DNA of 64,000 nucleotides from NCBI GenBank assembly GCA_963674595.2, contig CAXXFV010000008.1, forward strand, positions 224,001-288,000. Reading direction: 5' to 3'. A program made the translations under genes and the position numbers. The notes beneath the pieces were generated by a model. That model was not told the origin of the DNA. It made no database searches and worked only from the letters and a program-made list of their open reading frames with translations. This stretch comes from a bacterium (GTDB lineage: Bacteria; Zhuqueibacterota; Zhuqueibacteria; Residuimicrobiales; Krinioviventaceae). Positions 1-64,000 of the stretch are shown here, piece after piece. Position 1 is the stretch's first letter. Each line of letters starts with the position of its first letter.

Positions 1-330
1 AACAATTTTTCTTTTAAATAATTTTCCAACGGCTTCATATTCATCCAGCTTGACCATTATTGAAGGCGTGACATCGTATAAAAGACGACCTTCTATTTTT
101 GATCCGCGCCATTGCACCGCAAAAGGGAAACCCATTCGAGGTTGAATAAGCCGGTGATTATATAAAATAGCCGATTCTGCCTTTAAAATTTGACCTGTAA
201 TAAGCTGAAAATTATTATCGTTGGTTAATGAACCATACACAAATAGAGCATTGACTTTAAGGGTATTGTTTTCAGATAAAGTTTCTTCCTTTGTCGGTTC
301 AGTAATCGGATTTGAGCTGGTTATTGTCAC
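1..330 (-). CDS. Gamma-glutamylcyclotransferase (GGCT/AIG2-like) family protein, 3' end runs off the window
   Basis: Absent from the ORF track; my translation from GTG at 330 (overlapping the upstream TGA) gives MTITSS...ALFVYGSL...KLDEYE, with the GGCT FVYG(S/T)L and LDxYE motifs. Confidence 0.75.
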   Translation of the reverse strand, partial: MTITSSNPITEPTKEETLSENNTLKVNALFVYGSLTNDNNFQLITGQILKAESAILYNHRLIQPRMGFPFAVQWRGSKIEGRLLYDVTPSIMVKLDEYEAVGKLFKRKIV

Positions 331-1691
331 GTATTAATCTCTGGAAAATGATTGATAAATTGACCCATCATTTCTTCCGGAGAAATTGATGTAACACGGC
401 CATGTTCGTATTGTTCTTCAATCCATTCAAATATTTTTGCAACACGGGGGTCGCGTTTGTCTACAAGCGGCAGCCCTTTTTTTTGCATCTGTTGATTTAC
501 CCAGAAACCAACACCTGCAACTCCGGACCTGTCTGTCAGGTTTACACCGAGGGGTCTGTCCAATACTTTATTTGTATCAAATATATTGTAAATCTCTTCG
601 TTTTTAATAACGCCGTCTGCATGAATGCCGGCCATTGTAACATTAAAACGTTCGCCGACAAAGGGATAATTATGCGGTATTTGCGTACCAATTTCACGTA
701 AATAGTTGCCTATTTCAGTAATGGCGGTTAAATCCATACCATTGCTGGTACCGGTTAAGGATGCATATTCAACGGCCAGGGCTTCAATGGGTGAATTTCC
801 TGTCCGTTCGCCGAAACCAAGCACCGTGCCATTAACAGCCGATACACCGGACAGCCATGCAGTGACAGAATTGATATGGACCTTGTGAAAATCATTGTGA
901 CCATGCCACTCAAGCAATTCAGACGGAATGCCCACGTCGCGTTGCAGATAATACACGATTTTTCGAATTGAGCGCGGCAATGAAACGCCGTGGTAAGGCA
1001 ATCCATAACCCATTGTATCGCAGAGCCTGATTTTGATTTTGAGTCCGGTTTTGGCAGAAAAATTCATAAGCTGTTCGGCAAATGGAACAACCGTTCCCCA
1101 ATAGTCCGCCCGCGTAATATCCTCAAAATGACAACGAATTGCCTCCAGCCCAGCATCAGCCGCAGCCTGAACAACATTCATAAAAGCTTCCAGTACCTGC
1201 TGTCGTGTCTTTTTAAATTTCATAAAAATATGGTAATCTGATATCGATGTCAGCATACCGGTTTCTTTGATACCTACTTTTTTAACCAATTCAAAATCAG
1301 CCGGATTAGCACGAATCCAGGAAGTGACTTCAGGGAATTTATATCCTTTGTTTCTTACTTCTTCCAATGCTTCACGGTCTTTTTCCGAATAGATAAAGAA
1401 TTCCGATTGACGTATTATGCCGTTAGGACCGGAAAGTTTGTGAATCAGGTCAAAAAGTTTTGAAATTTGTTCAACTGTATAGGGAGGCCGGGCCTGCTGA
1501 CCATCACGAAAGGTTGTGTCTGTTATCCATATTTCAGAAGCAGGTTTAGCATCTACATATTCACCGTCAAATACTGTTTTTGGTATTTCGGAATATGGAA
1601 ACATTTCACGTTCCAGGTTTGGTTCTTCAGTATCTATAAGAGGGTATTTTAATTTTTTTCCTATTTGCCAAGGAGCATTATTAATAGACAT
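327..1691 (-). CDS. DRE-TIM metallolyase, Re-citrate synthase-like (homocitrate/isopropylmalate synthase superfamily)
   Basis: IWITDTTFRDGQQ, SEFFIYS, WHGHNDF, GERTGN and AGIHADG motifs; start set at ATG 1691 (GGAG upstream) rather than 1721. Confidence 0.8.
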   Translation of the reverse strand: MSINNAPWQIGKKLKYPLIDTEEPNLEREMFPYSEIPKTVFDGEYVDAKPASEIWITDTTFRDGQQARPPYTVEQISKLFDLIHKLSGPNGIIRQSEFFIYSEKDREALEEVRNKGYKFPEVTSWIRANPADFELVKKVGIKETGMLTSISDYHIFMKFKKTRQQVLEAFMNVVQAAADAGLEAIRCHFEDITRADYWGTVVPFAEQLMNFSAKTGLKIKIRLCDTMGYGLPYHGVSLPRSIRKIVYYLQRDVGIPSELLEWHGHNDFHKVHINSVTAWLSGVSAVNGTVLGFGERTGNSPIEALAVEYASLTGTSNGMDLTAITEIGNYLREIGTQIPHNYPFVGERFNVTMAGIHADGVIKNEEIYNIFDTNKVLDRPLGVNLTDRSGVAGVGFWVNQQMQKKGLPLVDKRDPRVAKIFEWIEEQYEHGRVTSISPEEMMGQFINHFPEINT

Positions 1692-1799
1692 TCCTAGATC
1701 TCCCTTTGTTGAGTTTATCATCTAAATATTCTTATCCCTTATGCTGAATAAAAGTCAGTATAAGGTACAAGATCGTTTTTTAACCGTTGTTTTAATTAA

Positions 1800-2489
1800 T
1801 CAGGGTTCCTGAACCTCAGTCAAGTATCGCAAGGCTTCGGAAAGTTGTGGATTATTGGGACTTAATTCAAGACCACACTTGTATGCATTAATCGCATCTT
1901 CTATTCTATTCAGGCGAAAGTATACATTGCCGAGATGGTAAAAAACTCGGGAATCATTTTTTGTTATGCCGGCTAACGTTTCAAGATGTTTCAACGCTTC
2001 CTGGTAACATTGTTCCTGAATACATGCCAAAGCAGCATGATAGTGTGCTACGGGGGATTCATTATTCTTTTCAAGCAGTGTTTCAAAAGCTGTTTTGGCT
2101 TTTTGATACATTCCTTTATGCCAGTAAGACAATCCAAGCCAATAATAGGCCATTAGAATTTCAGAGGATAAATTAACGACTTTGTTAAGAGCTGAGATAG
2201 CATCATCAAGATTGGCTTGTCGGTAATAAGATATGCCCAGGTAATAATAAGCATAAGGTAAATTGGGATTGACGTCAATTGCCTTTTTAAACACATTTAT
2301 TGCTGAACTGATTTTACCTCTTAGATAATATCCGTTACCAAGCATTAACAACGAGCGTAAATCTTTGGGCGACTTTTGAATGGTGTTTTCAAGTTGACGC
2401 ATTAATTCGTCAAGCTGACTGCCATCCATCAGTTCCATTGTTTCAACAAGATTTATGTTGTTTTTAACAGTCGACATGCAATACTCCAT
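1800..2489 (-). CDS. Tetratricopeptide repeat protein
   Basis: Repeated TPR signatures (AYYYLGISYY, AYYWLGLSYW, VFYHLGNVYF). Confidence 0.9.
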   Translation of the reverse strand: MEYCMSTVKNNINLVETMELMDGSQLDELMRQLENTIQKSPKDLRSLLMLGNGYYLRGKISSAINVFKKAIDVNPNLPYAYYYLGISYYRQANLDDAISALNKVVNLSSEILMAYYWLGLSYWHKGMYQKAKTAFETLLEKNNESPVAHYHAALACIQEQCYQEALKHLETLAGITKNDSRVFYHLGNVYFRLNRIEDAINAYKCGLELSPNNPQLSEALRYLTEVQEP

Positions 2490-2600
2490 TTGTGGAAGGA
2501 TTTTCGTTTCTCAAACAACGGTTCATTAATTTATATAATGCTTTTAACGAGTTAATAATTCCCGATTTGAATGATGAGTGAGAAAAGAAAAAGCCTGTAT

Positions 2601-2629
2601 ATTATATAACCTTTGCAGATTAAAATCAA
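2601..2629 (-). promoter_or_regulatory. Sigma70-type promoter for the TPR / Re-citrate synthase operon
   Basis: Minus strand TTGATT-N17-TATAAT. Confidence 0.7.
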
Positions 2630-2672
2630 GAATTATTTATTTAATATAGCAGATGATAAGGATAATTTTTTA

Positions 2673-2701
2673 TTGCATTTAAAATTCCGTTTCCATACTT
2701 T
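2673..2701 (+). promoter_or_regulatory. Sigma70-type promoter for the SPOR gene (divergent)
   Basis: TTGCAT-N17-TACTTT, 40 nt upstream of ATG 2742. Confidence 0.5.
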
Positions 2702-2741
2702 AGTTGAAAATTAAATATTTATCAATTTCAGGTTTGTGTAA

Positions 2742-3257
2742 ATGAAAGTTTTTATTCGTATTGCAATTTTGTTGTTATCGTTTTTATTTCTTTGGTGTTC
2801 AGCACAGCAAACTTCATTACAACCGGCTATGGATGAAACTCAAAGTAAAACCAATAAATACGATGAATCTTTTGATCCAATGACTTTGGAAGATTATGAC
2901 CTGGATGTTTCATCTTCCCAAAACAAGCTGGAACCTGCAAATATAAACAGTTTGTTAAAAAACAATATCATTAGTGATTCCAGTGGTGCAAACCAAACTG
3001 TAATGGGTTTTAGGGTGCAAATTGCATCAACACGTGATGAACAGGAAGCGCGTATTATAAAAAGAAATGCCATATTATTATTTCAAGAAAATGTCTATAT
3101 GTCATTTGATGATCCTTATTATAAAGTAAGAGTAGGGGATTTTATTTCCCGGTATGATGCAAATCGAGTGCATGAAAAGGTCATTGAAAAAGGTTTTCCT
3201 GATTCCTGGGTTGTACGATCCGAGATTAAATTGAATTCTTTAGACAATGAAGACTGA
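2742..3257 (+). CDS. SPOR-domain (peptidoglycan-binding) exported protein or lipoprotein
   Basis: Signal peptide with Cys; C-terminal GFRVQI...PYYKVRVGDF...GFPDSWVV SPOR pattern. Confidence 0.85.
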   Translation: MKVFIRIAILLLSFLFLWCSAQQTSLQPAMDETQSKTNKYDESFDPMTLEDYDLDVSSSQNKLEPANINSLLKNNIISDSSGANQTVMGFRVQIASTRDEQEARIIKRNAILLFQENVYMSFDDPYYKVRVGDFISRYDANRVHEKVIEKGFPDSWVVRSEIKLNSLDNED

Positions 3258-3274
3258 AAATTGTACCAGAGTTT

Positions 3275-3316
3275 AAAAAAGGCCTGATTTTTTATTTGGA
3301 ATCAGGCCTTTTTTTT
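3275..3316 (+). terminator. Intrinsic terminator, potentially bidirectional
   Basis: AAAAAAGGCCTGATT / AATCAGGCCTTTTTT inverted repeat with T tail. Confidence 0.85.
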
Positions 3317-3457
3317 ATTATATTTAGATTCGGTTAAAATGTGAATTTACTAATAATGTTTTTTATATGGTATTGTTTTTAAATAAATAAAGGCATGCTA
3401 AGTATTTATAAATCCCGTACACCTGTTCGTGTGGCGGGTTTGTTTTTAGGAGGATAG

Positions 3458-4207
3458 ATGTCAGGGCATTCTAAATGGAGTACAATCAAGCGTAAAAAAG
3501 GCAAAGCAGATGCTGAACGGGGGAAACTGTTTACAAGGCTAATAAAAGAAATTGCTGTGGCCGCAAAACATGGTGGTGGAGATGAAACCTCTAACCCGAG
3601 ATTAAGAACGGCCGTTCAAGCAGCAAAAGCAGCTAATATGCCGGCAGCAAATATTGATAAAGCCATCAAGCGCGGTACCGGCGAATTACCGGGTGTTATA
3701 TATGAAGAAATTGTTTATGAAGGCTACGGACCAAGCGGCGTGGCTATTTATGTTGAAACCTTGACGGACAATAAAAACAGAACTGTTGCTGAAATTCGTC
3801 ATTTACTGTCAAAATACGGCGGCAGTCTGGGTGAAAACGGAAGTGTTGCCTGGATGTTTAACAAGCTCGGCGTTATTACTATTGCAGAAGATCAAACCAC
3901 AGAAGATGATTTGATGATGATTGCCGTAGACGCCGGCGCTGAAGATATAGAATTTGAAGACCAGGTTTTTCGTTTAAAAATGCAGCCGACAAACCTGGAA
4001 GCTGTTAAAAAAGCACTGGAAGAAAATAATATTCAATATGAATCAGCAGAGCTTTCTATGGAACCGACGACTACTGTTAAGGTAGAGGGTAAAGCTGCTG
4101 AATCTTTGCTAAAATTAATGGATGCGCTTGAAGATCAGGATGACGTCCAAAATATCTTTTCAAATTTTGATATTGATGACAGCGTTATTGAAGCCTTGAG
4201 CCTTTAA
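3458..4207 (+). CDS. yebC: YebC/PmpR family protein
   Basis: MSGHSKW start, YEGYGP and DNKNRT motifs; conserved position before ruvC. Confidence 0.97.
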   Translation: MSGHSKWSTIKRKKGKADAERGKLFTRLIKEIAVAAKHGGGDETSNPRLRTAVQAAKAANMPAANIDKAIKRGTGELPGVIYEEIVYEGYGPSGVAIYVETLTDNKNRTVAEIRHLLSKYGGSLGENGSVAWMFNKLGVITIAEDQTTEDDLMMIAVDAGAEDIEFEDQVFRLKMQPTNLEAVKKALEENNIQYESAELSMEPTTTVKVEGKAAESLLKLMDALEDQDDVQNIFSNFDIDDSVIEALSL

Positions 4208-4211
4208 CTTA

Positions 4212-4712
4212 ATGCTGATTTTAGGAATAGATCCTGGCAGTGTTTTAACGGGTTACGGTGTTATTAAAAGCGATAATACGAATGGTTATCTATGTTTGGA
4301 CTATGGCTGTATCCGTTCAAGCTCGAAACAGGATTTTTTCGAAAGATTAAAAAAAATATACGATCAAGTTTCTGCTCTTTGTCTAAAATATAAACCTGAT
4401 TATGTTGCTCTGGAAGATGTTTTTTATGGAAAAAACATAAAATCAACACTGCAACTCGGACAGGCCCGTGGTTCTGTTGTTATTGCTGCTTTGAATCATA
4501 ATGTAAAAATTAAAGCTTATTCTCCAAGAGAAGTGAAACAATCTCTAACAGGAAACGGATCTGCTTCAAAAGAACAAGTGCAAAAAATGGTAGTCGGCCT
4601 CTTGGGGTTGACTCAAACAAAAATCCCATTAGACGCTTCAGATGCATTGGCAATTGCCATATGTCATTCAAATCGCTTCTGGACCAATGAAAAATTGACA
4701 TCACAATTATGA
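4212..4712 (+). CDS. ruvC: Holliday junction resolvase RuvC
   Basis: ILGIDPG, LGQARG and DASDALAIAICH motifs. Confidence 0.97.
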   Translation: MLILGIDPGSVLTGYGVIKSDNTNGYLCLDYGCIRSSSKQDFFERLKKIYDQVSALCLKYKPDYVALEDVFYGKNIKSTLQLGQARGSVVIAALNHNVKIKAYSPREVKQSLTGNGSASKEQVQKMVVGLLGLTQTKIPLDASDALAIAICHSNRFWTNEKLTSQL

Positions 4713-5302
4713 TATCTTTTGTCCGCGGCATATTGACTGAAAAAACTCCAACCGCTGTTGTTGTAGAAATGAACGGATTTGGACTGTCTGTTTATATTTC
4801 TTTATCTACATTTGAAAAATTGTCTGAAATTGGCGATCAAGTCTATCTGCATACTCATTTTCATGTACGTGAGGATGCGATGGCATTATACGGATTTTCT
4901 TCACTGGAGGAACGTGAGCTTTTTCTTTTCTTATTATCTGTTTCAGGAATTGGCCCAAAACTGGCAATGGGAATTTTATCCGGAAGCAAGGTAAGTGAGC
5001 TATATCAAGCCATTGCCGATGGCAATGAAACCCGTTTGACAAAGATTAAAGGACTGGGAAAAAAGACAGCACAGCGTTTAATTATAGAATTAAAGGACAA
5101 AGCTGAAAAAAGAGTTGGTGAAACTGATATTACTGCTCCCGCACATTCAATATCCGTCGGGATGTTTGATGAGGTCCTTATGGCTATGATGTCGTTGGGT
5201 TATTCAAAGGCAGAAGCGGAAAAGTCTATAGCAAAAGCAACCCAAACGCTGGGAAAAGTTGAATCTATTGAAGATTTGTTACGCACAGCGTTAAATAGTT
5301 GA
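4709..5302 (+). CDS. ruvA: Holliday junction branch migration protein RuvA
   Basis: [20 protein letters not shown] and GLGKKTAQR motifs. Confidence 0.97.
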
Positions 5303-5315
5303 GGCATATTTTTTA

Positions 5316-6344
5316 GTGGAATTTACAGAAAGAGCAACATATCCTGAACCTTTGAATGGTGAAAACGAGTTTGAACTAAAACTGCGTCCCTCAAAATTAA
5401 ATGAATTTATTGGGCAGCAGAAATTAAAGGACAATTTGTCCGTTTTCATTCAGGCCGCAAAGGAAAGGGAAGAGGCTCTTGATCATGTTATTTTTCATGG
5501 ACCTCCGGGTCTTGGCAAAACAACGCTTGCTCATATTATATCTCAGGAACTTGGCTCAAACCTGAAAATAACCTCCGGCCCTGCTTTAGAGCGCCCGGCA
5601 GATTTAGCCGGAATATTAACAAATTTGAATGAGCGAGATGTTCTTTTTATAGATGAGATTCACCGTTTAAATCGTGTCATTGAAGAGTACCTGTATCCGG
5701 CAATGGAAGATTATTGTCTCGATATTATTATCGACAAAGGTGCAAATGCACGCACAATACAGCTCAAATTGCCCAATTTTACCCTTGTAGGCGCAACAAC
5801 GCGAGCTGGTTTAATTACATCACCGTTACGCGCACGTTTTGGTGTTTCTTTTCGTTTGGATTTTTATGAACCCGAGCATCTTCAGCTTATTATAGAACGT
5901 TCTGCGAAAATCCTTAATGTAGAAATTGGTCCCGAGGCAGCGTTTGAAATTGGAAAACGCTCCAGAGGAACTCCAAGAATCGCCAATCGCCTGCTGCGTC
6001 GGGTTAGAGATTTCGCGCAAATAGCCGGAAAAAGCCATATTTCAGTTTCTATGGCCCAAACTGCGTTAAACAAAATGGATGTTGACCATCGCGGTCTGGA
6101 CGAAATGGATAAAAGAATTATGACGGCGATTATCGAAAAGTTTTCCGGTGGACCGGTTGGTTTAAACACGCTTGCGGTATCGATTGGTGAAGAAAGCGAT
6201 ACTATTGAAGAACTTTATGAGCCATATTTAATTCAAATAGGATTTGTTAATCGAACGCCTCGTGGACGTATTGCCACAGCATTGGCTTTTGAACATTTTA
6301 ATTTTAAAAAAAGCAAAACACTGCAAAAAGGATTGTTCGATTAA
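5316..6344 (+). CDS. ruvB: Holliday junction helicase RuvB
   Basis: [17 protein letters not shown] and [11 protein letters not shown] motifs; GTG start. Confidence 0.98.
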
Positions 6345-6393
6345 AACAACTATATTTTGACACTGAATTCACTTAAATGGAGGTGACTGTGCG

Positions 6394-7422
6394 ATGAAAC
6401 TTTCCGATTTCAAATTCAATTTACCGGAAAAACTAATTGCTCAGTATCCCAGCGACAAACGAGATGAAAGCCGTTTGATGATATTAAAGCGGGAAAATGA
6501 GTCTATTGAACAAGGTGTATTTAAAGATGTTTTAGATTACATGGATGAAGGAGATTGCCTGGTTGTTAATGAAACCAAGGTGTTTCCTGCACGTCTTGAA
6601 GGCACAAAAGATAAAACAGATGCAAAAGTTGAAATTTTTCTTTTGCGTGAACTGGAACAAGGACTTTGGGAAGTTTTGGTCAAACCGGCCCGTAAAGTTC
6701 GTGTCGGTAACCGTTTAACAGTAGGCCAAAAACTGTTTTGTGATGTTATTGACAACACTGTTTCCGGCGGTCGTGTTGTTCGTTTCAACTTTGATGGAGA
6801 TTTTTATTCAATTGTCGAACAAATTGGTAAATCTCCGTTACCACCATACATTAAAAGAGAACCCGAACCCATTGATAAAGACCGTTATCAAACTGTTTAC
6901 GCCAAGGTACGTGGTGCCGTAGCCGCACCAACAGCGGGTTTACATTTTTCTCAGGAATTATTGGAAAAAGTCGTTGACAAAGGCATCCAAATTGTTCCCC
7001 TGGTTTTACATCTTGGCCTGGGAAGTTTCCGACCTGTTGTTGTCGAAGACCTTGGCCGTCATAAAATGGATTCCGAGTTTTTTGAAATTACAGAAGAATC
7101 CGCCGAAAAGGTAAACCAGACCAAGAAAAACGGTAAAAAAGTTATTGCTGTTGGTACCAGTGTTGTAAGAGCATTGGAAACCTGCGTAACATCTGAAGGT
7201 TGGGCCAAAGCAGGAAAAGGGTGGACGGATAAATTTATCTATCCTCCTTATGATTTTAAGATCGTTGACAGGATGATTACAAATTTTCATCTTCCAAGTT
7301 CAACCCTTTTAATGCTGGTTTCTGCTTTTGCCGATAGAGATTATGTCTTTAAAGCCTATCGTAAAGCCATTCGCGAAAAATATAACTTTTTCAGTTATGG
7401 CGATTCCATGATTATTATTTAA
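6394..7422 (+). CDS. queA: S-adenosylmethionine:tRNA ribosyltransferase-isomerase QueA
   Basis: LIAQYP, RYQTVYA, AAPTAGLHF and TNFHLPSSTL motifs. Confidence 0.97.
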   Translation: MKLSDFKFNLPEKLIAQYPSDKRDESRLMILKRENESIEQGVFKDVLDYMDEGDCLVVNETKVFPARLEGTKDKTDAKVEIFLLRELEQGLWEVLVKPARKVRVGNRLTVGQKLFCDVIDNTVSGGRVVRFNFDGDFYSIVEQIGKSPLPPYIKREPEPIDKDRYQTVYAKVRGAVAAPTAGLHFSQELLEKVVDKGIQIVPLVLHLGLGSFRPVVVEDLGRHKMDSEFFEITEESAEKVNQTKKNGKKVIAVGTSVVRALETCVTSEGWAKAGKGWTDKFIYPPYDFKIVDRMITNFHLPSSTLLMLVSAFADRDYVFKAYRKAIREKYNFFSYGDSMIII

Positions 7423-7435
7423 TATATTTTTTGCT

Positions 7436-8131
7436 TTGAATAAACAGCAAATTGTAACAGCTATAATTGTTGCCGCCGGTTCCGGAAAAAGAATCGGCGG
7501 TCCAATTCCTAAACAATTTATCTCAATTAATGGACATCCTGTCCTTTACTGGACATGTCAAAAATTTGAGAACAGTAAGATTGTTAGAGACATTGTTTTG
7601 GTTTTGGCGGAATCCGATATTGCTGAATACCTGGATATGATACAAAAATGGCCTTTTGTTAAAATTTCTGCCATTGTTAAAGGAGGGAAAGAACGGCACC
7701 ATTCTGTTAAAAATGCTCTTGAGCATTTGGCCGCAGATACGGAATATGTCGCTATTCATGATGGCGTGAGGCCGTTTGTTTCCATTAACAGCATTTCCCG
7801 GGTTATTCAGGATGCTTTTGTACATAGGGCTGCTTTGTTAGGAGTGGTCCCTAAAGATACGATCAAGATGACCGCTGATGACAAAATTTCAAAAACCCTG
7901 GATCGACAACACCTCGTTGCTGTTCAAACGCCCCAGGTTTTTCAGCGTTCACTGATTCAAGAGGCCTATAATAAAGCATTTGCTGAAAATAATTTCAGCA
8001 CTGACGATGCTGCCCTGGTAGAACGATTGGGTGTTCCGGTTCATGTTAGTTTGGGTGAATATACCAATATTAAAATAACCGCGCCCGACGATATTTTAAT
8101 TGCTCATACCTTTTTGAAAGCAGGAAAATAA
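7436..8131 (+). CDS. ispD: 2-C-methyl-D-erythritol 4-phosphate cytidylyltransferase
   Basis: [21 protein letters not shown] and NIKIT motifs; TTG start. Confidence 0.96.
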
Positions 8132-8132
8132 T

Positions 8133-8609
8133 ATGCGTATTGGACATGGTTTCGACGTTCATCAACTGGTACTTGGCAGAAAACTTTTATTGGGTGGTGT
8201 TGAAATTGATCATGAGTATGGTTTGCTTGGGCATTCTGACGCAGATGTGCTTTCTCACGCCATAAGTGATGCTCTACTGGGCGCTGCCGCACTCGGAGAT
8301 ATTGGACATTATTTTCCTGATACGGATCCTCAATACAAAGGGATTTCGAGTATTTTGTTGTTAGAAAAAGTAGTGCAATTGTTAAAGCAAAAGCACTTTA
8401 CTGTGCATAACATTGATACGACTATTGTTGCTCAAAAACCAAAATTGGCCGCATATATACCTGAAATTCGGATAAATTTAGCAAAAGTATTAAATGTTTC
8501 TAAAGATTTGGTTTCGGTCAAAGCTACCACAACTGAACAACTGGGCTTTACCGGCCGTTGCGAAGGAATAGCCGTTCATGCTGTTTGTCTTTTGAATGAA
8601 ATTGATTGA
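8133..8609 (+). CDS. ispF: 2-C-methyl-D-erythritol 2,4-cyclodiphosphate synthase
   Basis: [25 protein letters not shown] and KATTTE motifs. Confidence 0.97.
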
Positions 8610-8753
8610 ATTTTCAATAAAATCGAATATAAATATGGGTTCTGATGGATGTGCTGAGAGTATTTTTATAAAATCTATTTATCAGCAATAATACAGATAA
8701 AATGAGTGTTAATGCTCTTAAAAAAATAATGTAATAAAATATGGAACAATGAT

Positions 8754-10190
8754 ATGGGATTAGTAGTATATAACAGCCTTTTAAGGAAAAAAGAAGAATT
8801 TGTCCCTGTTCAAAATGACAGAGTGAATATGTATGTGTGCGGACCAACGGTTTATGATTATCCGCACATAGGACATGCAAAAAGTTATATTTCGTTTGAT
8901 ATTATTGTACGATATTTGAGATATTTAAAATATAATGTGAAATATGTTCAAAATATAACCGACGTAGGGCATTTGCTTGACGATGGTGAAGACCGCATTC
9001 TTAAAGGTGCCCAGCGTGAACGTGTGGAACCTATGGAATTGGTAGAACGATATACAAGGGCCTATTTTGAAGCTATGGATGCCCTGAATGTATTGCGGCC
9101 GGACATTTCGCCTCATGCGGCTGCTCATATTCCCGAACAGATTGAACTGGTTGAAAAGTTGATAGAAAAAGGATATGGTTACGAATCCAATGGTTCCGTA
9201 TATTTTGATATTACAAAATGGCCGAATTACGGGCAACTGTCCGGAAGAAAAATACAGGACCAGCAGGCAGGAGCACGTATTGAAGTAAATCCAGAAAAAA
9301 GAAACGCAGCAGATTTTGCACTGTGGAAAAAAGCTGATCCGGAACATGTCATGCAATGGAATAGTCCCTGGGGAAAAGGCTATCCCGGATGGCATGCGGA
9401 ATGTTCAGCAATGTCTATGAAATATTTAGGTGAAACATTAGACATTCATGGCGGCGGTATGGAAAATCAATTCCCCCACCATGAGTGTGAAATAGCACAA
9501 AGTGAAGCTGTGACGGGTAAAACATTTGCCAAATATTGGATTCATAACAATATGGTTCTAGTTGATGGCGTGAAAATGAGCAAATCTTTGGGAAATTTTA
9601 CAACAATTTCTCAGGCATTGGAAAAATTCCCCGGCGAACAAATTCGGTTTTTCATTTTACAAACACACTACCGAAGTCCGGTTGATTTTAGTGATGAGGC
9701 AATTCAGGCATCGGGTCAAGGTTTGTCGCGCCTTATTTCAACATATCGATTTTTGCAGCAGAAAACATCCGGTGCACCGGAAGGAGAGGTTGCTCCTGAA
9801 ATAGAATCGATTTGTTCAGAAACCGAGAATAACTTTGTAAAAGCCATGAACGACGACTTTAACACGCCCTCTGCAATTGCTGTTCTTTTTGATTTTAGTC
9901 GTGAAATTAATAAAAACATTGCCGATGGTGTTGAAACCTCAAAACCATCTCTACAAAAAATGTGCGAACTGTTTCAAACTCTCGCCGGACAAGTATTGGG
10001 AATTTTACCCAAAGAGAAGGAAGAAAAATTATCTGCCGGACCTTTTATAGAGCTTCTCATAGAATTCAGAAACGAATTCCGTAAAAATAAACAATGGGAA
10101 ATGGCTGACAAGGTTCGGGACAAGTTTGACGAGTTGGGTGTGCTCCTGGAGGACAGTAAAGGAGAGACCCGTTGGCGCGTAAAAAGTTAA
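8754..10190 (+). CDS. cysS: Cysteine--tRNA ligase
   Basis: CGPTVY, HIGH, PGWHAEC, FPHHECE and KMSKS motifs. Confidence 0.98.
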   Translation: MGLVVYNSLLRKKEEFVPVQNDRVNMYVCGPTVYDYPHIGHAKSYISFDIIVRYLRYLKYNVKYVQNITDVGHLLDDGEDRILKGAQRERVEPMELVERYTRAYFEAMDALNVLRPDISPHAAAHIPEQIELVEKLIEKGYGYESNGSVYFDITKWPNYGQLSGRKIQDQQAGARIEVNPEKRNAADFALWKKADPEHVMQWNSPWGKGYPGWHAECSAMSMKYLGETLDIHGGGMENQFPHHECEIAQSEAVTGKTFAKYWIHNNMVLVDGVKMSKSLGNFTTISQALEKFPGEQIRFFILQTHYRSPVDFSDEAIQASGQGLSRLISTYRFLQQKTSGAPEGEVAPEIESICSETENNFVKAMNDDFNTPSAIAVLFDFSREINKNIADGVETSKPSLQKMCELFQTLAGQVLGILPKEKEEKLSAGPFIELLIEFRNEFRKNKQWEMADKVRDKFDELGVLLEDSKGETRWRVKS

Positions 10191-10218
10191 AAAAAAATAG
10201 AATCGTTAAAAAAAATAC

Positions 10219-10247
10219 TTGATTTTTGATCTGATTCTTTATATATT
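10219..10247 (+). promoter_or_regulatory. Promoter of the tRNA-tuf operon
   Basis: A-tract then TTGATT-N17-TATATT, 30 nt before tRNA-Thr. Confidence 0.7.
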
Positions 10248-10277
10248 GACGGGCTTATTTGCATTGCAATATATTAA

Positions 10278-10350
10278 GCCACCATAGCTCAGCAGGTAGA
10301 GCACCTCACTTGTAATGAGGCTGTCACGGGTTCGATTCCTGTTGGTGGCT
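10278..10350 (+). tRNA. tRNA-Thr(TGT)
   Basis: Acceptor GCCACCA/TGGTGGC, anticodon arm CCTCA-CTTGTAA-TGAGG, TTCGATT loop. Confidence 0.96.
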
Positions 10351-10368
10351 CGATAACATTGAGTTATC

Positions 10369-10450
10369 GGGGAGGTTCCCGAGCGGTCAAAGGGAACAGA
10401 CTGTAAATCTGTCGGCGAAGCCTTCGGAGGTTCGAATCCTCCCCTCCCCA
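10369..10450 (+). tRNA. tRNA-Tyr(GTA)
   Basis: Acceptor GGGGAGG/CCTCCCC, arm ACAGA-CTGTAAA-TCTGT, long variable arm. Confidence 0.97.
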
Positions 10451-10568
10451 CTTTCGCCTAGAAAAGTTATCGGTTTTTTCTCAAAGGAGTTACGAGACCG
10501 ATATTTTTTTGTCCTCGACTCGTGAATTGGAGATAGACTGAAGAAGTTTGGCGATATAATTCAAATAA

Positions 10569-10642
10569 GCGGGAGTAACTCAGTCGGCTAGAGTCACAGC
10601 CTTCCAAGCTGTTGGTCGCGGGTTCGAATCCCGTCTCCCGCT
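10569..10642 (+). tRNA. tRNA-Gly(TCC)
   Basis: Acceptor GCGGGAG/CTCCCGC, arm ACAGC-CTTCCAA-GCTGT. Confidence 0.97.
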
Positions 10643-10695
10643 CGCATCATATTTTGTCTCACTTGAATAAGGTGAGGCAATAGTTGGTGAACATC

Positions 10696-10768
10696 GCCCA
10701 CGTAGCTCAGTCGGTAGAGCACATCCTTGGTAAGGATGAGGTCACCGGTTCAATCCCGGTCGTGGGCT
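10696..10768 (+). tRNA. tRNA-Thr(GGT)
   Basis: Acceptor GCCCACG/CGTGGGC, arm ATCCT-TGGTA-AGGAT. Confidence 0.97.
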
Positions 10769-10817
10769 CGCAATTTAAATATTGTGTAATTGCTCATATT
10801 TATCTGGAGGAAAAGTC

Positions 10818-12020
10818 ATGGCAAAGGCAAAGTTTGAGCGAACTAAGCCTCATGTGAACATAGGAACAATAGGTCACGTTGATCACGGCAAAACGACCTT
10901 GACAGCTGCAATGACAATGTTTTTGTCAAGCAAAGGTCAGGCGTCAGTAAAAAAGTATGATGAAATCGACAATGCGCCTGAAGAAAAGGCCCGAGGCATA
11001 ACGATAAATACGGCACACGTGGAATATGAAACAGATGCACGCCACTATGCGCACGTAGACTGTCCGGGACATGCTGATTATATTAAAAACATGATCACTG
11101 GAGCTGCGCAGATGGATGGAGCTGTATTGGTAGTATCTGCAGCAGACGGTCCGATGCCACAGACCCGTGAGCACATATTGCTGGCCCGTCAGGTGAATGT
11201 ACCTTCTATTGTTGTGTTTATGAACAAAACAGACCAGGTAGATGATCCTGAATTGTTGGAATTGGTAGAGTTGGAAGTTCGTGAACTGTTGAGTCAGTAT
11301 GAATTTCCTGGTGATGAGATTCCAATCGTTAAAGGTAGTGCTTTGGTAGCAATGGAAAAAGGTTTAGCCGGCTCATTGGAAGGTGAAGAATGGACTCCGA
11401 TCAAGGAGTTGTTGGATGCGATTGATTCTTATATCCCGACACCAACCCGTGACACAGACAAGCCGTTTTTAATGCCTGTTGAAGATGTTTTCTCGATTAC
11501 CGGTCGTGGAACAGTAGGAACCGGAAGAATTGAAAGAGGTATGGTCCATACTGGTGATGAAGTTGAGATCGTAGGACTTGGAGTACACCGTAAATCAGTT
11601 TGTACCGGCGTAGAGATGTTCCGCAAGATATTGGACGAAGGTCAGGCCGGAGACAATGTAGGTTTGTTGTTACGAGGTGTAGACAAGACAGAGTTGGAGC
11701 GTGGACAGGTTATATCCAAACCAGGCTCAATTACACCGCACACCAAGTTTGAAGGTGAAGTATACGTCCTGAGTAAAGAAGAAGGTGGTCGACACACCCC
11801 GTTTTTTAATGGCTATCGTCCACAGTTTTACTTTAGAACAACGGATGTAACAGGTAAAGTAGATTTACCTGAAGGAATAGAGATGGTAATGCCCGGCGAC
11901 AATGTAACGGTTACCGGCGAATTGATAACCCCGATAGCAATGGAAGAGGGACTACGATTCGCAATTCGAGAAGGTGGCCGAACAGTTGGTGCTGGTGTTG
12001 TAACTAAAGTTATTGAATAG
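10818..12020 (+). CDS. tuf: Elongation factor Tu (copy 1)
   Basis: [14 protein letters not shown] and NKTD motifs; ATG 10818 follows GGAGG and matches the start of copy 2. Confidence 0.99.
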
Positions 12021-12045
12021 TAATTTTTCATAAATTGGAAATAAA

Positions 12046-12195
12046 ATGAGAGATCTTATCATATTAGAGTGTACAGAGTGCAAGCGCAGGAACTATACTG
12101 GAACCAAGAACAAACGCCTGCATTCCGGACGCGTCGAATTTAAAAAATATTGTCGCTGGTGCGATAAACGAACCTCTCATAAGGAAACTAGGTAA
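12046..12195 (+). CDS. rpmG: 50S ribosomal protein L33 (zinc-binding C+ form, 49 aa)
   Basis: Below the ORF cutoff; translates as MRDLIILECTECKRRNYTGTKNKR...KKYCRWCDKRTSHKETR. Confidence 0.97.
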   Translation: MRDLIILECTECKRRNYTGTKNKRLHSGRVEFKKYCRWCDKRTSHKETR

Positions 12196-12203
12196 GCTAG
12201 CGT

Positions 12204-12278
12204 AGGCCTGTAGCACAATTTGGCTAGTGCGCCGGACTCCAAATCCGGAGGTTGGGGGTTCGAGTCCCTCCAGGCCTG
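12204..12278 (+). tRNA. tRNA-Trp(CCA)
   Basis: Acceptor AGGCCTG/CAGGCCT, arm CCGGA-CTCCAAA-TCCGG; canonical position before secE. Confidence 0.96.
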
Positions 12279-12287
12279 CAAAATTAA

Positions 12288-12327
12288 AAACAGCAGAAAA
12301 TATTTAATTCGTCATTTTCTGCTGTTT
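12288..12327 (+). terminator. Hairpin after tRNA-Trp (terminator or processing stem)
   Basis: 14-bp inverted repeat AAACAGCAGAAAAT / ATTTTCTGCTGTTT with 12-nt loop. Confidence 0.55.
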
Positions 12328-12362
12328 ATTATTGTTAGCAAATCAACAACGAGCGGGAAAAT

Positions 12363-12545
12363 ATGTTAAAAAAATTAACCAATTTTTTACGCGATGTTAA
12401 ACAGGAAATGTCCAAAGTAAGCTGGCCGGGCCGTCATGAATTAAAAGGTCAGACAATTATCGTGATAGTTGTTTCGTTGTTTTTTGCGGTATTTATTTTT
12501 GTAGTGGATCACTTATTATCAAGAATCCTTAGCTTAATTTATTAG
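12363..12545 (+). CDS. secE: Preprotein translocase subunit SecE
   Basis: EMSKVSWP motif plus one TM helix, upstream of nusG. Confidence 0.95.
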   Translation: MLKKLTNFLRDVKQEMSKVSWPGRHELKGQTIIVIVVSLFFAVFIFVVDHLLSRILSLIY

Positions 12546-12595
12546 TAAAAGCTAATAAGAATAAATAGCAAGGCTAAAACTAAAGGCGAAGGCTA

Positions 12596-13135
12596 TTGGA
12601 ACAGACAGAAATAAAATGGTATGCAATTCATGTTCTTTCAGGACATGAAAACAAAGTAAAGGCATACCTTGAAAACGAAATCAAGCATTCCGGCCTCGAA
12701 GAGAAAATTGATAATATCCTCGTTCCATCTGAGGAAATTACCGAGATGAAGGAAGGCAAGAAAAGAGTTCGTACTAAAATAATGTTTCCTGGCTACATGC
12801 TCATTCGGATGGCTTATGATAAGGAGACCCGGCATCTTGTTTTAAATACGCCAGGTGTAACCAATTTTGTAGGAAGAAAGAATGAACCTGTGCCTTTACA
12901 GCCCGATGAAGCAACGCGTATATTAGGTAAAGCTGAAGGCGGCGGTAAAGACCGTTCTCAAGTACCTTTTCACGTTGGTGATCCTATTAAAGTTACTGAT
13001 GGTCCATTTACAGATTTTACCGGCTTTGTTGAAGAAGTCAACGAAGAAAAAAGCAAAGTTAAAGTTATGGTCAGCATTTTTGGCCGTTCCACTCCGGTAG
13101 AATTGGATTTCCTGCAAATCGAACTGGAATCTTAA
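12596..13135 (+). CDS. nusG: Transcription termination/antitermination factor NusG
   Basis: WYAIHVLSGHE, FPGY and KOW GPFTDF motifs; TTG start. Confidence 0.98.
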   Translation: MEQTEIKWYAIHVLSGHENKVKAYLENEIKHSGLEEKIDNILVPSEEITEMKEGKKRVRTKIMFPGYMLIRMAYDKETRHLVLNTPGVTNFVGRKNEPVPLQPDEATRILGKAEGGGKDRSQVPFHVGDPIKVTDGPFTDFTGFVEEVNEEKSKVKVMVSIFGRSTPVELDFLQIELES

Positions 13136-13146
13136 GGTATTGACTT

Positions 13147-13572
13147 ATGGCAAAAAAAGTAATAGGTACAATAAAATTACAAATCCCTGCTGGTGCTGCA
13201 AATCCGTCTCCTCCTGTTGGCCCTGCCTTAGGTCAGCATGGTGTGAACATTATGGAGTTTTGTAAAGCATATAATGCAAGAACGCAAGATAAGCAGGGTC
13301 TGATTATTCCCGTAATTATCACGGTTTATCAGGATCACTCTTTTACATTTATCACCAAAACTCCACCTGCTGCTGTTTTATTGAAAAAAGCTGCCGGAAT
13401 TGATAAAGGATCTGGTGAACCGAATCGTAATAAAGTTGCAACAGTAAAGCGTGACCAGGTTAGAGAAATTGCTGAAACAAAAATGGCTGACCTAAACGCG
13501 TTTGATATTGAGATGGCCATGCGTATGGTTGAGGGAACTGCCAGGAGCATGGGAATCATTGTTGAGGATTAG
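13147..13572 (+). CDS. rplK: 50S ribosomal protein L11
   Basis: [12 protein letters not shown] motif. Confidence 0.99.
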
Positions 13573-13616
13573 TTATAGAATCTAATTCTCTCAACAATAA
13601 TCAGTTCGGAGTTAAA

Positions 13617-14315
13617 ATGAAACATAGTAAAAGATTTAATGAAGTATCAGCAAAAGTGGATGGCAGTCAGATATATGCGCTCAGCGATGCTGTAAAGCTG
13701 GTTCAGGAAACTGCTACAGCCAAATTCAACGAATCCGTTGATTTGAATGTGCGTCTTGGCGTTGATCCACGTAAAGCCGATCAAATGGTTCGTGGAACCG
13801 TAATTTTACCGCATGGAACCGGTAAAGAAGTGCGAGTCCTAGTCTTGGCCAAAGGAGATAAAGAAAAGGAAGCTCAAGAAGCAGGTGCTGACTTTGTAGG
13901 CTCTGACGACCTGGTAAAGAAAATTCAGGATGGTTGGCTCGACTTTGATGTTGTTATCGCAACTCCAGATATTATGGCGCAAGTTGGTAAATTAGGACGA
14001 GTTTTGGGCCCGCGTGGTTTAATGCCAAATCCTAAAACCGGCACCGTCACTTTCGAGGTTGGTCAGGCTGTTAAAGATTCAAAAGCTGGTAAAATTGATT
14101 TTCGAGTAGACAAGTACGGTATTGTTCATTCTGCTATCGGAAAATGTTCTTTTTCTGCTGAACAGTTGGTAGATAATATCCGTGCATTTATGGATGTCAT
14201 ACAACGTCTAAAGCCTGCTACTTCTAAAGGTGTATATATTAAAAATATATCTCTTGTATCAACAATGGGTCCTGGTGTCAAAGTTGACAAAAATGCCATA
14301 AATGAAGCAGCCTAG
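13617..14315 (+). CDS. rplA: 50S ribosomal protein L1
   Basis: [15 protein letters not shown] motif. Confidence 0.99.
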
Positions 14316-14356
14316 TTGTTGACAGCAATTTGAGATTGTGAATTGAGGAAAATACA

Positions 14357-14881
14357 ATGCCACAACCAGAAAAAATAAAAAAAGTTGAGCAGATTTCGGA
14401 AAGATTGGAAAAAGCCAAAAGCATCTTTATGGCTGACTTTTCCGGTTTAACCGTTGAAGAAATGACTGAACTTCGAACAGAGTTTAGAAAAAATGATGTC
14501 GAATTTCTTGTTGTTAAGAATACTCTTGCAAAACTTTCGGCTAAAAAAGTTGGTTTTGACAATATTGATGAATATTTGAGCGGCCCTACAGGTCTTGCTT
14601 TAGGTTTTGGTGATCCTGTTGCACCAGTCCGGGTAATTGCTGAGTATAATAAAAGCAAAAAGAAAGAAAAGCCCGTTGTCAAAGCTGCTATCCTTGAGGG
14701 GCAGGTATTAAACAAAGAAAATGCTGAGGAACTGAAAAATATCCCGCCACGCGAAGTATTGCTTGGCCAGGTTGTTTCCGGTATTGCCTCGCCATTAACA
14801 GGATTGGTTGGCGGTTTAAAAGCTGTACTCAGCCAACTTGTTTACACATTAGATGCAATTAAAGAGAAAAAAGAAGATTAA
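14357..14881 (+). CDS. rplJ: 50S ribosomal protein L10
   Basis: VVKNTL and GPT motifs; operon position. Confidence 0.97.
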   Translation: MPQPEKIKKVEQISERLEKAKSIFMADFSGLTVEEMTELRTEFRKNDVEFLVVKNTLAKLSAKKVGFDNIDEYLSGPTGLALGFGDPVAPVRVIAEYNKSKKKEKPVVKAAILEGQVLNKENAEELKNIPPREVLLGQVVSGIASPLTGLVGGLKAVLSQLVYTLDAIKEKKED

Positions 14882-14917
14882 GCCTTTATCATAATGTAAC
14901 TCAAACGGGAGGATGAA

Positions 14918-15349
14918 ATGCCCGAAGAAAAAGATGTCGCCGTTGAAAAAGAAACAACTGCAGAAATTAACGATCCTAAAGTTGAAGAAATTTTAAAAAC
15001 AATTGAAGAAATGACAGTTCTGCAATTGTCAAAATTAGTAAAAGCTTTAGAAGATAGATTTGGTGTAACTGCTGCTGCTCCTGTTGCCGTTGCTGCTGCC
15101 CCTGGTGCTGCTGCTCCTGCTGAAGCAGAAGAAGAAAAAACCGAATTTGATGTTGTATTAAAATCTGCTGGTTCACAAAAAATTCAGGTAATCAAGGTTG
15201 TACGTGCTTTAACAAGCCTTGGACTTAAAGAAGCAAAAGACGTCGTTGACGGTGCACCCAGTACTATCAAAGAAGCTGTAACAAAAGAAGAGGCTGCCGA
15301 TATGAAAGCCAAACTTGAAGAAGCTGGTGCAGAAGTCGAAATAAAATAA
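14918..15349 (+). CDS. rplL: 50S ribosomal protein L7/L12 with N-terminal extension
   Basis: Ala hinge, KTEFDV and GLKEAK motifs. Confidence 0.98.
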
Positions 15350-15379
15350 ATATTTTAAAAAATTGCCTGATACATCTGG

Positions 15380-15408
15380 AAGCCGGGCTATTATAGCTCG
15401 GTTTTTTT
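15380..15408 (+). terminator. rplL-rpoB intrinsic terminator/attenuator
   Basis: GCCGGGCTA / TAGCTCGGT stem followed by T-tract. Confidence 0.8.
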
Positions 15409-15434
15409 AAGTTTTTATAATATGAAGAAAGGAA

Positions 15435-18400
15435 GTGAATCCTTTGGCAGTTGGTCAAGAAAGAGAAAGAACAACTTTTTCAAAGATTCCGGCTGCGGCA
15501 GAATTGCCCGATTTACTAGATATACAGCTTAAATCCTTTGAAGAATTTTTGCAGCATAATATTCCGCCCAGTGAGCGGAGTAATCAAGGATTACAAGCTG
15601 TTTTTACTAGTATATTTCCTATTGTCGATAGTCGAGAAAACTTTGAACTATCTTTTATAGAATATTATGTCGACTCACCAAAATATTCCGTAGAAGAATG
15701 TCAAGAAAGAGGAACAACTTATTCTGTTGCATTAAAGGCAAAACTCAGATTATCCATCAAAGATGAATTTGACCCAAATGATCCGCTCTCTAATTCAATT
15801 GAGCAGATTGTTTATTTGGGTAATTTGCCGTCTATGACGCACAGGGGAACTTTTATTATTAATGGCGCTGAACGTATTATTGTCAGCCAGCTGCATAGAT
15901 CTCCTGGTGTATTCTTTGATGAAGTAATTCACCCCAATGGTTCAAAACTTTATTCTGCACGAATAATACCTCTTCGAGGAAGTTGGGTTGAGTTTACAAC
16001 AGATATTTATGATTTGATGAATGTCTATATTGACAGACGCAAAAAATTTCTTGCTACAACACTGCTGCGAGCCATTGGTTATTCTTCTGATAGAGAAATT
16101 CTTGAAGCTTTCAACCTCATAGAAGAAGTTAAAATAACCGATGGTAAATACGACGAATTATTGGGCCGCAAAGTTGTTGACGATATTATTGATGTTAACA
16201 CTGGTGAAGTGGTTGTTGATAAATTTACTGAAATAAGTGCTGAAAGGATTGAACGTGTTGTCGATCTGGCACTTTCGTCATTTGAATTAATAACATCTGA
16301 TAAAATTCTTGGTCAGGAAATTATTAGCAATACCATTCTCAAAGATCCAACACACTCGCAAGAAGAAGCCCTTGAAATTATTTACCGCCAATTACGTTCA
16401 GGTGAACCACCTGATATTGATACTGCCCGTCAACTTATTGAAAGATTATTCTTTAATCCCAAAAGATATGAACTAGGTGATGTTGGACGACATCGGTTAA
16501 ATCGTAAATTGAATATCGATACCGATTCCAGTGTAACTTCTCTAACAAAAGAAGATATTATTGGTATTATTAATCATCTGCTGGACTTACGTACCGGAAG
16601 AGAATCTGCTGATGATATCGATCACCTTGGCAACCGTCGTGTTAGAACTGTTGGTGAACAGCTGTCCGCTCAAATGAGTTTGGGACTGTCTCGTATGGCG
16701 AGAACCATAAAAGAAAGAATGAACCTGCGTGAAAGTGAAAATCCAACTCCACAGGATTTGGTCAATGCCAGAACAATTCTTTCAGTTATTAATACCTTTT
16801 TTGGGACAAGCCAATTATCTCAGTTTATGGATCAAACCAATCCTCTGGCAGAACTAACTCATAAACGACGTTTATCTGCTTTGGGACCCGGAGGTTTGAC
16901 TCGCGAAAGAGCTGGATTTGAGGTTCGTGACGTTCATTATACACACTATGGACGATTATGTCCTATCGAAACGCCTGAAGGACCCAATATCGGTCTTATC
17001 TCTTCTCTTACGACATATGCCAGAATTAACAGCTTTGGGTTTATTGAAGCGCCTTATCGCACTGTTAAGGATGGTGTTGCTACCACAGAAATTAGATATT
17101 TGTCTGCCGATGATGAAGAACAAAAAATTATCGCCCAGGCCAATGCTATATTAGATGACGATGGTAATTTTGTCAATGATAAAATAAAGTGCAGATACCG
17201 GGGTGAATTCCCACTGGTTGATCCTGAAGAAATTGCTTTTATGGACGTTTCTCCAAACCAGATCGTTTCTGCTGCTGCTGCACTGATTCCATTTTTAGAA
17301 CATGATGATGCTAACAGAGCTCTTATGGGATCAAACATGCAGCGTCAGGCCGTGCCATTGCTTGTGCCGGAATCTCCTTTTGTTGGTACAGGTATGGAAG
17401 GTAAAGTGGCGTGCGATTCACGTTCTGTAACTGTTAGCGATTTTGATGGTGTTATTGAACAAGTAGACTCTCGTCAAATAGTTATTAGAAAACAGATTGA
17501 TGAAAGTAATTATGATGAATTTGCTGATTTACTTGATTTTGATCAATCTGATATTAAAGTATACAACCTGACAAAATTTAAACGTACGAATCAGGATACA
17601 TGCATCAATCAACGTCCGATCGTTCATATTGGGCAACGTGTTAAAAAAGGCCAGGTTATTGCCGATGGCGCTTCCACCGATAATGGTGAGCTTGCATTAG
17701 GACGTAACGTGCTTGTAGCCTTTATGCCCTGGCGCGGATATAACTTTGAAGATGCTATTGTAATCTCTGAACGTGTTGTGCAGGAAGATATATATACATC
17801 GATTCACATTGAAGAATTTGAACTTCAGGTTCGAGATACAAAACGAGGTGAAGAAGAACTCACTCGTGAAATCCCTAATGTCAGTGAAGAAGCAACAAAA
17901 GACCTAGATGAAAATGGAATCATTCGGGTTGGTGCTAATGTTACGGCCGGAGATATTCTTGTTGGTAAAGTTACACCAAAAGGTGAAACAGATCCAACAC
18001 CTGAAGAAAAACTCCTTAAAGCCATTTTTGGTGAAAAAGCCGGTGACGTAAAAGATGCTTCTTTAAAAGGTTCTCCTGGATTGAAGGGAATTGTTATCGA
18101 TACAAAACTTTTCTCTCGTAAGAAAAAAGATTCTACAACAAAGAAAAAAGAGAAAAAGTTTTTAGAAGAACTTGATCAGTGGCGTGAAAAAGCAAAAATT
18201 CAAGCACATGAGTTGCGTGACAGCAAACTCAACAAAGTACTTGAAGGAAAAGTTTCTGCCGGTATCAGAGACATTGCCACAGGAAAAATAATAGTTAAAG
18301 AGAATACGGCTATTAATGCCGCTGTATTAAATAAACTGGATTATAATACTGTTGATTGGTCTGTTCAAATAGTTGAAGATACTGCAACAAACACATTAAT

Positions 18401-19253
18401 CAAACAGATTGTTAACCGTTATAATAAAAAAATGTATGATATCGACGACGAATACGAACTTCAAAAATTTAAGGTCGTTGTCGGTGATGAATTACCACCG
18501 GGAATCACACAACTTGCCAAAGTATATGTTGCCAAAAAACGTAAACTATCCGTTGGCGACAAAATGGCTGGTAGGCACGGTAACAAGGGTGTTGTTGCTA
18601 AAATAGTACCCATTGAAGATATGCCTTATATGCCCGATGGCACACCTGTTGATATCGTACTCAATCCTCTTGGCGTGCCCTCACGTATGAATTTAGGACA
18701 GATACTGGAAACCAACCTGGGTTGGGCTGCCAAAGAGCTGGATAAAAATTACGCAACACCTGTGTTTGATGGTGCAACCATAACCGAAATAAGCGAAGAA
18801 ATGGAAAAGGCCGGGTTGCCGCTGTCCGGAAAGTCAGTTTTATTTGATGGAAAAACAGGTGAAAAATTTGATGAAGAGGTCACTGTTGGCTGGATATATA
18901 TATTAAAGCTATCACACCTTGTAGAAGATAAAATTCATGCTCGTTCAATAGGACCTTACTCATTGATTACACAACAACCATTGGGTGGTAAAGCTCAATT
19001 TGGTGGTCAGAGATTTGGTGAAATGGAAGTTTGGGCATTGGAAGCTTATGGCGCTGCTTATACATTACAGGAAATTTTAACTGTAAAAAGTGATGATGTA
19101 CGCGGGCGTTCAAAGACTTATGAAGCGATTGTTAAAGGTGAAAATATACCGGAGCCTGGTATTCCTGAATCTTTTAACGTACTTATTCGGGAATTACAGG
19201 GACTTGGTTTAGATGTTCAACTTATTATTGACAATCGCAAAAAGAATAACTAG
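15435..19253 (+). CDS. rpoB: RNA polymerase beta subunit
   Basis: [20 protein letters not shown] and GGQRFGEME motifs; GTG start. Confidence 0.99.
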
Positions 19254-19311
19254 TCTAAAGCAATGATTTATTTTAATGACCAGGCTCAAATTACGAGTTT
19301 GGAGGTGAAAT

Positions 19312-22300
19312 TTGAATTTTATGACGTCACAAAGTTCGGCTTCTCAAAATACAAGATTTAGTTCGATTTATATTGGGTTGTCTTCTCCAGACAAAATTTT
19401 AGAAATGTCGCATGGCGAAGTAACCAAACCGGAAACCATCAACTATCGATCTTTCAAGCCGGAAAAAGATGGTCTTTTTTGTGAAAAAATATTTGGTCCG
19501 GTAAGGGACTGGGAATGTCACTGTGGTAAATACAAACGAATACGTTATAAAGGTATTGTTTGTGACCGCTGTGGTGTTGAAGTGACAATGAAAAGTGTGC
19601 GTCGTGAACGTATGGGACACATTACCCTGGCCGTTCCTGTCGTACATATTTGGTACTGGAAATCACTCCCTTCCAAAACCGGTTATATTCTTGGTATGAG
19701 TATGAAGGATTTGGAGCGTATTATCTACTACGAATCCTATGTTGTGCTCAGACCGGGTAAAAGTGGATATTTATATCAAGACCTGATAAGTGAAGACGAA
19801 TATCTTGATATAACCATGCAAATGGAAGAACTTGAAGCAGATGTTCCTGAAGAAGAACGTTTTAAAGCTGATATCGGTGGACGAGCTATTCTGGAACTTT
19901 TGAAAAATATTGATATTATCAGAATATCAAAAGAACTGCGTCAGGTGGTTAATAATGAAACTTCAGTACAACGAAAAACAGAAGCTTTAAAACGTCTTAA
20001 AGTTATTGAAGCTTTTCGTCGTGCGAATGAACTAAAAGAAAACAGACCCGAATGGATGGTTATGTCTGTTATTCCTGTTATACCACCTGAACTCCGACCT
20101 CTAGTACCTCTTGAAGGTGGTCGGTTTGCAACTTCAGATTTAAATGATTTATACAGACGTGTTATTATTCGTAATAATCGTTTGAAAAAACTGATGGAAA
20201 TTAAAGCTCCTGAAGTTATTCTTCGCAATGAAAAAAGAATGTTGCAGGAAGCTGTGGATTCTCTCTTCGATAACGGTCGAAAATCTTCCGCTGTCAGAAG
20301 CGACGGTAACAGAGCTTTAAAAAGTTTGTCAGACATGTTACGAGGAAAACAAGGTCGTTTTCGCCAAAACTTGTTAGGTAAGAGAATTGACTATTCCGGT
20401 CGTTCTGTTATTGTGGTTGGTCCTGAATTAAGACTTTTCGAGTGTGGACTGCCTAAAGAAATGGCTTTGGAATTATTCAAACCGTTTGTAATTAGGAAAC
20501 TCGTAGAACGAGGATTGGTTAAGACAGTAAAAAGTGCCAAAAAACAGGTTGAGAGAAGAGGCGCTGAAGTTTGGGACATACTCGAGGAGATCATTGAAGA
20601 TCATCCTGTAATGTTAAACCGTGCTCCTACGCTTCACAGGCTTGGTATTCAGGCTTTTCAACCGGTTTTAGTGGAAGGTAAAGCTATTCAAATCCACCCG
20701 CTTGTTTGTGCTGCATTTAATGCAGACTTTGATGGTGATCAGATGGCTGTTCATGTTCCGCTTTCTTTTTATGCCAGGATCGAAACCAAAGTTCTTATGC
20801 TTTCGAGCCATAATATCCTGTCACCGGCTCATGGCCGTCCATTAGCCATACCAAGTCAGGATATTGTTCTTGGTGTTTATTATCTTACAAAGAGAAGAAC
20901 CGGCGCTCTTGGCGATGGTATGATGTTCTCTTCAAGCGATGAAGTAAACATCGCTTATAACGATAATCGTGTTGAATTACATGCGCCCATCCAGGTTCGT
21001 ATTGATGGCAAAATGATCAGTACAACTGTTGGACGTGTTATATTTAATAAAATTCTGCCAAAAGAAATTGGTTATGTTAATGAACTTTTGACAAAAAAAG
21101 CAATAGAAGAACTTATCTCTAATGCTTATGTAAAAATTGGCAACTATCGTACTTCAATCATGCTGGACAGTCTAAAAGAGCTGGGATTTTATTTTGCGAT
21201 GAAATCCGGTGCGACTGTTGGAATTAATGATGTGATAGTACCTGATGAGAAAAATAAATTACTTGATGTTGCCTATAAAAATGTAGATGGCATTCAAAAA
21301 CGGTATGAACGTGGAATTATAACAGACGGTGAACGTTATAACCAGATTATCGATATCTGGACACACACCACCAGTAATGTCGCAGAACGAATGTTTGAGC
21401 GTTTGAAACAGGACCGCCAGGGATTTAATCCAATTTTTATGATGGCCGATTCCGGCGCACGAGGTTCTAAAGAACAGATCAGACAGTTAGCAGGTATGCG
21501 TGGTTTGATGGCTAAACCACAGAAAAAAATGACCGGTTCCATGGGTGAAATTATTGAAAACCCAATTACCGCCAACTTTCGTGAGGGTTTAACGGTGTTG
21601 GAATACTTTATTTCCACACACGGTGCCCGTAAAGGTTTGGCTGATACCGCATTAAAAACTGCTGATGCCGGGTATCTGACACGAAGACTTGTTGATGTTG
21701 CTCAGGATGTTATCATTACAGATCACGACTGTGGCACCATTTTAGGTTTACGGGTTGGTGACCTTAAAGAAGGTGAAGAAATTATCGAATCTATGCAGGA
21801 CCGAATTATTGGTCGTGTTTCTGCTGAAGATGTTTTTGATCCTGAAAGCGGTGATGTTATCATTGAAGCCGGTATGCTTATCGATGAAAAAATCGCTGAG
21901 ACAATTTCACATGCCGGTATAGAAAATGTTATGATTCGCAGTGTTCTAACCTGTGAAGCATCTCGCGGAGTTTGTGGCTTGTGTTATGGACGTAACCTGG
22001 CAACCGGTAAAATGGTTGTTGAAGGTGAAGCTGTGGGTGTTATGGCTGCACAATCAATCGGTGAGCCTGGTACCCAGTTGACATTACGTACATTCCACAT
22101 TGGTGGTACAGCATCTCGTATTGCCGCTCAATCTCAGGTTGCTATTAAACATGACGGAAAACTTGAATGGGACAACCTTAAAGTCGTTGAACGAGAGGAC
22201 GAAACTATAACCCTCGGTCGAAATGGACGTATTAAGGTCCTTGATGAAGATAACCGAATTATTGAACGACTAACAGTTCCCTATGGAGCCAATGTATTGG

Positions 22301-23562
22301 TTAAATCGGATGAACATGTAAAAGCCGGAACTGTTATTTTTAAATGGGATCCTTATTCAGCCAGTATTATTACTGACAAGGCAGGATCCATTCAATTTAA
22401 CGATATTATTGAAAATACAACATACAGAGAAGAACTTGACGAAACCACTGGATTAAAACAGCGTGTGCTTATTGAAACCAGAAGCAGAAATCTAAGTCCT
22501 TCAATTAGTGTTATGGATGAAAATGGTAATGTGGCGTCGAATTATGTTATACCTGTTGGTGCTCACCTTCAAGTAGCTAATGGCGCTAAAGTTGTAGCCG
22601 GTGATTCTCTGGTCAAGATTCCCAGAGAAATTGCCAAAACCAGAGATATTACAGGTGGTTTACCGCGAGTTGCCGAACTCTTTGAAGCACGACGACCAAA
22701 AGAACCGGCTGTTGTTAGTGAAATTGATGGTATTGTACACTTTGGTGAAATTAAAAGAGGTGTACGTAAAATTTCTGTTACCTCTGAAGACGGACATGAT
22801 GAAAAGAGTTATTTGATACCTTATGGTAAGCATGTTCTTGTTCATGACGGAGATTTCGTACATGCCGGTGAAAAATTATCCGAAGGTGCTGTTGCACCAC
22901 ATGATATATTGGCTATTATGGGTGCCAACAAAGTCCAGGAATATCTTGTAAATGAAATACAAGAAGTTTACCGACTTCAGGGTGTGCGAATTAATGACAA
23001 GCACATCGAAGTTATTGTACGACAAATGTTGCAAAAGGTAAAAATTGAAAATGCAGGTGACACCATCTATCTGGAAGGTGACCAGGTTGACAGACTTCAG
23101 TTTTTACAGGAAAATGAAAAAATAAGAAACTGTGTGGTTATAACTGAAAAAGGTGCTTCGAAATATCGTGAAGCCCAGCTAGTAGAATCAGATGAATTTA
23201 GAGAAACAGTTGCAAAACTAGAATCTAAAGAAAAAGATGTTCCACAAGCCAGACCTGCACAGCCGGCAACATTTCAGCCGTTATTGTTAGGAATTACAAA
23301 AGCTTCTCTTACAACTGAAAGCTTCATTTCTGCCGCATCCTTCCAGGAGACAACACGAGTTCTGACAGATGCATCGGTTGAAGGTAAAATCGATTATCTG
23401 CACGGACTTAAAGAAAATGTTGTTATGGGAAATCTAATTCCTGCCGGAACCGGATTAACTAAATTTAAAGAAATGCGTGTTACCGGACCTGAACTGGAAG
23501 CAGAACTGGACCTGATTGAAGATGAAATTGAAGAAGAAGATTTTGATTTAGATGATATTTAA
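19312..23562 (+). CDS. rpoC: RNA polymerase beta' subunit
   Basis: NADFDGD, zinc ribbon and QLTLRTFH motifs; TTG start after GGAGG. Confidence 0.99.
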
Positions 23563-23573
23563 TAAAAAAAGAC

Positions 23574-23602
23574 TTGATATTTTAAAAAATATTTTTTATC
23601 TT
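23574..23602 (+). promoter_or_regulatory. str operon promoter
   Basis: A-tract then TTGATA-N17-TATCTT upstream of rpsL. Confidence 0.6.
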
Positions 23603-23630
23603 TATAAGCTTTGGAATTAAGGAGGAATTT

Positions 23631-23999
23631 GTGCCCACATTAAACCAATTAGTTAGACATGGCCGGAAAAAAGTTACAAAAAAAGGTACTGCTCCGGCGT
23701 TGGCCGGGTCGCCGCAAAGACGAGGCGTTTGTACCCGTGTCTATACAACAACACCAAAAAAACCAAACTCTGCGCTCCGTAAAGTAGCTCGTGTGCGTTT
23801 GACTAATGGTTTTGAGGTAACGGCTTATATACCTGGTGAAGGGCATAATTTACAAGAGCACTCTATTGTTTTGATTAGAGGTGGTCGTGTTAAAGATCTT
23901 CCTGGTGTTCGTTATCACATCGTACGTGGTGTGTTGGATACCAGTGGTGTTCAGGATCGTAAACGCGGTCGATCAAAATATGGTGCAAAAAACAAGTAA
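23631..23999 (+). CDS. rpsL: 30S ribosomal protein S12
   Basis: [11 protein letters not shown] and RVKDLPGV motifs; GTG start. Confidence 0.99.
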
Positions 24000-24033
24000 A
24001 CTGTGAATATTTATTAAGTTATTGAGATTATAA

Positions 24034-24504
<471 letters not shown>

Positions 24505-24520
24505 ATAAAGATTTTTATAT

Positions 24521-24702
24521 TGCCGGTCTTGCAGTCTAACTCCAATCAAATGAAGCTTAAAGACAGCTTGGCTGGAAAGTAGATGTTAAGAACTGGCACA
24601 ATGAAAACTGATAGATTACAAGTAGAAGCTACTTGGTAGAGTCGGTTGAGTGTTGTGTCAAATTCTTAAACTTTCAATCGATTTTAACAAGTGGCTTTTT
24701 TT
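24521..24702 (+). promoter_or_regulatory. Structured rpsG-fusA intergenic RNA (candidate cis-regulatory switch)
   Basis: Long hairpin at 24521-24598 plus two mutually exclusive hairpins at 24606-24647 and 24624-24699, paired by eye. Confidence 0.55.
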
Positions 24703-26787
24703 ATGTCTAAACCAGTAGAACTGGAAAAAACGCGAAATATCGGCATTATGGCTCACATAGATGCCGGCAAGACTACGACAACAGAGCGTATTCTGTTCTA
24801 TACTGGTATAGTGCATCGTATTGGCGAGGTGGATGAAGGTGCTGCAACTATGGATTGGATGCAGCAGGAAAAAGAGCGTGGAATTACTATTACGTCTGCC
24901 GCCATTACAGCCTCTTGGAAGAAATATCGAATTAATATTATTGATACACCCGGACATGTTGATTTTACGGCAGAAGTTGAAAGGTCTCTTAGAGTTCTTG
25001 ATGGTGCTGTAGCAATTTTTTGTGCAGTAGGAGGTGTTGAGCCTCAATCAGAAACTGTTTGGAGGCAAGCTGATAAATACCATGTGCCCAGAATTGCAAT
25101 CATTAACAAGATGGATCGAATTGGTGCTGATTTTTATGCAGCGGTTGAGTCTATTCGTAAGAAGCTGGGCGCCAGGCCTGTTCCTATACAACTGCCTGTT
25201 GGAGCATCTGACACTTTTTCAGGAATTATTGATTTAATAAAAATGAAAATGTTGGTGTTTAATGATGCTGAGTTGGGAGCAACGTGGGAAGAAGTTGATA
25301 TCCCTGGTAATATGGCCGAACAAGCGGATTTATATAGAAATAAACTTGTTGAGCAAGTTTCCGATTTTGATGATATAGTTTTAGAAAAATTTATCGGCGG
25401 TGAGCCGGTAACTGAGGAAGATATTCACCGTGGTCTCAGGGCGGGTACATTAAAGAATGAAATTGTCCCGATTCTGTGTGGTTCGGCTGTCAAGAATAAA
25501 GGTGTACAGCAACTGTTAGATGCTATCATCAATTATTTGCCCAGTCCAACAGACGTACCGGCTATAGAAGGACAAAATCCTTATACCGAAAAGACTGAAA
25601 AAAGAGAAGCCAAGCCGGATGAGCCCTTTGCAGCGCTTGCTTTTAAAATTGCAAGCGATGTTTATGTTGGCAAGTTGACATATATCAGAGTATACTCTGG
25701 CACACTGGAAGCTGGTGAAACAGCACTTAATATGACGTCTGGCAAGAGAGAGAGATTCGGAAGAATTTTGCAGATGTCATCAAATAAAAAGCAGGATATA
25801 CCGAAAATTTCTGCTGGAGATATTGTCGCCGTTGTAGGCCTTCGAGAAACCAAAACAGGCGATACTTTATGCGATCCAAAACATCAAATTGTTTTGGAAG
25901 ATATGGAGTTTCCTGTACCGGTTATATCTGTTGCCATTGAAGCAAAATCAAAAGCAGATGAAGACAGATTAGTAAATTCTCTTGAAATGCTTGCCAGTGA
26001 AGATCCTACGTTTCAGTTTTCTACAGACCCTGAAACAGGTCAAATGATTATTTCCGGTATGGGTGAGCTTCATTTGGATATTCTCGTTGACAGGTTGATG
26101 AGAGAGTTTAAAGTAAAGGCAAATGTTGGTCAACAACAGGTTGCCTATCGTGAAACGATAACAGAATCATCTGTAAGTGAGATTAAATTTGTTCGCCAAA
26201 CAGGCGGTAAAGGGCAATATGCTCATATAATAGTAGAATTTGAACCAACTGAACCTGGAAAAATTTTCGAATTTGAGAGTAAAATTAAAAACGGATCCAT
26301 TCCACGAGAATTTATTAAACCTGTTCAGGATGGTATTAAAGAAGGAATGGTTAGCGGTTCAATTGCAGGATTTCCGGTTATTGATATTAAAGCTACATTA
26401 ATTGATGGCTCATATCATGACGTTGATTCAACAGAATTGAGTTTTAAAATTGCCGGTTCAATGGCTATTCAGGATATTCTTCGTAAAGCAAAACCTATCT
26501 TGATGGAACCGATGATGGATTTGGAAGTTTTGACCCCTGAAGAGTATTTTGGTGCCATTTTAACCGACTTGGCCGCTCGAAGGGCCAAAGTTGAAGGACA
26601 TGAAAAGAAAAAAGATACCCAGCTAATTAAAGCGACAGTACCATTATCCGAGATGTTCGGATATGCAACCGGCCTTCGTAACACTTCTCAAGGCAGAGCA
26701 GTATTTTCAATGCAGTTTCAAAAATATACCAGAGTCAGTGAAGATATTGCTAAAAAGTTGCTCGAGAAAATGGGCTTAGCAGCATAG
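24703..26787 (+). CDS. fusA: Elongation factor G (somewhat divergent)
   Basis: [23 protein letters not shown] and GSYHDVDS motifs; ATG 24703 preferred to GTG 24691. Confidence 0.97.
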
Positions 26788-26829
26788 TAAGGTTATAAGT
26801 TTAGTGTTTATTAAGTAAGGAGAAAAATC

Positions 26830-28032
26830 ATGGCAAAGGCAAAGTTTGAGCGAACTAAGCCTCATGTGAACATAGGAACAATAGGTCACGTTGATCACGG
26901 CAAAACGACCTTGACAGCTGCAATGACAATGTTTTTGTCAAGCAAGGGTCAGGCGTCAGTAAAAAAGTATGATGAAATCGACAATGCGCCTGAAGAAAAG
27001 GCCCGAGGCATAACGATAAATACGGCACACGTGGAATATGAAACAGATGCACGCCACTATGCGCACGTAGACTGTCCGGGACATGCTGATTATATTAAAA
27101 ACATGATCACTGGAGCTGCGCAGATGGATGGAGCTGTATTGGTAGTATCTGCAGCAGACGGTCCGATGCCACAGACCCGTGAGCACATATTGCTGGCCCG
27201 TCAGGTGAATGTACCTTCTATTGTTGTGTTTATGAACAAAACAGACCAGGTAGATGATCCTGAATTGTTGGAATTGGTAGAGTTGGAAGTTCGTGAACTG
27301 TTGAGTCAGTATGAATTTCCTGGTGATGAGATTCCAATCGTTAAAGGTAGTGCTTTGGTAGCAATGGAAAAAGGTTTAGCCGGCTCATTGGAAGGTGAAG
27401 AATGGACTCCGATCAAGGAGTTGTTGGATGCGATTGATTCTTATATCCCGACACCAACCCGTGACACAGACAAGCCGTTTTTAATGCCTGTTGAAGATGT
27501 TTTCTCGATTACCGGTCGTGGAACAGTAGGAACCGGAAGAATTGAAAGAGGTATGGTCCATACTGGTGATGAAGTTGAGATCGTAGGACTTGGAGTACAC
27601 CGTAAATCAGTTTGTACCGGCGTAGAGATGTTCCGCAAGATATTGGACGAAGGTCAGGCCGGAGACAATGTAGGTTTATTGTTACGAGGTGTAGACAAGA
27701 CAGAGTTGGAGCGTGGACAGGTTATATCTAAGCCAGGCTCAATTACACCGCACACCAAGTTTGAAGGTGAAGTATACGTCCTGAGTAAAGAAGAAGGTGG
27801 TCGACACACCCCGTTTTTTAATGGCTATCGTCCACAGTTTTACTTTAGAACGACGGATGTAACAGGTAAAGTAGATTTACCTGAAGGAATAGAGATGGTA
27901 ATGCCCGGCGACAATGTAACGGTTACCGGCGAATTGATAACCCCGATAGCAATGGAAGAGGGATTACGATTCGCAATTCGAGAAGGTGGCCGAACAGTTG
28001 GTGCTGGTGTTGTAACTAAAGTTATCGAATAG
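26830..28032 (+). CDS. tuf: Elongation factor Tu (copy 2)
   Basis: Protein identical to copy 1. Confidence 0.99.
26830..28032 (+). repeat. Near-identical 1.2-kb direct repeat of 10818-12020 (tuf duplication)
   Basis: About 7 synonymous differences found by eye. Confidence 0.95.
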
Positions 28033-28074
28033 TATTTTTTGAATAAATAGAATAACGACATTTGGAGTATATTA

Positions 28075-28383
28075 ATGGCGGGCCAAAAAATTAGAATCAA
28101 ATTAAAGGCTTACGATCATCGGCTGATTGACAAATCTACTGAAAAGATTATTAAAACAGCAAAGCAGACTGGTGCTATGATTTCCGGACCCATTCCGCTA
28201 CCGACTAGACGGTCTGTTTACACTGTTCTCAAATCTCCGCATGTAGATAAAAAGTCCAGAGAGCAGTTTGAAACACGAATTCACAAAAGACTAGTTGATA
28301 TTCTCAACTCTTCTCCTAAAACGGTTGATGCATTAATGAAGCTTGAATTGCCTGCTGGTGTTGATGTTGAAATCAAAGTCTGA
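28075..28383 (+). CDS. rpsJ: 30S ribosomal protein S10
   Basis: [15 protein letters not shown] and SREQFE motifs. Confidence 0.99.
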
Positions 28384-28434
28384 TAATCAATTCAACATTA
28401 TCAAAATGGTATAATATAATTTTCTGGAAAAACA

Positions 28435-29055
28435 ATGCTCGGTATAATTGGAAAAAAAATTGGTATGACTCGAATATTCGATGAAAGCGGAAATTCAATT
28501 CCCGTTACAGCCATCGAAGCGGGTCCCTGTTATATAACACAGGTTAAAACCACAGAGACTGACGGTTATGAGTCTGTTCAAATGGGATTTGGTGACAAAA
28601 AAGAAAAACTGGCTACCAAAGCCCAGATAGGACATGCTGCAAAAGCAGGACTAAAACCCTTTAGAGTTTTAAAAGAATTTAAAAGTTTTGAGAGTAACCA
28701 AGAAATTAAAATTGGTTCAGAAATCAAAGCCGACATTTTTAAAATTGGTGATGTTGTCAGCGTTTCAGGCATCACAAAGGGTAAAGGTTTTGCCGGAGTT
28801 GTAAAAAGATACAACTTTGGTGGCGGACCCAAAACACACGGACAAAGTGACCGATTAAGAGCACCAGGTTCTATTGGTCAATCATCCTGGCCTTCTAAAG
28901 TTTTTAAAGGCTTAAAGATGGCTGGTAGAATGGGTGGTAAGAAAAATACAACTCGTGGTTTAAAAATTGTTAGTGTAGATGCTGAGAACAATATTCTGTT
29001 AATAAAAGGCGCTGTCCCTGGAGCTAAAAACGGGACAATTATCATAAGAAAGTAG
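28435..29055 (+). CDS. rplC: 50S ribosomal protein L3
   Basis: GKKIGMT, KGKGFAG and RAPGSIG motifs. Confidence 0.99.
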   Translation: MLGIIGKKIGMTRIFDESGNSIPVTAIEAGPCYITQVKTTETDGYESVQMGFGDKKEKLATKAQIGHAAKAGLKPFRVLKEFKSFESNQEIKIGSEIKADIFKIGDVVSVSGITKGKGFAGVVKRYNFGGGPKTHGQSDRLRAPGSIGQSSWPSKVFKGLKMAGRMGGKKNTTRGLKIVSVDAENNILLIKGAVPGAKNGTIIIRK

Positions 29056-29061
29056 ATTGTT

Positions 29062-29691
29062 ATGGAATTTGAAGTCTATACAAAAGAAGGCGTTACCTCC
29101 GGAAGAAAGATAAATGTTTCTGATGCAATTTTCGGAGCAGACGTAAACGAACATGCAGTCTATTTAGCCGTGCAGGCACAGCGAACAAACTCGCGTCAAG
29201 GAACAGCGGCTACAAAGACTCGCAGTTTTGTTTCCGGTGGTGGAAAAAAACCTTGGAAACAAAAGGGTCGTGGTACAGCGAGATCAGGATCCTCCAGATC
29301 ACCCGTATGGGTTGGTGGAGGAACAGCACATGGTCCGCAGCCTCGCTCATACAATTTTAAATTACCTAGAAAGGTGAAAAAACTTGCTCGAATTTCTGTG
29401 TTATCTTCAAAAACAAAAGATGAGCAGGTAAGAATAGTTGAAGATTTTTCATTGGAAAATGCTAAAACAAAAGAAGTATTTAATGTTTTGAAAAGTTTTG
29501 GTGTTGATAACGAAAAATCATTAATACTAATATCCGAATACAATCAGAATATCTTGTTGGCGAGTCGAAATATTAAAAATCTCAAAATCGCGATAGCACA
29601 AGACGCTTCAACTTATGATTTGTTGGATTGCAAATCCATAATCATTTTTGAGGGTGCTGTTAAAAAGTTAGAAGGTATATTGGTATCATGA
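29062..29691 (+). CDS. rplD: 50S ribosomal protein L4
   Basis: GGGKKPWKQKGRGTARSGS motif. Confidence 0.99.
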   Translation: MEFEVYTKEGVTSGRKINVSDAIFGADVNEHAVYLAVQAQRTNSRQGTAATKTRSFVSGGGKKPWKQKGRGTARSGSSRSPVWVGGGTAHGPQPRSYNFKLPRKVKKLARISVLSSKTKDEQVRIVEDFSLENAKTKEVFNVLKSFGVDNEKSLILISEYNQNILLASRNIKNLKIAIAQDASTYDLLDCKSIIIFEGAVKKLEGILVS

Positions 29692-29999
29692 AAAAAGAAC
29701 GTGAAATATTAATAAGACCCATACTGACAGAAAAAATGTTAAAAATGCAGGAAAGTGAAGCTTGCTACGCATTTGTTGTCAATAAAGAAGCAAATAAAAT
29801 TGAGATTAAATCTGCTGTAGAAAAAAAGTTTGACGTCTCTGTAGACAGTGTTCGCACAGTATTTGTTAAAGGTAAAACCAAACGCATGAACACAAAGCGA
29901 GGATTAACCCGTGGTAAAAGAGCCGATTGGAAAAAAGCAATTATAACTCTGCGAAGCGGTGATACTATTGACTTTTTCTCAGAATCATCTGGCTCATAA
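29688..29999 (+). CDS. rplW: 50S ribosomal protein L23
   Basis: PILTEK, ANKIEIK and WKKAI motifs. Confidence 0.98.
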   Translation: MKKEREILIRPILTEKMLKMQESEACYAFVVNKEANKIEIKSAVEKKFDVSVDSVRTVFVKGKTKRMNTKRGLTRGKRADWKKAIITLRSGDTIDFFSESSGS

Positions 30000-30022
30000 A
30001 ACGGGTACGAGGAGAATAAACG

Positions 30023-30847
30023 ATGGCGTTAAAAACATTTAAACCTACCACTCCCGGACAGCGGTTCAAAACGGTTAACTCGTTTGCAGAGATAACTGAT
30101 AACAATGTTGTTTCGTCCCTGGTTGTATCATCTTCAAAATCCGGCGGTCGTAACAACGTAGGACGAGTAACCGCACGGCGTAGAGGTGGTGGTCATAAAA
30201 GACTTTATCGGATTATCGATTTTAAAAGAAATAAATTGGAAGTTCCAGCCAAGGTTGCGTCCATACAATATGATCCTAACAGAAGTGCCTTCATTGCATT
30301 GTTAAACTATGTTGATGGAGAAAAACGATACATACTTGCACCTTTGGGATTAAAAGTTGGCGATCAGGTTTTATCTGGTGAAGCACCGGATATTCGAGTT
30401 GGAAATGCAATGCCATTAGCAAAAATACCTCTTGGTACTGTTATCCATAACATCGAACTTAAAGTCGGTAAAGGTGGCCAAATTGCAAGAGGCGCTGGTT
30501 CTTATGCACAATTAATGGCTAAAGAAGGTAATTATGCACAAATAAAACTACCTTCCGGTGAAGTAAGAATGGTAAGAATTGAATGTCGTGCTACAATCGG
30601 TCAAGTAGGTAATACTGATCATGAAAACATCAGTATAGGAAAAGCAGGCCGTGCACGATGGCTGGGCCGCCGACCCAAAGTCCGCGGTGTTGCAATGAAC
30701 CCGGTCGATCACCCAATGGGTGGTGGTGAAGGAAAAAGTTCTGGTGGAAGACACCCCTGTACACCATGGGGTAAACCGACAAAAGGTTACAAGACCAGAA
30801 AAGCTAAACCATCAGATAAATTTATTGTTAAACGTAGAAACAAGTAG
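30023..30847 (+). CDS. rplB: 50S ribosomal protein L2
   Basis: [17 protein letters not shown] motif. Confidence 0.99.
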
Positions 30848-30859
30848 GAATATTAAATT

Positions 30860-31123
30860 ATGGCACGCTCTGTAAAAAAAGGTCCATATATAGATGAAAA
30901 ACTTTTTAACAAGGTTGAAGAGCTAAACAAAGGTAACCAAAAAAAGGTTGTCAAAACGTGGGCTCGTCGATCGACTATTCCACCGGAATTTATTGGACAC
31001 ACACTAGCTGTACATAATGGGAACAAATTTATTCCTGTTTTTATTAATGAAAACATGGTTGGGCACAAGCTCGGTGAATTTGCACCAACGCGTACCTATC
31101 GTGGCCATGTAAATAAAAAGTAG
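30860..31123 (+). CDS. rpsS: 30S ribosomal protein S19
   Basis: [11 protein letters not shown] motif. Confidence 0.99.
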
Positions 31124-31178
31124 TTTTTAAAAGATGAAACGTGCAAGTTACAAAATTTTGAATTTGGAGAAATTCTAA

Positions 31179-31526
31179 ATGGAAGCAAAGGCGATCGCAA
31201 AATGGGTGAGAGTTTCCCCTTTTAAAGTTAGAAGAGTCGCTAATTTGGTTCGAGGTAAAGTCGTAAGCGATGCCTTAAACATCCTGCACTTTAATACGGC
31301 ACTTGCTTCGGAACCAATAGAAAAAGCACTTAGATCGGCTGTAGCGAATATGATGAATAGCGATGAAGCATCCAAAGTTACGCCGGAAGATCTCTTCGTT
31401 AAAGAGTTAAAAGTTGATGGTGGTTTTATGTTAAAACGATTTCGAGCCGCCTCAATGGGAAGAGCTTCGCGTATTCGTAAAAGAACTTGTCATATCACAA
31501 TTACAGTTGCTGAGAATAAAGATTAA
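31179..31526 (+). CDS. rplV: 50S ribosomal protein L22
   Basis: SAVAN and RKRTCHIT motifs. Confidence 0.98.
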   Translation: MEAKAIAKWVRVSPFKVRRVANLVRGKVVSDALNILHFNTALASEPIEKALRSAVANMMNSDEASKVTPEDLFVKELKVDGGFMLKRFRAASMGRASRIRKRTCHITITVAENKD

Positions 31527-31548
31527 GCATTTAGTATAGGAGATTAGT

Positions 31549-32187
31549 TTGGGACAAAAAACAAATCCTACTGGTTTTCGTGTTGGAGTTATAAAAAGTT
31601 GGGACTCCAAGTGGTTTGATGAAAAAGATTTTAGCAAAAAACTTGAAGAAGATATCATGTTAAGACGATATGTTCATAACAGGTTACAGCGAGCCAGTAT
31701 TTCTAAAGTTGAAATTGAACGAACTCCCAAAAAGATAACTCTGACCATTCATACTGCAAGGCCTGGAATCGTTATTGGACGTAAGGGTTCTGAAGTTGAC
31801 AAGTTGAGAGAAGAGTTGCAGAGAGTCACCGGGCAAGATGTTCAATTGAATATTAATGAAATAAAGCGCCCGGAACTAGATGCTTATCTTGTTGCTTCAA
31901 ACGTTGCAAGTCAACTAGAAGGAAAAGTTTCATTTCGAAGAGCTATGAAAAAAGCCATCATGTCTGCAATGCGTATGGGTGCAGAAGGTATTCGTATCAC
32001 CTGCTCCGGTAGACTCGGCGGCGCTGAAATGGCTCGACGTGAGCAATATAAAGATGGTAGAATTCCACTTCACACACTTCGTGCTGATATTGATTATGCC
32101 ACGGCAATTTCAAAAACAACATATGGTACAATTGGTGTTAAAGTGTGGATTTGTAAAGGTGAAGTAATTGGCGAAATGGCCGATTAA
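31549..32187 (+). CDS. rpsC: 30S ribosomal protein S3
   Basis: [10 protein letters not shown] and [10 protein letters not shown] motifs; TTG start. Confidence 0.99.
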
Positions 32188-32214
32188 AGAATAATTAAAT
32201 GGAGAATGTGATTC

Positions 32215-32634
32215 ATGTTAATGCCCAAACGTGTAAAATATAGAAAACAACAACGCGGACGAATGACTGGAAAAGCGATTCGTGGCGCACGTCTATCGTT
32301 TGGTCAATTTGGGCTCAAGGCACTTGAACCTCATTGGATTACAGCCAGACAAATAGAAGCTGCTCGTATTGCCATGACTCGATATGTTAAACGTAGTGGT
32401 AAAGTATGGATTCGGATATTCCCGGATAAGCCTTGTACTAAAAAACCTGCTGAAACACGTATGGGAAAAGGTAAGGGAGCACCAGAATACTGGGTGGCTG
32501 TTGTTAAACCTGGACGAATACTTTTTGAAATTGATGGTATCCCTGAAGATGTTGCAAAGGAAGCCTTGAGACTGGCTGCTCATAAACTACCGTGTAAAAC
32601 AAAATTTGTAACGTCCACAGATGTTGGAGAATAA
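32215..32634 (+). CDS. rplP: 50S ribosomal protein L16
   Basis: ETRMGKGKG motif. Confidence 0.99.
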
Positions 32635-32638
32635 TTCA

Positions 32639-32839
32639 ATGAAAATTGATGAACTTAAAGAACTTTCCCTTGAGGATTTGAAATATAAACTTGAAGATAC
32701 TCTTGTAGAATATGGAAATCTCAAGTTTCAACATTCAACACATCAACTTGATAATCCTCTAAGAATTAGACAAGTTCGAAAAGATATTGCCCGAATTAAA
32801 ACAGTCATAAACGAATACGAGCTAGGTATTCGAAAGTAA
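32639..32839 (+). CDS. rpmC: 50S ribosomal protein L29
   Basis: VRKDIARIKT motif; ATG 32639 follows GGAGA. Confidence 0.96.
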   Translation: MKIDELKELSLEDLKYKLEDTLVEYGNLKFQHSTHQLDNPLRIRQVRKDIARIKTVINEYELGIRK

Positions 32840-32863
32840 TTAATCAAGTAAACTTTCGTTGAT

Positions 32864-33133
32864 TTGGAGAACAATCACGTGGAAAGAGGACATAGAAAAG
32901 TAATAACTGGTACTGTCGCCAGTGATCAGATGGATAAAAGTCGTACTATTGTTGTACAACGATACATCAAACATCCTCTGTATAAAAAATATGTCAAAAA
33001 AACATCAAAATTTATGGCTCATGATGAAAACAATGAAAGCCATACCGGAGATGTCGTAAAAATAATGGAAACACGACCATTAAGTCGACGAAAACGTTGG
33101 AGACTGGTCGAAATTCTCGAACGGGCAAAGTAA
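32864..33133 (+). CDS. rpsQ: 30S ribosomal protein S17
   Basis: HPLYKK, AHDE and ETRPLS motifs; TTG start. Confidence 0.98.
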
Positions 33134-33176
33134 CTTGAACTTTTTTTGTTCAATCGTGAATAAGAAGGAATAATCA

Positions 33177-33545
33177 ATGATACAGGAAAATAGTCGATTA
33201 AATGTTGCAGATAACACCGGAGCCAAAAAAGTCATGTGCATCCGTGTACTGGGAGGTAGTAGAAAAAAATACGCCTCCATCGGTGATATCATTGTTGTAT
33301 CTGTCAAGCAAGCTCTGCCCAATGGTACCGTAAAAAAAGGTGATAAGAGTAAAGCGGTTATCGTCAGAACAAAAAAAGAAAAACGAAGAAAAGATGGTTC
33401 ATATATTCGTTTCGATGAAAATGCTGCTGTACTTATAAATGAAGCATTGGAACCGAAGGGTACACGTATATTCGGACCTGTTGCTCGTGAATTACGTGAA
33501 AAGCAATTTATGAAAATTCTTTCGTTAGCTCCGGAAGTATTATAA
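33177..33545 (+). CDS. rplN: 50S ribosomal protein L14
   Basis: VADNTGAK and GTRIFGPV motifs. Confidence 0.99.
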
Positions 33546-33577
33546 TAATTGAACATATAGCCAATAGGGCATAAAAG

Positions 33578-33913
33578 ATGCGTGTAAGAAAAAATGATCA
33601 GGTCATAGTTACCGCCGGAGAAAATAGAGGAAGCAAAGGAAAAGTTCTCAAAGTTTTTCCAGAAACCAACAGAGTTATTGTTGAAGGCGTTAACTTTATT
33701 AAGAAACACAGTAGACCAACACAGCAGAATCCACAAGGTGGTATAATTGAAAAAGAAGCCCCTGTGAATGTTTCCAATGTAATGGTTATCTGTCCGAAAT
33801 GTAATACTCCATCAAGAATGGGGTCTACATCGAATTTTGATGAAGCGCGTAATCGTAAGATCAAAGTACGCGTATGTAAAAATTGCAATGAAATGCTAGT
33901 TTCAACATCTTAA
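33578..33913 (+). CDS. rplX: 50S ribosomal protein L24
   Basis: VIVEGVN and EKEAPV motifs; CPKC/CKNC cysteine pairs. Confidence 0.98.
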
Positions 33914-33935
33914 TTATACGAATGGATCTGTAAAG

Positions 33936-34493
33936 ATGGCAGAAAAAAAATACAAACCACGATTCATCGACGTCTATAAAAATGAAGTTGTCAAAAGTTT
34001 ACAAGACAAATTCAAATATAAGAATATTTTTCAAATACCAAAGTTGGAAAAAATAGTATTAAACATTGGCGTTGGTGAAGCAACAGAGAATTCCAAAAAT
34101 TTGGACGGCGCTCTGGAAGACCTTACGAAAATTGCCGGGCAAAAGCCTGTCGTTCGTCGAGCAAAAAAGGCAATTTCAAACTTTAAATTAAGAGCAGGAA
34201 TGCCCATTGGTTGCAGCGTCACCCTTCGGGGAGAGCGAATGTTTGAATTTTTTGATCGACTCGTATCAATAGCTATACCACGAGTTAGAGACTTTCGAGG
34301 CGTACCCATCAAATTTGATGGACGTGGTAACTATAATATGTCTATTCGGGAACAAATTGTATTTCCTGAAATAGATTATGACAAAGTAGATAAAGTCCGC
34401 GGTATGAATATCACTTTTGTGACTTCTGCAAAAACCGATGAAGAGGCTTACGAAATGTTAAAAGCTTTCGGAATGCCTTTTATTAAGAAATAA
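33936..34493 (+). CDS. rplE: 50S ribosomal protein L5
   Basis: PRVRDFRG and FPEIDYD motifs. Confidence 0.99.
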
Positions 34494-34527
34494 ATGTTTG
34501 GTCAAAAATTAAGCACATGGAGTGATC

Positions 34528-34713
34528 TTGGCAAAAACAGCATTAATCGTTAAGGCAAAAAAAGATCCGAAATTTAAGGTAAGAAAATATAATCGATGTT
34601 CACGTTGTGGACGTCCCAGAGCTTATTACAGGAAATTTGGAGTTTGCCGTATCTGCTTGAGAGAACTTGCTCTTGAGGGTAAAGTACCCGGAGTTACAAA
34701 AGCAAGCTGGTAA
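34528..34713 (+). CDS. rpsN: 30S ribosomal protein S14, zinc-binding type Z (61 aa)
   Basis: RCSRCGRPR...CRIC...KASW; TTG 34528 follows GGAG. Confidence 0.97.
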
Positions 34714-34777
34714 TAAATCTCTTAAAATTGTTTATTTAATTAGTGCACCCGACTTAGGATTGTTAGGGAGAAAATAA

Positions 34778-35176
34778 ATGTCGAAAACTGATCCCATCGC
34801 CGATTATCTGACTTGCATCAGAAACGCGACAAGGGCCAAGCATAAAAAAGTTGACGTACCTGCATCTGGCTTGAAACGTGAAATAACACGAATTCTGCAG
34901 GAAGAAGCGTATATTAAAGACCATGTCATCATTAATGATGGTAAACAAGGTATTATTCGTATTTACTTGAAATACGAAGATAGTGGAAAATGCGTTATTG
35001 AAGGTATCAAACGTGTTAGTACTCCTGGTTACCGTCGATATGCCGGCAAGGTTAATATACCACGCGTTTATAATAATCTCGGAATTTCAATACTGACAAC
35101 ATCTAAAGGCGTTATGACCGGGCAAAAAGCCCGTAAATTAGGTGTTGGTGGTGAAATATTATGTTATGTTTGGTAA
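34778..35176 (+). CDS. rpsH: 30S ribosomal protein S8
   Basis: DPIAD and GVGGE motifs. Confidence 0.99.
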   Translation: MSKTDPIADYLTCIRNATRAKHKKVDVPASGLKREITRILQEEAYIKDHVIINDGKQGIIRIYLKYEDSGKCVIEGIKRVSTPGYRRYAGKVNIPRVYNNLGISILTTSKGVMTGQKARKLGVGGEILCYVW

Positions 35177-35202
35177 TTTATAAGACTGATTAGGAGTTAA
35201 TT

Positions 35203-35739
35203 GTGTCAAGAGTTGGAAAAGCGCCTATACCTATTCCTCAAGGTGTCGAGATAAATATTAATGACGGAGTCATTTCGGCCAAAGGCCCGAAAGGCGAGCT
35301 GTTTGTTAATGTTTCTACCGAACTTGAATATTCGTTGGAAAACAGCGAAATTACAGTAACTCGACCCAGTGATAGTAAAGAACATCGTTCAATACACGGT
35401 TTGTTCCGCTCGCTCGTTGCAAACATCGTTGACGGAGTGAGTAAAGGCTTTGAAAAGAAACTCGAGATCGTAGGAGTTGGTTACCGTGCTGAAATGAAAG
35501 GTAATAAACTACTATTGAACGTTGGATTTTCTCATCCGATCATTGTTCTTCCTCCTGAAGGAATTGAATTTAGCGTCGAGGGAAATAATCAATTTACCGT
35601 AAAAGGTATTGATAAACAACTTGTCGGACAAATGTCCGCAAAAATTAGATCATTACGTCCACCAGAACCGTACAAAGGAAAAGGTATCCGATACGCTGGT
35701 GAACAGGTAAGACGTAAAGCAGGTAAAACAGCTGCATAA
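35203..35739 (+). CDS. rplF: 50S ribosomal protein L6
   Basis: PEPYKGKGI motif; GTG start. Confidence 0.99.
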   Translation: MSRVGKAPIPIPQGVEININDGVISAKGPKGELFVNVSTELEYSLENSEITVTRPSDSKEHRSIHGLFRSLVANIVDGVSKGFEKKLEIVGVGYRAEMKGNKLLLNVGFSHPIIVLPPEGIEFSVEGNNQFTVKGIDKQLVGQMSAKIRSLRPPEPYKGKGIRYAGEQVRRKAGKTAA

Positions 35740-35787
35740 AAATTATGTGGTTATAATAAGACTAAAATTTTGTAATGAGATACGATT

Positions 35788-36162
35788 ATGCCTGATATAA
35801 CTATAAAAAAGCGCGTATTACGCAATAAAAGACGTAAACACATTCGTAAAACCATTATTGGTAGCAGTGAACGTCCGCGTTTGGTTGTTTTTAAAAGCAA
35901 CAAGCACATTTATGCTCAGTTGATTGATGATGTCTCTCAAACAACGATTACCGCCGCATCAACATTAACCAAAGAGATCGCTGCACAGTTGACTGATACA
36001 AAGTCCAAAATTGGAAAGGCTACTGTCGTAGGCGAACATGTGGCGAAACTTGCTACTGATAAAAAAATTAGTAAAATAGTTTTTGATCGTGCCGGTTATC
36101 TTTATCATGGTAGAGTAAAAGCATTAGCTGACGGTGCACGAAAAGGCGGTTTAGAGTTTTAA
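35788..36162 (+). CDS. rplR: 50S ribosomal protein L18
   Basis: RPRL, HIYAQ and YHGRVKAL motifs. Confidence 0.99.
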
Positions 36163-36191
36163 CTAGAAACGGCGATAAAAGGAATTTCAAT

Positions 36192-36737
36192 ATGAAAAAC
36201 AAGGGTTTTGCTAGAATAAATCCTAACGAATTAGACCTCAACGAAAAAGTTATCCATGTAAACCGTGTTGCTAAAGTGGTTAAAGGTGGTAGACGGTTTA
36301 GTTTCAATGCTATTGTCGTTGTTGGTGACGGCAAAGGTGTTGTCGGCATCGGTCTTGGAAAAGCCAACGAAGTTGTTGACTGTATTTCCAAAGGTGCTGA
36401 GGCTGCAAAAAAGAATCTGATTCGTGTTCCATTAGTAAATGGTACAATCCCTCACGAAATTGAGGGAAAATTTGGTGCCGGACGCGTCTTTTTAAAACCA
36501 GCTTCGCCTGGTACCGGTGTTATTGCAGGTGGTCCTGTCCGTGCTATTATGGAAGCTGTTGGAGTAACCGACGTTTTAACAAAAAGCCGTGGTTCTGCCA
36601 ATCCTCATAATGTAGTAAAAGCGACCATGTTTGCACTGGAAAATATGCTTAATGTACAGGAAATTGCTCGTAAACGAGGTATGTCCGTTTTGCGGGTTTT
36701 TGATACAGAACCAAAACAACAAAGAGTTGAAGATTAA
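36192..36737 (+). CDS. rpsE: 30S ribosomal protein S5
   Basis: [11 protein letters not shown] and GTGVIAGG motifs. Confidence 0.99.
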
Positions 36738-36763
36738 TTTTTACACGAGCTGGGAAATTAATA

Positions 36764-36958
36764 ATGGCCAAGAAAAAAGTAAATCAAATAAAAATAACCT
36801 TAAAGCGCAGTACAATTGGACGCGGCGCAAAACAAAAGGCTACTGCCAGAGCGCTGGGATTTCGAAAGCTCAATCAGACAGTTGTACACGCTGATACTCC
36901 TGTAATTCGGGGTATGGTCAATAAAATAATTCACCTAGTGCACGTAGAAAATGCCTAG
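36764..36958 (+). CDS. rpmD: 50S ribosomal protein L30
   Basis: IKITLKRS and IRGMVNKI motifs. Confidence 0.97.
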
Positions 36959-37004
36959 AGTATAAGAATTTTAGAGCTTTATTTAAGATATATTTGAGGC
37001 TGGA

Positions 37005-37439
37005 ATGGATTTATCTACTTTAAAATATGCAGAAGGTTCACGGAAGAATCGTAAACGAATTGGACGCGGTGGCGCGCATGGTAAAACAGCCACTCGTGGA
37101 CATAAAGGTCAACGATCCCGGTCTGGATCCAAAAAACGGTTATGGTTTGAAGGTGGGCAAATGCCGATCATGAGACGACTGCCCAAACGTGGATTCACAA
37201 ATTTTAACAGAACTGTTTTTCAAATCGTTAATGTTAGCGAATTGAATAAATTAAACGACGTCGAAGAAGTTAATCCTATTACTCTTTTTGAACACGGATT
37301 AATTAATAAAACCAAATTGCCCGTTAAAATTTTAGGTAACGGAACTCTGGAAAAGAAATTTATCGTCGCTGCCGATGCATTCAGCAAATCTGCAATTGAA
37401 AAAATCGAAGCAGCCGGCGGGAGGGCTTCTACATTATGA
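37005..37439 (+). CDS. rplO: 50S ribosomal protein L15
   Basis: RGHKGQRSR and FEGGQMP motifs. Confidence 0.99.
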
Positions 37440-38767
37440 TGAGTAGTGTGCAGAGCATTTTCAAAATTCCTGAACTCAAACGACGAATTCTGTTTACAGC
37501 ACTTATACTTATTGTTTACCGAATCGGTGGACACGTACCGATTCCAGGTGTTAATGCTCAGGCATTACTTGAGTATTTTGAAACGGCCCAACGAGGTTTA
37601 CTGGGATTGTATGATCTCTTTGCCGGTGGTGCTTTTTCACGTGCAACCGTATTTGCGCTTGGAATTATGCCCTATATCTCGGCTTCAATTATCATACAGT
37701 TGCTGGGTGCAGTCGTTCCCTACTTTCAGAAATTGCAGAAAGAGGGTGAACAGGGACGTAAGAAAATTACACAACTTACTCGTTATGGAACCGTCGCCAT
37801 CTCTGCTTTGCAGGGTTATGGCGTTAGTGTGTTTTTAGAACGTATTGGAACATCAGCCTCCGGTCAATTGGTTGTACCGTTTCCAGGATTTGGATTCCGT
37901 ATTTTAACGGTTTTAACGCTGGCCTGTGGAACTGTTCTTATCATGTGGCTTGGTGAAATGATAACTGAAAAAGGAATTGGCAACGGAATTTCTCTTATTA
38001 TCTTTATAGGTATTATTGCCAGATTTCCAAATTCAATATTCAGCGAACTTCAACAAGTTGTAGCCGGAACACGAAAACCCATCGTAGAAATTTCGTTATG
38101 GGTAATATTTGTGGCAACAATTGTGGTTACCATCCTGTTAACGCAAGGGACTCGTAAAATTCCGGTACAATATGCAAAACGTGTTGTTGGAAGAAAAATT
38201 TACGGCGGACAAAGTACACATATTCCGCTTCGTGTTAATACGGCCGGTGTTATGCCGATTATCTTTGCCCAGTCCATACTTTTTGTGCCTCAAACAATTG
38301 TACAGTTTTTTCCAAACAGTGACTTTGTGGCATCCATTAACATGTTGTTTGATTATCAATCCTGGACTTATTGGATAATCTATGGTATTATGATTGTGTT
38401 CTTTACATACTTTTACACAGCTATAGCCTTTAATCCGGTTGATGTTGCTGATAATATGAAAAAACAAGGTGGATTTATACCAGGCGTAAGACCCGGTAAA
38501 AAAACTGCCGAGTTTATTGATAATATTTTGACAAGAATTACATTGCCAGGATCTGTTATACTTGCCTTAATTGCGATATTTCCATCGATTTTGGCTAAAT
38601 ATACAAATGTTTCATATGACTTTGCCAGCTTTTATGGCGGCACTTCACTGCTGATCGTTGTTGGTGTTGCTCTGGATACACTGCAGCAAGTTGAATCTCA
38701 CCTGTTGATGAGACATTATGATGGTTTTATGAAAAGTGGTAAAATTCGCGGACGAAAACGATTTTAA
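37436..38767 (+). CDS. secY: Preprotein translocase subunit SecY
   Basis: [20 protein letters not shown] and PGVRPG motifs. Confidence 0.99.
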
Positions 38768-38794
38768 GGTAACGATTCAGGAAGGTGTTTATAT

Positions 38795-39430
38795 ATGCGC
38801 ATGATTTTTTTAGGCGCTCCAGGTTGCGGCAAAGGTACACAGGCATCAGTTTTATCTGAGAAAAAAAATATACCCCAAATATCCACTGGTGATATTTTGA
38901 GAAAAGCTGTTGCAGATGGAACGGAACTCGGTAAAAAAGCAAAAACAATTATGGAATCAGGTGATTTGGTTCCGGATGATATAATTTTAGGACTAATCAA
39001 AGAACGATTAGAGCAAAAAGACTGCGACAATGGATACATACTCGACGGTTTTCCCAGAACTCTCGTACAGGCAGAAAGCCTTGACGACATGTTGGGACAA
39101 GAAAAGCCGATAGATTGTGCTGTTTATTTTGAGGTTGATGAAAAGGAAATTATAAAAAGATTAACCAGTCGACGTACTTGCAGTCAATGTGGAAAAATAT
39201 ACAACATTTTAACAGACGATCTATCAGAAGATACGGCATGTAACGTCTGCGGTGGAAAAATTATTCAACGCGATGATGATTCTGAAGAAACCGTTAAAAA
39301 TCGTCTTGTTGTTTATAATGAAAAAACATTACCTTTGAAAGCTTTTTATGAAAAGCAAGGTAAGTTAAAGAATATTGATGGCTCTCAAACAATAGAAAAT
39401 GTAAGAGCTGATTTGGAATCGCTGTTTTAG
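38795..39430 (+). CDS. adk: Adenylate kinase (Zn-LID type)
   Basis: GAPGCGKGT and LDGFPRT motifs; CSQC/CNVC lid. Confidence 0.98.
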   Translation: MRMIFLGAPGCGKGTQASVLSEKKNIPQISTGDILRKAVADGTELGKKAKTIMESGDLVPDDIILGLIKERLEQKDCDNGYILDGFPRTLVQAESLDDMLGQEKPIDCAVYFEVDEKEIIKRLTSRRTCSQCGKIYNILTDDLSEDTACNVCGGKIIQRDDDSEETVKNRLVVYNEKTLPLKAFYEKQGKLKNIDGSQTIENVRADLESLF

Positions 39431-39445
39431 GTTTAGATTGATTTG

Positions 39446-40192
39446 ATGGCAATTAGTATAAAGAATTCGAGTGAAATAGAGATTATAAGAAAAAGTTGCG
39501 CCCTTGTTAAAGGTGCACTGGATTTAGCAGAAACTCGAATTAAAGCTGGTGTGTCGACGAAAGAAATTGATCTGGAAATTGGCGATTTTATAAGAAAGAA
39601 TGATGCCAAAGCTGCTTTTCTTGGATTTCATGGATACCCTGCAAATACCTGCATTTCGATTGACGAACAAGTAGTGCATGGTATACCAGGAAACAGAATC
39701 TTAAAAGACGGCGAAATAGTCAGCGTTGATATTGGTGTTGAGTATAAAGGATACTTTGGAGACGCAGCGAGAACTTTTTCAGTTGGAAACGTTTCTGAAG
39801 AAAAGCAAAGACTTTTAAAAATTACCAAAGAAGCTCTTTATTGTGGAATTGAACAGGCCAGAGAAGGTAACAGATTATACGATATTAGTGCTGCTATTCA
39901 GCAGCATGTAGAATCTGCCGGTTTTTCCGTAGTACGAGATCTTGTAGGACACGGTATAGGAAAGTCCTTGCATGAAGCGCCACAAATTCCTAACTTTGGA
40001 AGGCCAAATCACGGACCGAGATTAAAGTCAGGAATGGTGTTTGCCATTGAACCAATGGTAAATATTGGTACTTTTGACGTAATGACACTGGATGATAATT
40101 GGACTGTTGTAACTCTTGATGGGTTACCTTCTGCACATTTCGAGCACGATATTTTGATAAGAGATGGTAAGGCCGAGATTTTAACTGAATAA
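39446..40192 (+). CDS. map: Methionine aminopeptidase type I
   Basis: VVHGIP, GHGIG, AIEPM and SAHFEH motifs. Confidence 0.98.
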
Positions 40193-40212
40193 TAATAGTT
40201 AAAGAAAAAGAT

Positions 40213-40431
40213 ATGGCAAAAGAAGATTCAATAAAAATTGACGGAACTATTTTAGAAACTTTACCAAATGCAACATTTATGGTAGAGTTGGAAAACGGAC
40301 ACAAAGTGCTATCGCATATTTCAGGTAAGATGAGAATGCACTTTATTAAAATTTTGCCCGGAGACAAAGTGACGGTAGAGTTGTCACCTTATGATCTGTC
40401 ACGTGGTAGAATTATATACAGATATAAATAG
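40213..40431 (+). CDS. infA: Translation initiation factor IF-1
   Basis: SGKMR and SPYDL motifs. Confidence 0.99.
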
Positions 40432-40476
40432 TAAGTAATCAAGACATAACGATATAACTAGAAATAGGAGCTTATC

Positions 40477-40593
40477 ATGAAGGTTCGAGCTTCAGTTAAG
40501 CAGATATGTGAACATTGCAAAGTAATCCGCCGTAAAGGCAAAGTTCGTATTATATGTAAACGAAATCCACGCCATAAACAGCGTCAAGGTTAA
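40477..40593 (+). CDS. rpmJ: 50S ribosomal protein L36 (38 aa, C+ form)
   Basis: Below the ORF cutoff; translates as [38 protein letters not shown]. Confidence 0.98.
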
Positions 40594-40616
40594 TTTTAAG
40601 ATAAAAGGAGATCATC

Positions 40617-40985
40617 TTGGCTCGTATTGCTGGTATAGATTTACCTCGAGAAAAGAGAATTGAAATTGCTCTGACCTATATCATGGGAATTGGATTATCC
40701 GCTTCTCAAAAGATTTTGGAAACAACCGGAATAGATTGTAATACACGTGTTAAAGATATGACACCTGATCAAGTGGCGCTTATCCGTGATGAGATTTCCA
40801 ATTCCTACAAAGTAGAAGGTGCATTGCGTAGTGAAGTACACATGAACATCAAAAGATTGATGGACATTGGTTGTTACCGTGGACTACGGCACCGAAGAAA
40901 TTTGCCTTGTAGAGGTCAAAGAACACACACAAATGCTCGAACCCGTAGAGGGAAACGAAGCACAAGCATTAAAAAGAAAAAATAA
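40617..40985 (+). CDS. rpsM: 30S ribosomal protein S13
   Basis: ARIAG, YRGLRH and RGQRT motifs; TTG start. Confidence 0.99.
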
Positions 40986-41020
40986 GTTTGTCTTAACCAT
41001 AGAATCGTAAGAGGTGTTAA

Positions 41021-41410
41021 TTGGCTGGTCCAAGAAGAAAAAGCACAAAGAAAAAAGAAAAAGTGGAAGCTAATGGTGTTGCCCACATCAAAGTCACTTT
41101 TAACAACACCAACGTCACATTAACAGACATATATGGTAATGTTATATCATGGGCTACATCCGGCCGGGTAGGATTTAAAGGATCACGTAAAAGTACGCCT
41201 TTTGCCGCCCAGTTAGCTGCTGAAACTGCCGCTAAAGAAGCCATGGATTTAGGACTCAAACGTATTGAAGTTTTGGTTAAAGGACCTGGCGCAGGACGTG
41301 AAGCTGCAGTTCGTTCTTTACAAGCTGCAGGACTTGAAGTAACGGCAATTAAAGACGTTTCTTCTATTCCGCATAATGGTTGTCGTCCACCAAAAAGACG
41401 TCGTGTGTAA
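41021..41410 (+). CDS. rpsK: 30S ribosomal protein S11
   Basis: FNNT, KSTPFAA and PHNGCRP motifs; TTG start. Confidence 0.99.
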
Positions 41411-41481
41411 AACATTTAGTTTTCAAATTAAAACAAATTAGTTTATTCAGCTTTATGCTGTACCAATAGGAGGTTTGTTTA

Positions 41482-42111
41482 ATGGCAAAATATAATGGTG
41501 CTGATTGCAAATTGTGTCGAAGGGAAGGAATGAAACTCTTCTTAAAAGGCACTAAATGCGGTACCAACAAATGCCCTTTTGAGAAAAAAGGCTATGCGCC
41601 AGGACAACATGGACAAAAGAGAAGATTCAAACAATCTGAATACTCAATACAGTTACGTGAAAAGCAAAAAGTGAAAAGAATGTATGGAATTTTGGAAAAA
41701 CAGTTCCGACTTTACTTTTCTAAAGCTGACCGTTCCAAAGGTATTACAGGTGAAAATCTTTTGAAAATGTTGGAATGTCGTTTGGATAACGTAATTTATC
41801 GACTCGGAATGGCGCCATCACGCGCTGGTGCAAGACAACTTATTCGACATAGACATTTCCTGGTAAATGGTCAATTGGTTGATATTCCGTCGGCCCAGGT
41901 TCAATCAGGCGATGAAATTATGGTTGTTAATAAAAGCCGACAAATGGATGTTATTCATAGCTCTATGAAAAAAGTCCGTGACGGAAAACTGGTAAACTGG
42001 CTGGCATTAGACAAAGCCGCTATGAAGGGTACACTCTTGGAGATACCCGATCGTGAAAATATTCCGGTTAATGTCAACGAACAATTAATTGTAGAGTTGT
42101 ACTCAAAATAA
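41482..42111 (+). CDS. rpsD: 30S ribosomal protein S4 (zinc-binding form)
   Basis: CKLCRREG...KC...KC, LREKQK and RLDN motifs. Confidence 0.99.
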   Translation: MAKYNGADCKLCRREGMKLFLKGTKCGTNKCPFEKKGYAPGQHGQKRRFKQSEYSIQLREKQKVKRMYGILEKQFRLYFSKADRSKGITGENLLKMLECRLDNVIYRLGMAPSRAGARQLIRHRHFLVNGQLVDIPSAQVQSGDEIMVVNKSRQMDVIHSSMKKVRDGKLVNWLALDKAAMKGTLLEIPDRENIPVNVNEQLIVELYSK

Positions 42112-42170
42112 TTAGATTATTTAAGGCATTAAAGTCTAATTTTTTAATTAAATACAAATGGAGTTTATAT

Positions 42171-43154
42171 ATGGCTTTGCCAAGTTTTCAGATGCCCGAA
42201 AGCATTGAGCTGGATGAGTCGACTTATAGCAATACATATGGAAAGTTCATTGTTCAACCACTGGAAAGAGGTTTCGGTACTACAATTGGTAATTCATTAA
42301 GACGTGTTCTTTTATCTTCTATTCCTGGTGCAGCAATTACATCATTTCGGATAGATAACATCTTGCATGAATTTAGTACTATTGATGGTGTTACCGAAGA
42401 TGTTTCCGAATTTGTGCTAAACTTGAAACAGGTCAAAATTAAGTTAATAGACAAAAGACCTGATAAAGTTATGGTTGATGTTAAAGGTCCTGGTGCACTT
42501 ACAGCAGGTGACATCGGACTTAATAGCAATGATTTTGAAATTTTAAATCCAGATTTACACATTGCCACATTAAACGACTCTGCCGATTTCAAACTGGAAT
42601 TAAGGCTCGGACGTGGTCGTGGCTATGTTCCATCTGAAGAGAATAAATTTCCTGACATGCCTATTGGAACTGTACCAATCGATGCTATTTTTACGCCGGT
42701 CACCAATGTTACATATCGGGTTGAAAATACTCGTGTAGGACAACGTACCGATTTTGAACGACTTGTCCTCGAAATCACTACTGACGGTAGTATTACACCG
42801 GATGATGCATTAAGCTATGCTGGTAAAATTCTTAAAGACCATATACAATTATTTATTACGTTCGATATCGAACCCGAAGAAGAAGAAGTTCCTGAAATTG
42901 ATGAAGAAATTATTCGTATTCGAAAGTTATTAAAAATGAGTGTTGATGAATTGGAACTTTCGGTACGTTCTCATAATTGTCTTACTGCTGCAAACATAAG
43001 AACAATTGGCGATCTTGTAGGTCGTGATGAACAGGAAATGTTAAAATTCAGGAATTTTGGTCGAAAATCTTTAACCGAATTAAACAAAATCCTCGAAGAA
43101 AAGGGTATTTATTTCGGAATGGATGTCGATAAATATTTAAAGGATGAAGATTAA
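42171..43154 (+). CDS. rpoA: RNA polymerase alpha subunit
   Basis: PLERGFGTTIGNSLRR, LSVRSHNCL and NFGRKSL motifs. Confidence 0.99.
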   Translation: MALPSFQMPESIELDESTYSNTYGKFIVQPLERGFGTTIGNSLRRVLLSSIPGAAITSFRIDNILHEFSTIDGVTEDVSEFVLNLKQVKIKLIDKRPDKVMVDVKGPGALTAGDIGLNSNDFEILNPDLHIATLNDSADFKLELRLGRGRGYVPSEENKFPDMPIGTVPIDAIFTPVTNVTYRVENTRVGQRTDFERLVLEITTDGSITPDDALSYAGKILKDHIQLFITFDIEPEEEEVPEIDEEIIRIRKLLKMSVDELELSVRSHNCLTAANIRTIGDLVGRDEQEMLKFRNFGRKSLTELNKILEEKGIYFGMDVDKYLKDED

Positions 43155-43202
43155 CGATTATTGTTCCTCATGACAAAGATTAAGAGTTGAAGGAATTTTT
43201 AT

Positions 43203-43667
43203 ATGCGACATTTAAAATCTGGACGAAAATTAGGCCGCACAACAAGTCATAGAAAAGCATTGTTGTCAAACATTGCTGCGGCCCTGATTGAACATAAAAG
43301 TATTGTAACAACCAAAGCAAAAGCTAAAGAAGCACGTTCTACTGTTGAACGACTGATAACCTTTGCAAAAAAAGGTGACCTTGCTTCACGCCGTCAAGTT
43401 TTGAAAACAATTCGAAACAAAGATCTTGTTAAACAATTGTTTGACGATATCGCACCCAAGTATGAAGATCGTTCGGGAGGCTATACCCGCGTTATAAAAC
43501 TTGGATTGAGAAAAGGCGATAACGCACCAATGGCAATTCTTGAAATGGTTGGATACGAAAACATCCAATCCCAAAAGATTGAAAAGCAACGCAAAAAACG
43601 CGAAGCAAAAGAAAAACAAGAAGAAGCTGAAGCAACCCAGGAAGATAATTCCAGCAAAGACGAATAA
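43203..43667 (+). CDS. rplQ: 50S ribosomal protein L17
   Basis: MRH...LGR and GGYTR motifs; charged C-terminal tail. Confidence 0.99.
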   Translation: MRHLKSGRKLGRTTSHRKALLSNIAAALIEHKSIVTTKAKAKEARSTVERLITFAKKGDLASRRQVLKTIRNKDLVKQLFDDIAPKYEDRSGGYTRVIKLGLRKGDNAPMAILEMVGYENIQSQKIEKQRKKREAKEKQEEAEATQEDNSSKDE

Positions 43668-43690
43668 TCTTTTTGATGATGAAAATTTAC

Positions 43691-43722
43691 AAGGGCAATC
43701 ACATGGATTGCCCTTTTTTTTT
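43691..43722 (+). terminator. Intrinsic terminator ending the ribosomal supercluster
   Basis: AAGGGCAATC / GATTGCCCTT stem plus T run. Confidence 0.9.
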
Positions 43723-43817
43723 CTTCATAGGATGTATGAGCCTGCTGGAAAATTTCATTTGTTTTTAATTATTTATTCATTACTTTAATGAAATATTAAT
43801 AATTAGTTGAGCACAAT

Positions 43818-45476
43818 ATGAGTCTAGATCGTTTGCATATTAAAGCCCCTGTTGGAAACACCCTCTCATGCAAAGGTTGGATACAGGAAGCTGCAATGCG
43901 TATGCTTATGAACAACCTTGATGCTAATGTTGCGGAGAACCCTCAGGAACTTGTAGTTTACGGCGGTTCCGGCAAAGCAGCGCGAAACTGGGCGTGTTAT
44001 GATGCAATTATTAAACATTTAAAGCTGCTTGAAGATGATGAAACCTTACTTGTTCAATCCGGCAAGCCTGTCGGTATTTTTCAAACACACACCAATGCGC
44101 CGCGTGTTTTAATTGCCAATTCTCTTCTTGTTCCTCATTGGGCCAATTGGGAAAATTTTAGAAAATATGAAAAAGCCGGTCTTACAATGTATGGTCAGAT
44201 GACGGCCGGAAGCTGGATATATATTGGCTCTCAGGGGATTTTACAGGGGACCTATGAAACATTTGCCCAGGCAGGCAAACAGCATTTTGATGGAAATTTT
44301 TCAAATAAATTGATTGTCACGGCAGGACTGGGAGGTATGGGAGGGGCCCAGCCTTTAGCCGCTACTATGAATTCTGCCACAATTTTAGCTGCTGAAGTTG
44401 ATAAAAGCCGTATTGTTAAAAGAATTGAAACCGGTTATTTGAATTTTTATTCAGATGATTTGGATCAGGCCATAAAAATGGCTTTATACGCCAGAGATAA
44501 TGGCAAACCTTATTCTGTTGGCTGGCTTGGTAATGCTGCGGATTTACTTGAGCGATTAATCAAGATGGACCTTATTCCGGATATGCTGACAGATCAAACT
44601 TCTGCTCATGATGAATTAAACGGTTATGTACCTGCCGGCATGAGCTTTGAACAAGCCGTCCAGTTAAGAAAATCAAATCCCGGTGAATATATAAATAAAT
44701 CATACGAAACCATGGCCCGGCATGTTCGTGCGATGCTTGAGCTGCAAAAAAGAGGTGCCATTACTTTTGACTATGGAAATAACATACGTGCGCAAGCCCT
44801 CAAAGCAGGTGTAGAAAACGCCTTTGACTTTAAGGGATTTGTTCCTTTATATATTCGTCCTCTGTTTTGCGAGGGTAAAGGTCCTTTTCGTTGGGTAGCT
44901 TTATCCGGTGATCCACAGGATATTGCCCGAACAGATGAAATTGTTGTCGACCTGTTTCCTGAAGACAAAGCATTGGTTCAATGGATTAAAATGGCTTCTG
45001 AAAAAATAAAGTTTCAAGGACTTCCATCGCGAATCTGCTGGTTAGGGTATGGTGACAGAGAAAAACTGGGACTTGCGATAAACAAGGCCGTTGCGGACGG
45101 CATTATCAGCGCCCCGATTGTAATAGGAAGAGATCATTTGGATGCGGGCTCAGTCGCATCACCAAATCGTGAAACAGAATTAATGAAAGACGGGTCTGAT
45201 GCTATTGCAGATTGGCCTATTTTAAATGCGTTATTAAACACAGCATCCGGTGCATCATGGGTTTCTGTGCATCATGGCGGTGGCGTTGGTATTGGCTATT
45301 CTTTGCATGCCGGACAGGTGATTGTTGCAGATGGAACCAAAGAAGCGGCATTTCGTTTAAAAAGGGTGTTAACAAATGATCCCGGAAGTGGTGTTATGAG
45401 GCATGTGGATGCAGGATATGAAAAAGCTATTGAAACGGCTAAAAATAAAAACATTAAAATTCCTGTCATAAATTAA
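43818..45476 (+). CDS. hutU: Urocanate hydratase
   Basis: [30 protein letters not shown] and HHGGGVG motifs. Confidence 0.98.
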
Positions 45477-45498
45477 GATAATAAAATTTAAGATTTTT

Positions 45499-46761
45499 TT
45501 GAAAAAAGCAAATCTAGTTATAAAAAATGCTCAACAACTGATCCAGCCGTTTTTTGATATATCTACAAAAAAAGCTGGTGTAACATACCTGGAAAATGCT
45601 TATATTGCCTGTGATGAAGAATGTATTGTTTTTACAGGTACAGAGGAAGAATTTAACCGCTCGATAAATTCTTTTGATGCTACTATTATAGATGCTTCCG
45701 GTAAAATTGTTTTACCGGGTTTTATCGATGCTCATACACACCCTGTTTTTGCTGAAACGCGTGAACGCGAATTTGAAATGCGAGCTATGGGAATGACTTA
45801 TGAGCAAATTGCATCTGCCGGTGGTGGAATAAGATCGAGCGTTCGTGCTTTACGAAATTCGAGTTTTGAACAATTGGTTGAGCTCGGTTTAAAACGTTTA
45901 GACCGGTTTTTAGCCTGCGGCACAACAACGATAGAAGCAAAAAGTGGTTATGGTTTGTCCTTAAAGGACGAGATTAAGATACTTGAAGTAATACGGGAAC
46001 TTGATAAATTACATCCCGTTGACCTGGTTCCCACATTTTTGGGAGCACATGAAATTCCGGACGAGTATCGAAATAAACGAGATCACTATATAGATATTGT
46101 TATAAACGAGATGATCCCTGCGGTTGCGGAACAAAAACTTGCTGTTTTTTGTGACGTATTTTACGAACACCATGTGTTTAACAGGGCTGAAACAGAAAGA
46201 ATAATTCAGGCCGGGATCGATTATGGACTTTATCCCAAACTCCATGTTGATCAATTATCAGATGGTCACGGTGCCGAACTTGCTGCAGATTTAAATACCG
46301 TTTCAGCGGATCATTTAGACTATATTAATGAACAGGGTATATATTCACTTGCTGAAAAAGATACCGTACCTGTTCTTTTGCCCGGTGCTGTTTTCTTTTT
46401 AGGATTGACGAAATATGCTCCGGCCCGAAAAATGATTGATGCAGGTTTACCAGTGGCTTTGGCCACGGATTTTAATCCGGGATCCTGTCCGTGTCAGTCA
46501 ATACCAATGATGATGTCTATTGCCTGTACTCACATGCAAATGAAAATTGATGAAGCTGTTTGTGCTGTAACTGTGCATGCCGCTTCAAGTATTCATAAAC
46601 AAAATTCATTGGGTACAATAAAAAACGGCATGCAGGCCGACCTGATTGTTTTAGATATTCCAAATTATAAATTAATCCCATATTATTTCGGAATGTCGTT
46701 TGTTGAGACAGTAATTAAAAATGGAAAATTAGTTGCAGAATTTAAGGTAAAATCTATATGA
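45499..46761 (+). CDS. hutI: Imidazolonepropionase
   Basis: PGFIDAHTH, EAKSGYGL and ATDFNPGS motifs; TTG start. Confidence 0.96.
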   Translation: MKKANLVIKNAQQLIQPFFDISTKKAGVTYLENAYIACDEECIVFTGTEEEFNRSINSFDATIIDASGKIVLPGFIDAHTHPVFAETREREFEMRAMGMTYEQIASAGGGIRSSVRALRNSSFEQLVELGLKRLDRFLACGTTTIEAKSGYGLSLKDEIKILEVIRELDKLHPVDLVPTFLGAHEIPDEYRNKRDHYIDIVINEMIPAVAEQKLAVFCDVFYEHHVFNRAETERIIQAGIDYGLYPKLHVDQLSDGHGAELAADLNTVSADHLDYINEQGIYSLAEKDTVPVLLPGAVFFLGLTKYAPARKMIDAGLPVALATDFNPGSCPCQSIPMMMSIACTHMQMKIDEAVCAVTVHAASSIHKQNSLGTIKNGMQADLIVLDIPNYKLIPYYFGMSFVETVIKNGKLVAEFKVKSI

Positions 46762-47993
46762 AACAAAAATTCCCTTTTCTAATTAAACCGGTGAAAATGA
46801 TTATATTATTAGGAATCGTTATTTTAGGCTTTTCATTTTGTACAAATGATAAACCCTTGCCAAGCGGTTTTGAAATTTTACCAAGAGATTATAAAGGCGA
46901 TTTAAAGGAAATTGTGCTCAAAGCAAAAAAAGTTGCTTCTTTTTGGAGTATTCCTCTTGCCGGACAACGGTCCTCTCTTTTGGTTGGTGAACATAATAAC
47001 ATTAAATCTTCCTGTGTTTTGGCTTTAACAACTTCCGCAGAATTATCGGATGTAACCATTGATAAAGCTACACTTTCACTCTATCAAACATTTCATTCCG
47101 GAGAAGGTGATTCCTTTCGTGTTGTTATTTATCCAATAATAGAACAATGGATTAACTCTGGTGACAGTGCTTTTTGGAATGATATACAGAATATGTACGA
47201 TGAGAATACCGTTGTTGGTGAATTTAAAGTCGGAATGGCCGATAGTGCACAGATCATTGACATTGACCTTGACCCACAAATCGTAGATGGCTGGTTTAGT
47301 GATACTGACTCCAACTATGGTATTTTACTTAAAAGTGAACAGCCGAATTTTATGGTTCATTTCGATTCTTATGAGGGTCTTGTTACTCCTGCCAACCTTA
47401 ATGTCATCTATCACAATACCAGTAACGAATCCGACACATCGAATTTTTCATTTATATATGATACCAGCCTGTTAACAGCAGAGTTGACAGAACCTGAAGA
47501 TCAACTCCTTGAAGATATTGATTATTTGCAAATTGGTAATGGTAATGGTTTTGCCTCGTTTGTCAAGTTTGATTTGGATTCTATTCCAAGTGAAATATCC
47601 ATCGTTCAGGCACATCTGGAATTTCAGGTAAATACAGATTTGACAATTATGAACGAAACAGGTATCGGGCTTGTTGCCGTACCTATTGGTCCTGCAGCAA
47701 GTTGGGACCCGGATTCTGTAAATACAGCCAGTTCCTATATGTCGACTTGTGTGGTTGAACAAGGTGAATCGGTAGCCGCTTTTAATACTACTACTGCATA
47801 TTCAAACATGACTACAGTTGTCCAATCATGGGTATATAATTATATTTCAAACTATGGACTGATGATTCGTTCTTCAGAATATGGACTGAATGCAAATGAG
47901 ATTTTCCTGCATACAGGAAAGACCGATTCATCCAAAATACCTATTTTGAGAATATTATATTCTGTACCTCCTTCAAATCGTTTTATTGAATAA
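46758..47993 (+). CDS. Putative lipoprotein with two tandem DNRLRE-like beta modules
   Basis: Hydrophobic leader with SFC; repeated module ending W...NYG(I/L)(L/M)...P.L.(V/I).Y. Confidence 0.6.
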   Translation: MKQKFPFLIKPVKMIILLGIVILGFSFCTNDKPLPSGFEILPRDYKGDLKEIVLKAKKVASFWSIPLAGQRSSLLVGEHNNIKSSCVLALTTSAELSDVTIDKATLSLYQTFHSGEGDSFRVVIYPIIEQWINSGDSAFWNDIQNMYDENTVVGEFKVGMADSAQIIDIDLDPQIVDGWFSDTDSNYGILLKSEQPNFMVHFDSYEGLVTPANLNVIYHNTSNESDTSNFSFIYDTSLLTAELTEPEDQLLEDIDYLQIGNGNGFASFVKFDLDSIPSEISIVQAHLEFQVNTDLTIMNETGIGLVAVPIGPAASWDPDSVNTASSYMSTCVVEQGESVAAFNTTTAYSNMTTVVQSWVYNYISNYGLMIRSSEYGLNANEIFLHTGKTDSSKIPILRILYSVPPSNRFIE

Positions 47994-48038
47994 TTGATAG
48001 TCTATCTTAACTACGAAATTAAACTATAGAGACATATT

Positions 48039-49268
48039 GTGATGAATAGATTTTTAAAAAAATATCTACAAAAAGGTTTGACACTGCTTATCCTGGCTTT
48101 TGTTTGTCTGCCTCCTACTCAGTTATTTGCTGATTCGATTTATTCAGCTTTGGGGTTAGGCCTGCCTTCATATTTTGTTTCACCCAAAGCCGTCGGTATG
48201 GGTGGTGCAGGACTTGCTGTAATTGATTTTTATGCGCTAAATTCAATGAATATGGCAGCTGTTGATATTCGTGGTATTACGTCAGTTGCAGTTGATTATG
48301 TTTATGAATCTGTTGATAATCGGTTTGATGGTAATAAAATTAATACCCGTCAGGGAAGAGCAGCCGGTTTTCGCCTTATCTTACCTTTAAAACGTCATAT
48401 TAATCTGATTGTTGCCTTTAAACCGTTGGTCAGTTCTAAATATGTGTTGTCTACCAACAGTGTTTCCAGCCAAGATGTTCCATATTATAGATTAATAAGA
48501 GGAAATGGCGGTTTAAGCTCGGGAATTCTGGGTGTTCAATATATTTTTAATAAATATTTATCAGTAGGAGCCGGTGCTCATATAAACTTTGGAAGTTATG
48601 AGGAAGACTGGCATTTAAAATTTGGAAATTCAAGCTATAATGACCTGACGGATGAAACCCGAAACCATTTAAATGGACCCGGATTTGAAATCGGACTTTT
48701 AACCAGACCAACAAATTCCTTATCTTTTGGTTTGGTTTATATTAGTAAAAGTACATTGGATTTGGAATCCAAAAAAGTTATCGGTGGAACACTAACAACA
48801 GAAGCTGTAGATGCAGATATAAAATATCCATCTTGCGTTGGTATTGGATCGTCGTATAAATTGAAAAAGTTATTGTTTGCCTTTGATTATTATACACAAT
48901 TCTGGAGTAACTATTCAATAAATGGTATAAAAAAAGATAATTTTAATGATTACCAGCGGATTGGTGGCGGTATTGAATATGTTGATTCAAATGATGTATT
49001 TGTCAAGTATTTAAGACGCATCCCGATTCGTGTTGGAGCGTATTATGCAAAATTACCATTTATTGATGAACAAAATAGTGCAGTTACAGAAAAATTTATC
49101 ACTTTTGGGCTAGGTCTTCCATACCATAAACATCTTGGACGTGTTGATCTGTCTTTTGAATACGGAAAGCGTGGAGACTCTGGCAAAAACCAATATGAAG
49201 ATAAAATTATGAGGTTTTCTGTCAGCATAACAGGCAGCGAACTTTGGTTCCAGAGACGTCATAATTGA
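48039..49268 (+). CDS. Outer-membrane beta-barrel protein (FadL/OmpP1/PorV-like)
   Basis: Signal peptide, SIYSALGLG...AVGMGGAG N-terminus, amphipathic strands, C-terminal ELWF. Confidence 0.7.
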   Translation: MMNRFLKKYLQKGLTLLILAFVCLPPTQLFADSIYSALGLGLPSYFVSPKAVGMGGAGLAVIDFYALNSMNMAAVDIRGITSVAVDYVYESVDNRFDGNKINTRQGRAAGFRLILPLKRHINLIVAFKPLVSSKYVLSTNSVSSQDVPYYRLIRGNGGLSSGILGVQYIFNKYLSVGAGAHINFGSYEEDWHLKFGNSSYNDLTDETRNHLNGPGFEIGLLTRPTNSLSFGLVYISKSTLDLESKKVIGGTLTTEAVDADIKYPSCVGIGSSYKLKKLLFAFDYYTQFWSNYSINGIKKDNFNDYQRIGGGIEYVDSNDVFVKYLRRIPIRVGAYYAKLPFIDEQNSAVTEKFITFGLGLPYHKHLGRVDLSFEYGKRGDSGKNQYEDKIMRFSVSITGSELWFQRRHN

Positions 49269-49286
49269 TATAAAAGAAAAATTTGC

Positions 49287-49315
49287 TTGATTTTTAGGCA
49301 ACTTTTGGCTAAAAT
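49287..49315 (+). promoter_or_regulatory. Sigma70-type promoter for the TPR lipoprotein gene
   Basis: TTGATT-N17-TAAAAT. Confidence 0.6.
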
Positions 49316-49396
49316 AACTTTTAACTCTATGTAAACAATTTTATATGCTTACTTTTTAAGCCTAGTTAATTATAACTTTCGAAGGAGGATGCTTCG

Positions 49397-50674
49397 GTGT
49401 TGTCAAAAAGGACATGGTATAATGTAATAAGTAGTGCTATTATTGTGGTGATGATAGCTATTTTAACAACCTCATTAATGACCAGTTGTGCAAGTTCCGG
49501 TGGTGCAAGTAAAGTTGCCGTTAGCCCGGAACGCCAAAAAGCCGTTCAAGATTCTCTCAATAAAATTTGGGAGCGTAAGCTTTTAATCGCCTGGAGTACC
49601 GCTTACGAGCATCATAAAAACAAACTGTATAAAGAAGCAATTCCAAGTTTTTGGAAAGTGTTTAAAATGGATACTGTTAAAAAGTTTCCTGATCTTTATA
49701 CATTTCTTGGTGATTGTTATGTCAAGCTAAATAATCCTGATAGTGCGGAAGTTGTCTATCGTTTGGGAACTGAACGGTTTCCTGAAAAAAGCCATTACCA
49801 TCGTAGTTTAGCGTGGTTACTTTCAGCAAAGGGAGAAAATTCTGAAGCTATCGAACAATATCAGGAGACAATCGAGCTAGCCCAGGATAATGCAAGTGAC
49901 TTTAAAGAATTAGCAAATTTATTGGTAAAAGAGGACCGTATTGAAGAGGCCATTGATGCTTATAATAAATACCTCGAATTAAATCCGAATGATTTGGAAG
50001 TTAAAGAAATTGTCGGTACCCTTTTCCGGACTACGGGTAATGAAGATGCTTACATTGAATCATTAATTGAAACCGTAAAGAATGATCCTGAAAATACCAA
50101 AGCAATGTTTACGTTGGGTGAAATTTATTTTAAAAGGGCAAACTATACCCAGGCTATTGAATATTTGAATAAATATTTAGCCATTAAACCTGACGATGTA
50201 ATCGCTTTAGAGTATGTGGGTAATGCCCAACAAAATTTGGGTCAGTTTAATAAAGCTATAGCCACTTATGATAAAATTTTGGCAGTAGATGCAACCCACA
50301 AAAAAGTATTATGTGAAATGGCAACTTGTTATCGCGAATTGGGTCAGTTGTCCAAAGCCCGTAGTACAGCTAACAGGGCCCTTAAAATTGATTCTGAATA
50401 TGGTTTAGCCTATATCGTTCGTGGTGAAGTTTACGAGGACGCTGTTGATGGTTGTCTCAGTAAAAGAGACAAAAGAATTGTAAAATTTGACGACAAGTTA
50501 ATATACAAAATGGCTTATGATGAATACGCCAAAGCTCTAAAATCTTTTGAAACTGCTGACATTGCAAAAAAGAGAATGAGCTACATCCAACCTGATATTC
50601 CGACTACAGAAGATTACTTTATGCATCCCGATCAGAAAAAAGCCAGACTCGACTGTTACAAGTGGATTTATTAA
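49397..50674 (+). CDS. TPR-repeat lipoprotein
   Basis: Lipobox MTSC, multiple TPRs; GTG start after AAGGAGG. Confidence 0.85.
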   Translation: MLSKRTWYNVISSAIIVVMIAILTTSLMTSCASSGGASKVAVSPERQKAVQDSLNKIWERKLLIAWSTAYEHHKNKLYKEAIPSFWKVFKMDTVKKFPDLYTFLGDCYVKLNNPDSAEVVYRLGTERFPEKSHYHRSLAWLLSAKGENSEAIEQYQETIELAQDNASDFKELANLLVKEDRIEEAIDAYNKYLELNPNDLEVKEIVGTLFRTTGNEDAYIESLIETVKNDPENTKAMFTLGEIYFKRANYTQAIEYLNKYLAIKPDDVIALEYVGNAQQNLGQFNKAIATYDKILAVDATHKKVLCEMATCYRELGQLSKARSTANRALKIDSEYGLAYIVRGEVYEDAVDGCLSKRDKRIVKFDDKLIYKMAYDEYAKALKSFETADIAKKRMSYIQPDIPTTEDYFMHPDQKKARLDCYKWIY

Positions 50675-50700
50675 TCTTATAAATTAAAATACAATTTTTC

Positions 50701-50732
50701 AATAGAGAGGATTTTCTAAAATCCTTTCTATT
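50701..50732 (+). terminator. Hairpin between the TPR gene and rpiB
   Basis: AATAGAGAGGATTT / AAATCCTTTCTATT inverted repeat with AT-rich tail. Confidence 0.55.
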
Positions 50733-50768
50733 GATTTATTTGTAACAACGGTATCCTGAGGAGTATTT

Positions 50769-51209
50769 ATGTCTATTGCTATCGGTTCTGATCACGCCGG
50801 ATACCCACTTAAAAAGTTTGTTATAGATTTTTTTGAAAAAAATAAAATAGACTATTGTGATTTGGGTGCGTTTAGTGAAGAGCAAGTTGATTATCCGGAT
50901 TTTGCACACAAAGTTGCTCAAGCTGTTTCAGAAGGAAAACATGAAAGTGGAATTGTAATTTGTGGTACTGGAATAGGTGTTTCCATTGTTGCAAACAAGC
51001 ATAAAAATATTCGGGCGGCATTGTGCTGTTCTGTTTTTATGGCTGAAATGGCCAGAAAACATAACAATGCCAATATTTTAGCGTTAGGTGCCCGTACGAC
51101 TGAAGAAAATGATGCTATCAACATTGTAAAAACTTTTTTAAATACTGATTTTGAAGGCGGCAGGCATGCTATCCGCGTTAATAAAATATCAGCTTTTTCT
51201 GAAAAATAA
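50769..51209 (+). CDS. rpiB: Ribose-5-phosphate isomerase B
   Basis: GSDHAG, DYPD, CGTGIG, HNNAN and FEGGRH motifs. Confidence 0.98.
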
Positions 51210-51220
51210 ATAGGAATTTT

Positions 51221-52495
51221 ATGTCTTTACAAAAAACAGATCCTGTTGTTTTTGATGCAATACAAAGTGAATTGTCCCGTCAGAATGATAAACTGGAACT
51301 TATTGCTTCTGAAAATTTTGTAAGTCAGGCCGTATTGGATGCAATGGGCCAGGTGATGACCAACAAGTATGCTGAAGGTTATCCTGCTAAACGATATTAT
51401 GGCGGTTGTGAATACGTAGATGTTGTGGAAAACCTGGCGAGGGAGAGGGCACAGCAACTTTTTAAGGCAGATCATGCAAATGTTCAGCCCCATTCCGGTT
51501 CTCAGGCAAACATGGCAGCTTATTTTAGCCTGATAAACTATGGTGATAAAGTCATGGGCATGGATTTATCGCACGGCGGGCATTTGACACATGGAAGTCC
51601 TGTTAATTTTTCAGGACGTTTTTTCGATATGGTCCATTATGGTGTTGACAAGACCGGTTATATTGATATGAACCAGGTTGAAGAACTGGCCTTGAAAGAA
51701 AAACCAAAATTGATTATAACCGGCGCAAGTGCCTATGCCAGAGAGATTGATTACAAGACATTTCGGCAAATTGCAGATAAAATTAATGCAAAATTAATTT
51801 CAGATATTGCCCATCCTGCGGGTCTTATTGCGGCTGGAATTATAAAAAGCCCTATCGAATATTGTCATATTGTTACGACTACAACCCACAAAACATTACG
51901 CGGCCCCAGAGGCGGAATGATTTTGGTGGGCAAAAATGCTGAAAACGACCTGGGAATAAAAACCCCAAAAGGAAATCTTAAAACATGGTCTCAAATTGTT
52001 GATTCAAATGTTTTCCCGGGATTCCAGGGTGGTCCTTTAATGCATGTAATTGCGGCAAAGGCTGTTGCGTTTCAGGAAGCTTTGCAGCCGGAATTTGTAG
52101 AATATCAAAAACAAGTTGTTAAAAATGCAAAGGCATTAGCTGCCGCGCTTGTTGAAAAAGGTTATCATATCGTATCCGGCGGTACGGATACACATGTTAT
52201 GCTGGTTGACGTTAGAAATCATAATATTAACGGTAAAGAATCAGAAAAAGCCCTGGACAATGCCGGTATAACAGTGAACAAAAATATGGTTCCATTTGAT
52301 GATGCCAGTCCATTTATTACCAGTGGAATTCGGCTCGGAACACCGGCCATGACAACCCGCGGTATGAAACAAGATGAAATGCAAATTATTGCAAATTTGA
52401 TTGATAAAGTATTATGTAATATTTCTGATGAAACAGTTCAGAGCAATGTCAAAAACGAAGTATTAGACTTGTGTAAACAGTTTCCATTATACTAA
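51221..52495 (+). CDS. glyA: Serine hydroxymethyltransferase
   Basis: [13 protein letters not shown] and [13 protein letters not shown] motifs. Confidence 0.99.
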
Positions 52496-52507
52496 AGATT
52501 TGTTTTT

Positions 52508-52951
52508 ATGAAGTGTCCTTTTTGTACCTACCATGATACCAAAGTTATCGACTCCCGTACACGTGACGGTGGACGTGCCATCCGACGCAGACGTGAATGT
52601 TTAAAATGCCAACGAAGATTTACAACACGTGAACAAGTTGACGAAATTGCGCTTATGGTAATAAAACAGGATGGGGGAAGGGAAGAGTTTGATCGTAATA
52701 AACTAACCAAAGGAATACAGTTTGCCTGTATAAAACGGCCTGTTTCTATGGCGGCTATTGAACAGCTCGTCTCTAAAATTGAATATGAATTACGTGACCA
52801 ACGGGAAGAAGTTGAATCCAGAATTGTTGGCGAAATGGTCATGGATGAGTTGAAAGAATTAGATGAAATTGCCTACGTTAGATTTGCATCTGTTTACAGA
52901 AATTTTCAAGCCAAAGAAGAATTTTTAAGCGAGTTAAAACATTTAAAATGA
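52508..52951 (+). CDS. nrdR: Transcriptional repressor NrdR
   Basis: MKCPFC, IRRRREC, ATP cone and AYVRFASVY motifs. Confidence 0.98.
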   Translation: MKCPFCTYHDTKVIDSRTRDGGRAIRRRRECLKCQRRFTTREQVDEIALMVIKQDGGREEFDRNKLTKGIQFACIKRPVSMAAIEQLVSKIEYELRDQREEVESRIVGEMVMDELKELDEIAYVRFASVYRNFQAKEEFLSELKHLK

Positions 52952-53082
52952 TACGAATCTCTCATCCTTCAAGTCAGCTTCTTTTCATTCAATCCATTAT
53001 TTATGCTTCATCTCTATATAAAAATTTGATAAACAAACTTGTTAGAAGGAGATTGATCTAACTTTTTGCTATGGAGAAAGTT

Positions 53083-54413
53083 TTGGGAATTTTCAATTCA
53101 AAAGGTTTTACCGGCGGAATTCACCCACCGGAAAACAAATTAACGGAAAAAACAGGCCATTGAAATTTGTCCTGTTCCAGATACAGTTATAATACCTGTT
53201 CAACAACATATTGGCGCACCTTCTAAGCCGATAGTTGAAAAAGGTGACACTGTTAAAATTGGTGATTTAGTTAGTGAAAGTACGGGATTTGTTTCCGTAC
53301 CATCGCATGCCAGTATATCAGGTACTGTACAGGCGGTCGAAGAACGGGTCCAATCCTCTTGGCACTAAAGTGCTCTCAATTGTCATTGAAAATGATGGTG
53401 AGGATGCCTGGAACACAGATATTAAAAAAGATGATAATTATCTGGATTTGGATAAAAAGGAAATTTTAAGCCGAATTCAGAAGGCTGGTATTGCAGGAAT
53501 GGGCGGAGCGGCATTTCCGGCCCATGTAAAGCAAAGTCCGCCGGCGGATAAACCTATTGATACCTTGTTGCTGAATGGCGCAGAATGTGAACCTTACCTC
53601 ACTTCAGACCACAGGGTTATGTTGGAGCAAGCTGAAAAGGTCCTTTTAGGGATGCAGATCATCATCAAGGTCCTGGGAGCCAAAAAAGGTGTCATTGGTA
53701 TTGAAAATAATAAAATGGATGCGGTGCGGGTATTACGGGATACCGCTCAAAAATTAAATCTTCCTTATGAAATCATCCCCCTTCATGTAAAATATCCACA
53801 GGGTGCAGAAAAACAACTTATTAAAGCTATTACAAAGCGAAAAGTACCTTGTGGCGGATTGCCGATGGATGTAGGCTGTGTTGTACAAAACGTTGGAACG
53901 GCCGCTGCAATTTACGATGCCGTTGCTTTAAATCGTCCTATGATTGATCGTGTTGTGACTGTTACCGGTGCCGGCGTCCAAAATCCAAAGAATCTGCTGG
54001 TAAGAATTGGAACACCCTATTCATTTCTGTTTGAACAATGCGGTGGATTAAAAGACAATGCCGGAAAGATTATTAATGGCGGCCCAATGATGGGATTGGC
54101 CCAATATTCATTAGATACACCTGTTATTAAAGGAACATCCGGATTACTGGTTTTGGATGAAAAACAGGGAAAACAGAGACCCGAGTCGGTTTGTATTTCC
54201 TGTGCTCGTTGTATCGACGTGTGCCCGATGGGGCTTTTACCTAAAATGCTGGGCGCTTATGTTAAACACGGAATGTTTGACAAGGCCCATGAAAACAATG
54301 TATTGGATTGTATTGAATGCGGCTCTTGTGCCTATGTTTGTCCGGCCCATATCAATCTTGTTCATCTTGTTAAATTTGGTAAGAGCCAGGTAATTAAAAG
54401 TTTAAAAAAATAG
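53083..54413 (+). pseudogene. rnfC: Rnf/Rsx subunit C, two +1 frameshifts as assembled (probably artefacts)
   Basis: N-terminal FTGGIHPPENK and QHIGAP lie in other frames; removing one A (53147-53152) and one G (53346-53348) joins them to GMGGAAFP, NGAECEPY, KYPQGAEK and two 4Fe-4S motifs. Confidence 0.9.
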
Positions 54414-54454
54414 AATTAATCGTTATCGAATATGAAAATTGAGTAAAAGACCTG

Positions 54455-55493
54455 ATGGAAAAAAAACTTTTTGTATCAAGTTCGCCCCATATTGTTGACC
54501 AGGAATCTGTTTCGAAAATTATGTATACTGTAACGGCCACATTGGTCCCCGCAGGATTTGGAGCAGTTTATTTCTTTGGTATAAGGGCGTTGTGGGTAAT
54601 TTTAATAAGCATAATTTCTGCTGTTGTTACAGAGGCAGGACTGCAAAAACTGATGAAAAAACCGATAACCGTGCATGACGGCAGCGCCATTTTAACAGGA
54701 TTACTGCTGGCTTATAATGTTTCAGCCCAGGTTCCTTTGTGGATGCCGGCAATCGGCTCTTTTTTTCGCTATTGCTGTTGGTAAAATGGTATTTGGCGGT
54801 TTGGGATATAATCCCATGAACCCGGCCCTGTTAGGACGAGCTTTTTTGTTAGCCTCCTGGCCGACACATATGACGATTTTTAGTGATGCCCCACCTGTTG
54901 GCGGTACTGTTTCCGGTATTGATGTTTTTACAAGTGCCACACCTCTTAATATACTAAAACAATCAAAAGATATTTTAGCTAACGCTTCTGAATTTCCTAT
55001 TGAAAAAGTAACCCATGCACACGAAGCAATAGGTAAATTGTACGATTCAATAGATACCTTGTTCTGGGGACGTGTTGGCGGTTGTCTTGGTGAAACGTCG
55101 GCATTTTTGCTTTTAATAGGTGCCGCTTTTTTAATGTATAAACGATATATCGGTTGGAAAATTCCTTTCAGTTATATTGGTACAGTTGCATTGCTCAGTT
55201 GGATTTTTGGCGGGACTGACGGTTTGTTTAGCGGAAATGTATTGTTTCACATCTTTTCCGGCGGTCTTATTTTAGGCGCGTTTTATATGGCAACAGACAT
55301 GGTTACATCTCCTGTAACCTTTAAAGGAAGAATTTATTTTGGTATTGGCTGCGGTGTGATAACTTTTGTGATCCGGCAAGTTGGCGGATACCCCGAAGGA
55401 GTTTCATACTCGATTTTGTTGATGAACCTTGTTGTGCCGATTCTTGACAGATTGACAAAACCCAAAGTTTTTGGAGGTAAAAAAGCATCATGA
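54455..55493 (+). pseudogene. rnfD: Rnf/Rsx subunit D, one +1 frameshift as assembled
   Basis: SSPH N-terminus; T7 at 54760-54766 (T6 restores GSFFAIAVGK); FGGLG, NPALLGR, SATPL and MATD motifs. Confidence 0.9.
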
Positions 55494-56062
55494 AAGATAT
55501 ATTAAAACTTGGTTTTATTCTAATGCTTATCACCGCTATTGCTGCATCCGGTTTGTCTGCTGTCTATTCGGTAACTAAACCAAGGATCCTGGAACAAAAA
55601 AGAATGGCATTGGAAAATGCTCTAACCGTTGCTTTGCCTTCCGCAGATAAAGAAGCCATTATTCCGGTGATTAAAGATGAAAACGTTTTATATTACAAAG
55701 GTTATACGGATGCAGATACCACTCAGTTTGTTGGTTATGCTTTTGTTGCTTATGGTCCGGCCTATTCCAGTACGATTGAAACGATGGTAGGTGTTGATTC
55801 TGTTGGTAAAATAATAGGCCTAAAGGTTATGTCGCAAACAGAAACCCCCGGTTTGGGCACCAAAATTGAAGAAGTAAAATACGGTGAAAGCGAACCCTGG
55901 TTTCAAAAACAATTTTTTACCAAACTTGCAGAAAAGGTCAAAGTTGATAAAGACGGCGGTGACATCCAAAGTATAACAGGTGCAACAATTTCATCAAGAG
56001 CCGTTACCAAATCAATTGTTAACGGATATGAAAAGTTAAAAGAGCAAATTTCAAATAATTAA
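55490..56062 (+). CDS. rnfG: Rnf/Rsx subunit G
   Basis: ETPGLG and FMN site ITGATISS. Confidence 0.93.
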   Translation: MKDILKLGFILMLITAIAASGLSAVYSVTKPRILEQKRMALENALTVALPSADKEAIIPVIKDENVLYYKGYTDADTTQFVGYAFVAYGPAYSSTIETMVGVDSVGKIIGLKVMSQTETPGLGTKIEEVKYGESEPWFQKQFFTKLAEKVKVDKDGGDIQSITGATISSRAVTKSIVNGYEKLKEQISNN

Positions 56063-56104
56063 AGTTGATTAAAAGAATTATATGAATATAGAGGATAGAA
56101 TAGT

Positions 56105-56707
56105 ATGTCGGCCTTTAAAGAATTAACAAAAGGTTTTTATTCGCAGAATCCGGTATTTAAACAGGCGTTAGGATTATGTCCAACCCTGGCAGTCAGTAAT
56201 TCCGTTTCTAATGGATTGGGAATGGGACTTGCCGCTACGTTTGTTCTTATTTGTTCAAACATGCTAATTTCAACGATTCGAAAAGGTGTCCCTGCAAAAA
56301 TTCGTATACCTATTTATATTGTTATTATTGCATCCTTTGTGACCATTGTTGATTTGGCTATGGCAGGTTTTTTACCGGCATTACATAAATCTTTGGGTAT
56401 TTTTGTGCCTTTGATTGTTGTAAATTGTATTATCCTGGGCCGGGCAGAAGCCTATGCCGGTAAAAATAATGTATGGCGTTCTCTTTTGGATGGTATAGGA
56501 ATGGGCCTCGGTTTTACACTTGCCCTTGTACTATTGGGAGCTATTCGCGAGTTATTGGGAAACGGCAGTTTGATGGGTGTTCCTGTTCCCATGTTAGGTT
56601 CATCCTTTGAACCGGTGTTGATTATGATTTTGCCTCCCGGCGCTTTTTTAACAATCGGTTTTGTTTTGGCCTTTTTTAACTGGCTTGAATTAAAAACAAA
56701 AAAATAA
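56105..56707 (+). CDS. rnfE: Rnf/Rsx subunit E
   Basis: LGLCPTLAV, LIVVNCIILGRAE and LPPGAF motifs. Confidence 0.95.
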   Translation: MSAFKELTKGFYSQNPVFKQALGLCPTLAVSNSVSNGLGMGLAATFVLICSNMLISTIRKGVPAKIRIPIYIVIIASFVTIVDLAMAGFLPALHKSLGIFVPLIVVNCIILGRAEAYAGKNNVWRSLLDGIGMGLGFTLALVLLGAIRELLGNGSLMGVPVPMLGSSFEPVLIMILPPGAFLTIGFVLAFFNWLELKTKK

Positions 56708-56737
56708 TATTAAACTAATTATTTTGAGGCAACTATA

Positions 56738-57373
56738 ATGGATGTAAAAATGTTATTGATCATCGCCATGAGTGCGATTTTTATTAATAATTTTGTATTT
56801 TCTCGATTTTTGGGTATATGTCCCTATATCGGTGTTTCCAAGCAGCTTGATTCTGCCATTGGTATGGGCGCTGCTGTAATCTTTGTGATGACACTTGCCT
56901 CAATGGCAACATGGTTGATATATAATTATCTTTTGGCGCCGGTGCAAGCCAATATATTCTATCATATTTTCTCTTTGGAAGAGCCCCCGGATTTGACTTT
57001 TTTAAAGACAATCGCGTTTATTCTTGTTATCGCATCTTTGGTGCAATTTGTAGAAATGGTCGTTCAAAAAAGCAGCCCATCTTTATACAAGTCATTGGGA
57101 ATCTTTTTGCCGCTCATTACAACAAACTGTGCTATTTTGGGTGTGGCTATTTTAAATATTGATGAAATGTATACCTTCATTCAAAGTATTGTTCATGGGT
57201 TTGCCGCTGGTGTTGGATTTACACTCGCACTTATTTTAATGGCCGGCATTCGTGAAAAATTGGAACTCGCTGATATTCCCAAACCATTGCAGGGAATACC
57301 AATTGCTTTTATTATGGCTGGTTTGATGGCTATAGCTTTTTTAGGATTTTCGGGATTAAAACTTGGAATGTAG
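56738..57373 (+). CDS. rnfA: Rnf/Rsx subunit A
   Basis: FLGICP and PLITTNCAILG motifs. Confidence 0.95.
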   Translation: MDVKMLLIIAMSAIFINNFVFSRFLGICPYIGVSKQLDSAIGMGAAVIFVMTLASMATWLIYNYLLAPVQANIFYHIFSLEEPPDLTFLKTIAFILVIASLVQFVEMVVQKSSPSLYKSLGIFLPLITTNCAILGVAILNIDEMYTFIQSIVHGFAAGVGFTLALILMAGIREKLELADIPKPLQGIPIAFIMAGLMAIAFLGFSGLKLGM

Positions 57374-57403
57374 TGTGTTTATACTTTTTATTAATTTAAT
57401 TTC

Positions 57404-57432
57404 TTGATTTTAAATATGAGTTTTGGTAATTT
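57404..57432 (+). promoter_or_regulatory. Promoter for the tatC operon, followed by a 12-bp hairpin (57434-57464)
   Basis: TTGATT-N17-TAATTT; ACCCCTTATCCA / TGGATAAGGGGT. Confidence 0.5.
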
Positions 57433-57502
57433 TACCCCTTATCCAGTCAATATGGATAAGGGGTTATTTATTATGGTTATTAATTAAGAGTAAAGCTTTA
57501 TC

Positions 57503-58490
57503 ATGACTGATGATAGTAAAAAAGACAGACCCGAAGGAGATGATTTTTCTCCTGAAAAGAATAATTCTGATGAAAATTCTGAAGGCTATGAAGAGGAACA
57601 GACTGTAAACGATTCCGGGCCTTCTGCAGACGATGTGCCGGATAATGATTCCGGGCAGGATGATATTGATAATATTTCGGAACATCAAGATGATTATGAT
57701 CCGAATGAGTCTGCCGACGTATCCCCTGAACAGGAAAATAGGGATACAACTGAAAAGAAAAAAACACCGAATAAGGAAAAAAAGATGTCGTTTTTAGAAC
57801 ATCTTGAAGAGCTGCGTTGGACGATTTTAAAAAGTCTTGCCGCCATTGTTATCGGTGCTATTGTTTGCTTTTTCTTTTCAGAACAAATTATACATTTTTT
57901 AAGAAAACCCGGTCCCGAAGACTTGAAGCTCATATTTTTAGCCCCGGCTGAAGGTTTTATGATCAATATCAAGGTTGCCATGTATGCCGGTCTTGTTTTG
58001 TCTTTGCCCTATGTAGCCTGGCAGTTTTGGCTTTTTGTCGTACCCGGATTGTTTGAAAAAGAGAAAAAACTCGTTGCACCGATTGTCTTTTTCACTGTTT
58101 TTTGTTTTGCCGTTGGTGCTGCTTTTGCTTATTTGATAATAATACCATTTGGATTGAAATTTTTACTTGGTTTCCAATCGGAATATTTGGCCGCTACCAT
58201 AACTATTGGAAAATATCTCGGTTTCGTTATTACAATATTACTTGTTTTTGGGGTGGTTTTTGAGTTGCCGATACTTTCCTTCTTTTTGACAAAAGTGGGC
58301 CTTTTAACTCCTGAATTTTTACGTTCCAAAAGGTCTTATGGCATTGTTATTATTTTTATTGTTGCCGCCGTACTGACACCTCCGGATATTTTCACGCAAC
58401 TTATGCTGGCAGGTCCGTTTGATTCTTTTATATGAAATTAGTATTTGGGTATCATCAATGGTTAGAAAAAAAACAAAAACAAGCGAATGA
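57503..58490 (+). CDS. tatC: Twin-arginine translocase TatC with acidic N-terminal extension; +1 frameshift near the 3' end as assembled
   Basis: HLEELR, FVVPGL, FELP and TPPD motifs; deleting one T at 58418-58420 restores PLILLYEISI and a stop at 58490. Confidence 0.92.
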
Positions 58491-58511
58491 TGAATAAAAA
58501 TTGGAGTATTA

Positions 58512-59366
58512 TTGATTCAGACAAATTTAATAGATTTACATATACATACAAATCATTCAGATGGTTTATTCAGCCCTGAAAAAGTTGTTGAGGTTGCTAA
58601 TAGGTTAAAACTGAAAGCTATTGCAATTACAGACCATGATACGACTTCTGCTGTGGTGGAAACAATCCATTGTGCTAAAAAGTATGGAATTGAAGTTGTT
58701 CCTGGTATTGAAATAAGTTCAACATGGAACAAAAGGGAATTACATATTTTAGGTTATTTTGTTGATCCTTATAACTCTGAAATAAACGAGTATTCAAAGC
58801 TTTTTCTAGCTGAACGTAAAATAAGGGCACAAAAAAATTGTACAAAGACTTAATGAATTGGGAATTAACATAACCTATGATGTGGTTAAGAAAAAAGCCG
58901 GTGATGGCGCTGTTGGACGTCCTCATGTCGCAGAAACAATGATAGAAGAGGGCTATGTTTACTCTTACCATGAAGCTTTTGAAAAATATCTTGGATTCGA
59001 AAAAGCCGCCTATGTCCCTAAAATTAAAATTTCTCCTGAAAGAGCCATCAATATGATAAAGAATGCCGGTGGTATTCCGTTTCTGGCCATCCCGGTGTTG
59101 GAATTGAAGAAGAAATTATTTTTAAGCTTTTAACAGCCGGCCTTTGTGGCCTGGAAACCATCCATCCGAACCATTCTCCCGCTCAAACAGATTATTATAA
59201 TCAATTTGTGGAAAAACATAATATCTTGCGAAGCGGTGGTTCTGATTGCCACGGTGCAAGGCAGGGTGATATTATGATGGGTGTGCTGGCCATACCTTAT
59301 GATTATTTGGAAAAGATAAAAGAATACAGAACAAAACAGAACGCTACTGTCCGGTTTAGCGTATAA
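58512..59366 (+). pseudogene. PHP-domain phosphoesterase (TrpH/YciV-like), two frameshifts as assembled
   Basis: DLHIHTNHSDG, AITDHD, HILGY, GRPH, LA(H)P and GGSDCHG spread over successive frames; extra A at 58831-58837, missing C at 59087-59088. Confidence 0.88.
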
Positions 59367-59381
59367 AGGATTTTCGTAAAT

Positions 59382-61202
59382 ATGCCAAAACAATATAAAG
59401 TTACTTTTTATCCAAATGAAAAATCCGGTCATTTTAACCCAGACCAAACTCTATTGGAAGCTGCACGTGAACTTGGGATCCATATTTCTGCTGATTGCGG
59501 CGGTGCGGGGATCTGCGCCAAGTGTAAAGTGAAAATTCAATCAGGTGATGCACCTGCAACAAAGTTTGATGATGAATTTTTAAAACCGGAAGAAATTAAA
59601 AGCGGAATACGCCTTGCCTGTAAATCTTTAATACAGTCAGATATGCAGGTTTTTACATTTAATTCCAGTTTAAATGAAGACCAGCATATTTTAAGCGAAG
59701 GAATTAAAAATGGAAAGCACTTGGCTCCGTCCATTCAAAAAAAATATATTAATTTGGAAACACCTTCGCTCGAAACGAATCCATTTGATTATGACGATGT
59801 GCTTAATTCCGTTTCTTTGAATTGCCATACAAGTCCGTCTTTTGATTTTCTAAAAAGCTTGCCTGAAAAACTCAGGCAGAACAATTTTAGCGGCACCGTT
59901 GTTTTTGACGATAATCACATTTTAGACTTGGAAAAGGGTGATACAACCAGTGAAAATTATGGTATTGCTGTTGATTTGGGCACAACCACAGTTGTCGGTA
60001 AATTATATAACCTGCAATCCGGCGCTCACCTGACCACTGTTTCCAAAATGAATACGCAACGGGCCTTTGGCAGTGATGTTATTTCGCGTATTTCCTATGC
60101 GAATGATAATTCGGTCAATGATTTGCAGAATATGGTTATCCAGCTTTTTAATGATATTATAGATACCTGTCTGCATAAAACCGGAATTAAAAGAGAAAAT
60201 ATTTATGAGATAACAGTTGCCGGTAATACGGTTATGGAACATTTTTTTATAGGAATAAATCCGAAATATCTCGCCGAATATCCCTTTGTTCCTGTTTTTA
60301 GAGGGCCGTTTACTTTCAGGGCATCTGAACTGGGAATTAATATTCATCCTCAGGCTAATATATTTTTATTACCAATAATCGGACGATATGTCGGCGGAGA
60401 TACAACCGCTGTTTTACTTGCCTTGCAGGATATTCAGGAAACAACCTGGGTGGCTGTTGATATCGGTACAAACGGTGAAATTGTGCTGCACCATAAAGGA
60501 AATTTGATTTCAACCTCCACAGCCGCCGGACCTGCTTTTGAGGGAGCGCACATAAGCAGCGGTATGCGGGCCATTGACGGTGCGATTGACCGCGTTTTTG
60601 TTAAAGACAATGATCTGCAAATTCATGTTATCGGCGATGTAAAAGCAGAGGGCATTTGTGGTTCCGGTTTGATTGATGCTATCGGTTGTTTGAGGATTTT
60701 GGATGTTATCGATGAAACCGGACGTTTAAGAGATAAAAATGAAATCGACCAAAAACTGCAGGACCGCTTGATAGAAAATGAGGGAAAAGAGTTTATCCTC
60801 GTATATAACAGTGATGGCTCAAAAGTTTCTATAAATCAAAAAGACATTCGTGAAATTCAGCTTGCAAAAGGCGCTATTGCTTCGGGTATTGATATTTTAT
60901 TACAAAAACAAAATATTTCCTATTCGGAGATCGATGCCATATATCTTGCAGGCGCTTTTGGTCAATATATTAGAAAAGATATGGCACTTGCAATCGGCTT
61001 GTTACCGGAAATAGATGAGGAGAAAATTCATTTCATCGGTAATGCGGCCAGCACAGGCGCTGAAATTGCACTGTTTTCAAAAGAGCAAAAGGAAAAATCT
61101 AAAGAGTTGGCCATGTCTTCACAGTTTATTGAAATATCAACGGATATAAATTTTCAAAATTTATTTGCAGAAAAGATGTTTTTTCCTTACATTCAAGTGT
61201 AA
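59382..61202 (+). CDS. 2Fe-2S / ASKHA-domain protein (RACo-like corrinoid reductive activator family)
   Basis: CGGAGICAKC...RLAC 2Fe-2S site; DLGTTT, DIGTNGE, AAGPAFEG, GICGSG and LAGAFG motifs. Confidence 0.9.
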   Translation: MPKQYKVTFYPNEKSGHFNPDQTLLEAARELGIHISADCGGAGICAKCKVKIQSGDAPATKFDDEFLKPEEIKSGIRLACKSLIQSDMQVFTFNSSLNEDQHILSEGIKNGKHLAPSIQKKYINLETPSLETNPFDYDDVLNSVSLNCHTSPSFDFLKSLPEKLRQNNFSGTVVFDDNHILDLEKGDTTSENYGIAVDLGTTTVVGKLYNLQSGAHLTTVSKMNTQRAFGSDVISRISYANDNSVNDLQNMVIQLFNDIIDTCLHKTGIKRENIYEITVAGNTVMEHFFIGINPKYLAEYPFVPVFRGPFTFRASELGINIHPQANIFLLPIIGRYVGGDTTAVLLALQDIQETTWVAVDIGTNGEIVLHHKGNLISTSTAAGPAFEGAHISSGMRAIDGAIDRVFVKDNDLQIHVIGDVKAEGICGSGLIDAIGCLRILDVIDETGRLRDKNEIDQKLQDRLIENEGKEFILVYNSDGSKVSINQKDIREIQLAKGAIASGIDILLQKQNISYSEIDAIYLAGAFGQYIRKDMALAIGLLPEIDEEKIHFIGNAASTGAEIALFSKEQKEKSKELAMSSQFIEISTDINFQNLFAEKMFFPYIQV

Positions 61203-61244
61203 AGGGAAATTATCTGTCGAAATGACGTGTTAAATATTTAGAGT

Positions 61245-61337
61245 TCAAGAATACCCTTGATTCAGGTGGTCGTACTTGTAGCCTCCCTCCTGCAGCGACC
61301 TCCGAGAAATGGCGAGTTTATCTCGCCATTTCTGTTT
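61245..61337 (+). ncRNA. Candidate small RNA: three hairpins, C-rich loop, terminator-like 3' stem
   Basis: TCAAG/CTTGA; GGTGGTCG..TGTAG-CCTCCCTC-CTGCA..CGACCTCC; perfect 12-bp AGAAATGGCGAG/CTCGCCATTTCT. Confidence 0.4.
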
Positions 61338-61393
61338 ATACTCGATAAAAAATTTCCAACAGGACACCCTTTTTATTTATTAAGGAGTTTAGC

Positions 61394-62569
61394 ATGGTAA
61401 ATGAAAAAATTCAGCAGGCTTTTCAAATTCTCAAAGAAAAAAATATAGATATGTGGTTAACCTTTGCCAGAGAAACATCATCCACTCCTGACCCTGTGTT
61501 AGAGTTGATTTTAGGGGCTCATTGTGTATGGCCTTCTGCTTTTATTCTCACAAAAACCGGAAAAGCAATTGCCATTGTCGGCAGCCTGGATGTTCAGAAT
61601 ATTAAAGATCATGCAAATTATGATGTAATAGGCTATGTTGATTCAATAAAAAAAGATCTGCTTAAAACTTTCAAGATATATAATCCCGAATCTATCGCTA
61701 TAAATTATTCTACAAATGATGTACAGGCTGATGGTTTAACACATGGCATGTATTTGATGTTGCGTGAATATTTGGTAGAGACACCTTTTGCTGAAAGACT
61801 GGTATCGAGTGAAGAAATTATCGCTGCTTTAAGGGGACGTAAATCGGATGAAGAAAAAAAACGCATCAAAGCAGCCATTGATGAAACATTGGATATTTTT
61901 AACAAAGTGACGGATTATTTTAAAGTCGGTTTATCCGAAAAAAATGTAGCAGCGTTTATTACCTCTTTAATGAATAAAAAAGGACTTGAACCTGCCTGGG
62001 ATGCGGATCATTGTCCGGCTGTTTTTACCGGCCCGGATACCGCCGGGGCCCATGCCGGTCCAACAGATCGTAAAATTGAGCCGGGTCATATCCTTAATAT
62101 TGATTTTGGTATGAAAAAAGATGATTATGTTTCGGACCTGCAACGCACCTGGTATTTTTTAAAACCCGGTGAAACAGAAGCGCCTGAGCAAGTTCAAAAG
62201 GGTTTTGAGGTCATTCGCGATGCCATACAAAAAGCGGCACAGGCATTGCGCCCCGGTGTTGAAGGCTGGCAAATTGATGCTGTTGCCCGAGATTATATTA
62301 CATCTTTTGGTTATGCTGAATATCCCCACGCTTTGGGCCACCAGGTCGGCCGAAAGGCACATGACGGCTCTGCTTTACTTTGTCCTAAATGGGACCGTTA
62401 TAAAAATTTACCCTTTATGAAAATTGAAGAGGGACAGGTTTTTACACTGGAACCGCGTTTAACTGTTGAAGGGCATGGTGTTGCAACGATTGAAGAGATT
62501 GTTGTTGTAACAAAAACCGGATGTGAATTTTTATCTACACCACAAGAAAAATTAATATGTATTAAATAA
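61394..62569 (+). CDS. M24 family Xaa-Pro aminopeptidase
   Basis: IDFG, SDLQRT, HALGH..G...HD, TLEP and IEE metal ligands. Confidence 0.92.
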   Translation: MVNEKIQQAFQILKEKNIDMWLTFARETSSTPDPVLELILGAHCVWPSAFILTKTGKAIAIVGSLDVQNIKDHANYDVIGYVDSIKKDLLKTFKIYNPESIAINYSTNDVQADGLTHGMYLMLREYLVETPFAERLVSSEEIIAALRGRKSDEEKKRIKAAIDETLDIFNKVTDYFKVGLSEKNVAAFITSLMNKKGLEPAWDADHCPAVFTGPDTAGAHAGPTDRKIEPGHILNIDFGMKKDDYVSDLQRTWYFLKPGETEAPEQVQKGFEVIRDAIQKAAQALRPGVEGWQIDAVARDYITSFGYAEYPHALGHQVGRKAHDGSALLCPKWDRYKNLPFMKIEEGQVFTLEPRLTVEGHGVATIEEIVVVTKTGCEFLSTPQEKLICIK

Positions 62570-62619
62570 TTTTCGAACCAACCGGTACTGGCAGTCTTAA
62601 AAATACACGACTGATATTT

Positions 62620-62674
62620 TTGCGACTGTGGTGATTTCCTGAGAAGCGAATATGCCACAGCTCGCAATTTTTTT
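62620..62674 (+). terminator. Long bulged hairpin with T7 tail after the M24 gene
   Basis: TTGCGA-CTGTGGT ... GCCACAG-C-TCGCAA-TTTTTTT. Confidence 0.5.
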
Positions 62675-62750
62675 GTAATGAAACTAACTTGTAAATTAAC
62701 ACTGGTAAATGATCATAGAAGCGGGGGTATATTTATTGTGAAAGGTAAAC

Positions 62751-63371
62751 ATGATTTTTGAAACTATTATCGTCGGTCCATTTATGATGAATTGTTATAT
62801 TCTGGGATGTGAAAAATCGCACAAAGCTGTTGTTATCGATCCGGGAGATGAACCTGACAATATTTTGGAAAAATTGAAAGAACTTGGCTTGTCATTAGAA
62901 TATATTTTATTGACCCATGCTCATATTGATCACATTGGTGCTGTGGCAGAACTTGTTCAGCAAACCGGAGCAAAGGTTTTAATGCACAAGAATGATGATT
63001 TTTTACGTCTCAATGCCGGTGCCCAGGCTAAAATGTTTAATCTGCCTGTACCCGGGAAATTTACTGTGGATCAATATATTACAGATGATCAAATCATTGA
63101 CCTGGGTCCGTATCAGATTAAAGTCATCCATACACCCGGGCATTCTCCGGGGTGTGTTTGTTATTTGGTTGAAAATCTCCTTATTTCCGGTGATACATTA
63201 TTTTATGAAAGTATTGGACGTACTGATTTATTTAGCGGGTCGTTTTCTGATATCAGTTTGTTTATTCAAAACAAATTATTTGTTCTTGATAAAAACATTA
63301 AAGTTTATCCCGGACATGGTCCGTCCACATCAATAGAACATGAAATGAATAACAATCCCTATGTAAAGTAA
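62751..63371 (+). CDS. Metallo-beta-lactamase fold hydrolase (glyoxalase II/YcbL-like)
   Basis: THAHIDH, HTPGHS, SGDTLF and PGHG motifs. Confidence 0.95.
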   Translation: MIFETIIVGPFMMNCYILGCEKSHKAVVIDPGDEPDNILEKLKELGLSLEYILLTHAHIDHIGAVAELVQQTGAKVLMHKNDDFLRLNAGAQAKMFNLPVPGKFTVDQYITDDQIIDLGPYQIKVIHTPGHSPGCVCYLVENLLISGDTLFYESIGRTDLFSGSFSDISLFIQNKLFVLDKNIKVYPGHGPSTSIEHEMNNNPYVK

Positions 63372-63392
63372 GACAGGCAGTCTAAAATTTCC

Positions 63393-63421
63393 TTGCTAAT
63401 TATTCTTTAATTGTTTATAAT
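63393..63421 (+). promoter_or_regulatory. Sigma70-type promoter of the oxidoreductase operon
   Basis: TTGCTA-N17-TATAAT. Confidence 0.7.
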
Positions 63422-63493
63422 GAACTGCTAATTTAAAATTTACAGGTATGAGTCTAGTTATGCCATGATGTGATAAGACATGAAGGAGGCTGT

Positions 63494-63748
63494 ATGGCTG
63501 AAACTTTAGGCCTGAAACAAGCCAAGGTTGTGGTTCGTGTAGACGAGTGCAAAGGCTGCGGTCTTTGTATAGCAACCTGTCCCGAAGGTGTTTTATATGA
63601 ACAACATACCTTCAACCGATTGGGGTACCATCCGGCCGGATATAAAGGAAGCGGGTGCACGGGGTGTGGAACCTGTTTTTATCAATGTCCGGAACCAGGG
63701 GCGATTACAGTATATAAAAAAGGTTATATTGAAGAGGAGGTGGTTTGA
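63494..63748 (+). CDS. 2x[4Fe-4S] ferredoxin (delta subunit of a 2-oxoacid:ferredoxin oxidoreductase)
   Basis: [12 protein letters not shown] and [12 protein letters not shown]; ATG 63494 follows AAGGAGG. Confidence 0.92.
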
Positions 63749-63751
63749 TTT

Positions 63752-64000
63752 ATGGCCAAACAACTTATTAAAGGGAACGAAGCGATAGTTAAGGGTGCGA
63801 TATTAGCAGGATGTCGCTATTTTTTTGGTTATCCAATTACTCCAGCCTCCGAAATTGCAGAAGCAGCCGCGTTTTATATGCCTCTCGTCGGAGGCACTTT
63901 TTTGCAGGCTGAAAGTGAAGTTGCTTCCATAAACATGTTGTATGGCGCTGCTTCCGGTGGTATCCGTGCTATGACAGCGTCTTCCAGTCCCGGTATGAGC
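63752..64000 (+). CDS. vorB: 2-oxoacid:ferredoxin oxidoreductase alpha subunit (VorB-like), partial
   Basis: Absent from the ORF track; translates as [11 protein letters not shown]...[11 protein letters not shown]...QAESEVAS...TASSSPGMS. Confidence 0.88.

Follow-up and report, generated by a model that had tools for sequence, protein, structure and literature searches.

A conserved two-hairpin RNA between rpsG and fusA as a candidate leader of the elongation factor G gene in one bacterial order

Why should 198 nt separate rpsG from fusA in a gene train whose other gaps are mostly 6 to 85 nt long? The locus lies in a 64,000-nt stretch of bacterial DNA (the window) that carries an rpoBC-str-S10-spc-alpha gene cluster. 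On the + strand, rpsG, recognized from the ORF list and its translation as the gene for ribosomal protein S7 (156 aa), occupies positions 24034 to 24504. It is followed by the spacer at 24505 to 24702 and by fusA, which encodes EF-G (694 aa) from an AUG at 24703 and ends at 26787. The genes tuf (26830 to 28032) and rpsJ (28075 to 28383) come next, each after a gap of 42 nt. The gaps neighbouring the spacer measure 68, 34, 42, 42 and 51 nt, that of 34 nt being the one between rpsL and rpsG, and the 198-nt gap is the largest real one in the cluster. Homologues of S7 are 67-86% identical in every relative examined, the alignment of EF-G with its relatives begins at residue 1, and the spacer is present once in the 6.6-Mb assembly. 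A first-pass annotation, made from the letters of the window, had read the spacer as a two-state RNA switch and as an undescribed cis-regulator that uncouples EF-G output from the rest of the str operon. Our analysis confirmed its observation and partly supported its interpretation.

The spacer RNA is highly structured. RNAfold folded positions 24505 to 24720 to -67.3 kcal/mol (z -5.27), a value that none of 200 shuffles equalled. The minimum-energy fold consists of two hairpins, A at 24521-24598 and a long hairpin B at 24624-24699, with energies of -23.7 and -33.0 kcal/mol when each is taken alone, against -15.4 kcal/mol for the competing fold called state 2. The unusual length of the gap, the position of hairpin A and the helices of B were all as the first-pass annotation had described them. 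Of 31 spacers compared, 27 have a more stable fold in the sense than in the antisense strand (mean difference 8.9 kcal/mol), so the structure is an RNA feature of the coding strand.

Hairpin A comprises P1 (24522-24525 with 24594-24597), P2 (about 24526-24534 with 24583-24593) and P3, which starts at 24541-24544 with 24573-24576 and ends in a variable tip. It was delimited by its fold, by a covariance model and by covariation. The covariance model, R1, gave a single match of 75.3 bits in the window's genome. Across 31 genome copies, 94.9% of the cells were paired and 9 of the 16 modelled pairs had changed on both sides (48 cells), with a covariation score that was reached by none of 500 shuffles. 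The alignment was fitted to the model and so favours the structure somewhat; controls in which the partner was slid by one to three columns keep the relatedness of the sequences, and their pairing fell far lower, to 28-48.5%. An outer helix that would close A via its flanks, in competition with the alternative hairpin described below, showed no conservation (median cognate rank 17.5 of 30, mean z +0.18).

While the stems of A drift, its internal loop is near-invariant among 54 sequences (47 distinct rows). The 5' strand of the loop (24535-24540) and its 3' strand (24577-24582) read UCCAAC and AAGUAG in most relatives, UCUAAC and AAGUGG in one family, and UCUAAC and AAGUAG, then A, in the window's genome. 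Loop column 20 (24537) covaries with column 111 (24581), the combinations being C.A in 37, U.G in 9 and U-A in 1 of the 47 distinct rows, the last in the window's own genome only. In a register shifted by one base, pairs are possible at columns 19:112 (C-G, 47 of 47) and 21:110 (A-U, 47 of 47); being invariant, they are uninformative for or against pairing. The internal loop may form a helix of irregular shape in which one wobble position is isosteric, a pattern that is suggestive only. Hairpin A is the most conserved part of the spacer. The first-pass annotation had treated it as a bystander, which was not borne out; it is also the likely sensor of the element.

How widely is this RNA distributed? 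DNA of the spacer region matched 17 of 18 other genomes of the window's family, and the spacer measures 172-250 nt in related genomes of the order, including all 16 same-family genomes that have rpsG and fusA on one locus. Among 151 genomes sampled across the phylum, R1 gave 33 matches, one locus each. Within the window's order, 31 of the 36 other genomes had a match (14 of 16, 7 of 7, 9 of 12 and 1 of 1 by family), so that hairpin A is conserved across four families. Three of the five misses had an rpsG cut by the contig end (one genome) or no assembled rpsG (two genomes), and a fourth (G015) had a fusA-like match only, without rpsG. The rest of the phylum gave one match in 114 genomes, a weak one (E 0.003) among the 18 genomes of a fifth family, and no match in the 96 genomes of 20 other families.

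The genomic context was the same throughout. All 31 genome copies of hairpin A sit between rpsG and fusA, and the element lies between these genes in each of the 15 loci added after the R1 search. When 185,579 species genomes were scanned for exact copies of the hairpin A core motif, 14 stretches were recovered, all from MAGs, which their submitters had labelled candidate division KSB1 (4), Calditrichota (2), 'Cytophagia' (4), 'bacterium' (3) and Actinomycetota (1). We take the lineage to be KSB1-like, a name that rests solely on these inconsistent labels. On metagenome contigs, a looser exact pattern found 26 stretches, 23 of them with rpsG just upstream; these 23 copies pass the model and have fusA downstream wherever the contig reaches that far (21 copies). 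The remaining three are chance matches that have no fold and fail the model. The element is thus confined to a single locus and specific to one order.

Searches against Rfam, one of the checks suggested with the first-pass annotation, gave no family match. The window produced generic miRNA-precursor hairpin matches of B, far below gathering scores, and the loci of 14 relatives produced one spurious match only. The rpsL leaders, which are represented in Rfam, were likewise without a match here. The element is a new, undescribed RNA family of what is probably a known kind, the operon leader or attenuator of a translation gene cluster.

Hairpin B, the state 1 of the first-pass annotation, is a terminator-like hairpin of about 29 bp that reaches from -79 to -4 relative to the fusA AUG. 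Its two long helices pair 24624-24635 with 24688-24699 and 24637-24650 with 24673-24686 (12 + 14 bp, with 3 further apical bp). The hairpin is long, near-perfect, simple and unbranched in the window; in relatives it spans 65-115 nt and is often branched. The base of B reads C(C/U)AC...GUGG, its first four pairs are held in all 31 spacers, and the fourth changes from C-G to U-A or U-G. Over 12 gapless positions 84.4% of cells pair, compared with 73.5% in shuffled data (none of 500 shuffles reached the observed value), and 46 cells at the base were changed on both sides where 15.5 were expected. Covariation in homologues, which the first-pass annotation had proposed as a check, was thus found both in hairpin A and at the base of B. 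One apical loop of B bears a semi-conserved motif in the relatives.

Between the base of B and the start codon lies a U7 tract (24696-24702) that abuts the AUG, and the AUG itself is unpaired. A pyrimidine run, an optional C and then U, stands directly before the AUG in 31 of 31 spacers, with a length of 6 in one spacer, 7 in 24 and 8 in six. Such an arrangement is rare elsewhere in the genome: T7 abuts the ATG at only 5 of 2829 other starts and T6 at 14 of 2829, and a strong hairpin precedes none of these. The fusA start also has no Shine-Dalgarno sequence, as had been noted at first pass. The best duplex of positions -22 to -3 with the 16S tail is worth -2.8 kcal/mol, which is background when set against the control median of -2.7 and the genome median of -5.2 kcal/mol for real starts. 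We also considered GUGG as a weak Shine-Dalgarno sequence and rejected it, its duplex energy being at background. The organism does use Shine-Dalgarno sequences: an SD-like motif was found at 47% of the 2829 unambiguous starts compared with 7% of control positions, and G peaks at -9 before starts.

The genome uses terminators of the hairpin-plus-U type, since 18.7% of the T-runs behind ORFs are preceded by a hairpin with an energy of -12 kcal/mol or lower, compared with 3.7% of A-runs. Hairpin B has the stable stem with a G+C-rich base (CCAC/GUGG) and the U-run of such a terminator. It departs from the compact stem of about 5-14 bp with a small loop, having about 29 bp, many A-U and G-U pairs and an apical loop of 14 nt, and it was not flagged by a simple consensus terminator scan because of the size of this loop. 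As an intrinsic terminator, B is atypical: long, A+U-rich and often branched.

The fold that competes with B pairs the linker between the two hairpins (24599-24625) with the 5' arm of B (24629-24655). The resulting alternative hairpin (24599-24655, + strand), state 2 of the first-pass annotation, is a candidate antiterminator or anti-sequestor. Its helices join CAAGUAG (24619-24625) to CUACUUG (24629-24635) and AACUGAU to GUCGGUU. The two folds are as the annotation had drawn them and are mutually exclusive; a switch at equilibrium was not supported. Calculated over the region, state 2 reaches -15.5 kcal/mol compared with -36.4 for B, which leaves it an equilibrium fraction of about 1e-15. Because it is about 21 kcal/mol weaker than B, the energy model implies that state 2 can only matter co-transcriptionally or with a factor, never as an equilibrium switch. 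This is how the nascent RNA folds as long as the 3' arm of B has yet to be made.

The relatives were particularly informative about this pairing. In 30 spacers, the duplex that the linker makes with nucleotides 1-30 of the 5' arm of B had a mean z of -2.06 relative to shuffled linkers, 14 of them falling below -2. The linker also preferred its own arm to foreign arms, the cognate arm ranking third or better of 30 in 19 of the 30 spacers. When the test was done per genus, with the full linker and with same-genus arms left out, the median cognate rank was 3 or better in 11 of 18 genera, and in 2 of 18, about chance, for the control with the 3' arm of B; the binomial p of 5e-7 overstates independence, the genera being related. 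The same rank test on the flanks of A was null, as described above, which validates the method. The contrast with both controls is clear. In the minimum-energy fold of linker plus arm, the linker-arm hairpin is present in 29 of 31 spacers, with 8-21 pairs and a median of -13.6 kcal/mol; its start lies at a median distance of 1 nt past P1 (0 nt in 15 spacers), and it engages about positions 8-28 of the arm.

A mutually exclusive, cognate-specific antiterminator candidate upstream of the terminator candidate, as an attenuator would have, is thus found in nearly all copies of the spacer. It is pairing rather than sequence that has been kept in the linker and the arm, because the partner sequences differ between lineages, and the complementarity of the two co-evolves. 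State 2 had been expected to be peculiar to the window's genome, and it was not: the pairing recurs in the relatives with lineage-specific sequence. Together with the covariation, the lack of an Rfam match and the single copy, this recurrence makes the first-pass proposal of an undescribed cis-element with two exclusive folds well founded.

Several known systems resemble the element in part. The closest by position are the streptococcal elements (PMC2965389), which lie in the same operon and in the same intergenic position and, in the part of that paper available to us, combine a T-stretch terminator with a proposed alternative antiterminator; S7 is discussed there as a possible partner. The likeness is one of position and kind alone, and the same source states that lineage-specific elements share no sequence or structure across lineages. 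Compared with the streptococcal elements, the one described here has an extra conserved upstream hairpin, a much longer terminator-like hairpin, a U-run touching the start codon and no Shine-Dalgarno sequence. The Pelagibacter rpsL motif occasionally precedes fusA, according to the available part of PMC2704228. Our search of the accessible literature on fusA leaders or the rpsG-fusA spacer and on KSB1 riboswitches brought up nothing else relevant.

The leader of the S10 operon of E. coli offers a parallel in architecture. There, L4 blocks translation and also provokes termination, with dependence on NusA, at a hairpin of the leader. Recognition of the protein requires a further hairpin upstream, and transcription and translation are both controlled. 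The spacer is similar in its length of about 170-200 nt and in having an upstream hairpin and then, a short way ahead of the first gene, a terminator-like hairpin with its U-run, and the S10 genes begin here two genes downstream across gaps of only 42 nt. It differs in lacking any sequence or Rfam match, in preceding fusA rather than rpsJ and in having a conserved competing antiterminator. Riboswitch and T-box platforms with kinetic control, whose outcome is decided during transcription, share with it a sensor helix directly beside an antiterminator, which uses as its 3' strand the sequence that also forms the 5' strand of a stabler terminator. They differ from the spacer in that it has no known aptamer match and a narrow distribution, and that its ligand is more likely a protein.

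EF-G output follows S7 control in E. coli. E. coli S7 acts on translation of the str operon through an operator that lies between rpsL and rpsG (Fu et al. 2013, PMC3616713, available part). This operator is, like the element, a structured str-operon RNA beside rpsG, and its S7-contact strings (CCA, UUGGA and UGUAA in the same part of PMC3616713) also occur in hairpin A of many relatives. It is organized as a three-stem junction with CCA/UUGGR in front of rpsG and is without a terminator, whereas the element stands after rpsG and the S7-cross-linking UU of UUGGA is not conserved in it, the UUGG part being variable. An operator of the E. coli type is also absent from the rpsL-rpsG gap here, because this gap is only 11-49 nt in the order and in its sister families (24 loci). 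What the element does share with ribosomal protein leaders in general is its nature, a conserved, covarying RNA between two genes of an r-protein operon. The distribution of such leaders is typically narrow (Fu et al. 2013, PMC3616713, available part), and in every known case one of the regulated genes encodes the ligand (Eckert and Weinberg 2020, PMC7247131, available part). The main text of the latter, in the part available, makes no mention of S7, rpsG or EF-G.

Further identities were tried for parts of the element. A boxA or NusB-S10 site in the apical loop of B was rejected: B matches neither the consensus GYUCUUUAANA (PMC5725501) nor the boxA of the organism's own rrn, which was detected twice, and the best match within B has 2-4 mismatches, with a mean of 2.84 compared with 3.12 after shuffling in the 31 spacers. 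A marginal likeness links the 5' strand of A to the h42 region of 16S rRNA, in 14 of 16 bases with a 2-nt gap, a score reached by 2 of 300 shuffles with the organism's own sequence and 7 of 300 with the consensus, six comparisons having been made. Likeness of A to other regions of the organism's 16S, 23S and 5S rRNA was at chance, and 5S-like strings in A were rejected, scoring no better than shuffles. A leader peptide was also rejected. The spacer has no ATG ORF of at least 8 codons in 11 of 31 cases, the positions are inconsistent in the rest, and a 10-codon ORF in the tip of A in the window is not conserved.

The reading to which we lean, with somewhat more confidence than doubt, is that the spacer is a cis-acting leader of fusA made of three modules: hairpin A as the sensor, the alternative hairpin as an antiterminator and hairpin B as a terminator or sequestor. 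The leader probably also controls the tuf-S10 genes behind fusA. Hairpin A would be where a trans-acting factor binds, and this predicted partner is most likely a protein of the translation machinery. A protein ligand is favoured because of the narrow distribution and the operon context, and the leading candidates are S7, encoded by the adjacent upstream gene, or a protein encoded downstream such as L4 or S10.

During transcription, the linker and the 5' arm of B would first make a modest hairpin (about -14 kcal/mol) that blocks B. By default this antiterminator would form, RNA polymerase would read through and ribosomes would load on the free U-rich leader. A factor bound to A, whose P1 abuts the first antiterminator pair, would cause the antiterminator to fail, B to form and fusA expression to drop. 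Completion of the antiterminator would decide whether B forms behind the polymerase, in the layout of a kinetically controlled attenuator. The sequence is equally compatible with the opposite regulatory sign. Hairpin B would be the OFF state in two ways, as an intrinsic terminator through its G+C-rich base and U-run of fixed length, and as an occluder of the U-rich initiation region, its base lying 7-8 nt away from the AUG, within the stretch needed for ribosome binding. Termination is somewhat more likely than not to be part of the mechanism; the cost of a strong terminator right before an essential and abundantly expressed gene counts against it.

Comparison with sister families of the same class bears on the origin of this arrangement. 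Seven genomes of other families also have a long rpsG-fusA spacer of 116-238 nt. In six of the seven the spacer ends with CUCCAC...GUGGAG (GUCC...GGAC in one variant), a U-run of 6-7 and then the AUG, and this hairpin hides a GGAG Shine-Dalgarno sequence of ideal spacing by pairing it with CUCC. The sister-family hairpin (loci L086 to L092) shares with hairpin B its place and its end, with CCAC/GUGG, U6-7 and the AUG following directly. It differs in carrying the Shine-Dalgarno sequence in its 3' strand and in coming without hairpin A, which R1 did not find in these genomes, and without linker-arm complementarity, the cognate ranks being 4, 2, 5, 1 and 3 of 5 (five genomes only). Because sister genomes hide the Shine-Dalgarno sequence in a hairpin at the same place, control of initiation at the hairpin before fusA would seem to be ancestral. 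Hairpin A and the alternative hairpin appear to go together, since the sister genomes have neither. In the window's order, the old occluding hairpin would have gained a competing hairpin and the conserved hairpin A, and the Shine-Dalgarno sequence would have been lost.

These simpler hairpins of the sister orders, in the same place and without A, would also suit a constitutive structural element that senses nothing. B would then be a partial terminator or a hairpin for processing by RNase III or RNase E and for stability, separating the rpoBC-rpsL-rpsG message from that of fusA-tuf and protecting the ends, with A as a stability or processing module and the linker-arm pairing as a guide to folding. 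The near-perfect duplex of about 29 bp is within the size range of RNase III substrates, and the search for a ligand by rRNA likeness and boxA gave none. We consider this account unlikely. It gives no reason for the retention, with a sequence specific to each lineage, of a competing hairpin that breaks up B, for the near-invariance of the loop of A in 47 distinct sequences amid drifting stems, or for the joint appearance of A and the alternative hairpin.

Another possibility, which we regard as improbable, is that the spacer yields a small RNA about 180 nt long, which would come from the 3' UTR of rpsG or be made from a promoter of its own, with B and U7 as its terminator and the conserved loops of A or B as a seed for action in trans or as a protein site. 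A conserved hairpin followed by a hairpin with a U-run is the usual layout of small RNAs, the apical loop of B carries the semi-conserved motif, and one consensus-like promoter site was found in the spacer region, at 24493-24521. This promoter would, however, place the start of transcription inside the covarying P1 of hairpin A. The AUG of an essential gene follows directly after the U-run in every spacer, so that the element would lie in the fusA leader regardless, and the element never occurs outside the rpsG-fusA locus. Two RNA runs and one run that is labelled RNA and probably DNA contained 7-12% of the sampled words; the contigs from the RNA runs were short and mostly 90-95% alike (other organisms), and such contigs cannot reveal transcript ends or read-through.

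Hairpin A could in principle be an aptamer and the spacer a metabolite riboswitch, perhaps one that responds to a guanine nucleotide or an alarmone and so adjusts the translational GTPases encoded downstream. A hairpin with a conserved internal loop beside a terminator/antiterminator platform is a common riboswitch layout, which A and its platform resemble. We think this very doubtful, as no Rfam riboswitch matched even at E up to 10 and the element is tied to a single locus. Its distribution in one order is typical of protein-binding ribosomal leaders (PMC3616713, available part) and atypical of riboswitches that sense central metabolites. An element acting at the DNA level, or a chance structure, such as a palindromic protein site, a repeat or the remnant of a mobile element, is hardly credible and was already disfavoured: insertions can yield long inverted repeats, but the strand-specific fold with its many G-U pairs, the covariation in A and B and the conservation across four families all speak against it, and a repeat or mobile element of the REP or MITE type was rejected, there being one copy in the 6.6-Mb genome (G000).

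Returning to the three-module leader, a more specific version can be formulated. Hairpin A would sense the state of the translation apparatus, as free S7, EF-G or a factor encoded downstream, and would gate fusA-tuf-S10-spc-alpha through the kinetic pair of hairpins, with a start that lacks a Shine-Dalgarno sequence placed on a U7 leader exposed in the ON fold only. We hold this version tentatively and would not expect it to be correct in full. If true, it would be the first feedback attenuator for an elongation factor, and an ancestral hairpin that hides the Shine-Dalgarno sequence would have been rebuilt as a three-module switch.

The element is a candidate for a new Rfam family: it is about 200 nt long, can be aligned, has a constant gene context and contains a candidate binding site under strong conservation. 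In E. coli, the control of EF-G synthesis relies on coupling through S7; in other bacteria little is understood of it. The rpsG-fusA leader offers a testable system for the balance between translation-factor and ribosomal-protein output in an uncultured phylum. It also has a built-in contrast, since the sister families keep only the hairpin that hides the Shine-Dalgarno sequence, and this may allow the evolution of a leader by added modules to be followed.

A terminator-like hairpin precedes fusA in other families of the window's class as well. Among seven loci (L086-L092) from these families, which are without hairpin A (the conserved hairpin at 24521-24598 of the window), six carry the arrangement CUCCAC...GUGGAG, followed by U6-7 and then the AUG, and in these six genomes the hairpin conceals a GGAG Shine-Dalgarno sequence. 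The spacers range from 116 to 238 nt and contain further, unaligned structure upstream.

In the window the corresponding position is taken by hairpin B (24624-24699), which is followed by U7 and the fusA AUG. Many relatives (including loci L011, L012, L022, L070 and L079) share a GCGUCA...UGACGC stem in the apical loop region of this hairpin, with the motif G(U/C)UCUUU-N-AC in its loop; the window copy, at 24654-24674, is degenerate compared with those of the relatives. An identification of the loop motif as boxA was considered because of a resemblance at first sight and was rejected, since the match is no better than chance. Two identical boxA-like sites (UGUUCUUUGAAAA) are present on contig C3 of the window's own genome, one upstream of the 16S gene, at a distance of 74 nt, and the other in the 16S-23S spacer, 120 nt before the 23S gene.

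The 3' strand of the hairpin A internal loop and the 3' base of hairpin B carry near-identical words (24577-24584 and 24688-24695, respectively). The loop strand reads AAGUAG, or AAGUGG in one family, compared with AAGUGG at the base of hairpin B, and therefore either could pair with CCACUU, the 5' base of hairpin B. Judged from the sequences, this likeness may be due to chance or may provide a third pairing option. The window genome departs from the family consensus at 24537 (C to U) and 24583 (U to A), both flanking the hairpin A loop, and each substitution gives rise to a Watson-Crick pair when hairpin A is read in the register shifted by one base. The variable tip of hairpin A also holds a 10-codon ATG ORF (24550-24582), which is not conserved among the relatives.

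On contig C10 of the related genome G018, the rpsG-fusA region appears twice, at 4858-5231 and 20908-21281 (L027 and L011), 16 kb apart and with identical scores; either the segment has been duplicated or the repeat arose in assembly. Second fusA-like matches lacking an upstream rpsG in three relatives (L037, L038 and L026, from G005, G004 and G015, respectively) are probably EF-G paralogues. Within the window, a second tuf-like ORF containing MAKAKF... is located at about 10782-12020, upstream of secE-nusG-rplK, and the genome therefore has two EF-Tu genes.
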